64,000 bases of DNA from assembly GCF_963921235.1 (NCBI RefSeq), contig NC_086097.1:33916001-33980000 (forward strand), in the 5' to 3' direction. The position numbers were made by a program, and so were the translations under genes. Source of the stretch: Mobula hypostoma (lineage: Eukaryota). The notes beneath the pieces were generated by a model. That model was not told the DNA's origin, ran no database searches, and saw nothing but the letters and a program-made list of their open reading frames with translations. Shown here piece by piece: positions 1 through 64,000 of this stretch (position 1 is the first letter of the stretch; each line of letters opens with the position of its first letter).

Positions 1-766
1 TCATGTTTATCACAGCAGGAACAAATGAATTAAATGTTTAAAAATGATACAATGTTCAGTTTTCATAAAAGAACTCTATCTTCAGTATGCTCTCTATATA
101 GGTGTATATATTTATATATTAACATAGTATCAAAATACTATGAATCAAAATTCAAACTTAAAGTCAGCATACATACTTTCCTATTAAAATGTACAAGTTT
201 AGCATTTTCGTTCATTCTTTAAGCTACAGTCACCAAATATACAAATGATCTTGTTCAAGTCCACACAATTCCAATATATACTCTTTATATTTCTGAATAA
301 AAACAAAGACAGGCTTAAACATGTATTGTGGTCCCTACTGAAAATCAGGTCAGGAAAGACTGCTTAACAAATTGCTTCCCACACATAATACGTGTGGTGA
401 AGTCCTGTGAAATAAAAAATTGATCTTCAGCACTCGTGCTGTTGAACACATTGTAATTTTGTGCTCATGTGAACAAGCAAGAGGCTGTAAAACAAACAGG
501 AAATCCAGATGTGGAGACAAATTGCTAAACCACAGGCGTAATTCTTAAAAACTCCATAGGAGGGAGTGAGCGCTCCTTATTTGACTTCAGTGTACACCAA
601 TCAGTCAGCAGTCTTCTTTTCAAATAATAGTCTTGGCTCTGTGTGAAAGGCTGCTTTAACTTTCAAAATAGCCAAAAGAAAACATTCTTTATAAATCAAA
701 GAAAGATACAATAGCAGCTTAAGAAGGTTCTTTTTCTTGATGGAATCCATTCACGCTCAGACATGC
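1..766 (-). other. Probable 3' UTR of SLC24A4 (may continue past the window edge)
   Basis: AT-rich, repeat-free sequence directly after the stop codon; no clear AATAAA identified on the minus strand. Confidence 0.6.
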
Positions 767-919
767 TTAAATGCTGGCATGGCACATTGGCAGGTTGACA
801 AATGTAAAGACATTGAATTCAATCATGATTGAGAAACACAAGAAAATAGCGTAGAGGACCAGCACATAAATACCAAGCTTTTTATCCAATTTCCATCCAT
901 TCACGTGGATACCAGCCAC
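767..919 (-). CDS. SLC24A4: SLC24A4 last coding exon (153 nt incl. TAA): VAGIHVNGWKLDKKLGIYVLVLYAIFLCFSIMIEFNVFTFVNLPMCHASI*
   Basis: Acceptor ttccag|GTG at 919; TAA at 769-767; translation matches the conserved NCKX3/4 C-terminus (FNVFTFVNLPMC). Not in the ORF track. Confidence 0.97.
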   Translation of the reverse strand: MAGIHVNGWKLDKKLGIYVLVLYAIFLCFSIMIEFNVFTFVNLPMCHASI

Positions 920-1324
920 CTGGAATCACAAACACCTTCAGTTACTACAGCAGAATTGAATACGGCCTCCTTATATACCGATAGCCGGTAGCTTTGAAGA
1001 TTAAGAATCGAAAAATATCTTCTAACTCAATACATGTAGTCTTCATGGAATTAGAGTTAAAATAAAAAAAAAACAAAGCAGAATGCGATGAAAGAATATA
1101 AAGTGCATCTATTATCTATTTTCCAAATTTTTCAGAGATGTGATTCGAACCAGCATTGAACATTTAGTAAAGATTTCTGTTGAAATTGTTCCCACTAGGA
1201 AGCTGACTTGGGCAATTCACTTCAGCTAATGACATCGCGCCCTGTACATTTAGGCATAAATTGGAGCCCATGATTTTTGTTCAGATCTGATAAAATGACT
1301 AGAAGTAGGAACAAGCAATAAAAA

Positions 1325-1642
1325 AATAAAGGTAAAAGATTAGCTTTATTTGTCACTTCTACACCGAAACATACAGTGAAGCGTGTAATCTAATCAAATC
1401 AGTGAGGATTATACCAGGGGGCAGTCCACAACTGCCACCACATTTCTGGTGCCCACAGACCATGCCCACAATTTACTAACTCTAATCTCTGGAACGTGGG
1501 AGGCAACTGATGCACTCAGAGTAAAACCATGTGGTCGTGGGAGGACATACAATCTCCTTATAGGCAGCGGCGGGAATTGGGCCCTGATCTTACAGTTAGT
1601 GCTGTAATAGTTTCACGTGAACTGTTATGCTGCAGTACGGCA
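1325..1642 (-). mobile_element. Degenerate V-SINE (HE1-like tRNA SINE)
   Basis: Same layout as the 6420-6687 copy (gtgggagg..., ctcctta..gcggcgggaatt), more diverged. Confidence 0.6.
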
Positions 1643-3584
1643 ATGAGACATTGCTTAAAGGATGTGTATATGATATTGATGTCCTGAGCATGGCAGCTGC
1701 TGAGTGTCTGATAAATCTTTGTTCCATTTCCTCTCGGGTAGCTGTATCCTTTGTCAGGTACATGATACTCCACGTGTAGTTTCACCAAGTCAATTTGATG
1801 CTCAGAATAATAGAAATCTCCATCCCTGTTTTCTCAGGCACTATTCCAGCCTTTTAACACATTCCACAACAGAAGTGTCTGTTGTAACCTCTGGGCCCTT
1901 CAGAGCTGAATCGAGTATTTCACACTGGCAAAGGGCCAGTTGTGGCACAAGGTAGACAGACAATTTATATGAGGATGGGGAATGGCTACGCTAATTGAAG
2001 ATTAGCAGGGCTCCCTCTCCTGTGTTTTCCATCAACTTCAGGCAGGTTTGCAATGAGATGTTCAGCAGCTGGCATGGGGAGAGCTCCTTAAAATGCTGAA
2101 GACCTTCCAGTGCAGTGAGAAGCAAATATCCCACTTTAACCAAAGGTTCTGTGTGCAAAAACACAAGAATCATGGGTCATGAGGTTACCAAGGGATACCA
2201 GAACCATGAAGTTGGGCAAACCTGGATTGTTTTCTCCGAAGTATTGGAGGCAGAGGGGATAACTGAATGACATATTTAAAATTATGAGGGAGGGGTATGG
2301 TCAGATAAACAGTCAGAGATTTTTCTCCCCAGTATGAAATGAGAGGGAGCTAGGGTGCCCAAGACCTCTGCACAGTACTGTATCCGCCAACGTGGAGTGG
2401 AGGATGAGTTTGTAAATGTAGTGGGAGCACAAGACATTGGGAATGGCGAGTGTGGAGCGCCATGGGAGGTGTTTGGGAGAGGTGGCAGCAAACAGTGCCG
2501 GGGCAGGGGGGGTTGTGCGGCAAAGATGCAGCCGCACCCAGCCCGGAGACACCAGGCAAGATCATTTCATTCCAAACAATTGATTCATTGACCATTACAG
2601 AATGTCTCTCTGGTGCTTCCCACTTCCTCTCCTCTCCCTTCCCCTTTTTCCAACAGTGATTTCCCTCTCCCTACCCACATCCCACTCTCAACCCATATCA
2701 AAATCAGATTTACCATCACTCACGTATGTCATGAAATTTGTTTTTGTTTTGCGGCAGCAGTACAGTCTAATATATAAAATTATATATTTACACAGAGAAT
2801 GGCCAGTGCCTAGAATGCACTGCTGGAGGAAACAGATACCAGGGGATTTGGTGGAAGAGGAAAAGGTGGAAGCAGATGTGACAACGATGTTTAAGAAGTG
2901 GTTGTTTGGACAGGCACATAATCAGGCAGCAACTGGGAGATATAGACACTTGTAAAGATTAAAATATTATCTTTAATTGTCACCTGTACATCAAAACATT
3001 GAAACATACAGTGAAGTGCATCATTTGCGTCAATGACAAATATGCGCTGGGGGCAACTCACAAATGTTGCCACGATGTCGGCACCAACATAGCAGGCCCA
3101 CAGCTTACTAACCCCAACCACTCGCAGGCAGATGTGCAGTTTAATGTGACACCACGGTCAGTACAGACATGGTAGACCATGGGGATTGTTTAATTGCTGG
3201 ACTGTTTCAAGAATTTTGAAAACTCAATAAAAATTATATTTAAAAAAAAGAATTAGGATCAGTCCTCCTAGGTGTTTGAATCTACTCCACCATTTGTCAA
3301 TATTTTGGCTGACTTTCTATCTCAGCTCCATTGCTTGTATTATCCCCACAATATCTGGAAATCTATCAATTTCTGTCTTGAATGGCCTTGCAGAGTGTAG
3401 AATTCCCAGTGATCACCACACTCCAGATGAAAAAAAAATCTTATCTCAGTCCGAAACAACCTGCTCCTTAGTCTGGGACTGTGACCCCTGCTTATGGATT
3501 TCTCAGCTAGGGGGAACATCTCCCATGCATCTGTTGAGCACTGTAAGAATTTTGTTTCAATGAGATTAAAACACATTGTAATAA

Positions 3585-4805
3585 ACATAGAACATAGAAA
3601 GCTACAGCACATTACCAGCCCTTTGGTCCACAATGTTGTGCCAAACTTGTAACCTACTCTAGAAGCTGCCTAGAATTTCCTTACAGCATAGCCCTCTATT
3701 TTTCTAAGCTCCATGTGCCTATCTAAGAGTCTCTTAAAAGACCCTATTGTACCCGTCTCTACCACCTTCACTGGCAGTACATTTCATCCACCCACCACTC
3801 TCTGAGTGAAAAACTTACCCCTGACATCCCCCTTGTACCTACTTCCAAGCACTTTAAAACTATGTCCCCTTGTGTTAGCCATTTCAGCCCTGGAGTAAAG
3901 ACCTCTGACTATCCACACGATCAATGCCTCTCATCATCTTATACACCTCTGTCAAGTCATCTCTCATTCTCTGTTGCTCCAAGGAGAAAAGGCTGAGTTC
4001 GCTCAAACTATTCTCATAAGACATGCTCCCCAATCCAGGCAACATCCTTGTAAATCTCCTCTGCACTCTCTCTAGAGTATCTACATCCTTCCTGTAATGA
4101 GGTGGCCAGAACTGAACACAGTACTCCAAGTGGGGTCTGACTAAAGTCTTATATAGCTGTAACATTACCTCACAGCTCCGGAACACAATCCTACAGTTGA
4201 TGAAGGCCATTGCACCACATGCCTTCTTAACAACACTGTTAAACTGCGCAGCAGCTTTGAGTGTCCTATGGACATGGACCCCAAGATCTTGCTGATCCTC
4301 CACACTGCCAAGAGTTTCAAGAGTCTTACCATTAATATTATATTCTGTCTTCAAATTTGACTTATTGAAATGAACCACTTCACACTTATCTGGGTTGAAC
4401 TCCATCTACCACTTCTCAGTGGAGTTCTGCATCCTATCAATGTCTCTGATAACCCTCCAGGCTATCTACACCACCCCAACCTTTGTGTCATCAGCAAACT
4501 TACTAGCCCACACTTCTACTTCCTCATCCAGGTCATTTATAAAAAATCACAAAGAGGAGGGGTCCCAGAACAGATCCCTGCAGAACACTACTGGTCATCG
4601 ACCTCCATGCAGAATACGAACCATCTCCAACCACCCTTTTCCTTTTGTGGGCAAGTCAATTCTGGATCCACAAAACAAGGTCTCCTTGGATCCCATGCCT
4701 CATTACTTTCTGAATGAACCTTGCATGGGGAACCTTATCAAATGCCATACTGAAATCCATATACACTACATCCACTGCTCTATCTTCATCAATGTGTTTT
4801 GTTAC
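3585..4805 (-). mobile_element. CR1 LINE 3' fragment (ORF2 RT C-terminus)
   Basis: ORF 3884-4405 (FNPDKCEVVH, LYKTLVRPHLEYCVQFW, LERVQRRFTRM) and a (CTATGTT)n-type tail at ~3585-3600. Confidence 0.9.
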
Positions 4806-5969
4806 ACGAGTGTATATCAGTCACTCCTCGTGTGGAAAACCCACCATCCCAAAAAGTCTGCTAAATCTTTGTTCCATTTCTTCCTCTAAAGGTATATATC
4901 TTTTGTCAGGTACACAAAGCTCCAGTTTTATTTCCTTCCATAGATGCCGCCTGACTTGCTGAGCTCCTCTAGCATTTTGTGTGCATTACTCAAGATTTCC
5001 AGCATCTGCAGAATCTCTTGTGTTTACTTTGTGCTGAATAATGCTTGATACATCTAACAACACATCTTATAGATCATACCTATTCTTGGTGGGTCAATGC
5101 TTCAAATGCAGCACTCCATCATTCCAACTAACCACTTCCGTTTCAATACACTGAATCTATGAAGTTGGTGAATTTTGACTGTTAGCAACAGTTGTGCCAT
5201 AAACCCTTGAACTCAGGAGGAGGAGAAACATCAAAAATATCAACCGGGAGTCTGACTCCTGATTGGGGATGGGGGGCGTGGGGGGTCCTGCACACAACTT
5301 TGTAAAGTGCAGATATTAGGGGGTGGTATGAAGTCCTCTGAAATCTAATAATTATTGCTAAGTGCTAGCAAGATTTCCACGGATAGCATATTGCTACAGA
5401 TACAGGATAATGTTTAATTAACCTTCCTAGGAGAGTAAACTGTAAATATCTACTGCATTATAAAGCTTTTCTAACTGCCCCTTTCTGTGCATCTCCTAAA
5501 GTGATAAGATCCACTGATAGATTTTACTTATAGTTCTCGGATAATAAATAGACATAGATGATTAAAACTATAATTGGCGGAGCTATTAAATAAGACGGAA
5601 TTGCTATGTACCGAGATAGGTTTCAGCAGATTCTTATCAGTGTACCTGAAGAGGCACGTGGGACTGATTAATAGAAGAAAGGCAAACCATTGTTTACTAT
5701 TCAACTGTAAACAAGCATCTAACTAGATAATCAAGTACATGGGTTGTTAAAGTGCAGAACAGCAACTGAAACCTCAGTAGCTTTCTGTCTAATGATTACT
5801 GCTCTTAGACTGGTGAATGCAGCCATTAACCTGATGAGTATACTCCCATACTATATATTAAGTACATCACTTGGCCGAAGAACACAGGTATTTTGAGGGC
5901 AGGGTGGAAGTCGTCTGGAGATACAGACAGTGACATTGAGAAAGGGGAGGGAGGTGTCGGAGGTTGTAG

Positions 5970-6392
5970 GAGCAACACCTTTTATTCTGTATGGATAATC
6001 TCCAACCAGATGGCATGAACATCGATTTCTCAAACTTCCAGTAATGCCCACCACCAACAGCCCCTCGCCCCCATTTCCCTTCCCCTTTTCCCTCTCTCAC
6101 CTCATCTCCTTGCCACCCCATCGCCTCTCTCTGGTGTTCCTCCCCCCCTTTCCTTTCTTCCAGGGTCTTCTGTCTCTTTCACCAATCAACTTCCCAGGCC
6201 TTTACTTCATCCCTCCCCCTGCAGGACTCACTGATCACTTTCTGTTCCTCTCTTACCTCTTCCCACCTTTTAAATCTACTCAGTCTTTTTTTTCCAGTCC
6301 TGCTGAAGGATTTCTGCTCAAAACATTGACTGTACTTTTTTCCTGGATGCAGCCTGGCCTGCTGAGTTCCTCCAGCATTTTGTGTGTGTTGC
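5970..6392 (+). mobile_element. Penelope-like element 3' fragment with pLTR
   Basis: Nucleotide similarity to the GIY-YIG end and pLTR of the 16768-17826 copy (gagttcctccagcattttgtgtgtgttgc). Confidence 0.75.
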
Positions 6393-6419
6393 TGCTAAAT
6401 GCAATTCTGGTCTGAGAGT

Positions 6420-6687
6420 TTATTTATTCAGATGGTTATTGGAACGTAGTGGTCCTTTGAGCCACGCCGCACAGCAATCCCGGGATTTAATCATGAGACA
6501 ATTTACAATGACCAATTAACCTATCAACCGGTACATCTTCGGGCTGTGGGAGGAAACCAGAGCACCCGGAAGAAAGTCACGCGGTCACGGGGAGAACCTG
6601 CAAACTCCTTACAGACATCGCGGGAATTGAACCTGGGTCACTGGAACTGTAAAGCATTGTGCTAACCACTACGCTACTGTGCTGTCC
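6420..6687 (-). mobile_element. V-SINE (HE1-like) tRNA-derived SINE
   Basis: Minus-strand head with A box TAGCGTAGTGG and B box GGTTCAATTCC, followed by the V-domain-type CGGGTGCTCTGGTTTCCTCCCAC. Confidence 0.8.
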
Positions 6688-7662
6688 CATGGCAGTTAGG
6701 TCTATAGATGGTGTTCAATTTCTACGACTAGATCTAGATCAAGTCAAGTCACTTTTTATTGTCATTTTGACCATAACTGCTGGTACAGTACACAGTAAAA
6801 ATGAGACGTTTTACAGGACCATGGTGCTACATGAAACAGTACAAAAACTACACTGAACTACGTAAAACAACACAAAAACTACACTAGACTACAGACCTAC
6901 CCAGGACTGCATAAAGTGCACAAAACAGTGCAGGCATTACAATGAATAATAAACAAGACAATAGGCACAGTAGAGGGCAGTAGGTTGGTGTCAGTCCAGG
7001 CTCTGGGTATTGAGGAGTCTGATGACTTTGGGGAAGAAACTGTGACATAAATATACTTTGGGATTGGATCTATCTTCAATAAAACAAGTTTCTTACAGAA
7101 TAGCAGTGCTGTACACTTGATCAGGTCAAGTACTAAATATACGAAACATATATTGCAGGGAAAATTAATAAAGCCAATCATCAACGGAAGAGATCTTGGT
7201 GGTACTTGTTCATTAATCTGTAAAGATCCATGGATAATGATGTGAAGTTATCCCCAAAGCAGAGAAGGTTCTAGTGTAACCCTAACCATAAACATACATC
7301 TTTAGAATGAGGGAGGAAGCTGGAGGAAACCCATGCAGTCACAGGCAGAACGTACAAACTCCTTACAGACAGTGGCGTGAATACAGTCATCAACTGGACT
7401 GAACACCAATATTTACAGTCCTATTGAATGGACTCCTGCATCAAGTGATCTGTGGTTTTTTTTGGAGCCATGATGTTCAAGAGCTTGGAAACAAATTGCT
7501 CTGCTCCTGCCATTTCAGCGCACTCCAGCTTGAGACAATCACTGGCCATGATAGACCTGCAGATCACAGAACTACCAACCCTTACTCATTTTACGCCACA
7601 GATTTGTTGATAGAGTTGCGCCACTGGGGACCATTTGCATCAGCAAAATATCGCCTACTCAC

Positions 7663-7728
7663 CGTGAGTGCCACGGATCCTAAAAGAAGTATGACAGAAT
7701 AAACAAGGCCTCTGCTGTTGATGCGTAC
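7663..7728 (-). CDS. SLC24A4: SLC24A4 exon (66 nt): VRINSRGLVYSVILLLGSVALT
   Basis: ttttccag|GTA...ACG|gtgagt; phase 0/0; near-identical to the NCKX4 segment. Confidence 0.96.
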
Positions 7729-8687
7729 CTGGAAAACAGAGGGCATCCATTTTGTCAAAAAGAGAAGGTTACAGTGATCCAGATAAACTGAAAGGTGAAT
7801 AATGACTTATGCCTCAGGACATTTGAAAGACACTTTCTGAGATGAATTACCAAGGAAAGGAGGTCAGGGCTTTTAATTAGAACATTACTTGAAGTTGATG
7901 AAATTTTCTAATCGTTTGATTTCTATTAACAAATTCCTTAAGTGTGTCTAAATAACTTGGTTATTATAAATTGAGATCCAAAAGTAGCATTTGTACCTCC
8001 AAATTGTTTTTTTTGTGATGTTTAAGAGAGAATAATTCATTAGCAAAAAGATGGGCAGAAGTAAAAAGAAAAATGATTTCAGTTATAAGATACACAGACA
8101 GGCAAGAGTACATTTATCCTGTATCTAAAAGTGCAGCTTTGCATCTCATAACTCCTGTGTTAGTGGGAAAAGTACAACATACTACCAAGCTTGGTTAGAT
8201 TGTTATTAATTACTTGAATAAAATCAAAAAGTGCAGCTATAATGTCAAAGCTTTAGAAGTCAACCTTTTACACCTCATAAAAGTGATGCTAGTGGATGTT
8301 AATATTCATTGATCAAATGTATCTAACAAAGTTTTTTTTTAGAATTATTGTATTCTTTTCCGTTTTTCAACCAAAGGAGATCATTTAGACAGTATTCATT
8401 TTTTCACGCCAGAAACCAACAGGCAAAGAGGATGTGTAACTTTCCTATGACCACAGTGATGAAGGGTGTGAGTGAATGACAAAGCATTACTGCTGCCTAT
8501 CAACATGGACATGTACAGAACCCAAAGGGGCTCCGTTCTTAAATTGTGCAGCTGCGGAACCAGCGGTGATAAACTATGGAGATCAGTTTTGTAGGAGAAA
8601 TTTCTGATCTGCCGTGAGATATATTTCAGGTCCTTGTCCACACTGAAACCAGCAGTCTAATGGAAGCAAGCTGAGCCCAGATGGAGC

Positions 8688-9405
8688 CACACTCACAATG
8701 CGTTGGAGGAACTCAGCAGGTCGGGCAGCATCCGTGGAAATGATCAGTCAATATTTCAGGCCGGAACCCTTCGTCAGGACTGTAGAGGGAAGGGGCAGAG
8801 GCCCTATAAAGAAGGTGGGGGGAGGGTGGGAAGGAGAAGGCTGGTAGGTGCCAGGCGAAAAACCAATAAGGGGAAAGATAAAGGGGTGGGAGAGAGGAAG
8901 CAGGGAGGGGATAGGCAGGAAAGGTGAAGAAGGAATAGGGGAAAACACAATGGGTAGTAGAAGGAGGCAGAACCATGAGTGAGGTGATAGGCAGCTGGAG
9001 GAGGGGGCAGAGTGAAACTGGGATGGGGGAAGGGAGGGGGAGGGAATTACCGGAAGAAGGAGAATTCTATGTTCAGACCAAGGGGCTGGAGACTACCTAG
9101 ATGGTATATGAGGTGTTGCTCCTCCAACCTGAGTTTGGCCTCATCATGGCAGTAGAGGAGGCCATGTATGGACCTATCTGAATGGGAGTGAGAAGCAGAG
9201 TTGAAGTGGGTGGCTACCGGGAGATCCTGTCTGTTGTGGTGGACGAAGCGGAGGTGCTCGAAGAAGCGGTCCCCCAATCTGTGTTAGGTTTCACTGATGT
9301 AGAGGAGGCCGCACCGGGAGCACCGGATGCAATAGATGACCCCAACAGACTCACAAGTGAAGTGTTGTCTCACTTGGAAGGACTGTTTGGGGCCCTGAAT
9401 GGTGG
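8688..9405 (-). mobile_element. Penelope-like retroelement fragment (GIY-YIG endonuclease + pLTR)
   Basis: ORFs 9284-9493 and 9047-9277: FTCESVGVIYCIRCSRCGLLYISET...RFFEHL...PVATHFN...LEEQHLIYHLGSLQPLGLN. Confidence 0.9.
8745..8782 (-). ncRNA. Minimal hammerhead ribozyme-like motif in Penelope pLTR (core partly degenerate)
   Basis: CAGUC-CUGACGA-A-GGGUUCCGGCCU-GAAAUAUU-GACUG: perfect stem I CAGUC/GACUG, with CUGANGA and GAAA boxes. Confidence 0.6.
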
Positions 9406-9664
9406 CAAGAGCAACAGACTCCAGGGTGTTGTGAGTGTTGCTTTGACCCCAGCATCTGCAGGTTATTTTGAGCTCAAATGGAGGCTGCCACATCAGGTGG
9501 CAGATGCTGCCTCATCTTTGGGTTAAGAAGCTACAACAGCACAGCACAGGCTCTTTGGCCAATCGTGCCTGAGCTAATCTCACTACTCCCATTTCTCTGT
9601 GCATGCTTTGTATCCCTCTTTCCCTGCCTGTTCATGTGTCTGCCTAAATGTCTCTTAAAACAGT

Positions 9665-9990
9665 TAACATTTGGTAGGGGAGTCTTGGACAAGAGGGCAC
9701 GACTTCAGGATTGAAGGACATCCATTTAGAACAGAGATGAGGAGAAATTACTTTAGTCAGAGGGTGGTAAATCTGTGGAATTTGTTGCTACGAGTGGCTA
9801 TGGAGGGCAAGTCATTGAGTGCATTTAAAGCAGAGATAGATAGGTTCTTGATTAGCCAGGGCATCAAAGGGTATGGGGAGAAAGCAGGGGAGTGGGGATG
9901 ACTGGAAGAATTGGACCAGCCCTTAATTGAATGGCGGAGCAGACATGATGGACCAAATGGCCTACTTCTGCTCCTATATCTTACGGTCTT
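9665..9990 (+). mobile_element. CR1 LINE 3' end
   Basis: ORF 9671-9901 (RRNYFSQRVVNLWN...FKAEIDRFL) plus the conserved 3' UTR and tail. Confidence 0.85.
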
Positions 9991-10999
9991 GTAAAACACT
10001 GCTGTCGTATCTTCTTCCACCACCTCTCTTGGCAGTGATCCAGACACCTAGCTCACTCTGTGTAACATCTCCTTTAAACATTCACCCCCTCACCTTACGC
10101 CTATTCCCTCCAGTTCCTCCCTGAGAAACAGGCTCTATCTGTGCCTCTCACAATTTTATACACTTCTATCAGGTCTCCCTTCAGCCTCTAGCAATCCAAG
10201 TGTGTCCACGCTCCCAGACACAAAACTCAAGCTTCCTGCAGACTTCCTCATGCAGCGTAAGACATAGGGACTGAATTAGGCCATGCAGCCCTTCAAGTCC
10301 GCTTCACCAATGGATTGTGGCTGATTTATTATTTCTCTCAACCCCATTCTCCTGCCTTCTCCCTGTAACCTTTTACCCCCTGACTATTCAAGAACCTATC
10401 AACCTCCACCTTAAATATACCCAATAATTTGGGCTCCACGGCCATCTGTGGCAATGAGTTCCACAGATTCACCACCCTAAGGCCCCCTACCCTCCCACAT
10501 CTCCCTGACTTTGTGCCTCCTCCACCAGGATTTTCTATGCAGTGTCTGAAAGCAATACAGCCAGCTCTGTCCCACTCTGCACCACCATTTACTGTTCCAG
10601 TTTATGATAATTGGAGAGTGACTATCCCTCAGCCTTCAAAGACTTACAAAGCCTCCAGGGTAACCTTTGGAACACAAGATAGCTTTTACAATAATTACCC
10701 ACTCATAAATCCAGAACTCCACAGATGCATCCAACTATTAACATGATTGGTGAAGCCTGGACATTAACGTTAGTCAACTGGAGAGGGTGTTGCCTGCGCT
10801 GCAAACAATAAGCCTGACGATTCCAGTTCACATTTTCAGGGTGGTGGCCAATCCAAAAGGCTGGAGTTTTTTTTTCAAATATCCAGCCACTAATATTTCA
10901 AACCAGACAACCAGAGAATAAGAAGGGCAAGGCTTCGAGGCCTATCATTTCTTCAACCATTCCTGTTGGTGCTTGATCTGATGAAAAGAACATACTTAC

Positions 11000-11112
11000 A
11001 AAGGATCCGGTGTTAATAATTATCGTCTGAAGTCCCCATGGAAGACCTAGGCCAACAAGGATATCAAACACGTTGCTTCCGACTGTGTTGGACACGGCCA
11101 TGTCTCCCATTC
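11000..11112 (-). CDS. SLC24A4: SLC24A4 exon (113 nt): (G)[37 protein letters not shown]
   Basis: Acceptor ctataaag|GA, donor TTT|gtaagt; phase 1/0; contains the GSNxFD motif whose Asp confers K+ dependence in NCKX proteins. Confidence 0.96.
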
Positions 11113-11849
11113 CTTTATAGAAAGAAAAATAAATGTTTTCAGAAAGTTCGGTTTTGTTATCTGAATGGGTTGGGATCCAGGAGGTTTATAATTGCTCTGT
11201 CATTCATTACACCTGAGTTGTCTTGACTGCTTTAATTCACACCTCCTGGTCTATTCAGCCTGATTATATTCTCTCGAAGTCTCTCTGTATCCTCTTCATC
11301 ACCTACCAAGCCACTAGGTTAGTATCAATAGCAAAGGATTAAGGAATCACAGACTAAGAAAGGAGGAAGTATACTGCAAAATAAGGAACTGGCAAAGCAA
11401 TTCAGCAAACATTAAATGGATGCAGAAAAATTTTTGGGGATATAATCCGTTTAAATGAAGAGCAAGGAGATGGCAGATAATGTGGTTAAATATGAAACAC
11501 ACAAATTTCTGACAGGCTAGATACTAAGATGATACCACTTTTAAAATGGTTACCTTCACCAACCTTTTTCCAGGACAACATGGATGAACAGTAGGTCACA
11601 GTCACAAAATAAAGGATCCATCATTCAGAGATGAGAAGAACTGCCTTCACCTAGAGGGCAGTGAAGCTTTAGAAATCACTACCCAAGAGAGCTGTGGAGG
11701 CTTAGTCACTCACTGTATTCAGGACAGAAATCAAAAGTTGTTTTGGAATTAAAAGTACCAAGGGATTTGGGCCTAGTGCAGGAAGTGTTGCTGAGGTAAA
11801 AGATTTGCCATGATATTAATGAATTACCTTTCGCTGATCTTAATTCTTA

Positions 11850-14800
11850 TGGTCATATGCCTGTCTCCATGGAAAAAAAGACAAAGCAGATCTCCTGGAA
11901 ACATTGCTGAACGACAGGTTCAGTAATAACAAGCTAAAAAAAAATTAATGTTAGTTAAAAAAGAAGAAAGTTGGAGAAAACTCATGGACTGTTAGCCGAG
12001 AAATATTCTAGAAATGATGACCTCCATCCTAAGGATTTGAAAGTGGCTGCTATAAAGATAATGAAGGCATTATGGCCATCATCCTTAATTCTATAGATTC
12101 TCACTTTCTGGTTCCCACAGAATGGAAGATAGCTGATTTAAGCACACATGTTAAGAAAGGCGAAGGTGATCAGTGCATGGTACGTGCTGTCAGGCATGTT
12201 GGTAGAGGCAGATAAATTAGGGGCATTTACAAGGATTTTAGGCAGGTACATGGATGTAAGAAAGAGGGAGGGAAGGGTTAAATTGATATTACAGTAGATT
12301 AAAGGGTCAGCACAACATCGTAGGCCAAGAGACCTGTTCTGTTCTATGTAAAATTAAAGCAGAACATTGGGATATTATGCTGGCATGGTGAGAGGGCAGG
12401 TTAACCAATAACTGCATTACATTCTGGCTAGGAGACCATGATGAGTGGAATACACAGGGACTGGTGCTGTGGCTCCAGCCACTCACAATTCTACATCAAT
12501 GATTTGGATGAGTGAACGCAGTTTGCTTAAGATACAAAACTGGGTGATAACCTATGTTGTGACAAGGATGCAGAAAGTCTTCAAAGGGATGCAGGCAGGT
12601 TTAAAAAGAAGCATACAAATTAGCCAGAAAAAGTGGCTTACCTGAGGACTGGGAGAAATTCAGAGTTCAGCAGAGGAGGACAAAGGGCTTAATTAGGAAG
12701 GGGAAAAAAGATTATGAGAGAAAGCTGGCAGGGAACATAAAAACTGACTGTAAAAGCTTTTATAGATATGTAAAAAGGAAAAGACTGGTGTAGGTCCCCT
12801 ACAGACAGAAACAGGTGAATTGATTATGGGGAGCAAGGACATGGCAGACCAATTGAATAATTACTTTGGTTCTGTCTTCACTAAGGAGGACATAAATAAT
12901 CTTCCCGAAATAGTAGGGGACAGAGGGTCCAGTGAGATGAAGGAACTGAGCGAAATACATGTTAGTAGGGAAGTGGTGTTAGGTAAATTGAAGGGATTAA
13001 AGGCAGATAAATCCCCAGGGCCAGATGGTCTGCATCCCAGAGTGCTTAAGGAAGTAGCCCAAGAAATAGTGGATGCATTAGTGATAATTTTTCAAAACTC
13101 GTTAGATTCTAGACTAGTTCCTGAGGATTGGAGGGTGGCTAATGTAACCCCACTTTTTAAAAAAGGAGGGAGAGAGAAACCGGGGAACTATAGACCGGTC
13201 AGCCTAATGTCGGTGGTGGGGAAACTGCTGGAGTCAGTTATCAAAGATGTGATAACAGCACATTTGGAAAGCAGTGAAATCATCGGACAAAGTCAGCATG
13301 GATTTGTGAAAGGAAAATCATGTCTGACGAATCTCATAGAATTTTTTGAGGATGTAACTAGTAGAGTGGATAGGGGAGAACCAGTGGATGTGGTATATTT
13401 GGATTTTCAAAAGGCTTTTGACAAGGTCCCACACAGGAGGTTAGTGTGCAAACTTAAAGCACATGGTATTGGGGGTAAGGTATTGATGTGGATAGAGAAT
13501 TGGTTAGCAGACAGGAAGCAAAGAGTGGGAATAAACGGGACCTTTTCAGAATGGCAGGCAGTGACTAGTGGGGTACCACAAGGCTCATTGCTGGGACTCC
13601 AGTTGTTTACAATATATATTAATGACTTGGATGAGGGAATTAAATGCAGCATCTCCAAGTTTACGGATGACACGAAGCTGGCGGCAGTGTTAGCTGTGAG
13701 GAGGATGCTAAGAGGATGCAGGGTGACTTGGATAGGTTGGGTGAGTGGGCAAATTCATGGCAGATGCAATTTAATGTGGATAAATGTGAAGTTATCCACT
13801 TTGGTGGCAAAAATAGGAAAACAGATTATTATCTGAATGGTGGCCGATTAGGAAAAGGGGAGGTGCAACGAGACCTGGGTGTCATTATACACCAGTCATT
13901 GAAAGTGGGCATGCAGGTACAGCAGGCGGTGAAAAAGGCGAATGGTATGCTGGCATTTATAGCAAGAGGATTCGAGTACAGGAGCAGGGAGGTACTACTG
14001 CAGTTGTACAAGGCCTTAGTGAGACCACACCTGGGGTATTGTGTGCAGTTTTGGTCCCCTAATCTGAGGAAAGACTCCTTGCCATAGAGGGAGTAGAAAG
14101 AAGGTTCACCAGATTGATTCCTGGGATGGCAGGACTTTCATATGAAGAAAGATTGGATGAACTAGGCTTGTACTCGTTGGAATTTATAAGATTGAGGGGG
14201 GATCTGATTGAAACGTATAAAATCCTAAAGGGATTGGACAGGCTAGATGCAGGAAGATTGTTCCCGATGTTGGGGAAGTCCAGAACGAGGGGTCACAGTT
14301 TGAGGATAAGGGGGAAGCCTTTTAGGCCTGAGATTAGGAAAAACTTCTTCACACAGAGTGGTGAATCTGTGGAATTCTCTGCCACAGGAAACAGTTGAGG
14401 CCAGTTCATTGGCTATATTTAAGAGGGAGTTAGATATGGCCCTTGTGGCTACGGGGATCAGGGGGTATGGAGGGAAGGCTGGTGCAGGGTTCTGAGTTGG
14501 ATGATCAGCCATGATCATAATAAATGGCGGTGCAGGCTCGAAGGGCCGAATGGCCTACTCCTGCACCAATTTTCTATGTTTCTACGTTTCTACGTTTAAT
14601 GATGGCAGATGGAATATATCATGGAAAAATGTGAGACCATCCATCTTAACAGAGAAAAAAACGGTATATTTAAAATGTAAGAAATTGAAATATGTTCAGA
14701 CCTGGTTGCCAACAAATCACTGAATGTTAACATGCAGTAAGTAATTGTGAAGCCGGACAGTATGTCGGTCTTTAATATAAGAGAATTTGAGTCAATAGTA

Positions 14801-15290
14801 AAGACGTTTTACTCTCATGAAAATGGGACCTTGTGAGACTATAACTGGAATACAATGGTACTGGTCTTCTTATGAAACTGAAATTTTACTTGCAATTGAG
14901 TGAGTGTAAAAGTTCTGAGAAGGGGAATTGTCCTATCAGGAGAGGCTGAGCAAAATGGATCTGTACTCTCTTGAACATTATGGTGATCACACCAAAACTC
15001 GAAATTCTAACAGACTTTGATTGAGTAGATGTAGGAATGAGTTTACACCGGTGGACGTGTCAAAAACCAGAGGTCATAGTCTGCAGTCAGCTATTCTGGA
15101 TGGAAACAAGGAGAATTTCTTCACTGAGAGGATAGGAATTTCTAGCTAAGAAGGCATAAGAGACCCTGCTACTGAACGATGTTCAGGTCAGAGATGGATA
15201 TATTTCTGGTTATTAAGAGAATGAAGGAATATGAGTTTAGTCCATAAAAGTGGCACTGAGATAAAAAATGAGCTATGATCAGCCATGATC
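11850..15290 (+). mobile_element. Old degenerate CR1 LINE, interrupted by a younger CR1
   Basis: Degenerate RT-like sequence before 12600 (caaagggatgcaggcaggtt) resumes after 14600 (tggcagatggaatat). Confidence 0.6.
12605..14597 (+). mobile_element. Young 5'-truncated CR1 LINE (RT domain, few frameshifts)
   Basis: ORFs 12820-13836, 13716-14087 and 14114-14398 with [37 protein letters not shown]; tail (TTTCTAYG)n. Confidence 0.95.
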
Positions 15291-16767
15291 ACAGTGAATG
15301 GTGGTGCTGGCTCGAAGGGCCGAATGGCCTACTCCTGCACCTATTGTCTATTGTCTATTGAACGGTGGTTCAGTAAATGCTTTGAGATTAATTTCTTACT
15401 TCCATTTCATTGAAGAAATTTCTAGCTGTCTGCATTCTTTTGGATCCATCAGACTATTTTTTGGCATTTTTGTCTATGACATGTTCCTTTCTCAGTCCTT
15501 CCAGCTTCTTTTTGATCTTCCCAAGTGGATTCCAAGTAGAAAAGTATGGTGTCTTCATTTCTGTGTGGCGGTTATGTCTGTATGTTGCACCAGGTGTATG
15601 CAAATACAGCCATTGTCCTTGGAAAAACACTAAACATCTCAGGGGAACGTGAAGGCTTGAAAACCCATCATGCTGGTCCCAGCATTTATTTCTTTTGCTT
15701 TGTAATTGGGGACTGAACATTGTCCATGGGCTTCAGTGGAATGCATTGAGATCCGAAGGAACAGCACAGTACCAGACAAATCACAGTGTAATCACCAGGT
15801 ATCAGGAAGAGAGGGCAATGAATTTCTCTACTATATGTCCACTCCTAGGCTCTCAATCTTAGACATGCTGTTGAGTGATTCCACACTTGGAAGAGAAAAG
15901 CAGCATGCCCCATATTCATGTTAATTCTGTGGTTAACAGACAAGCAGTGGGAGAGGAATGAGGAAAGGAAGAAAGTCTTAACCCCAACTGAAATGATTAA
16001 ATGGCCACTCAGTCCAAAATGCAACAGGCAACATACTTTTCTCTCAGTGTTGTATTAGCTTTAATCCATTCCATAGCCTCTATAAAAATTAGAATACTTT
16101 ATCTAGGAGTAGATGGGCTCACAAATAAGGCATAATTCAAATATCATGTGAGATGATACTAAGCCAAGAGGCAAAGGATTGCTATCAACTGCATTGTTAA
16201 TTTAACTTTTAACCATTAAGGCTGTTTAGGATGCTGGTCCAGATGGGAAAATTATTTGCACGCAGAGGTGAATTCTAACAAAGGGCATAAACTCTAGATT
16301 AAAGAGGTTAGGAGCAGATTGAATATGTGACTAAATGTGAGTTTATTTAAGAACATGGAAAATAAGGAAGGAATATCATTAAGTTAATTGGTGCTGTATT
16401 TCTTCGGGACGTTTTTAACAACTGTAGCAACTTGGCAGTGAAAAGACTTTTTAGCAATTAATCAGTTTAGATGTGTAATTCTACCATATTCTGCAGCACA
16501 TAGCACAGGTACATTTAAGGCTATGTTGGAAGACAGATTTAGTGATATGAAATAAGGCTATCTATTATCTGTAATTTGAGGTAACATTCTCAGAAGCCCC
16601 ACTAACCCCTCAATAAAGATAAGGCAGGAGAATGATGTAGTGCTGGAGCGAGCACTCTCATGGGGGAGACAAGCCTGAACAGTCACCTTTGAGACTGTGA
16701 TGCATTGAGTTGTATTCAATAGTAACAGGCTCCATCTTCCTCCATTCACTAATGGAGTCAGTGAAAT

Positions 16768-17826
16768 CAACAACACACACAAAATGCTGGAGGAACTCAG
16801 CAGGCCGGGCAGCATCTATGGAAAAAAGTACAGTTGACATTTTGGGCTGAAACCCTTCGGCAGGACAGGAGAAAAAAAGCTGAGGAGTAGATTTAAAAGG
16901 TGGTGGGAGGGGAAAGAGAAACACCAGGTGATAGATGGAACCTGAAGGGGGAGGGATGAAGTAAAGAGCTGGGAAGTTGATTGGTGAGACGAGGTGGGAG
17001 AGAGAAAAGGGGATGGGAAATGGAGAAGGTGGTGGTTGGGGTCATTACTGGAAGTTTGAGAAGTCGATGTTTATGCCATCAGGTTGGAGGCTACCCAAAT
17101 GGAATAGAAGGTGTTGTTCCTCCAAACTAAGTGTAGCCTCATCACGACAATGGAGGAGGCCATGGATGGACATATCGGAATGGGAGTGGGTGGCCACTGG
17201 GAGATCCCACTTTTTCTGGCAGATGGAGCATAGGTGCTCAGCGAAGCAGTCTCCCAATCTATGTTGACTCTCACCAACGTACAGAAGGCCACACGGGCAG
17301 CACCAGACACAGTATATGATCCCAACAGAATCACAGGTGAAATGTTGCCTCACCTGGAAGAACTGTTTAGAGCCCTGTATGGTAGTGAGGGAGGAGGTGT
17401 AGCAATTGTCTTGCTTGCAAGACTAAGTGTCAGTGGGGAGGGACAAATGGACAAGGGAGTGGCATAGGAAGTGATCCCTGTGGAAAGCAGAAAGTGGGGG
17501 GGGGGGGAGGGAAAGATGTGCTTGGTGGTGGGATCCCGTTGGAGGTGGTGGAAGTTTTGGAGAATTATGTGCTGGACACAGAAGCTGGTGGGGTGGTAGG
17601 TGAGGACAAGAGGAACCCTATACCTGGTAGGGTGGTGGGAGGATGGGATGAGAGCAGACGTAGTTGAGGGTAGCATTGATGGTGGAGGAAGGGAAGCTCC
17701 TTTGGGTTTTGGCCCGAAACATCGACCGTACTTTTTTCCGTAGATGCTGCCTGGCCTGCTGAGTCTCTCCAGCATTTTGTGTGTGTTGCTCGGATTTCCA
17801 GCATCTGAAAATTTTCTCTTGTTTGT
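16768..17826 (-). mobile_element. Penelope-like element with inverted pLTR copy at its other end
   Basis: GIY-YIG ORF 17045-17353 and upstream ORF (RVPLVLTYHPT); the pLTR at 16768-16860 recurs inverted at ~17703-17790. Confidence 0.9.
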
Positions 17827-17935
17827 GGTGAAATCAACACATTATTACCCTGTACCCTGAGCCGGTAGAATGAACATTGCCTTCATCTATGGTCATCAGC
17901 ATAAATAAAATATATAGTGTTGATGTGACTATATA

Positions 17936-18748
17936 CAGTAGATTCTGATTAATTGGGGCAAGCACTTATTTGGGACAACTCTTAAAGAACAAAAAGAAGT
18001 TGAGAAAATAGCTGGTATTCCCTCCGATTAACTGGGACACGATACCACGTAACTGGGGCAGAAGACTGGTGCTGAATAGTTTCGTACTAGTGTCAGTGGC
18101 GTGCACGTTGTGTGGCGGTTCAACACTACACTGTGCCTAAGGTGAAGAGTTTTTAAAAAGGATCACATGCGTGTGCTTTTGTTTACAAAGTAATAATTAT
18201 TTTTGTCACTGATTGTTGGTGAGTAATAAGGATTAAGACAATTCAGAACTGTTTTTCTCACGGTGGTTTCAAACGTTCAGGCTTGGAGATGTCAAAAGCA
18301 GCTGGGAGTGGAAATGAAATAATTTCGCAACTTCAACAAATTAGGAACTATGAAGAATTTGGAAGTATCAACTATCATGTTGAATGTTACAATCAACATG
18401 AGGACTTGGAGGATGCAATCATTGTAAGCATTATTTGAAGGCAGTTAATTATCTACACTTGGTGTCTGTGTTGATTTTGTTCATTTACTGTCAATCAAAA
18501 GAACATGTCAGCATACACTGGATTCATTCCTCCATTGATAACTATTAGGAACTAATACACAGTCTTATAGTTCTGTATTAATTTTGCTGGGGATCTAATG
18601 TGTTCTGTAGTTTATTTAAATACATAACTTGTTACCTAGTAGTAGTTTATCTTAACTATTTCCACGAAACTTCAGCTAATTTGGGTAGCCGCTTAATTGG
18701 GCCGAGATGTACTGGGCCCAATGTGTCCCAATTAACCGGAATCTACTG
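17936..18748. mobile_element. Tc1/mariner (Tigger/pogo-type) non-autonomous DNA transposon
   Basis: TIRs CAGTAGATTCTGATTAATTGGG / CCCAATTAACCGGAATCTACTG, flanked by TA on both sides. Confidence 0.9.
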
Positions 18749-19112
18749 TATTGTGTTTAATGCTAATGAGTATGAACCTAGGCATTAGTCTCTTATAAAC
18801 AACGTTGTCTGTGGAAAGAATAATGACCATGACCTACTTTCCATTCCAACTACCTTAAAAGAGCTTTCTGCATAATTAAAATCACTGAATTATTGCTATC
18901 CTACAATGAAGCATTGCTAATCTACAAAACAATTAAAGATCAATTTTCTTTAGAAAAAGGAATCACCCCATTGATTTAGCAGCTGAGTTGTTTTAAAGGT
19001 AGACTGGACTGCAGAAAACTACTGTGACTAATATCTTGCTAAGCTGAAAAGCCTATTTACATTGCACTGCTCCATTAATAAACCAGTCTAAATTGAGTAA
19101 ATATGTACTTAC

Positions 19113-19227
19113 CTTGTCTGGCAACAATTAAGCTGGCCATGCAATCTGGAACACTTGTTCCTGCTGCCAGAAATGTTATTCCCATGATAATATCTGGAAT
19201 TCCGAGTGTGAACCCTATTACAGTGAC
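19113..19227 (-). CDS. SLC24A4: SLC24A4 exon (115 nt): [38 protein letters not shown](G)
   Basis: gtgcag|GTC...CAAG|gtaagt; phase 0/1; alpha-2 repeat. Confidence 0.97.
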
Positions 19228-20091
19228 CTGCACACAGAAAAGAAACTGGTGGATAGAGCCAAGGGAATGAGACACTAAGTAACTTAGGAAGATCTGTAAA
19301 AAAGAAATACCCACGTTACAGCACACAACACACAGCATCCCAAGACTGTTGCAAAGATGGACATCAAAACAAGGTGCTTGGTTTATGAATTTTTCCACTG
19401 TAAGTGTAACAGATTGAATGCGTGGGTTTGTCTTATTTAGTGTGGCTGGCAGCTGAAAGCCTTTTATCTGCTTCTGCCAACCATTAAACAATTCCAAATC
19501 TTCAATTTCATGCAGGAGTACTGTCATTCAACCAGAACCATTCCACTGCAGCAGAGTGGAGGACAGCAGTCTGGCTCAGATTTATCACAGAATCATAGAC
19601 ATTTACAACATTGGAAGGAGCCATTTAGTCCATCGTGCTTGTGGCAGCCGAAGAAAGCTACTCAGTCTTGTGCTCCTCCTTTATCAATTGTTTTTCTCAG
19701 CACTCGTTACCTTGATCTAGACTGTTCAGCGCCCCCGCATTTCTCCACAGCTAAATCTTACATTGTATGCAGCGTATTTATACTCAACACCAGTGTTCAA
19801 GTTCAAATTCAAGCTCAAGTTTAATTGTCATTCAACCATACACATGTAAAAGCCAAATGAAACAGTGTTTCTCTGGGGCCAAGGTACTGCACTTACGGTA
19901 AAAGACAGCGCACAAAACATAGTACTTATAGTTATGAATAATAATATTGGCTCAGGTCCCTGAGTGACATGGCCTGATGCACGGGATGTTGTCCTGAAGC
20001 TACGTCTCTGCAAAAACAAGTACGCAGTAGTTCCTCACCACGTACCAGCGCAGCTGCAGACGAACGCAATCCAGTTCGCCTTCCACTGAGC

Positions 20092-20109
20092 GACCACTAG
20101 AGGGCAGCA
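20092..20109 (+). promoter_or_regulatory. CTCF-like motif inside a repeat
   Basis: GACCACTAGAGGGCAGCA fits the CTCF core CCASYAGRKGGCRS; motif match only. Confidence 0.35.
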
Positions 20110-20722
20110 CCCATAGGCGTGGTCATCCCCCAACCCAGCATGGACTCCAGTGTGCCCGCAAGACTGCATCCTCAAGCCCTTACTTTACTTCCTGTACACT
20201 CATGACTGTGTGTTCAAGTTCTGCACTAACTCTGTTTAAACAGATCTCTGTGCTCCTCCAGATGAGGTCAAATCTAAAGAAGTATCCCTTTGGTCTGCTT
20301 TATCACCTTATCTACTTGTCCTGTCCTTGTATCTTCAGGAATATGTTGACTGTATGCCAAGGTCCTTTATATTTCCCAATTTCCTACCAATCTCTGTGTA
20401 TTCCTTTACCCTGTTTGCCTTTCCAAACACCATTATACTTCTCCAGGTACTTTCTATTGCCTACAGCTTTCTCCTTCTCTTTCAAGTAAATTACCATCTG
20501 CTAACTTCTTACCCTTATTCTTAAGACAAAAGTAATGATACATACCACAAGAAGGAATGGACATTACAATGAATTCTACAGAGTCCTATTCTGTACAATC
20601 CTCTGGTCATCAACACTTTGCTAACCATTCCTATTTTTTGGGAAGGTTATTTGGCATCATTCAGACTGCCAAATTGAAAAGAAGAATGTTAAGAAACTTA
20701 ACTTTAAATTCCAGAGTAATAA

Positions 20723-20846
20723 GGCTACGTTAAGAAGTAGTAGTCTGGGAACGACTGATCCCTCTTCAGCACAGAAGCTAAGCTGACCGATGCTTAGGTA
20801 GCACTTAAATGGGAGATGCCCTGAGAGTACCAGGTTCTATGGGCTT
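20723..20846 (+). pseudogene. Degenerate 5S rRNA-derived sequence (5S pseudogene or SINE3 head)
   Basis: About 124 nt colinear with vertebrate 5S rRNA: GAAGCTAAGC (box A), TAGcACTTaaATGGGAGA (IE/box C), CCTGaGAgTACCaGGTtCTaTgGGCTT (3' end). Confidence 0.75.
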
Positions 20847-21859
20847 CTACTGAAGAGGAGCCAAGTACCACCAGTCCACTCTATGCAGGAATAATCTATA
20901 ATGCAAAGTGCCTTGCAGAATCCAAAGAGTCCTGATGACCACAAGTCTGACTTTGGCATGTTTACATGAGGGATCATTAAAACAAAACACCGCACTTTCA
21001 ACCCATTTTCCATTGTGAGCCGTCTTTATTGCTGCTCTTGTTTTCTGTGGGCCACCTCAGCATGATCAATTTACCACATAAGCACGTAAAAATATTATCT
21101 AACACAACATGTGACATGAGCCACTGCGACGAACAACAGGTTGAGTACGAATACTTTGGATTGATCTTGGTTTATCTGCTTTCATGATAATTCAGCTCAT
21201 ATACAGTATATTCTGTGCAACAACAGCTGGGATTTATTTGAGCAAAGAAGTCCCCATCATTACAAAATGCAACTCTTGGTTTGATGGCAGTCCGTGAAAC
21301 AGTTGAATCGCACATCAGTGTGGGAGATTCAGATTTCGGAAGATTTGTCAGGTTTGTTGATCGTTCAGGCCATTTGCAGAGACAGGCTGTAGAAACTTTA
21401 CACGAGGTTACCATAATCAAGTGTAGAATCGGCAGCACAAATTTGACAGCCTACCACTAATAATTGATATATGTTCCACCCATGGGTAAGGTATCACTAC
21501 TTACTGATTAATTATCTCAGGCTAGATTGTCCCTGCTGAGAAGGTGGTTTAAAGTCCTTAATACGATGTAATAAATATTATATTCCGTCTGTCATCCATT
21601 CAACAGTATGATTTGGATACAAGGGTAGCTTTCAAGTCAAGTGCTATCCTGTCAACAATTTGCTTCAAAAGTTGCTCCTGTCAGACTTGTGTGGGCTACC
21701 CATTACACAAACTGCTGTCATATTTTCATTCCGGATATCTATCAAAACCAAGGTAAATTAATTAGAAGCAACAGAAGTCCCATCATTATCCCAATTAGCC
21801 TTTAACATGCCTTTCCAAAGCTAATGTTAATAAAAAATTCAATGACATGCATAATATCT

Positions 21860-22117
21860 TAACACGCCCTCTTCTCTTTATTACCATCAGGCAGGAGATA
21901 CAGGAGACTGAATACTCACACTCAACAGCTTCTTCCCCTCTGCCATCAGATTGCTGAGCTGTCCATGACACTACATCATTATTCCTCTTTCACACTATCT
22001 ATCTCTCTAGATCTATTGTAACTTCTACTTTCTGAAATGTCTTCCACTGTACTGCTGGCAGAAAACAAATTCCACGACATATGTCAGTGATAACAAACCC
22101 AATTCTGATTCTAATTC
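21860..22117 (+). mobile_element. Rex1/Babar-like LINE 3' fragment
   Basis: Encodes HALFSLLPSGRRYRRL...SFFPSAIRLL and ends in an (ATTCTG)n-like tail. Confidence 0.6.
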
Positions 22118-22499
22118 TTATATCTGACTTTAGTTTGCATTTGGTTTCTATGTCCTGTCCTTACCAATTGCAAAGTTTACAAAAGGACTGTTTAAAAGAG
22201 TCCAAACAATACATTTCATCATTGACAAAGAAATAAAAATGACACAAATTACATGAATATTGAATGTCAGCAAATAGAACAATATTAGGTGAACAGACTT
22301 TATTAGCACTTTCATTTCGTACTGAACTTTGACAATATATTGAAACCTTTGCAAATTCAAAGTTTTCATTTTCACTTTAAACAGAAAAAGTCTTCAAAGT
22401 CTACACAGCACTAGGTTTCAAAATGTTATAAAATATTTATCTAGATTTTACTGTAAAAACATACAATGGGGCATAGATAATTTGTTTTCAATACAAAAA

Positions 22500-23040
22500 C
22501 CATTCCCAGTACTTGAAAGAGTGCAGAGAAAATTTACAAAGATGTTAATTTTCGGTACAGACTGAATGGGTAAAGGGCCTGTTTCTGTGCTGTACTTTTC
22601 TATGACTCTACGTTGCTGCTACTTGGCTTATAGGGAAAGGTTGAATAGGTCAGGACTTTATTGCCTAGAGCGCAGGAGAATGAGGGAAGATCTCACAGAG
22701 GTATACAAAATTGTGATGGGTATAGATAGGGTGAATGCACACAGGCTTTTTCCCCTCAGCATGAGTGAGACTTGAACTAGAATTCATAGGTTAGGGTGAA
22801 AGATGTAATATTTAAGGGGAACCTGAGGGGAGCTTCACTCAGAGAGTGGTGAAAGTCTGTAATGAGCTGCCAGTGGAAGTGGTAAATGTAGGTTCAATTG
22901 CAACATTTAAGAAGAGTTTGGATAGGTAAATGGAGGGGTTTGGAGTGATATAGTCTGGGTGCAGGTACATGGGACTAGACAGAAGATCAGGTTGGCATAG
23001 ATTAGGTGAACCGAAGGGCCTACTTCTGTGCCGTATGTGC
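22500..23040 (+). mobile_element. CR1 LINE 3' fragment(s)
   Basis: YRERLNRSGLYCLERRRMREDLTEVYKI; similar to 37639-38434. Confidence 0.8.
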
Positions 23041-23174
23041 TCTCTGATAACTTTTATTTGAAGAAATCGTTATTCCTTAAGAGGAAGGAAGATGCAGAGT
23101 TGGGTAGAGTCTATGAATTTTAACATTGTCAGCTTGCATCTGACCCCCCCCCCCCAAGAAAAACCTCAGACGAA

Positions 23175-23992
23175 AATCTATGGATCTCTGTGGTGCATGC
23201 AGCCTGGTACAGCCGTTCCGATCTATTCTTTTACTTTCTTCTTCTTACTTTTTAATTTACGTTATTTTTTGTATTTTTTTTCTCACGGTAACACGTCGAA
23301 GCTGCACCCTCTCTAACATGCTGGTAGAGCGAGTTTTATTTGGGTTTTCTTTAGCGCTGGAAATGGTTACATCCCGACACGCGGGACAGAAGCAAGGTCA
23401 CATTGTGTATTCCATGGACCAGCAAATTCCGGTCGGCTTAGCTAACAGAACGGCAGACACCCCTGCTGAAATCCGGAGGAAAACACACAGAGAGGTATCA
23501 CAAAGCCGAGGAAAGAGGACCAGGTTGAGACAACAGAGACTTTTGGAGAAGAGGAGTTCAGTGGGTAATACCGTTCCGGCTGACTGGAAGTGCACTGAGA
23601 GCGGTAAGCGTAAAGAAGTTTCTTGCTTACTGATCTGGTTAACAACGGATGGTGCAATCTGGGGTTTATTACGATCAAGGAACGTGTTTGCAGACTGGAT
23701 ATTGAACTTTTTACTGTTGGACTTCGGCCACATTCCACCGTGATACAACACTTGGCGGCACGGGAGGTCGTTCCTGCCTGTGGCCATCGAACGTGTAGCT
23801 CCTCCCGTGGAGGGTCAGACACCCTGAGCCAATAGACTGGTCCTGGACTTATTTTCCATCTGGCATAGTTTACATTTTGTTGTTTGATTGTTGGGGTTTT
23901 TTGTATTGCTATATTTACGCCCTATTCTTGGTTGGTTCGGCTGTAACGCAACCAAATTTCTCTCGGGATTGATAAAGTATATCTGTCTATCT
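23175..23992 (+). mobile_element. Non-LTR element fragment(s), CpG-rich, probably Rex1/Babar- or Tx1-like
   Basis: CpG-rich block with a basic ORF (RRKTHR...RQQRLLEKR), ending in gataaagtatatctgtctatct, a LINE-type 3' tail. Family assignment uncertain. Confidence 0.4.
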
Positions 23993-26334
23993 TCTAATGT
24001 CCACTGCTGTAAGGTATCAGTTGAAAGGGAACAAGCCATATCTTTTGCTTTACATAACGTGACTTCGGTGTATTGCCGCTGTTACGTACTGGCTTGGCCA
24101 CTCACTCTGGTGAATTCCAGTTTCTCCACTTGCTCTCAAAATGACTCTTCAGAGCAAACAAGACTGCATCCGTTCTCTTGGCTCTGCGTGTGATGTGATA
24201 TGAACGTGTGCATTGTACCTCATTACGGTGGTAGAGCTGGCTGAGCGTAGTATTGTACTTTCCCAACAAAGTGTCAAGATACAACATTGCAGGATCAATC
24301 CCCCCCTTCAGCTTGCACTGTCTCAGCCTGTCCTTTCCAGTTGGCCTATTTTTATAGATTACTTACTGACAATTGTGTCGTATTGTGCACTCTATTTATC
24401 AAAACGTCTGTCAAAACCTCACCAGATTAGGCTTTTGGTTTGACGAGGCTGTCTGTCAATGGTAACTGGCTGAACTTGTTACCACAGATGTTTTGTCTCA
24501 TTATCAGACTGCAGCAATATGAAGGCTGCATGTCAGTCCCATGACTGTTAATTAATATCCTTATTTTCAAAAAGAACTCTCTGTTGTCATTAATGCTTGT
24601 GGAACAGATAATATGCAACTCTTCTTTCTGTAGTCGTTTCCAACTACCACTGTTCGTCTTATTCTTGGGGCCCTGAGGCAGGCAAGGTGCAGACCCTCTG
24701 CCTTTCAGAAACTAAGTACTTGCCTCTGGCAAATGATGGCCCTGTTGTTTTAGCAACTAGTTGAACTGATGTAACTAAGGTTTTTGACTTAGTTTCATAC
24801 TCCTGGACATTGCTGTGGCTCTCTGACAGTGCACTGCAGCCATACTGGTCACTTCTGCTCTCGAGTAACACTTCCATTGACACAGCAACTTTATAGTCAA
24901 GGTTTTGTGTGCTGAATTTGTTCACTTATCAAAGCATGCTCAAACTTATCACTGAAGGTATAATCTAAAAAGGCATCAAAATTGCAAATCTGATTAAGTT
25001 CTTCAATGAAACATTATAATCATTAATTCTCGATTCCAACCAGGAATTGGAATATTATTGTCACATGTACTGAGGTATAGTGAAAAGATGGTCCTGCATA
25101 CTGTTCATACAGACCAAATCAGTAACGGCTACAGCTTATTGTTTTTGTTTTACTTTATTCTGCCTCAATGCACCATGTAAAGATTAGCAGTTACCGAGAA
25201 AGTGCAGTACAGAAAACAAAAAGGTGTAATATCATAGCGAGGTCAGGAATCCATCTTATCGTACTAGGGAATCATTCAAGGCCATAAGACCCTACGACAT
25301 AGGAACAGAATTAGGCCGTTCAGCCCATCGATAAAGAAAAGTAGGGTAAAATCTGCCTTTGAACTCCTGTTCTACATGACCAGCGATCCATTATTGCTAC
25401 TAGTTTCAGATTGAAACAGTCTTCCAGTTTCTGTACATATCCTTAAACAGGACACCTTACTGTTTACATGACATGAGCTACCTCCACCAGAGTATTCTTT
25501 CTTATACACAAAATCACCTCATTTTGGGCTCCCATAATACATGCTACTCCATCAAGATCCAAAATAAAATTTGCTTTAAAGAATATATCCTTTCGCTTGA
25601 CACTGGAGTTCTTAGGCTCAGAGACACATGTTGAAGCTCCTCTGTCATACAGTCTGCACATAGCAATGAAATAGTTAAGCAGTAATCCAGGCATAAGGCA
25701 CCCTACTGCCTTTGTATTCTATACTGTGTACTGTCATGTGTATCCTTGGAGACCATCTATAAAAAACATTCTACGCAATTGGGTCAAGGAAAACACTATG
25801 AGGAATCAGTTTTGGTGCTACAAGTTAACCAAAAACTTCACTGGCAAGAATCATGAACATCCTTCTGCAATTTCAAAGAAAATGTACAAATACAATGATC
25901 TCACATTTGCTTCAAAATTCAGTATATAGTTTATACATAATTCTAACTTCAAATCCTTCTCACTTCAAAAGTCTCATACAATCTTTCCCTTGCATCATCC
26001 ATTAGTTTTCTGCACTGGGGAATTCTCCCTTTCTCTTGCTGGCTCTTGGAAGTACTATGCTTGGATTCCTTGTATAGAGCAGATGACAGTGACTTCTATA
26101 CCTGATGCCATGGAAATCTGTTTTGAACATTGATCCTAGTAACATGACTCAGAGCCTGCTGAAGTGATGTAAAAATTCAGCTTCCACATATCTTTGATGC
26201 TGGGTCACATACAAAAGTGTAACCCATTCAAGCACATTTTACCTGTGGAAGTTTAAAGTTTACTATTTGTCCGTGCTAAATATCAAGATTTACTTCTTAA
26301 GGATAAATATGCTCTCAAAGCAGCAGCACAAATA

Positions 26335-26820
26335 TCCAAGGCCTCCTCTACTGTAAAGATGAAGCCACACTCAGGATGAAGGAACAACACCTTATATTCC
26401 ATCTGGGTAGCCTCCAACCTGATGGCATGAACATTGACTTCTCTAACTTCCGCTAATGCCCCACCTCCCCCTCATACCCCATCCGTTATTGCCCATCCTC
26501 TGGGCATCCCCCCTCCCCCTTTATTTCTCCCTAGGCCTCCCGTCCCATGATCCTCTCATAGCCCTTTTGCCAATCAACTGTCCAGCTCTTGGCTCCATCC
26601 CTCCCCCTCCTGTCTTCTCCTATCATTTTGGATCTCCCCCTCCCTCTCCCACTTTAAAATCTCTTACTAGCTCTTCTTTCAGTTAGTCTTGACGAAGGGT
26701 CTCGGCCTGAAACGTCGACTGTACCTCTTCCTAGAGATGCTGCCTGGCCTGCTGCGTTCAACAGCAACTTTTATGTGTGTTGCTTGAAATTCCAGCATCT
26801 GCAGATTTCCTCATGTTTGC
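26335..26820 (+). mobile_element. Penelope-like element 3' fragment with pLTR and hammerhead-like motif (26685-26720)
   Basis: GIY-YIG C-terminal coding remnant; AGUC-UUGACGA-A-GGGUCUCGGCCU-GAAACGUC-GACU. Confidence 0.85.
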
Positions 26821-27134
26821 ACAAATAAACTAAGCTGGAACATAAAGCCTGATGGGACATTAAGCTTAGTGACATCTATTCATTGCATTATATCTTTAAC
26901 AACCTAATTATAATCACAAACTTTCCTGAATTACATCAACTGTTCTCACTCGGCTTAGTGTTGACCTCTGAATTGCTATATTCAAGCTCACTTATTTCAG
27001 CAAATTGCTCAAAACTATTTTCTGAAGAGGTGGCATGATCTTTTCCCCATTTTGTAAGGAACACCTCGACAAATTCACAAGGAACACCATAGAATTGATA
27101 GACTCAGGACAAAAGACAATGCATTATAAGTGTT

Positions 27135-29270
27135 CATATTCCTCTATCCTCCTTACATCTGTGTGTCCATCTCTTAAAAGTCTCTAATGCATTTGCCTCT
27201 ACCACCACACCAAGCAGCACATTCAAAGCATCCATGACTGTCTGAGTGAAAAACTTACCACTCACATCCCTCTTGAATCTACCCCCCTCACCTTCAGTGC
27301 ATGGCCTCTGGTATTAGACATGTCAACCCTGGGAAACAGATACTCTCTGTCCACTCTATCTATGCCTCTCATAACATTGTAAACCTCTATCAGATCTCCC
27401 CTCAGCCTCTGATGCTTCAGAGAAAACAGCCCAAGTTTACCCAGCCTCTCGTGATAGCACGTGCTCTCTACGCCAGGCAGCATCCTGGTAAACCTCTTAT
27501 GCACCATCTCCAAACATCAAAATCCTTCTTATAGTGGGGCAACCAGAACTGTGCATAATACTCCAGATGTGGACTAACCAGAGTTTTTTAAAGTTGCATC
27601 ATTATCTCCTGACTTTTGAACTCAGTGCTCGGACACATACAGGCAAGCATTCCATAAGCCTTCTTAACCACCTTATCCATCTGTGTAGCCACTTCAAGGA
27701 GCTATGAACTTGGATCCCAACATCTCTCTGCTCAGCAACACTGTTACAGACCTTGCCCTGAACAGTGTACTGTCTCCTTGCATTTGCCCTACCGAGGTGC
27801 AACACCTCACATTTATCTGGGCTAAACTTCATCTGCCTTTTCTCTGCCCATATCTGCAACTGGTCTATATTGTGCTGTATTCCTTGTCAGTCTTCTACAC
27901 AATCCAAAACTCCACCAATCTTGGTATCATTTGCAAGCTTACTAACCCACCCGTCTAAATTTTCATCCTACTCATTTATATACATTAAAAACAGCAGAGG
28001 TTCCAGCACAGATCCCTGCAAAACTCCACTAATTACAGACCTCCAGCTCAAATAAGTCCCTTTAACCACTACCCTGTCCTCTATGCGCAAGCCAGTTCTG
28101 AATCCAAACATCCAATTTGCTGTAGAACCCATGCATCTTAATCTTCTGGATTAGTCTCCCATAAGGGACTTTGTCAAACGCCTTACTAAACTAGACAACA
28201 TCTACTGCTCTACCTTCATCAAACTCTCTCGTCACCTTGTCAGAAAACTCATTCAAGCTGGTAGGGCACGGCTCACTGTACACAAAGCCATGTTGGCTCT
28301 CCGTAATTAGGCCATGGATTTCCAAATGCTTATATATCCCATCCCTAAGAACTTTCTCCTGCAATTTCCCCACAACTGACGTGAGACTCACTGGTCTATA
28401 GTTCCCAGGATTTTCCCTTGTTCCCTTCTTAAATAGAGGTATAATATTAGCCACTTGCTAGTCCCCCAGGACCTCGCCTGTGGCTAGAGAGGACACTAAG
28501 ATACTGGTCAAGGGCCCAGCAATCTCATCTCCTGCCTCCTTCAATAACATGAGATAAATTCCATCAGGTCCTGGGGACTTAACCACCTTAGTACTCACTA
28601 GGAAGCCCAATACTTCCTCCTCCTTGGCCTCTAAACACCCTAATGTATTTATACAGTCAGCACTGATCTCCTGGGCCTCCATATCCTTTTCCTTGGTAAA
28701 TACTGAAGCAAAGTTCTCATTTAGTACCTCACCAACATTCCCTGCATCCATGCAAATGTTCTCCTCTTTATCCTTGAGTGGTCCCACTCTCTCCCAAATT
28801 ATCCTCTTGCTCTTGATATTTGTACACAACGTCTTGGAACTCACCTTAATTCTACTTGCCAGGACTTTTCATGTCCTCTCCTGACTTTCCTTATTCCTTT
28901 CTTTAGTTCTTCTCTGGCTTCTTTATATTCATGTGCTTCGTTTGATCCTAACTTCTGAAGCTTTATAAACTTTTCCTTTTCCTCCTTGACTAAATCCATC
29001 ACCTCTCTGGACATCCAAGGTTCTCTTATCTTTCTATCCCCATTCTTTGTTCTAATAGAAACTTACGTTTCCTGCACTCTGTGCAATTGATCTTTAAACA
29101 TCCTCCACAGGTCTGATGTGGACTTGCCAGAGTAAAGGTGTTCCCAGTTAACACCTCCTAGTTCCAGCCTAATGCCCTTGTAATTTGCCCTACTCCAATT
29201 AGAAACCCTCCCACAAGTTCCATAACTATCCTTACCTATAGCTATCAAGCTATCAGGAGACTGATAACAG
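27135..29270 (-). mobile_element. CR1 LINE fragment (RT), frameshifted
   Basis: ORFs 28458-28844, 28191-28454, 27602-27859 and 27262-27513 with CR1 ORF2 motifs. Confidence 0.9.
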
Positions 29271-29463
29271 TCAGTCAATTTATGCTGAGCATTATTCCAA
29301 TAATTTCCAGCAATACCCTTTGCCATTTTGAACCATACACTTCCACTATACTTTCAGCATTTGGAATTCAATCAGCCTTGGATTATGACAAATGTCACCC
29401 CTTGATAAATTCAGGACAGCATGTGCTTTAAATAGTGTGATCCGCCTTTGTTTCATTACTTAC

Positions 29464-29630
29464 CATCCACACCATTAAATAAGAGAAGACGGCAATCCAC
29501 AGGGTAGACATGATGAAGGTAATCATGAAGAACCTCTCCCAGCGAGGCTGTGTACAGTTAGGTACAGTGAAGAACAGCATAATGAGGACCGGCCATGAAC
29601 TTAGCCACTTGAGTTTATTCAAATTGCCAT
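29464..29630 (-). CDS. SLC24A4: SLC24A4 exon (167 nt): (D)GNLNKLKWLSSWPVLIMLFFTVPNCTQPRWERFFMITFIMSTLWIAVFSYLMVWM
   Basis: ttatctacag|AT...ATG|gtaagt; phase 1/0; KW..WP...T.PNC..PRWE motif. Confidence 0.96.
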
Positions 29631-29849
29631 CTGTAGATAATAAAAAAAAACATCAGTGCATTGGGTTTTACACAGTGAAGAAATAGAGGGATCAGAAAAA
29701 AATCTAACAAAATCTTTTATAAGAGTATGCCAAAGACTGCTTCTAATTACTGGCTTTCAGTTGCCAGGTTGAGTAGTTAGCCTCTCAACTCCAGAGACTT
29801 TTTCAGGTCCAAATGAAAAGAGGCTGAGAATGCTAACTTAAACAATCTG

Positions 29850-31220
29850 GATGTGCAAATTAGGAGCAGGTGTAGGTGGAAAGGCTCCAAGAACCTGCCT
29901 GTCATTCACAGTTGTTCTTGTAAGAGCCTGGTTGTTTTGACTGCAACCTCAGCTTCATATTCCTGCCTACTCCTGATAATCTTTCACTCCACTGCTCATC
30001 AAAAATCCATCTAGTGCTGTCTCACAAGTTTTCAAAGACTGCTTTCACAGTCGTTGAGAAAGAGTTCCAAAGGCTCATGACTCTGCAAGAGAACAGCATG
30101 CCTCAATTATGAGCACATTCCCCCTTATTTTTAAATACTCCTACGTTCTCTCATAAGAGGAAGCATCTTCTGCACATCCACAATGTCAAATTTTGTCATG
30201 ATCTGAAATTATCAAATAAAATGTCATTTTTCGCTCTTCTAAACTCCGGCTAACCCATGTTGAGCCTATTCAATTCTTCTCATAAGGAAAGTTGCCCATT
30301 TTAGATAGTAATTTGGAAAATCTTCTCTGGATTGCTTCAAAGCACTTACATTGCTCTTTTAAGGAGAAGACAGATGCTGTACACAGAATCCTCGAAGTAG
30401 TCACACCATTGTCTAATATATGAAGAATAATATCCCTGCTTTTGTATTTCCTTTCCCTCACTAATCCCTGCGGCAAGCCACTCCTCACATCTTGTTGATC
30501 AGTAAAAGACTCATTTAAGCCTACTCAGTATTTACTGTTTACCAGCAGCCTTCTATTTACACCAGTAGGTTACCTCCCACGCAATGGGCATTTAACTTCC
30601 CCAACACCCTTTGACGTGGCACCTTCTGAAATCCAAGCAAGCCACAAGAGACAGCAGATGCTGGGATTTGGAGACACGAACAACCGGCTCGACTACCTGG
30701 GTTTCTCCTCCAGATTGTTGCTTCCAAAATTTATGTAATGATTCCCCTTATCTATAATGTACTTTTTCTTCGAAGAACTTCAATAAAATTGGTAAAGTAT
30801 TTGATTTCCTTTTGACAAAGAAATACTGACTTGGCTGTTAAATGAAAATTTTTCTCAGTGCCCAACTACAATATCTTTAATAAAACGTTCTAACATTTTC
30901 CCTATACTGATATTACACTAACTGGATTCCGGTTTCCTGCTTTACAACTTCTTTTTTGAATTACAAATTTACATCTGATAATTTTCCTTTCTTTTCCTGA
31001 AGCTAGGACATTTGAAAAATTAAAGCAAATGCATCAATTATCTCCATGACCATTTCACTTAAAAGCCTGGTATGAAATTTATCAGGATACAAAGATTTAG
31101 AAGCCTGCAGCTCCAACAATTTGCTCCACATCATGTTCATGGTGGCTTATAATTTTCCGGAATTCCTCCCTCCCTAAGTGTTCCAGATTTATGGACATTT
31201 CTGGGATGTTAAGACAGGTC
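29850..31220 (-). mobile_element. Old, highly degenerate CR1-like fragments
   Basis: Remnant EAIQRRFSKL and CR1 3' UTR-like sequence. Confidence 0.5.
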
Positions 31221-31747
31221 CTCTCTTTCAAAATTTGACTCGGTCCTTTGGTTATGAAAAGCCTCTTTCAGGCTATCTCCAGCTGAATATCCTTACATGC
31301 ATCAGCTAATTATAGAACTCTTCCAATGTTAGCTTTGTTGCCTTCCTATCGGTTACCTTGCATAGACTCACCTCATCCAAAACTTTTTTTCCTAAATCAT
31401 ATCTTGTTATATATTTTGCTAATTTCATGATCTATTAAAATTAAATTCTCAGCCCTGTATTTCAATATTCAGTACTTCCTGTTGTACTCTTGACTTTGCC
31501 CTAATACAAACCCAATAAAACTCTTCCATTTTGTAGAAAATAACACCTGCTGTGCAGATTCACTTCTTTCTTCCAACTTGACTGATTTTTCAGCTTTGGA
31601 ATTCCCTCTCAAAATCCCTTTGCTTCTTCATCCCACTCACCCCACCCCCAATTCAAGAAATCTACATATATAAAAAAACACTTGGACAACTCTCCTTTTG
31701 TATTTATATCTATTAGAATGAAGAGCTATGGGTTACTTTATATAAGA

Positions 31748-31945
31748 GATACATAAAGTGCTGAAAGAACTCATTGGGCCAAATGGCATTTGTAGAAGCA
31801 AAGGGATGATCAATGTTTCAGGTCAAGATCAGTCCTGATGCGTGTTCTCAACATGATACATTGACCATCCCTTTCCTTCACAGATGCTGATTGAGCCACC
31901 GAGTTCTTTCCGCCCTTCACCTATTGCTTCAGATTCCAGCATTCA
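31748..31945. repeat. Fold-back (palindromic) Penelope-pLTR-derived element
   Basis: Arms gaaagaactca...gaagcaaagggatgatcaatgtttca / tgatacattgaccatccctttccttc...gagttctttc. Confidence 0.6.
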
Positions 31946-31982
31946 CAATCGCTTAAAAGCAAGAGATTTTGCAGATGCTGGA

Positions 31983-34852
31983 ACATAAGGACATAAGAAA
32001 TAGGTACAGGAGTCAGCCATCTGGCCCATTGAGCCTGCTCCACCATTCAATAAGATCATGGCTGATCTGACCATGGACTCATCTTCACCTACCTGCCTTA
32101 TTCCCATAACCCTTAATTCCCCTACTATGCAAAAATCTTTCCAACCTCATCTTAAATATATTTACTGAGGTAGCCTTCACTGCTTCATTAGGCAGAGAAT
32201 TCCACAGATTCACCTCTCTCTGGGAAAAGCAGTTCCTCCTCATGTCCACCCTAAATCTGCTCGCCTGAATCTTGAGGCTATGTCTTCTAGTTCTAGTCTC
32301 ACCTTCCAGTTGAAACAACTTTCCTGCCTCTATCTTATCTATCCCTTTCATAATTCTACATGTTTCTATAAGATCTCCTCTCATTCTTCTGAATTCCGAC
32401 GAGTATAGTCCCAGGTGACTCGATCTCTTCTTGTAATCTAACCCATTCATTTCTCCCCTGCACCACCTCCAAAGACAGTATACCCTTCTTCAAGTAAGGA
32501 GAACAGAACTGCACGCAGTACTCCAGATGTGGCCTCACCAGTACCCTGTACAGTTGCAACATAACCTCCCTGCTCTTAAATTCAATCCCTCTGGCCATGA
32601 ACGCCAATAATCCATTTGCCTTCTTGATAGGCTGCTGCATCTGCAAACCAACCTTTTGTGATTCAAGCATAAGCACTCCAAATCCTTCTGCACAGCAGCA
32701 TGCTGCAATCTTTTACCATTTATATAATAACCTGATCTTCCATTTTCCTTCCAAAGTGGACGAACTTGCATTTACCAACACTGTACTTCAGCTGCCATAC
32801 CCTTGCCCACTCACTTAACCTATCTATATCTCTCTGCAGACTCTCCTTATCCTCTGCATAATTTGCTTTTCCACTCAATTTAGTGTCATCAACAAACTTA
32901 GATACACTACACTCGGTCTCCTCTTCCAGATCGTTAATGTATATCGTGAACGGTTGTGGGCCCAGCACCGACCCCTGAAGCACACCGCTCACCACCGATT
33001 GCCAACCAGAGAAACACCCATGTATTCCAATTTTCTGTTTTTTATTGGTTAACCAGTTCTCTATCCACGCTAATACATCAACCCAAACTCTATGCATTCT
33101 TATCTTATGGATAAGTCTTTTATGTGGCACCTTATCAAATGCCTTCTGGAATTCCAAGTAAATGACATCCATCTGTTGCCCTCTATCCACTGTGCTCGTT
33201 ATATCCTCAAAGAACACCAGTAAGTTTGTCAAACAGGACCTGCCTTTGCTGAATCCCTGCTGCGTCTGCCTGATGGATTCATTTCTTTCCAGATGCCTCG
33301 CTATTTCTTCTTTAATGATAGCTTCAAGCATTTTCCAAATACAGATGTTAAAACAGTTGGCCTAATAGTTACCTGCCTTTTGCCTACATCCTTTTTTGAA
33401 CAGTGGTGTGTCATTCACCTTCTTTCAATCCTTCAGGACCTGCCCAGAGTCTAGAGAATTTTGGTAAATTATCACCAAAGCCTCAAATATAACCTCTGCC
33501 GTCTCTTTCAGTACCCTGGGATGAGGGGACTTGTCTATCTTTAGGCCCACAGGTTTGCTCAGCACTACCTCTTTCGTGATAGCTATTGTATCGAGGTCCT
33601 CATCTCCCATCGCATCAATATCATCTCTCTTCGGCATGTTAGACGCGTCCTCCATCGTGAAAACCAACACAAAATAGTCATTCAAAGCCTCAGCCATTTC
33701 CTCATCACCCAGTATTAATTCTCCCTTCTCGTCCTCCAAGGGACCTACGTTCACTTTGGCCACCCTTTCCTGCCTTATATAATTATAGAAACTTTTACTA
33801 TCCATTTTCATATTTTGTGCTAGTTATTTTCATAATCTATTTCCCCTTTCTTTATTGCTCGCTTAGTGGTTCTTTGTTGCTTTTTGAAGTTTTCCAAATC
33901 TTCCAGTTTCCCACTAACTCTTGGCGACTTTGTATGCCCAAGCTTTCAGTTTGATGCCTTCTGTTATTTCCAAAGTTATCCATGGCTGGCTCTCCCCACC
34001 CTTACTGTCCTTGCTTTAAACTGCAATATACTTTTGTTGAGCACTGTGAAACATCTCTTTGAAAGTCTTCCACTGTAGCTCAATTGTTCCACCATATAGC
34101 CTGTGTTCCCAGTCTATCCTATCCAATTCCTCCCTCATCCCAATGTAGTCTCCCTTGTTTAGGCATAGTATACTGGTGTTAGATTGGACTATTGCACCCT
34201 CCACTTGTATGAGAAACTCAGTCATGCTGTGATCACTCTTTCCAAGATCACTACTTTTACCTGTCTCGTTGCACAGGACCAGATCTAAGATTGCACGTTC
34301 CCTTGTAGGTTCAGTAACATGCTGTTCAAGAAAGCGATCACGGATGTATTCTACGAAGTCTTCCTCAGGACTACCTCGACCAACTTGATTCACCCAATCT
34401 ATGTGCAAGTTAAAGTCCCCCATGATAACTGTTGTTCCATTCTGGCCTGGGTCAGATATTTCTTGGTTTATTGCTTATGCCACTGTAATGTTGTTATTCG
34501 GTGGGCTATAGACAACTTCCATCAGTAATTTTTTCCCTTTACTATTCCTAATCTCTACCCAGAGGGATTCAACATTCTGCTCCTTAGATCTTATATCGTC
34601 TCTCAGTATCATCCTGATCTCATCGTTAATTAAGAGTGCTACCTCACCTCTCTTACCTTCCTGCCTATCCTTTCGTATTACCTGATATCCTTGGATATTT
34701 AATTCCCAATCCTCTCCACCCTCCAACCACGTTTCTGTAATGGCCACTAAATCATACCCCTTTGTACTGATTTGTGCCACAAGTTCACTGACCTCGTTAT
34801 GAATACTACTGGCATTCAGATATAGTGCCTTACTCTCATTGTGCCTTTATAA
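31983..34852 (-). mobile_element. CR1 LINE spanning almost all of ORF2 (APE endonuclease + RT), disrupted
   Basis: ORFs 34475-34780 (YDLVAITETWL), 34016-34423 (MGDFN...LDLV...SDH), 33425-33811, 32720-33331, 32356-32676 and 32085-32450; (CTTATGT)-type tail. Confidence 0.95.
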
Positions 34853-34869
34853 TCTAGCAATCTTTGCCT

Positions 34870-36810
34870 CTTCAAACAGAACAAATCTCATCGGGAGTGA
34901 CTCATCTTTTGAAGTAGCAAGCGAGTGACCGACGTGGTTGCAGGATGGGAGCCATTTGGAAAGAACAAGTTTCATTGGGAGTGAGTCACAATTTGAAATA
35001 GTGAGTGAGAGAGAGATATATTGTTGGTGGGTAGGAGCCATTTGGAAAGCACAAGCCTCACTGGGAATGAGTTTTACTCGAGCCATTAAAAAGAAGCGAG
35101 GTGTATGTGATGCGGCACATTGTGGGAGCAGTATCGTTAAGTGGGCCGGTGTTAGAGTGGGCCGGTGTTAGAGTGGCCAGGCTTTAGCTTGACAGGCTTT
35201 GTTGATGACAGGCAGAGGCTAAAGGAGCTGAGTTATTTGTTATTGATTGTGGAACATGGGCTTGAGAAGTTGGAGCCAATGGTGTTACAAGCTTGGTGGG
35301 AAGAGGCTGAATAAATGACTTAAGTGAGTGTGAAACCCAAAGGCTTCAGAGAGAAGGCACAGGTAAGAACAAGTAAGCCTTTTTTTTAATTGTCTGTAAA
35401 TCCTTAGTCTTTAGTTCAGTGTCGGCAGGATTGTTAAGGCAGTGGAATGCCCCTCCTGTGAAATATAGTATTTCGGGGTACCTAATGACTACATCTGCAG
35501 GAAAGTGCACCCAACTTCACCTCCTGAGTAACAAGGTCAAGGATCTGGAGCTGGAGCCAGGAGGCTGGAAACCTCATAGATGAAACTTTTACTGAGGTGG
35601 TCAGATAGCAGTTGGGTTACCACCAGCAGATGAAAGGGGAGTCAGCAGTCAGTGCAGGGTTTCCCTGTGGCCATTGCCCTCAGCAACAAGTACACGCCTT
35701 TTAGATTTCCAGCATCTGCAGGTTTTCTCGTGTTTGTGCCCTTTAGATACTGCTGGGGGTGGGGGGATGAATTATCAGGGCACGGCAGCAGTAGCCAGGC
35801 CAGTGGCACTGTGGGTGGCTGCGAGGCTCAGCAGGGAAGGGTAAAGTCAAGTAGAGCAATAGAAATAGGAGACTGAATACTTAGGGGGGAATGGACAGGA
35901 GATTCAGTGGCCATGAGAGATGCCATGATGGTGTGTTGCTTCCTAGGTGTTAGGGACAAGGCTGCAGAATACTCTCAAGTGGGAGAGTGAACAGCCAGAG
36001 GTTGTGGCGCACGTTGGCACCAATGTCATAGGTAGAAATGGGGGAAAAAGGTCCTGTACAGTGAGTGTAGAGAGTTAGGGAAGCGGCTGAAGAACAGGAT
36101 CTCCCAGGTAGTAATCTCTGGATTACTCCCAGTAATGTGCTAGTCAGGGCAGGAATAGGATAATGCACAGATGAATGAGTGGCTAAGGAACTGGTGCAGA
36201 GGGCAGGGTATCAGGTTTCTGGATCATTGGAACCTTGTCTGGGGCAGCGGTGACCTGTAAAAGGGGGATGGGTTGCACATAAACTGGAGGAGAACCAATA
36301 TCCTGGCCGGGAGGTTCACTAATACAACTCAGGAGGTCTTGAACTAGTTTGGCAGGGGGATGGGAGCCAGAGCACTAGATCAGAAAGTAGAAAGATGGGG
36401 TGGAAGGTAGATGTCAGGGCCAGTAAAAGCAGGCAGGAGCAAAGTAACAGATATAACAGGATGGATAGTTTGAAGTGTGTGTATTTTAATGAAGGGAGTA
36501 TTAGGGGTAAGGGTGATGAACTTAGAGCATGGATCAGTACATGGAATTATGATATTGTGGCCATTGCAAAGACTTGGTCGAGAGAGGGACAGGTATGGGT
36601 GGTAGTAGGGGCAGATACATCAGGAATTTTCAAGAGATGTCTAGATAGGCACACGAATGCGAGGAAAATGGAAGGATATGGGCATAGTGAAGGCATAAGT
36701 TTATGCCTAGATTAGTTTAGCTGCTTATTTGATTACTAATTTAATTGGTTTGGCACAATGTTGTAGGTTAGATGGCCTGTTCCTGTGCTGTTCTGGTTTG
36801 TGTTCTTGGA
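34870..36810 (+). mobile_element. Internally deleted CR1 LINE: 5' UTR, ORF1 (zinc-finger + SGNH esterase remnants), ORF2 start, 3' end
   Basis: Repeated GGAGCCATT 5' UTR motifs; ECPSC..YICRKC; IGD, VAHVGTN and GLHINWRRTNIL esterase blocks; MDSLKCVYFN...YDIVAI fused to FKRCLDRH and the 3' UTR. Confidence 0.8.
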
Positions 36811-36812
36811 GC

Positions 36813-36975
36813 TCAAAATGTCAGGTAGCACCTATGGAGGGGAATAAACAGTTGATGCTTTGGGCTAAGACATTCATTAGGACTGATGAAGGGTCTTGAC
36901 CCGAAATGTCAACTCTTTTATTTCTCTCTGTAGATGCTGTCACATCCGCTGAGTCTTTCCACTGTCTCTTGTGTC
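36813..36975. repeat. Fold-back Penelope-pLTR-derived element with hammerhead core (CTGATGA 36883-36889; GAAATGTC 36903-36910)
   Basis: Imperfect inverted arms around ~36880; stem II GGGTC-TT-GACCC. Confidence 0.6.
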
Positions 36976-37638
36976 TCTAGGGCATGGGATGGCAGTAAAT
37001 CTATGTTTTTGTTTGAAGTGATCAGATTCAAGATGGCATAAGATGTAAGCTTTATGTATAATTGTAACAAAATGTTAATTAACATGTTATTGTCAATCTG
37101 AATGAAGGCTAGCCACTTTCCAACCAAGAAAGAGACAAAAAGGACAGAAACTCTGGGGTCTCATGTTTTGACTCCTATGTGGGAATCAAAGTCCCAGACA
37201 CAACAGTTTTTCAACCTGCCATTGCCTTTATACTCTGCTTCTCCCATTCTAGAGAATATTATAGGAATGAGAAAACATGGGAATGTGGGCAAGAATTGCT
37301 TCAATCAGATTAGGATACTGCCAACTTCAGTTTACAGCTTGGCTACATGCTGAACAGTAATATAATTTGAGGCTTAGGGTGAGGTGGTGAGTTGTAGGTG
37401 CCATTACTTTTCTTGAACTGAGGGTTCTTGCTTGTTTATGAATATTTACAACTTTAGGAAGTTTGACACACAGTTTCAATTTGCCTATGTTTATCTGAGG
37501 TACATTAAAGGTTGGGCTCAGAACAATGCCCTGTTAAAAATGAAACCTGAGGTTACATATTTTTCATGAGTGTCTGTACAAGTTGCTTCAAGGTGAAAGC
37601 ATGGACACCTTGGACTGTAACTATTACTGTTAGACCTC

Positions 37639-38434
37639 TTACAGGACAAGTGTGAGGTATTGCACGTTGGAAGGACGTAGAACATACAGGGTTAATGGTA
37701 AGGCACTGAGGAGTGCAGTGGAACAGAGGGATCTGGGAATACAGATACAAAATTCCCTAAAAGTGTCGTCACAGGTAGATAGGGTCGTAAAGAGAGCTTT
37801 TGGTACATTGACCTTTATTAATCAATGTATTGAGTATAAGAGCTGGAATGTTATGATGAGGTTGTATAAGGCATTGGTGAGGCCGAATCTGGAGTATTGT
37901 GTTCAGATTTGGTCACCAAATTACAGGAAGGATATAAATAAGGTTGAAAGAGTGCAGAGAAGGTTTACAAGGATGTTGCCGGGACTTGAGAAACTCAGTT
38001 ACAGAGAAAGGTTGAATAGGTTAGGACTTTATTCCCTGGAGCGTAGAAGAATGAGGGGAGATTTGATAGAGGTATATAAAATTATGATGGGTATAGATAG
38101 AGTGAATGCAAGCAGGCTTTTTCCACTGAGGCAAGGGGAGAAAAAAACCAGAGGACATGGGTTAAGGTTGAGGGGGGAAAAGTTTAAAGGGAACATTAGG
38201 GGGGGCTTCTTCACACAGAGAGTGGTGGGAGTATGGAATGAGCTGCCAGACGAGGTGGTAAATGCGGGTTCTTTTGTAACATTTAAGAATAAATTGGACA
38301 GATACATGGATGGGAGGTGTATGGAGGGATATGGTCCGTGTGCAGGTCAGTGGGACTAGGCAGAAAATGGTTCGGCACAGCCAAGAAGGGCCAAAAGGCC
38401 TGTTTCTGTGCTGTAGTTTCTATGGTTTCTATGG
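37639..38434 (+). mobile_element. Young CR1 LINE 3' fragment, open to the ORF2 stop
   Basis: Uninterrupted ORF 37652-38359; tail (TTTCTATGG)2. Confidence 0.95.
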
Positions 38435-40334
38435 TGACAAAAGCAGGAAAGTGGGGAAAAAGCTGGAGTATTTGTTAAGGAAGTAATTCACTTTCGATGC
38501 AGTATTGAAGAAAGCTTGGGACAAATTGCGGTTGTTTCTTCATGACACCAGCTGGCATTTATGTTGTTCTTATTTCTGCAGCAATTCCTCTCCACGTACA
38601 TGAAGAGGAGGAAACCTCGACTGGGAGGTAGGCTTTCAAGAAGGTTTTAAAGAGAAAGGTAGGCAGAAAGCTATACAAGTATTGAATAGTGCAAGCCAAA
38701 AGAGATGGAAACCCTGTCATTGAAGATGGTTTGGAGTGAAGGAAAGTGAGAGAGTCTTGACTGAGGGACATAATTACAAGATAATGTGCAGTGATGTAAA
38801 ACTGAGGGCCTCATGGGGATTTCTTCTTGCAGCCACTGGTAAAATCTCTCTAATTCTCCTCTCTGGATGGCTATTGAGGCTAAATCATCAGAGGCTCTTA
38901 AAGAGAAGGCAGATACATTTTTGAAAGAATGTGGAATGAGTGCAGTGGGAAATTGGCACAGAAGAGGAAACAAGGCCTAGGTGAGATCAGCCATGATGGG
39001 AGGATAGATTTGAAGGGCTGAACAGTCTAATACATTTCAAGTTACAGTGAGAATGGCTGTAAACCTATCTCCATATCAATGCAATTGATTGGCGTTTGAC
39101 TGAAAATCCTGACAGGGCCAGTTGAAATCAATGGGAAGCAATCACCCACTTATAATGCAACATATAATGCAAACTGGTTTGGACTTTGGAAATCCTGAGT
39201 ATAGCTGTTCTACTCGGCTACTGACTGTGGTTCCCCTGTGTTCTGCCAGGGTTCTCTATCACTCTCCAATAGAGCAGCGCAACATTGCACAGATCTCCCA
39301 GATCTAGAGATTGGGAAGCTTGCCAACTGAGCCCTGGCACAACTGTAGCAATCCACTGAAATAAATGGAAACAAATGGCGAATTGACCTTTCTATTTGAT
39401 TTAAATTAGTAAGCTCAAATAGATTTAATTGCTGTAATATACAGCATTAATAGTATTTTCATTAACACCTTTCACATGTAAAATGGACACATATTCATAA
39501 ATAAATGTTCTTAAACTATGCTGACTCTGTGGAGCAGAAACACACGGGGATATCTCTTATGGACATGGAAGGCTTGGTCTGGTCAGGTATTTACTAAAGG
39601 CAGATTTCAACTTACATGGGGATAACCAAGATAACTAATGTTCAATTTCGGTGATGCGAAGCTGAATTATTTTGCAAAAGCATTGATTTGAAGAGCTGAT
39701 AAATAATGTAATTAAAATCATTCTATTTTCAACAAGTTATTATTACTAAAGTAATCTGCATTTTTCAGCTGTGTGAATTTGTTCAAATGTTTCAGGTTTT
39801 TCATCAGATGGATACGACCAAATTTATACTTGTAGAGCAATAATGTGCTGGAGGAACTTAGTGAGTTGAGGGTCATCTATAGTGGCAGAGGAATTGCTGA
39901 TGTTTTAGGTCGTAACCTGACATCAACACTACTGGCATCAGCTAGGCCTGCTGAGTTCTTCCAGCAGGTTGTTTGTTGCTCCAGATTCCAACGCCTGCAG
40001 TCTCTTGTGCCATCGTATTTTTAAATATCTTTCAGATGAAAGTCACCTTCTCCTCTGCTTACCATTTACAGAAACTGATCCTGAATAACTTTTCGAGAAA
40101 GAGCCTTACAATGGAAGACTGGCTTCTGTGGGGATTGGAAAGGCAGCTTGATGACAGAGACTTTGCTGCTCTCTCTTCACTGCTCAAAGGAGCTGTCAGC
40201 ACTTTGGCCAAGGGCAATGGGCTTTCAATGAAATGAAACCAATGTAATTAAAGCTGAATGAAATCTAGGAGCTCAGTGTAAACTCAAAAGCTCAAGACAT
40301 ACATGTTTCTAATTTACATATGTCTGTAAGTGGG

Positions 40335-40968
40335 AAGGCACAGTAGTGTGATGGTTAGTCATCAGCGATCCGGGCTTAATTCAGCGCCAGTGGTTACTAG
40401 TTGAGGTTTGATTCCTGCTGCTTTCTGTAAGGGGTTTGTACTTTCACCACACGACCATGTGGGTTTCCTCTTTGTGCATCAGTTTCCTCTCACATTTCGA
40501 AGAGATATGGTTCGGGTTAGTGGCCATGATGGGTTGGCACTGGAAGCATGGCGACACTTGTGGGCTGCCCCCAGCAGAATTCATAGACTGTGTTGGTTGT
40601 TGATGCTAATCAGTACATTTCACTGCTTTAGTGTTTCGACGTACATGTGACAAATAAAGCAGATCTTTAAGATTTCTTTATCTTTAAAAAGTCTTTCCCC
40701 ATCTACTTCCTAGTAACCTATTCTTTCTGCCATGCACAGTGACTTCCCTCAATTCTCTGACCCTAGGGATAATTTACAAGAGTCAATTAGCCTACAAGCC
40801 AGCACCTCCTTGTGATGTGGAAGGAAAGTGGTGCGCCCAGGAAAAACCTGGGAAATCATGGGGAAAAGCTGCAAACACCACACAAGCAGCACCCGAGGTC
40901 AGGATCGAATTGAGGTTGCATGATCTGTGAGGCAGTAAAGCTGCCTGCTGCTTCATTGTGCTAACCTG
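40335..40968. mobile_element. Two degenerate V-SINE copies (about 40335-40660 on +, about 40740-40968 on -)
   Basis: tRNA-like heads and GGGTTTCCTC...GTTTCCTC V-domain remnants. Confidence 0.6.
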
Positions 40969-42712
40969 CTAATGTCAAAATGTTGCAACAGTCAACAGCA
41001 CCATTGGAATGATGAACTGCAGGATAAAACTGTAAGATGCATTTGGAGGAAGGTATGATTAAATCGTACAGTGCTTTGGACAGACTGCACCTTGAGTATC
41101 AAACAAGGACCAATGAAGGGAAGGCATATGAGGCCAGTTCTGTTTGTTAGAGAAGAAAATGCGCATTCCACACAGAGTTGCAGACCAAATGCATCAGGGG
41201 CATTGCTGCTTGCAATGTGAACAGGGGTTGCTGCCAGGGGTAAATTCACCAGGGCTTTTTATTCAATTCAATGTCACGGATGGAAAAGTAAGAGAGGCAA
41301 TTGGTGCACTAAATCTGTATAACTTAATTTTAATGCCAGTAAAAAAAAATCCCCAACAGGAAAACTACTGGCTGTTCAGTAATGCTCAATAGCTGATAAC
41401 CAAAGGTATAAAAAAATCTATCAGGACAATTCCACTGAGGTCAATCCCCAAGTGAGGATCTGTTCTCCCCCCCCCCTCCACCACCGCCCTCCCGGCACCC
41501 CCAACTGCACTCTGACAAAGGGCTCCCTTGAACATGTCTGGGAACTGTTGCGGACAGGGCAGGTAGCCTGTTACTGAAACTTTTGCAGTGCTAAGTGATC
41601 ATTGTTGAGAACACCCACCATGTTTGAAGCTGAGACCCAAGTTCCAAATTCTACCAGATGTCAGTATTTTCCATGTATTCTTCACTAAAAATCTAGCTCG
41701 CTTGTGCAAGACACTCCTTTAAAGTTATCTTCTTGAGGTACACAAGGAAAGCTAAGATGATTAAAAAGAACTAGAATATCTCTCTAAGTAACTCTTCAAG
41801 ATCATGGCAAGAATGTATTTGCTCATATTAGTAGAAAAAGAAAACTGAAGATAGATAGCTAAACACTATGCATGACAGACAGCACAACCATTGCATCTTT
41901 CTGTAATACAAAATGTGCTCAGGAGGAGTTACAGAATTAATTGAACAGTTCCTTTTTCCTCACAGGACCAGAATGCAGGAACTCCATACATACCAACATT
42001 ATGTGGCTACTTTCACCTCAAAATATGCAAATGTTCAAGCTTAATCACTACTATCTTCTCAAAGGCAACTAGAGATGGGCAATGGAATCATAGAACACTA
42101 CAGCACAAAACAGGCCATTCAGCCCATCTAGTCCATGCTGAAATAATAATCTGCACTTGGACCATAGCTTTCTATGCTCCTCCCATCCATGTACCTGTCC
42201 AAAATGTTGAAATCAAACCCAAATCCACCACTTCCACTGGCAGCTCTTTCCACACTCTCACCTCCCTCTGAGTTGAAGACCTTCCCCCTCATATTCGCCT
42301 TAAACAGTTCACCTTTCACTCTTAACCCATAACCTAAAGGATGGTATGCCAATAATGCCCTCTTTCCATAAACACATTAAGACCGATTCACCAGTTCAGG
42401 ACATTCCAAGCTTCTAACTATCTGGTGACTATTACAAAGAACCTGTTCATTCTCAGAAGCAGAAATATATTACCTCTCATTACATGGATTTATCTTCCAC
42501 TTATTTCCGTTGAAGCCATTAAATAGAAGTCTTGGCTTAAACCATTTTACCAGTGATTTCTGTCGAGCTTCTCTTAATTGCCTATTATATATTGATAGAA
42601 AATCCATGTAAAGTCTAGATGAATTGCACAACGTTGTTTGTACTGTAGGTTTTATCTTTAAAGGGACTATGCTATAATGGATATTTAGAGCAGAAGATGC
42701 AGAAATGTAATA

Positions 42713-43401
42713 CAAGTTGAGTACCCCTTATCTGAAGTGCTTGGGACTGGAAGTGTTTCGGATTTTAAAATAAATAATGAGATAGCTTGGGATCATTATC
42801 ACTTCTGACTGAATTTATGTGCTACTTGTAAGCAACCTTTATCTTCCACTTGTTATGTACTGATGCAGCTGTTTAGCATGTTAGATTTCCATCAGCGATG
42901 ATATTGGCAAACCCATCAATTATTTTCTACGCTGTTTCATTATCAACAGATGCTTTGTCGCCACAAGTCTTTAAAAATTTAAAGCCGTGCCAGTTCTTAA
43001 ATTTCTGCAACCGGCTTACGTTCAATTCACAGTTACCTTCAATTTTCAGTTTGGCGTGATAGATCTTTGCTTGCTTCATGATCATCAGACCATTAAGCAT
43101 ACCATTCACCGTTAAGCATACCATTCATCGTTAAGTGTTCAATCCTACGCTGAAGAATCCACTCTTTCTATACACAACCCAGATCTTCATTTTTTGCTTT
43201 ATGCAGTGTTTTTGTATTTTTCTTTAGCTTTTTTTCATTACACTTTTCAGAACTATCTGTGGTGTGCAGAGACCTGCATGTTGCCAGGGAACCTTCCTAG
43301 CGCCTTGTGGGATTTTCCATTTGTGATGTTATGTCAGTGCTCAAAAAAAGATTTCAGAGGTTTTCGGGTTTTGGAATTTCACATAAGGGATACTCAACCT
43401 A
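42713..43401 (-). mobile_element. Tigger4/Zombi-like pogo DNA transposon, internally deleted
   Basis: TIRs CAAGTTGAGTACCCCTTATCTGAA / TTCACATAAGGGATACTCAACCT with TA flanks; ORF 42927-43124 resembles a CENP-B-type HTH transposase remnant (IMKQAKIYH...LQKFKNWHGFK...GDKAS). Confidence 0.85.
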
Positions 43402-43578
43402 TACTTTTGTGCCATCACTGGACTTGCCAAATAATTCTCTTGAGACTGGTAAACATTGGTAAATTGTGATTATCCTTGTATTCATATTTTGTATACTTTA
43501 TAGAATAGCTTTCTTTTTGTCTTTAACATGACCATACAACATATAAATGGAATACATATCTATTGTGCTTATTCTCAC

Positions 43579-43731
43579 CTGGTGGAGAAAATGGTGACAG
43601 GAGCTCTGGCTCATTTTCATCCTTGTTGCCATCTTCTTTTGTATTTATGTCCAGAGGAACATTTCCATTTTCGATACCATCACATTTCTCAGCTGCACTG
43701 ATTTCCTTGTCCACACCATTGGCCGATTGAA
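43579..43731 (-). CDS. SLC24A4: SLC24A4 cytoplasmic-loop exon (153 nt): (V)QSANGVDKEISAAEKCDGIENGNVPLDINTKEDGNKDENEPELLSPFSPP
   Basis: Donor CCAG|gtgaga at 43579. The only usable acceptor is gaccag|TT at 43731, because in-frame TAA/TGA lie just upstream; phase 1/1. The 5' boundary is less certain than the 3'. Confidence 0.85.
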
Positions 43732-46643
43732 CTGGTCATTACACAAGAACAAACTGTATGTAAATCCTAGAAAGCTCAAAGGCCAGCGTATAAAACCGGT
43801 GCCTTAGAGAGACTGCATTGCATGATCTCATTATTTTAAGGTGGAAAATAACAAGGATTAGAACACTTTAGAATCACTCAATAATCATATTTAAGTACAA
43901 CACACATCTTTGTAATGAATTTACTACGTAAAGTGGATTTTTCAGAAGCATAAAATGTCACAATGTGCAACTGAACTTACAGATCTTAAACTATCAAGGT
44001 CTTTGTTTTACCTGCACCTCACGGGTTATGGGGAGGAGATGGTAGTGAGGGAACTATTAGCTGTACACTGGAGTTAAAACAAAATCTATATGAACAAAAT
44101 TTAGTGAATAATTTTGATCAAATTTTACATCCCTCAGTTTCATATCACTATTCATTAGTCAGGCTCACAGGTAAAGATAGCAACTTGGTTGATGCAGAAA
44201 GACTCTGTCTATTTTGTTATTTTCTTGTTTCCATATTGAATACGTTTAGATTAGAGAACTGATACATGTAAACCATGGCCTCCCCCATAGACAAGGTATG
44301 ATGGCAGGCCAACAGGGAGCACTGGAGAACACGGTAAAGATCTCCTTCACCAATGAAATCAACTTAATCCCTCCTGATACATCACAAACCTACTCAGGTT
44401 AAAGGAATCTGAATGGAAGCAAATTGAGGGCAGGGATTAGGCTAAAATGTCTAAAGGGTACCTGAGAAAGAAGCCTTTCACCAGTGGGGTGGTTAGCCTG
44501 ACTGGTGCCAGAGACACATAAACTCCCATAACATTTATGTATTGAACCATGCACTTGAGGGCTACAGACCAGGAGAATTAGTATAGACAGATAACTGTTG
44601 GTTGGCATAGATGTGATAGACTGAATTGCTTCTCTCTGTGCTGGATGGCTCAGTGACTGTCACTAAATCCAAGGCTCACTGAACATTGTGCTGCAGAATT
44701 CCCAGGCACATACCCTAAACTTTCCTGGCAGTATGATACCATCTGATCCTACAAAGCACAACAAGGCTCAATAGTTTCCAGCACAGCATTATGGCCTTTC
44801 AACATCTAAACCCTAATTTTGCAGCTGGGCACTGAACTAATTATAACTGCATGATTAATTTTTAAAAACATTAAATCTGAATTTGGAGCTTGATTATTAA
44901 TATTTAATACTTATTCACTTTCCTGTATAATTTGTTTACCTGTAATGGTTGATTCCTTAGCATTTACAGCTTAGAGCCCGCAAAATTTGTTAATAAGTTA
45001 AAAATTATAAATAAAGCTGTCATCAAAACAACAATGATGCATAAATTCATCTATAATCTCACCAGTCTAGCTTAAGATATCAAGCCATTAAGATATTTAC
45101 TAATTTATTTTCTATATTGCTAATGCTATGGTTAGAGAAGCCACATTATCAGCCTTAGCCATTGTAATGAATTAAAGTTGATTACTGTTATTTGTTATTT
45201 ATTGCAGAAAATATTGTTAATTATGAAAAGCATTTAAAAAGACATAACAGTGTTCAGAAGGTTGTTATGGATGATATCAAGAAATAGGAATCACAGTAAG
45301 GCCAAGCAGACAGACGTTTGATAACGGTTAGTGAGGTAGATGGAGAAGAATTTAAAGATATTAATTGGTGTTCAGCAAAGTGAGCAGAATGAACCACAGT
45401 TGAAAACAAATCTTGCTTAACTTTGGAAGACTTCTGAGTCAATTAAAATGGAATTTAGTCATATTTGGAAATGCTTTACAGAGCCATAGTTATTATTTGA
45501 GTCATCTAATGTAGGTTCCTGATGGCCTATGATTTCAATAATTTACTTTGATCATCACTGATAAGTGATGTTATTTGTTGGAGTGTTCTGGAAAGTGTCC
45601 TTTTTGCTGGAAAGTATGGACAATGGACCTGGTCAAATATTTTATGGGGTGGTTGGGGTAGGAGTGGGGAGGAGGATTTTGTCTGCTGGGCAATAATTTA
45701 ACATATTGCTATTACCATATAGGGGAAGGGGAATGTCCTCATCTGGTTCTGACTCTATCTCCCATTTACCTCTCCCCTAATGATCCCTCCTTTACCTATC
45801 CAATTCCATCTCTGGTAGCCCATTGTATTCCTGTTTATTACCTTCCAGCAGCTGTCTCCAACCTTCGTACTCCCTTCCTCTCACTTTGCAACACCCTCCA
45901 CTCATTTTTGCTTTCCTCCATTTATAGTCCCCCAGTCACTTCCTCCTAATTTCACACCCCTCCTCCCACTACCTGATGCAAGCAGTCTGTCATCTTTCCC
46001 TGCTGCTAGTCCACCTCAGGCTCCTGATGCCCCACTCCCCCTCCCTTTTATACTGGCCATCTCCCCTCTCAGTCCTGATGCAAGTTTCTGTCTTCAAACT
46101 TTGCCTATTTCTTCCCCCCTCACAGATGCTGAGTTCCTTCAGCAGGTTCCTGTGGCTCCGGGTTCCAACATCTGGAGTCTCCTGTGCCTCATGCTTCTGC
46201 TATTCACTTAACTTGACAACTGGGTACGTTCTGCATCAGAATTCTACGAAAAGTGGCTTGGAGTGCGTGACTATAAAGCCATGAACATGGCAACATGGAG
46301 ATAAGTCATTGAGGAAACTTGGCTGCATTGGCTGACGCACAGCACACAAGAGCAGGAAGGGAACACTAGAAATGTTTGCAGTAAGATATTGGTTAGTTCA
46401 CATCTGGACTAGTGTGCACAGCTCTAGTCACTACACACTGCAGAAAGTATATGATAATGCTCAGAGGGGCAGAGGTTTACAAAGATATTGCAGGGTGAGG
46501 GAATTACAATTATGATGAGGCCTAGGCAGGGTGGCATTCATGGCTGCCAGTGAAACTGAGGGTAGAATTAATCAAGGTACAAAAATTATGAGAGATCCAG
46601 AGTGATAAATAATATCTATTTAGCAGTAATGTCAGTAACCAGA

Positions 46644-46843
46644 GGCTGTGGAGGCCAAGTCACTGGGTACATTTAAGGAAGAGGTTGATAGATTTTTGAT
46701 TGGTCATGTCATGAAGCGATATGGGGAGAAGCCAGGAGACAGGGGCTGAGAGAAAAATGAATCAGTTATGATGTAATGGCAGAGCAGACACGAGGGGCCA
46801 AATGACCTAATTCTGCTCCTATGTCTTCTGATCTTGTGGTCTT
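46644..46843 (+). mobile_element. Short CR1 3' fragment flanked by 39-bp direct repeats
   Basis: CR1 3' end (gctgtggaggccaagtc...aattctgctcctatgtc) lies between 46605-46643 and 46844-46882. Confidence 0.8.
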
Positions 46844-47633
46844 ATAAATAATATCTATTTAGCAGTAAGATCGGTAACCAGAAGCCACATAAGATGGTTC
46901 CTGAATGAGGATTTGAAGTATTATCTGCAGAACTATGTGCCAAGAGCCCCAGGCAAGACTAACCGAATGTTTATTTCTGGCTGGAGAGGACACATTGGCC
47001 CTGTGCTGTGCCTTAACTTTCTAAATTCCTATGAAAACCAAAATCAAAATTTTCACCATGAGAGATTTTCTTTGTTTAGGGGAATGGGGGGAGTCAAGGT
47101 TGAAGGAATAAACGCCTTCTGCAGTGATCTGATTCAGCTGTGGCACATTCAGCATGCTAGAAGTCACAAGGTGAGTAAGGTCCAAAGATTTCTCCTGGAT
47201 TCATGCTGGGTTACCACATCACATGTGAACAAGTCGTGTTGTCAGTTGAGGAATGGGCAGAGCGGCACTGGCAGAGGTGGAATCACTTTGTGACTGGCAC
47301 CGTCTCCCAGCAGAGCATCTTCAGGATGAAAAAGCAGCAACACTCACAGCCTTCAGCTTCTCAATACAATCATGCCTAGGAATGCTACTGCTCCTGATCG
47401 TGAAAGAAAAAAAAAATGAAACATTAAGCGTTTGATTCAATTTTTCATCGTCAATGAGGCCCCCCCCCAAAAAAACCTGTTTGACAAAGGTCTATTCTAA
47501 AAAAAAATTCTCTAACAATGAAATTGAAAAGCTATTGACAAAAATGCTCAGAAAATTGTTACCGAATTATTAAAGAGATGCTGAGTGGGGATAAAAGATT
47601 TTTACTGGCCATTCTCTGTCTGGTTAGCCTTAC

Positions 47634-47779
47634 CTTGAGATAACAATGGGAGTGACAGATCATCACAACTACTGAGAGAATCAATATTACCATCCTCCAT
47701 CTCGTTGCCGATCACATTGCCATTTGCCACATCCTTCATCAGCTTGCTCACAAAATAGCTCTGCATCTTGTTATTAAAC
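47634..47779 (-). CDS. SLC24A4: SLC24A4 exon (146 nt): (K)FNNKMQSYFVSKLMKDVANGNVIGNEMEDGNIDSLSSCDDLSLPLLSQ
   Basis: tttgctggcag|G...CAAG|gtaagg; phase 2/1; resembles the start of the NCKX4 large intracellular loop. Confidence 0.9.
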
Positions 47780-49959
47780 CTGCCAGCAAACATCAAACAA
47801 CATGACATTATTGTTGTTGTTTCAATTTGCAGGTGGGATTATTAGAGTCATGGGAGAGTACAGCACACAAAGAGGCCCTTCGGCCCATCTAGCCCATGCC
47901 GAGCCATTTAAACAGCCTACTCCCATTGAGCTGCACTGGGACCATAGCTATTGATGTCAACAAGTATATATTCATATTTGATAGATACGATCAATTCCAG
48001 GCCAAAGACCTGGACACTTATGCAATACTGGTATTGTCAGTGTAGTTTCAGTTCTCTCCCTGTCAATGGAAGGACATAATCCACTCTAGGCTGGTAGAAC
48101 TTAATTTTATTTATTTATAAATACAGTGTGGAACGGGCTCTTCCAGCCCAGCAACCCACCTATTTAACCCTAGCCTAACCAGAGTCCTATTTACAATGAC
48201 CAGTTAACCTACTAACTGGTACATCTTTGAAATGTGGGAGGAAACCGAAGCACCCGGAAATGGTGCAAACATTACACCATTTTAATACACATATTAAGTT
48301 TATCAACTTTTTGGAGTTAAATTCAATCCCTTGTCAACTCAAAAACCACAATCCTCATTAATTCCTGGGCTTGGCAACTCAGACTTACTTGACAGATGTA
48401 GATCCATTCTAAGCACGAGTTGGAAGCCAATCTCTGTGACCGCTAGCCGAGCCAGCAATGAGGCAGAATTTTAGGTTGGGTTTACAATATGTGGCCTGAG
48501 GTCAGGGGGCGAGATGTGGCCATGCAGGGAACTCTTTCCACATGAGGCTGAAGAAATAATACTGTTGCATTTGGCGCAGATAATTAGCGTAGGAAGAAAG
48601 ATTAACATGTAACTTTCTGGGCCTCTTCTGGCTAGATGCAATATTGGCGAGGATGATAACGTCATGGGGTCAATGAAAAATTAATTTTAAAAAACTGTAG
48701 GCACTGGCTATCTGAAAGAAAACCAGAAAATGCTGGAAGCTCCTGGCAGGTCAAGCAACATCCATTTCTCTTTTTGTCATGTTAGAGAGGGTCCTGCTGG
48801 CCTGCTGAATTGGTAGATGCTCTTGTGATTTGATTTGAAGAGAAGGTTCAAGTGGTATCAGATTAGCTCATGGTTGCATATGGCTAGGTATGCAGTCAGG
48901 GGGATTTTACATGCCCATCTGCATTGTTTCCACTGATTGATAGAATTAATAATGCTCTAACAATGGCCTAAATAAGTTTAATAACCTTGCCGCACTCTAT
49001 AAGCATCAACTAGGTTAAATACAATGTCATTTCTCCATCTCATTGTTGATCTATTCTTTATGATTACAAAGATTTTCATAAGTTTCCGTTCAATGCCTCT
49101 CAACATCTGTAACTTTTTTCATGTCATCCTCTTCATCATATGCAAGTCTGCGTCCATTGATAGACTCTGCTCCTTGGAAGAAGCACCAATAAATTCTCAC
49201 TAGTTTAGTCACAGAACAGCTTATTCTTAACTTCCTTCTCTTAAAAAAAACTAGTGAGAAACTACTTATAAAATATAATTTTGTTCCATTAGCCATATGC
49301 CTGTTCCACATTCCCAGTAATCATCTGTTGGCAATGGAGCTGAGATAATAAACACTGACAGATTGGAACTTAAAAATTAGTTTCCTCTAACATAAAGGTT
49401 TTGGCAGGTACTCATTATTTGCCTCCATGGTCATTTTCTCACTTAACGGTCTTGAAACATTGTGGAAAAAATATGATCACATGTTTTAATCTTTCTTTTT
49501 GCAGGGCAAAGAATACAAGGTCAGACAAGGTAAAATGCTGATCCTGTTGATTTGTCCAAAAGTCTGGAGCATTCCAGGCTTGAATAACTGAGCAATGCTT
49601 GTTGAGAAAAAGATTCTTTCACAGTCATGGATATAAGATTCCACTGTCATGACTTCAAGAGGAAAACAAGTCTTACACAATTTTTCTTCATCTTGGAATT
49701 AATTTTCACTTGCATTGACAGCAGAATGAGTAAAGAAAACATTTTCTTTCAATTGCTCTACAAGCATTGCTTGAACAATATGAAAAATGCAATGGTACCC
49801 AATACGTGGGTACGTAACAGGCCAGAGAAAGATAAATAAACACAGGTCATGTTAGATCATTGGAAATAAAGTGGCAAGTCCAAGTAAAATCTTGACATGA
49901 CCTTGCTGAAGATCAGAAAAGATTTTGTAATGCAGTAGTACTTAACCCTTTAATATCCC

Positions 49960-50458
49960 TGTAAAGGGTTCAAAGGAGGTTCATGAAATCGATTCCAGGA
50001 TTAAATAGTTTTGTCATAAGAGTGTTTGATGGCTCTAGACCTGTATTCACTGGAGTTCAGAAGAATGAGGGGTGACCTCATTGAAACCTATCGAATGGTG
50101 AAAGGCCTTGACAGAGTGGAAGTGGAGAGGATGTTTCCTATGGTGGGAGAGTCTAAGACCAGAGGACACAGTCTCAAAATAGAGGGGTGTCCTTTTAGAA
50201 TGGAGAAGAGGAGGAATTTCTTTAGCCAGCGAGTGGAAAATCTGTGGAATTCTTTGCCACAGGCAACTGTGGAGGCCAAGTCCTTATGTATATTTAAGGC
50301 AGAGGTTGATAGATTCTTGATTGGTCAATGCATGAAAAGATATGGGGTGAAGGCAGGAGATTGGGGCTGAGAGGGAAAATGGATCAGCCATGATGAAATG
50401 ACAGAGAAGACTCGATGGGCCAAATGGCCTAATTCTGCTCCTATAGTTTATGGTCTAA
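49960..50458 (+). mobile_element. CR1 LINE 3' fragment
   Basis: ORF 50026-50370 (LYSLEFRRMRGDLIETY...RRNFFSQRV). Confidence 0.9.
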
Positions 50459-50714
50459 TATAAAGAGTGAATCAATTTCCCACTAATATGCTACAGATCA
50501 AAATTCCATACATTTTCAATGATGGAACAAATATTATTTTTCACTGTCAATAACATAAATCACACCATTCAAGACAGACACTGTAAAAGTATTGAGTAGG
50601 TATGATTATAGATACATTATGCTCTGAACTCAATTATGCACTTCAAATCCCTTCTGGGTATTACAATCTATGTAATGCATGCCACTTATTTTAAATCTAT
50701 AATTGAAGAATGAT

Positions 50715-50716
<2 letters not shown>

Positions 50717-50774
<58 letters not shown>
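50717..50774. repeat. Compound microsatellite (GT)17(GA)12
   Basis: Direct reading. Confidence 0.97.
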
Positions 50775-51120
50775 ATGAAATCATCACACTTTTGCTTCCC
50801 CTTCACTTAACACAAGATTTACACAGATTACAATAACAGAACAGACAGCTATCTCCTCCCTACACATTGCATTCTAAATAAGAAATAGGAAGGGGATAGA
50901 TCTTTGATGGGAATGTATTATATACTCCCAACTAGTTGACAGGTATTAAAGGAATAAATATGTGGAGAGTTTGCTATTTGATGCAGGAATAATGGGGATG
51001 TAATAGTAGGTAATATTCACTTTCCTAATACTGACTGGGACTGACATTATGCTGAGGATTAGATGGAAATGAATTTGTTAAGTGTATCCAGGAAGATTTT
51101 CTGGTAACACTTGACTTCTT

Positions 51121-51612
51121 CTTCAAAGTTCAAAGTATATTTATTATCAAAGTATATATATGTACTTATATATACAACCCTGAAATTTGTTTTCTTGTGG
51201 GCATTCGCAGTAAATCCAAGAACAATAAAAGAATCAACGAAAGATAGCACCCAACAGGGAAGACAAACAACCGGTGTGCAAAAGACAACAAACTGTCCAA
51301 ATACAAAAGGAAAAGAATATAATAATGAATAAAATAGCAATAAATATAGAGAACATGAGACGAAGAGTCCTTGAAAGTGTGTCCATAGGTTGTGGGAACA
51401 GTTCAGTGATGGGACAAGTGAAGTTGAGTGAAGTTATTCCCCCAGTTCAGGAGTCCCCGGACCTGGTAGTGTAAGTCCTGAGGCTCCCGTAACTTCCTCC
51501 TGATGGCAGCAATGAGAAACGGGCATGACCTAGGTGGTGGGTGTCATTGATAATGGATGCTGCTTTCCTGCAACAGCGCTCCATGTAAATGTGCTCAATG
51601 GCGGGGAAGGGT
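51121..51612 (-). mobile_element. Rex1/Babar-like LINE 3' fragment
   Basis: ORF 51447-51674 (IYMERCCRKAASIINDTHHLGHARFSLLPSG) and a (CTTTGAA)-type tail. Confidence 0.65.
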
Positions 51613-52029
51613 TTTCTTGGGAAATGAGTTTGTGCAAGAGACAGACATATCAGTCGGAGAGCGCTTTGCGACAAATAACCATAATTCTATTAATTATGGA
51701 AAAATAGCACTGGTCCACAAATTAAAAAGGAGTAAAAGCAATGCAGAAATACTGTATAAATCTATGGATTCCGCCAGTACTGTGTTGGCCTGATCCTTGA
51801 AGAAATTATAACGATAGAGTTGATTTCCAGAGGTGTCAAGAGAACAGCTGACCTTGGGGATGTGTAGCACTAAGGAATGCCAGTGAGACTAAAGTCAATG
51901 GGTACCAGGAGAAATTGTTCCAGAGAGTGGAGTCATACTGAGCACAAAGGAAGATGCATATGATTGCTGACAGTCAAATTTCTCAGCACCAACATTTAAT
52001 TCTGATAAATTACAATGAGAGTTTAAGCA

Positions 52030-54700
52030 GATGTCCCTGCACCTAACTTCATACCATCTGCAAACTTTGCAACAAAGCCAACAATTCCATCATCCAAATC
52101 ATTGACATATAAAGTAAAAAGAATCGGTCCCAACACAGACTCGTGTAGAACACCACTAGTCACCAGCAGCCAACCAGAAAAGGATCCTTTTATTCCCACG
52201 CTTTGCCTCCTGCCATCAACCACTGCTTTATCCATGCTAGAAGGTGCCTGTAATCCCATTGGCTCATAGCTTGTTAAGCAGCCTCATGTCTGGCACCTTG
52301 TCAAAGGCCATCGAAAATCCAAGTATACAACATCAACCAATTCTCCTTTGTTTATCCTGCTTGTTATTTCTTCAAAGAATTCCAACAGATTTGTCAGGCA
52401 AGATTTTCCCTTCAGGAAACCATGCTGACTTCTGCTTATTTTATCACGTCCCTCCAAGTACCCCGAGACTTTATCCTTAATAATCGACTCCAACATCTTC
52501 CCAACCACTGACGTCAGACTAATTGGCCTATAGTTTCCTTTCTTCTGCCTATCTCCCACCTTGAAGAATGAGGTGACATTTGCAATTTTTCAGTCTTCTG
52601 GAACCATTCCAGAATCTGGTGATTCTTGAAAGATCATTACTAATGCCTCCATAATCTCTTCAGCCACCTCTCTCAGAACCCTGCCGTGTACACCATTTGG
52701 TCCAGGTGACTTATCTACCTTCAGACCTTTCAGTTTCCCAAGAACCTTCTCTCTAGTTATGGTAACCACACACTTAATGACCCCTGACACTTGGAAATTC
52801 TACCATACTGTTTGTGTCTTCCACAGTGAAGACTGACGGAAAATACTTATTCAGTTTGTCCACCATTTTGTTGTCCCTCTTTACTACCTCTCCAGCATCA
52901 TTTTCCAGCAGTCTGATATCCACTCTTGCCTCTCTTTTATACTTTATGTATCTGAAGAAACTTTTCGTATCCTCTTTAATATTATTGGCTAACTTACTTT
53001 CATATTCCATCTTTACCATCTTAATTACTTTTTTAGCTGCCTTCTGTTGGTTTCAAATGCTTCTCAATCCTCTAACTCCCCACTAATTTTTGCTCTATTA
53101 TATGCCCTCTCTTTGCCTTTTATGTTGGCTCTGACTTCTCTTGTCAGCCATGGTTGTGTCATCTTTCCTTTAGAATACTTCTTCCTCTTTGGGATATATA
53201 TATCCAGTTCCTTCCGAATTGCTTCCAGAAATTCCAGCCATTGCTACTCTGCCGTTATCCCTGCCAGTGTTCTTTTCCAATCAATTCTGGCCATCTCCTC
53301 TCTCATGCTTCTGCAATCCCCTTTAACCCACTGTAATACTGATACATCTGACTTTAGCTTCTCCTTCTCAAATTTCAGGGTGAATTCAATCATATTATGA
53401 TCACTTTGCCTTAAGAGTTCCTTCACGTTAAGCTCTCTAATCAATTCTGTTTCATTGCACAGCACCCAATCCAGAATAGCTGAATAGGAGACTCAACCAC
53501 AAGCTGCCCTTAAAAGCCAACTTGTGGGCACTCTAGAAATTCTCTCTCCTGGAATCCAGCACCAACCTGATTTTCCCAATCTACCTGCATATTGCAGTCC
53601 CCCATGACTATTGTAACATTGCCCTTTTGGCATGCATTTTCTATCTCCCATTGTAATTTGTATGCTACATCCCTGGGAGGTCTCTATAAAACTCGCATCA
53701 GGGTCTTTTAGCCCCTGCATTTCCTTAGCTCTATCCATAATGATTCAACACCTTCTGACCCTATCACCTCTTTCTAATGATTTGATTTCATTTTTTACCA
53801 ACAGTGCAATGCCACTCCCTCTGCTTTCCCGCCTGTCCTTTCAATACAATGTATGTCCTTGGACATTCAGCTCCCAGCTGTAGTCTTCTTTTAGCCATGA
53901 TTCAATGATGCCTACAACATCATACCTGCCAATCTGCAATTGTGCTACGTTCATTTAGCTTATTCTACATACTGCATGCAATCAAATATAACACCTTAAG
54001 TCCTGTTTTCATCCTTTTTGTTTTGTCCACCTTTTATGTTGCAGCTCATCCTGTTGACTGCAATTCTGCCCTGTCATCCACCTCTCCTCACTACACATTG
54101 CCTCTGTTTGTAAACCAGCTACCTTCATCTTCAGCTCTATTATCCATCTTTCCCACAACACCTCTTTCGTTGAAATATAGGCTGATCAGAACACTAGTCA
54201 CACCATGCTCAACCTTTTGATTCCTAACTTTGTCTGAGGTCTTACCAACATCTGCCTCCAAACTCCTCCACTAACTGTTCTGGCACTGGTTCCCATCCCC
54301 CTGCAGCATTAACTAACCTTCCCATTAGGATATTAGCCTCCCTCCAGTTCAGTACAATCCGTCCCTTCTGTACAGGATGCACTTCTCCCAGTTGTAGTCG
54401 TCAGGGACACCAGAGGTCTCCCTGCTTCCCATATCCCACAAGATGAGCATTCAGCTATCCTGCCTGGCACCTCTACTATCCTCACTGAACAGATATAAAG
54501 AAGGGAAGGAAAAAAGAAAACTTGAGCTTTGCTTTTCTTTGCTTTCTCTGACTGAAGCCTCTCTTTGTTGAAACCTTGAAGAGCTAAAGCCTCAAGATCA
54601 CCAGGCTGACTCTGTCCACTCAGGCGACTGCCACGGCAACGATGAGCACTGTGCTTGTGCCTGCCTTCCCTTAAGCTGACTGGTCACTAGTCAGAGTCAC
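52030..54700 (-). mobile_element. CR1 LINE 5'/central portion (endonuclease to RT), disrupted
   Basis: ORFs 53244-53465, 52774-53019, 52590-52790, 52284-52559 and 52023-52259 (FVAKFAD). Confidence 0.9.
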
Positions 54701-55357
54701 TAGTGACCCGCTGCTGCCTTTTGTACTCAGGCAGTGGGCTTGATTGAAGTCCCCTCCCAAAACTTCTGACGCCCAGACAGATTATTGGAGGGGTGGGTGT
54801 GTGGGTGTCCATGCTGCCCACTGCCCCCACCCCTTGTCCTCCCACCTTACACATAAGCTCTTCTCACTGCAGTTTTCGTTCATAGAGGAGCAATTATCTC
54901 TAAAAAGAGATTTTGGTTGCCTTTCCTTAATATTCAGCGGCATCACCATTGGCAGAATCTCAGCAATAACGTCCTAGGCTCAAAATCTCAAAATCTATGA
55001 ACATAAATGTCATAGTTGATGGAGGAAGTAGAAGGCCTGAAGACTAGATTCCGAGGATGCACGGGTTAGGGTTAGAAAGTTGTGGGCATGCTATGTTGGC
55101 GCTGGAAGTGTGGTGACACTTGTGGGCTGCCACCACCACAAGTAGCGCTGATCTGATTTGCTGCAACGACGCATTTCACAGTATGTTTCGATGTAGATGT
55201 GACAAATACAACAAATCCCTTCCTTTAACCTCTCTTGAATACATAATAATGTTCTCTTATCGCCTCTGTTGAAATTCCACAAACTCTTTATTGAATTACA
55301 CTGCAGGAAGACCTTTTCACCATCTGTTGTAAGTAGAGAGACTACGTTACTAGTGGT

Positions 55358-58335
55358 CAAGGGTGTATCTACGGAAAATAGCGCCTATGGCAAGCACTGA
55401 AATTGCACCCCTGTCCAAACATCTGACACCACCTTTTAGATAACTTTACCAGAATATCAGCTCAAAAATACAAGTCAAGCTCATTAATCTTTTAATTAAC
55501 AAATTATAGCACTACATGAAAATTATAACTGCACCTTCCTTGCTTTCACTGATGCAAATTGGTCTATAATGTGATTAAAGTCAGTTTTTTTCAGTTTTTT
55601 CTCTTTCTACATTCAGCAGAGCAAGATCACAGAGTCTGCCTTGACCCATGGAGGCTCTCAAATATGAAAGTGTTAGTTTTAACTTGCTGAATGATCTCTC
55701 ACAGCTGGCGATGGAAACTGCGATGGTTAGCATTATCTGAATAGCAATGTGAAGATTGGGGAAAACGTTCTCATCTCCATACTGAACAATAAATTCAAGA
55801 AGCTCTTCAGGTCTTGATATTTTCATGTTGACCCACCTTGATAGCAACATTCTGCAATCCAGAATTTCTTCATATAGCTGCTGTCCACCAACATCAGAGC
55901 TGTACAATTCGCCCAAATTTTCACTCTTCTTCTGCAGGTCATTACTGTCGGCGCTGTAACATAGTCCCTCGACATTGAGAAGGAACCCGAACTTGGCGTC
56001 AGTGTCGTGCAAACGAGCAAACCTTTCGTCCATTTCTCTGTGAAGACGGTCGAGTGTTCCCTTCGTGACTCTTTCCATTTCCTCCTTAACTGTTAACCCA
56101 GCGTCTCTTGAGTTTTCATCAGCCATTCGTTTCTTTTGTCTCTGCTGTCTTTCAACTTCAATATTCCATTCTTGGCAGAGACTGACTCCTTCTTCGAGTG
56201 ACTCACTGACCAACACTTCTCTTTCATCATAAAAATGACCTCGGAGGGCTTTCAAACCCAGGGCAGCATCATTGAAGTCCATGCTAGGATCCTGCAGCCT
56301 CTTTTGAATACGGTCAATGTGAATGAGTACTTTGTTCCAAAGTCCTAGCAAAATCAGAAAATCGTAACTCAACATGCGCATTGTCTATCATGTCCTGGAG
56401 AACTTGAGGTATCTCCTCAAGGTACTTGTTGACGGGCTTCACTGCTTCTGTCTTTGCACTCCACCTGGTTTCGGACTCCGACTTAACAACCACAGGCACA
56501 GCGTTTTTGAGTTTTTCCCAGCGCCATGTTGAACAAGAGAAAAACACGTAGAGAGCTTCGATGGTTCCAAAAACGTGACCATCATTGTATCCTGCTTGGC
56601 TGCATGTACACCCACCAAGTTGAATGAGTCATTGTCGAAATTCACAAACACTGCCAGGTTGTTTTTCTCACTTACTCTTTGATGAACACCACTTCTGTGT
56701 CCAGCCATCACAGCAGCGTTGTCATAGCACTGTGAGCGACAATCTTGTAGCTCCATTTCGTCCTTCTCTAGCTGTTTCAAGACATCTTCAACCAAGCTCT
56801 TAGCATCCTTCTGGCTTATCTGGATAAAACCAAAGAAGGACTCTCTAATATGGACTGTTTTCTTCTCAAAATCAGCTTCCACATACCTCACTACTTCTGA
56901 CATCTGCTCACAGTCTGCCTGATCAGGAGTCGAGTCGAATGTGAGACCATAGTACTTGGCTTTATGAATGCTTCTCAGTAAACTCTGGTGAACAGTGGAT
57001 GCCATCATGTGGATGAATTTGTTCTGGACACCCGGTGGAAGATAAGTCGTGGATCCAGGATGACTTTCCAAATGAGTGAGGTGTTCTTTTATGACAGGGT
57101 CAAAGATAGCCAGTAGTTTCAGTAAGCCAAGGAAATTTCCCACATTGGAGTCATCGTCTTGCTGAAGTGACTCCCTGTGTCCTCGCAAAGCCAGGTTCTG
57201 AGTCGCAAGGAATTTTATGCAGTGAAGGATTCTCGCCGAGATATCACACCACTTCTGCTTTTCCTTCTCAATCTGTGACTGAAATTCCGCATCAATAACG
57301 CCTCTATTTCCAGCTAAATTTCTTTCCATTTCTTTCCACTGTGTGAAGCATTCCCGATGATTCTTGGCATTTTCATGAACAGTAATCCTTTCAGGTGCTT
57401 TCCACTGGTTGAATCCACTTTCCTGCTCCAATGAGTATTGATGGTCTGACCGGGAATAGAGAAAACAACAGATACAAAATGCAGACTTTTTAGAAGGGGA
57501 AAAGACCAGCCATGAGCGAGTCTCTTCCTCACCATGACCATTTCCCAATTTCCTCTTGAACCAAGTTTTGTTCATTGAGCGGTTATTTGTTGGTAGGAAA
57601 GACCCCTCACTGTTCTGGAAATACTTCGAACCCAGCTTTATTATTTCTGTTCTCAACGCGTCAGGCAGAATTGCTTTTCCAGTATCCTTGTCAAACTTCA
57701 GAAGTCCAGTGTCATGCTGTTGAATCACTCCTGATATGACAGTTCGAGGCTCTTTGACACCATCCAGTTCACTAGGTCCAGTATCGTCAGGTTCAATCTC
57801 GTCAGGTAAAATCTCGTCAATAAACTCAACATCACCACCACCACCACGGCAGCCTCATTCTTAATCTGGTCATACTCGGATTTGTCCGACTTGACTTCCT
57901 CCTCGGCTTGTGACGCACTTGTACTTGATCCACCTTCGGATAATTGGATTCTAACGAACTTGCAGCAGGTGCAGGCGACTCCATGGAATGTGTCGAACTA
58001 CTTGTTCCGGGCTTTTCAAAGAAGGGCATGAAGAACTCGCTCGACTTCTTGGCTTCCTCCGCCTCCAACTTTCGTCTCTTCCGTCCTTCAGCTCCACTTT
58101 CCTTTTTCTTCGTGAAGAAATGTTTCATGGTCTTCTTACACAATGCTCTGAAATAAGGCCATCCTAGTGCTTCTCACCCATGATAATCAAAGACAGATCA
58201 TACATCTGAAGAAAATTCTTTTTTCACTATCCGAGGATGGCTTGTCTGACTTTAATAGAAACTGCTCAGTGGCACTCCCCCTCAAGTGGCACCCAGGGTA
58301 TGTGCCATACCTGCCATACCTTAGATACGCCACTG
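55358..58335 (-). mobile_element. Full-length hAT DNA transposon (Tip100/ZMYM1-like transposase), 2978 bp
   Basis: Perfect 8-bp TSD CTAGTGGT (55350-55357 and 58336-58343); imperfect TIRs CAAGGGTGTATCTACGG / reverse complement CAGTGGCGTATCTAAGG (13/17). Confidence 0.95.
55581..58128 (-). pseudogene. Frameshifted hAT transposase
   Basis: Basic NLS-like N-terminus; TTF-type zinc finger (RSWL.FS...FCICC...HE...H); LALRGHRE...GNFLGLL; DSTPD; CYDNAAVM; TRWS; C-terminal dimerisation motif SCERSFSKLKL. Split over at least 4 frames. Confidence 0.9.
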
Positions 58336-58504
58336 CTAGTGGTGTATGTCACAATACTTTCAGTAGAGAGGAAACAGTTCTAAATTGCTTTACAGAAGAG
58401 AAAGGAACCAGTGAGTGCCAAGCCAAAGAAGGAAATTTTAAAGGGAATAGAGGAGAAGAGTAAGTTTTAACATTTAACAAAATTTGCCATACCATTTCCT
58501 GAAT

Positions 58505-58985
58505 TCTCAATAACTGAGCCCTTTAAGACCATAAGGCATGGGAGGAAAATTAGGCCATTTGGCCCATCGAGTCTGCACCGCCATTCTATCATGGCTGATT
58601 TATTGTTCTGCTCAATTCCATTCTCCTGCCTTTTCCCTCTAACCTGATCTGACCAATGCCTCATAAAGCCTCTGCATTACCTCTTTGCTTTTATATTCTT
58701 GTCCTCACAAAATGAATGCTAATGTTGCGTTTGCCTTCCTTACTACTGACTTAACCTGCAAGTTAACCTTTGGGGAATCCTGCATGAGGACTCCCAAGTC
58801 CCTTTGCATCTCTGATTTCTAAATTTTCTCTCCATTTAGAAAACAATCCAAGCCTTTATTCTTTCTACCAAAGTACATGACTATATACTTCCCGACATTA
58901 TATTCTACCTTCCCCTTCTTTGCTCTTTCCAAGTTGTTCAGCAGGCTTCCTGCTTCCTCAACACTATCTGCCCCTCCACCTGTCT
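58505..58985 (-). mobile_element. CR1 fragments with internal deletion
   Basis: CR1 3' UTR/tail at ~58525-58640 joined to RT C-terminal sequence. Confidence 0.75.
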
Positions 58986-59810
58986 TTAATTACTATAGAG
59001 ACCTTACTTTGGACATCTCCAATTGACACTGGTGCAAAAATATGAAACAATGTTCAGACTTCCATGTGAAACATTTCGCTGATGTTAAATATTCTTTATA
59101 TGTGTTGTAAGTCAAAACAGTACTGTGCTTTTACAAAGAACCTGCAATTAATACTTTTCAAATGACGCAGAAGCATAACGCCATAGTTAGTAGAGCCACT
59201 GCTTCTCAGTGTCTGATACATGTTTGTGAAGTGCTTTAGGAAAAAAGACAGGAGAATGCAGAATAAAAATTGGGCATTCAAGTTCAGGAAAATATTACTT
59301 GTCTGCTGGTTTACTCATGAGAAAACTTAGCCTGATGATTGATTTTCTGGTTTATTTGAGTGGCACAAAGAGATCTGGTTGTGATGGAGACACAGTATTA
59401 GATTAGTACCTCAGAAGATCAGATTTTCATTTAAAGATCAGAATTCTACAGCTTTGATATCCAAAAGATACAACTGCCTTCAGTGGGAGTTCCCTCTAGC
59501 ATTGATTAAAGAATATTGTGAAGTACTGTTGATATATTTTACATCACCAGAGTCTACAGAAAGGAAATGATGCATTCTAACTAGCCTAAAGTGGTGTCAG
59601 TATTCCACAAGGATCTCCTCCCACTCTAATTATCTCTTCATATCCTGCCCTGATAGCCTTCTTTTCTTCCTGTGGGTGCAGTATAATAACCATCCAGATG
59701 ACAGTGAGCACATATTTATACTAATTTTATTTGACCTCTTAAGTGACTTTCACATCCTCACACAAAATATGTGTTTAAAATATGGTGGGATGTTGGTAGC
59801 TATTTGGAGG

Positions 59811-60085
59811 TTTGGTTGATTGCTGAGCTCAGCAGAATGTTTGCGGCGTTTCGGTTCCAATCGAGAAGCCATCATCAGTGCGCAGTTGAGGGTGTTGTCT
59901 CCTCAGAATGCCAGCCTATATACTCCTCTGGGGTCTGACATCTAACCAATATCCATTCAGCCTTGGAGGAGTATATAAGCCGGCACTCTGAGGAGACAAC
60001 ACCGCCAACTGCGCACTGATGATGGCTTCTCGATTGGAGCCGAAACGTCTGCAAACGTTTTGCCAAACTTGGCGATCAAACAAAA
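59811..60085. repeat. ~275-bp inverted repeat (Penelope-pLTR-like), each arm with a hammerhead core and TATA-like box
   Basis: Arms ~59811-59937 and ~59957-60085 are reverse complements, inner part nearly perfect. Confidence 0.9.
60013..60052 (+). ncRNA. Minimal type I hammerhead ribozyme motif
   Basis: GCA-CUGAUGA-U-GGCUUC(UCGAUU)GGAGCC-GAAAC-GUC-UGC: intact core boxes, 6-bp stem II, GUC cleavage triplet, short stem I. Confidence 0.7.
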
Positions 60086-60149
60086 TATATGCATGCAAAG
60101 ATCATATTTACACAAATATCCACCTGTTCCAAAGATGTGACCTAAGAGA

Positions 60150-61250
60150 TTAGCTCGCCTTTGGAATTTCGGGATCTTGTGGCTCCAGAGACGGGCGGAT
60201 CAAAGGACGGTGTCCCGGCAGGAAATCAGTGTGTCGTGGGAGACAGAAGATCTCTGTGTGCCCAGAGACCCAAGAACTTTGGGCACAGAGCTCGGAAAAA
60301 GTGACGCAACGGGCTTTTAACATTGTAATCAGTGAGTTGTTTGTTATGTCTCCCCTCTCGCTGTGAAATGGAGACATCTCTTTCTCCTGTATCAGGGAGA
60401 GAGAGAGCCTGTGGTACGTCAAATACTGGGTCAATGAGTAGTCTTTGGGCTACTGCAAGTCTGTGTCTTTGCTGTTGCTTTGCTGCACGCTTGAGTGCTC
60501 GGTGCTGGGTGCTGATGCATTTTTTTTGCTGGTGGGGAGGGAGGGTTGTTGCTTTGCTGCTGCTTACACGTGGGAGGGGAGAGCTGGGGGGTCTTTAGGG
60601 TTCTAACATTTAACTGTCATTCATTCTTTGGGGGCACTCCTCTGTTTTATTTTAGATTATGAGGACACTCAGTCCTCATTTATTGTCATTTAGAAATGCA
60701 CGCATTAAAAAATGATACAATATTCCTCCAGAATGATATCACAAGAAAACACAGGACAAACCAAGACTAAAACTGACAAAACCACATAATTATAACATAT
60801 AGTTACAACAGTGCAAAGCAATACCAGAATTTGATAAAGAGCAGACCATGGGCACTGTAAAAAAAAGTCTCAGAGTCCTGATAGACTCATCATCTCACGC
60901 AGGTGGTAGAAGGGAGAAACTCTCTATGAACCTCCAAGTGCCGCCAACTTGCCGATGCAGCACCATTGGAAGCACCCGACCGCAGCGGACTCTGAGTCCG
61001 TCTGAAAACTTCGAGCCTCCGACCAGCCCCTCCGACACAGCCTCTCCGAGCACCATCCTCTGCCGAGCGCTTCGACCCCGCCCTGGATGCCGAGCAACAA
61101 GCAAAGCTGAGGTCTCGGGCCTTCTCCTCTGGAGATTCTGGACCACACAGTAGCAACAGTTTTTGTGGATGGTTGTGAAGGAAAAGCATTTCAGGGTGTA
61201 TATTGTATACATTTCTCTGACATTAAATGTACCTTTGAAACCTTTGAATC
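60150..61250. mobile_element. Cluster of non-LTR 3'-type repeats; 60650-61160 (-) related to 62250-62776
   Basis: Shared sequence gattatga.gacac...gtcctc.tttattgtcatttag.aatgca.gcattaa...aaaaccacataattataacatatagttacaacagtgcaa. Confidence 0.6.
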
Positions 61251-61604
61251 AATACTATTTCTACATATCGATTGTGTCCCAATATGTCAAAGGATACAGT
61301 GATCACACCTTCAGGCCCTCCATTGGTTGGGGTCAACTGTGGATGTTGCGTCCCATCTGTCTATGTAATACACAAGCCAGGGCGGGTCAACAAGGAGAGC
61401 AAGCTGTTACCCATGCAGTAAGCTCCCCCTCTTCACACAGCTGATGAATCCAAAGCATCAGCAGAGACCGATACAGTTTGGCACTAGTGGCGTTGCAGGA
61501 GCTGCTCTCAACAAAGGACTGCGTTAGGGACTCTAACTCCAGATTTTTCCCTTGGGGTTTACTCCCAAAGCCTTCCCCATGAGTGGATATAGCCACAATG
61601 AGTC

Positions 61605-61925
61605 TGCACTGATATTGATCACAGCTGATTTACTTTTCCTCTCAAACCCATTCTCCTGTCTTGTTCTCATAACCTTGCACACCCTTCCTAGTCAAGAACT
61701 TATCAATTTCTGCTTCAAATATACCCCATGACTTGGTTTCCGCAGCCGTCTGTGGCAATGAATTCCACAGACTCACCACTCTCTGGCTAAAGAAATTCCT
61801 CTTCATCTTTCTTCTAAATAGGCATTCTTCTATTCAGACACTGTGCCCTCTGGTCCTAGAATCTATCACTATTGGAAACATCCTGTCCATGCTCACTCTA
61901 TCTAGGCCTTTCAATATTTGGTAGG
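61605..61925 (-). mobile_element. CR1 LINE 3' fragment
   Basis: Reverse complement of the CR1 3' coding/UTR sequence seen at 50026-50458. Confidence 0.8.
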
Positions 61926-62037
61926 TAATGAGTAGACTATTATGAAACTCCAATTAGTTCACTAATGGTCTTTATGGATGGAAATTTGCTGCCTCTACCT
62001 GGTCAGGCTCAAACATGATTTCCAACACAAGAATATA

Positions 62038-63959
62038 CAATGATTCCTGGTTAATTGGGATGACATCGGGACTATTACATTTTGGCTCAATTAAGCAGCT
62101 GTCCCAGTTAGTTGGGAATAGTTAAAAAAAAGTATAAAAAAAGACAAGCTACCATTTCACTGAGTAACACACTATGTAGTTAAATGAAATGCAGAACTAA
62201 TTAGAACACTCCCAATGCCACCACGGTATGAAAAATCAGTGTATTAGATGATGATGATTATGAAGACACGTGAAGTCCTCTTTTATTGTCATTTAGTAAT
62301 GCATGCATTAAGAAATGATACAATATTTCCTCCGGTGTGATATCACAAAAACAGGACAGACCGAGACAAAAAATCTGATAAAACCACATAATTATAACAT
62401 ATAGTTACAACAGTGCAACAATACCATAACTTGATGAAGAAGTCCATGAGCACAGTGAAGCTCAAAGTTTCTCAAATGTCCCACATCTCAGGCAGACGGG
62501 AGAAGGAAGAAAACTCTCCCTGCCATGCCGACCACAATCCGACTCTGAGTCATCTGAAAACTTCGAGCTCTGATTAGCTCTCCGACACCGAATACTGAGC
62601 GCCATCTCTGTCTGAATGATTCGACCTCCTTCTCGGTCGCCAAAAGCAGGCAAGGCCAGGGATTTTGAGGCCTACCCTCCGAAAGATTCCAGACCACACA
62701 GTAACGACAGCAGCGAACGGGCATTTCAGAAATTTCTCCAGATGTTCCTCTGTGCTTTCATGTCCATTCTCCATCAATAGTTTCTAATAGCTGTCGATGG
62801 ATGAATTCATCCAGTGTACTCTGCCATGTCTATGATGTTCAGGGAGGGTTAGCACCTCTGGTGAAGGGGCGTGTGTCTTTTTGGGGACAGCTCAATCACC
62901 TTTGGTCCCCAGCAGACACTCAGCTCTCATCTGTCGCTCCAAGTAGCTGTTTGCAAGTGACAGTGGTCATATCCCACTTTACCGTTTCAACAGGTGGGCT
63001 AAACCAGGTGAGGGTAGCCGAAGGGCCTTGTACCCAGTGGAATAGGGACAAGCCTGTCCCAGCATGTGAAGTCAGTTCCGGCGGACTGGCAAATGAGATC
63101 AACAGTGAGATCCAACTGCCAATAAGGTGGCTCTGCAATATTTTGTGGAGAGAGAAGGGCATAATATGGCACGGAAGTCATGGTTATCCACTGTACCCAA
63201 GGAAGACCCCAGTTTGTGATGACTGTTCATATCACTGGACCCAGACTCATGAAGTCGAGAGAGTCAAACTGTCTCAGTACAACAGCTTTTCAGTTTTACA
63301 AGCTCTCCCACACAGGTGTCACTGTCATCATCAGATATGATGGACAACCAATATGCTCCATGTTCTTTTGATTGACTATAAATGACCAAAACTAGTACAC
63401 ATACCTAGTGCAGGTAATGGACTGTCTTCATATAATGCTTTCGACAATTGCATCCTCCAAATCTTCACTTTCATTGTAGCATTCAAGCCAATTGTCAATA
63501 TCTTCAAATTACTCATAGCTCCTAACTTATTAAAGTAGTGAAATCATCTCATTTTCACTCCTGGTTATTTATGGCATCTTCAAGCCTGAATGTTTGAAAC
63601 CACAGTGAGCAAAACAATTCTAAATTGCCTTACTGCTTATTTCTCACCAACTATCAATAACAAAAATCACTGCTTTTTGAACACAAGCACACACAACTGA
63701 TGCTCTTTAAAAACTGTTTGCTCTAAGCATGGTGTGGTGTCTAACGGCCAGTAAAGTTCACGCGACTGATGCTAGTTAGAAACTGTTTGGCAACAGTCTC
63801 CTGTCCCAATTAAGCGGCATAGTATCTCAAAGAAATGAATAAAATCTTGATTAGTTCAATTTTAATCTCAATTTTCTCAATTAGTTTTTGTTCTTTAAGA
63901 GTTGTCCCAACCAAGTGGCTGCCTGATTGACCAATGGACTAATTAATCAGAATCCACTG
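62038..63959. mobile_element. Second copy of the 17936-18748 Tigger-type element, inverted, with two nested insertions (~62248-62776, ~62830-63357)
   Basis: TA-flanked TIRs (CAATGATTCCTGGTTAATTGGG / AATTAATCAGAATCCACTG); internal sequence is the reverse complement of the first copy once the insertions are removed. Confidence 0.85.
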
Positions 63960-64000
63960 TATTTAAATATCTTCTAAAGTGATATCATAAATCATTCAGT

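Follow-up and report, generated by a model that had tools for sequence, protein, structure and literature searches.

Our analysis suggests that the cytosolic-loop exon of SLC24A4 that carries the calmodulin-binding site of the exchanger NCKX4 in mouse was probably lost once, in an ancestor of the cartilaginous fishes. The reading frame was probably preserved by a 13-nt shift of the next splice acceptor, leaving what is likely a working exchanger that lacks control through calmodulin and T331. Taken together, we hold this reading with high confidence. It emerged from a 64,000-nt window of a ray genome (C1:33916001-33980000), here meaning the whole stretch of DNA analysed.

SLC24A4 lies on the minus strand, with its 3' seven coding exons inside the window (Table 1). 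Upstream of it lie the alpha-1 exons and the start codon, the latter near C1:34264595, so that the gene spans approximately 348 kb. The closest database proteins to the window were ray proteins, one of which, P0006, matched it almost letter for letter and was not counted as independent. The upstream alpha-1 exons were 97-100% identical to those of Narcine, both the alpha-1 and alpha-2 repeats were intact, and the two transmembrane clusters lay in open exons. In the transmembrane regions, P0006 shared 92-96% of its residues with other elasmobranchs and 79-83% with bony NCKX4. The intact alpha repeats and the high identity among elasmobranchs argue that SLC24A4 is a working gene under selection.

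The exon that starts the cytosolic loop (47779-47634) is preceded by ...ggcag and ends at the donor CAA G/gtaagg (a slash marks the splice boundary), which confirms the 146-nt exon leaving in phase 1 that had been proposed from the letters of the window. A second GT donor at 47691, 57 nt upstream of the long donor at 47634, went unmentioned in that sequence-only reading. Mouse NCKX4 has a counterpart to this 57-nt difference in its 19-residue alternative loop segment, as described in the available parts of PMC7949085. The following exon (43731-43579) comes after ...gaccag, starts with TT CAA and ends at CCA G/gtgaga.

Table 1. Features of SLC24A4 in the window (position 1 is the first nucleotide of the window)
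Feature	Position	Strand	Details
Cytosolic-loop start exon, long donor	47634..47779	-	146 nt, entered in phase 2, left in phase 1
Cytosolic-loop start exon, short form	47691..47779	-	89 nt, donor GAT G/gtaata
Intron where bony vertebrates carry the loop exon	43732..47633	-	3,902 nt, no loop-exon match
Candidate remnant of the missing exon (its 3' third)	47601..47624	-	TRQRMASK vs TRLRMASR, intron nt 10-33
Putative old 5' end of the following exon (R-Q-R-L + one base)	43732..43744	-	GTG TAA TGA CCA G, 13 nt, today the intron end and acceptor
Loop exon with probable shifted acceptor	43579..43731	-	153 nt, entered and left in phase 1
Exon for loop end and next transmembrane segment	29461..29630	-	170 nt
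Alpha-2 repeat exon, first half	19113..19227	-	intact
Alpha-2 repeat exon, second half	11000..11112	-	intact
Transmembrane exon	7663..7728	-	66 nt
Last coding exon, with stop codon	767..919	-	SLC24A4

The sequence-only reading had expected about 60 additional loop residues, as in human and fish NCKX4. Consistent with this, the loop motif was present in all 108 bony-vertebrate proteins (one of them mouse NCKX3), and alignment placed the missing segment in a gap of 61 columns. We built a profile from 94 of these segments, the remaining 14 not being cuttable by pattern. Searching for the 61-residue segment with this profile gave no match, with best scores of -2.1 bits in the 3,902-nt intron and -5.1 bits in the whole window. 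The best tblastn hit to the segment in the intron had an E-value of 0.023 and was on the wrong strand, and the best in five upstream stretches reached 0.077. The exon's absence from the 3.9-kb intron, previously judged by eye, thus held up in formal searches.

When the missing peptide, taken from bowfin, was compared with the whole 3.48-Gb genome, one real match was recovered, on contig C22 (61% identity, E 1.2e-13), and it corresponded to the loop exon of the paralog NCKX3; the remaining four matches all had E > 1. The search thus reached an exon more distant than the one in question, and an intact copy of the NCKX4 exon would not have escaped it. Relocation of the exon elsewhere in the genome was rejected at this sensitivity, as NCKX3 was the only gene genome-wide to hold the segment. 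A second full-length copy of SLC24A4 was not found at the sensitivity of the search, whose stricter first pass makes this copy count a lower bound.

We also rejected an assembly gap as the cause: the window contains no N, and the short loop is common to 22 named species. It is very improbable that assembly collapse or an annotation error hides the exon, since a search of the 3,902-nt intron for tandem repeats found none and the old start of the next exon now contains stop codons.

Only one of the ten AG dinucleotides between 43900 and 43700, the one before 43731, gave an open, in-frame join, in line with the earlier proposal that the next exon can start only there, in phase 1. Based on this frame test and on database gene models, the acceptor before 43731 is likely joined to the phase-1 donor at 47634.

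The exon structure behind this join can be read from NCKX3 in the same genome, which is 89% identical to mammalian NCKX3. Its loop exon is 161 nt long, with a phase-1 acceptor (...acag/CC) and a phase-0 donor (GAG/gt), and the exon after it begins cag/AGA CAA AGG CTG, encoding RQRL. Among 43 NCKX4-type database ORFs, 37 run through ...I(N/T)E into V, which fits a phase-0 GT donor at the end of the NCKX4 exon; five continue into RQRL and one into KLVQ. The structure that the sequence-only reading had assumed for NCKX4, with the exon entered in phase 1 and left in phase 0 and RQRL opening the next exon, is therefore seen in the paralog and fits 37 of the 43 ORFs.

Because the NCKX3 exon runs from phase 1 to phase 0, loss of the NCKX4 exon alone would shift the frame. 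The ancestral NCKX4 exon would have encoded 57 residues less one base, or approximately 170 nt, also from phase 1 to phase 0. If the leucine of RQRL was encoded by a triplet with a final A, its junction with the following valine codon (CTA G/TT) contained an AG that could then have served as a phase-1 acceptor 13 nt into the next exon. Together the two steps would remove 170 + 13 = 183 nt, or 61 codons, and restore the frame, after which the old acceptor and the four orphaned RQRL codons may have decayed. Loss of the exon with a downstream acceptor shift of about 13 nt, as first proposed from the window, is supported by the frame test, the NCKX3 phases and the 61-codon arithmetic, and fits every test run.

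Traces of the decayed codons were less decisive. TAA TGA CCA does stand where the sequence-only reading placed it, each codon close to one for Q, R or L, but as evidence on its own it did no better than chance: 390 of the 4,219 12-mers preceding a YAG in the window (9%) came just as close to codons for Q, R and L, differing by at most one base from each. In a likelihood-ratio test the site ranked only in the top 13-17%. As stand-alone proof it was rejected. The model P0135 from the carpet shark Hemiscyllium is translated across these codons as M-Q-Y-L followed by V-Q-S. An exact Q..L match occurred in 0.5% of control sites, although any Leu codon directly ahead of the acceptor necessarily has A as its last base. 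With the reservation that it is one odd, probably mis-spliced model, P0135 lends some support to the decay of the RQRL codons.

We then asked how widely the loss is shared. The 61-residue segment was absent from all 34 cartilaginous-fish NCKX4 proteins retrieved, which represent 22 named species (8 named batoids, 13 sharks and the chimaera Callorhinchus) plus one fragment; for species other than this ray, the absence rests on predicted proteins. In every cartilaginous-fish model examined, exactly 61 residues were missing. The loop joined to VQS in 32 of the 34 proteins: 17 from the long donor, 14 from the short donor and one, a chimaera isoform, with GN between the donor exon and VQS. Two of these 32 also occur under non-RefSeq accessions. 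P0135 carries an odd 20-residue insert at the join, and in P0002 the long donor is read through into the unspliced intron. A comparison across batoids, which had been suggested as a check, found the short loop in all 8 named batoids. It is not special to this ray or to batoids, as sharks and a chimaera share it. A species-specific loss was rejected on the same grounds, and these predicted proteins indicate that the exon loss is common to sharks, rays and the chimaera.

Under one alternative, some cartilaginous fishes still include the exon as a rare, unannotated cassette, so that its loss was later, repeated or limited to particular lineages such as rays. The 21 other species are known here from predicted proteins, and acceptors at this exon start vary in bony fish as well (P0078 lacks RQ, and P0377 also differs), both of which leave some room for it. 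We nevertheless consider it improbable. None of the 34 proteins carries the segment, with up to four isoforms per species, and inclusion of the exon would require a phase-0 acceptor and an open RQRL, where the ray has stops and Hemiscyllium has MQYL. All models also share one shifted start, which points to a single event. We therefore favor a single loss, likely on the stem lineage of cartilaginous fishes and before chimaeras diverged about 420 million years ago.

This dating depends on the gene being NCKX4 and on the short loop being derived. Trees were built from 359 transmembrane columns with the loop excluded. In a tree of 32 rows, the short-loop genes grouped with bony NCKX4 (UFBoot 99). 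In another tree, which relied on one distant outgroup, NCKX4 was not recovered as a clade (supports 29-58). Once two long-branch rows were removed from it, the resulting tree of 27 rows placed the short-loop genes within NCKX4 with SH-aLRT/UFBoot support of 99.9/100, and NCKX3 and a third NCKX3/4-like paralog fell outside. Exons of legumain (PF01650) were found at C1:33688937-33712302 on the plus strand, about 204 kb beyond the 3' end of SLC24A4 and on the opposite strand to it; in human, the gene order is presumably SLC24A4-RIN3-LGMN. Judged by the tree and the legumain neighbor, the ray gene is the SLC24A4 (NCKX4) ortholog.

The segment itself is carried by NCKX3, by one hagfish and one amphioxus protein, and by the third paralog (found in two sharks, sturgeons and further fish-like entries). 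Its retention in NCKX3, hagfish and amphioxus indicates that the short NCKX4 loop is a loss. The opposite reading, in which bony vertebrates acquired the exon and the ray gene either keeps the original short loop or represents a different paralog, draws on the unresolved tree, on the presence of the third paralog in sharks and on one shark model named exchanger 5-like. The outgroups largely refute it. Two trees recovered a strongly supported NCKX4 clade that includes the short-loop genes and leaves NCKX3 outside, the 27-row tree also excludes the third paralog from that clade, and legumain is the neighbor. We regard an exon gain as highly unlikely.

If the exon was lost from this locus, a remnant of it might persist in the intron. 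The best sense-strand match to the lost segment in the intron, by profile, codon model and DNA alike, lies at 47624-47601 and is single-copy in the ray genome. Its score was reached by 9, 14 and 64 of 400 shuffles at divergences of 0.1, 0.2 and 0.3, and by 0, 1 and 10 of 30 other window tiles at the same divergences; these tiles contained exons, and one of them overlaps the 3' half of the same intron. With a BLOSUM profile, 47 of 300 shuffles did as well, and in DNA comparisons the counts were 15 and 51 of 300. As an exon relic, this match is a lead that is borderline against chance.

A single deletion may have spanned the greater part of the intron upstream of the exon together with two thirds of the exon from its 5' end, so that the 3' third now lies 9 nt behind the donor. 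In its favor, at most one tile reached the score at the two lower divergences, and both P0002 and P0135 show conservation of the beginning of the intron, P0002 at 14 of the first 16 read-through positions. Against it, up to 64 of 400 shuffles and 10 of 30 tiles did so at higher divergence, the BLOSUM profile was similarly permissive, and the candidate was noticed post hoc. We consider this deletion history possible but unlikely.

The 61 missing residues correspond to positions 294-354 of deer-mouse NCKX4, whose numbering matches mouse. In mouse NCKX4, calmodulin binding was mapped to residues 326-345, with T331 inside this stretch (PMC7949085, available in part). Both therefore fall within the missing segment, and they are absent from the intron, the window and all 34 proteins; the sequence-only reading had not mentioned them. 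In the sections of the cited papers available, an I328D/F334D mutant without calmodulin binding transported as well as wild type and responded more weakly to purinergic stimulation (PMC7949085), and ATP stimulation was halved by T312A, which is T331 in the long numbering (PMC3867797). The S325 site described in PMC3867797 would also lie in the gap. The available part of PMC9820825 states that no experiments had addressed spliced NCKX4 loop variants.

As the sequence-only reading had anticipated, the regulatory loop is shortened, to 104 or 85 residues with a net charge of -12, and the alpha repeats are intact. A search of the ray and Heptranchias loops for (S/T)x(R/K) sites found none; two such sites occur close to the beginning of the chimaera loop. 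The AlphaFold models had too little confidence to be of use, with a mean pLDDT of 37.5 for the ray-type protein and 53.7 for deer mouse, whose model shows three low-confidence helices in the segment. Ray NCKX4 is predicted to carry out normal K-dependent Na/Ca exchange without calmodulin binding by the loop, and both its purinergic stimulation through PKC and CaMKII and its braking are predicted to be weak or absent. These functional outcomes are extrapolated from the mouse protein in HEK293 cells, and calmodulin could bind elsewhere.

In the available parts of PMC7949085 and PMC9820825, mouse NCKX4 shapes how smell and cone responses end and adapt, as well as enamel maturation, and the calmodulin/T331 segment is its only mapped regulatory module. 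This segment has persisted from amphioxus through to mammals, but the NCKX4 of an entire vertebrate class appears to lack it. Shark NCKX4 thus may represent a natural deletion mutant, which makes the role of the module testable. The loss would also be a clean, datable case in which a cryptic acceptor compensated for a frame-breaking exon loss, and it could serve as a synapomorphy of the cartilaginous fishes. Cartilaginous fishes likely run NCKX4 without its calcium-sensing brake. If this is true, cells that depend on NCKX4, which in mammals include olfactory neurons, cones and tooth epithelium, would extrude calcium without this feedback, which NCKX3 retains.

A more far-reaching version holds that a chordate-wide module combining the calmodulin and PKC sites was cut out of the NCKX4 of all living cartilaginous fishes by one frame-rescued event before chimaeras and sharks diverged, that a relic remains at the beginning of the intron, and that NCKX4-dependent cells work without this feedback while NCKX3 keeps it. 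We put the odds of this combined version slightly in its favor.

The literature searched, mostly open-access main texts, contained no description of an NCKX4 loop deletion in sharks or rays. In the parts available, PMC6170504 is a study of NCKX1/2 that uses human NCKX4 as an outgroup, and PMC4684697 only lists the gene. Other cases of exon loss accompanied by a shifted splice site are known, and automatic annotations already include the short protein, so what appears new here is the description of the deletion. Shark, ray and chimaera database models named "exchanger 4" or "exchanger 4-like" already encode the short loop and the identical join, although these are automatic models. Compared with mammalian NCKX4, the ray protein shares the alpha-1 and alpha-2 repeats and the 19-residue alternative segment, with approximately 81-83% identity over the transmembrane columns. 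Its loop is shorter than the 158 residues of bowfin and the 177 of deer mouse, lacking residues 294-354 in mouse numbering. Within the same genome, the loop exon order and phases of NCKX3 (SLC24A3) match those of NCKX4, and in NCKX3 the exon is retained. According to the available parts of PMC7949085 and PMC3867797, mouse proteins carrying I328D/F334D or T331A (T312A) have lost the calmodulin or the PKC site, respectively, and still transport, with a reduced ATP response. Those proteins are laboratory point mutants, whereas in the ray the whole segment is naturally gone and appears to have been kept so across a vertebrate class.

A third NCKX3/4-like paralog formed a clade of its own (96.8/98), comprising the database proteins P0296, P0313, P0312, P0393, P0344, and P0318. 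This paralog, in which the loop segment is retained, was found in whale shark, bamboo shark, sturgeons, and further database entries. When the genome of Mobula hypostoma was searched with P0313 as query, the paralog was not found, and it may therefore have been lost in this ray. Besides SLC24A4, the genome holds four SLC24 genes: an NCKX1/2-like pair, an NCKX5-like gene, and NCKX3.

The introns of SLC24A4 contain transposon-like coding sequence on the minus strand, which we assigned by eye to presumed element classes.

Locations of transposon-like sequence in SLC24A4 introns (window positions) and of the other SLC24 genes in the ray genome (contig and Mb)
Feature	Location	Strand	Presumed class (by eye)
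Long frames of 471 and 267 residues with no stop codon, upstream intron	57854-55584	-	hAT-type transposase-like
Broken coding frame	34846-32088	-	LINE-type endonuclease/reverse transcriptase
Broken coding frame	53744-52026	-	LINE-type endonuclease/reverse transcriptase
Broken coding frame	29353-27137	-	LINE-type endonuclease/reverse transcriptase
Broken coding frame	4985-3887	-	LINE-type endonuclease/reverse transcriptase
Fragment	17422-17048	-	GIY-YIG (Penelope-type) end-like
Fragment	9511-9050	-	GIY-YIG (Penelope-type) end-like
SLC24 gene	C59:63.4-63.7 Mb		
SLC24 gene	C52:96.4 Mb		
SLC24 gene	C52:79.1 Mb		
SLC24 gene	C22:87.1-87.3 Mb		

Most shark and ray NCKX4 models are named 'exchanger 4-like', and a Stegostoma NCKX4 isoform (P0140) carries the name 'exchanger 5-like'; the short loop may lie behind both names. 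The basking shark and white shark proteins, P0127 and P0128, have in common that 3 more residues are deleted where the loop begins.

The first ~48 nt of the intron behind the first loop exon (window 47633-47585, minus strand) are well conserved in P0002, a skate-like contig protein, and in the Hemiscyllium model, with 14 of 16 read-through positions conserved in P0002. The upstream exons of P0002 are spliced, yet its sequence continues into the intron, representing either intron retention or an intronic end. In an eel isoform (P0078) and the database entry P0377, the first two residues of RQRL/RQKL are missing. This suggests that bony fish, too, have alternative acceptors at the start of the exon that opens with this motif.

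We also observed a second GT donor at window 47691 (minus strand), 57 nt upstream of the donor that ends the first loop exon, and a chimaera isoform (P0142) in which the join is placed two residues further on. Cartilaginous fishes keep the 19-residue alternative segment known from mouse NCKX4.
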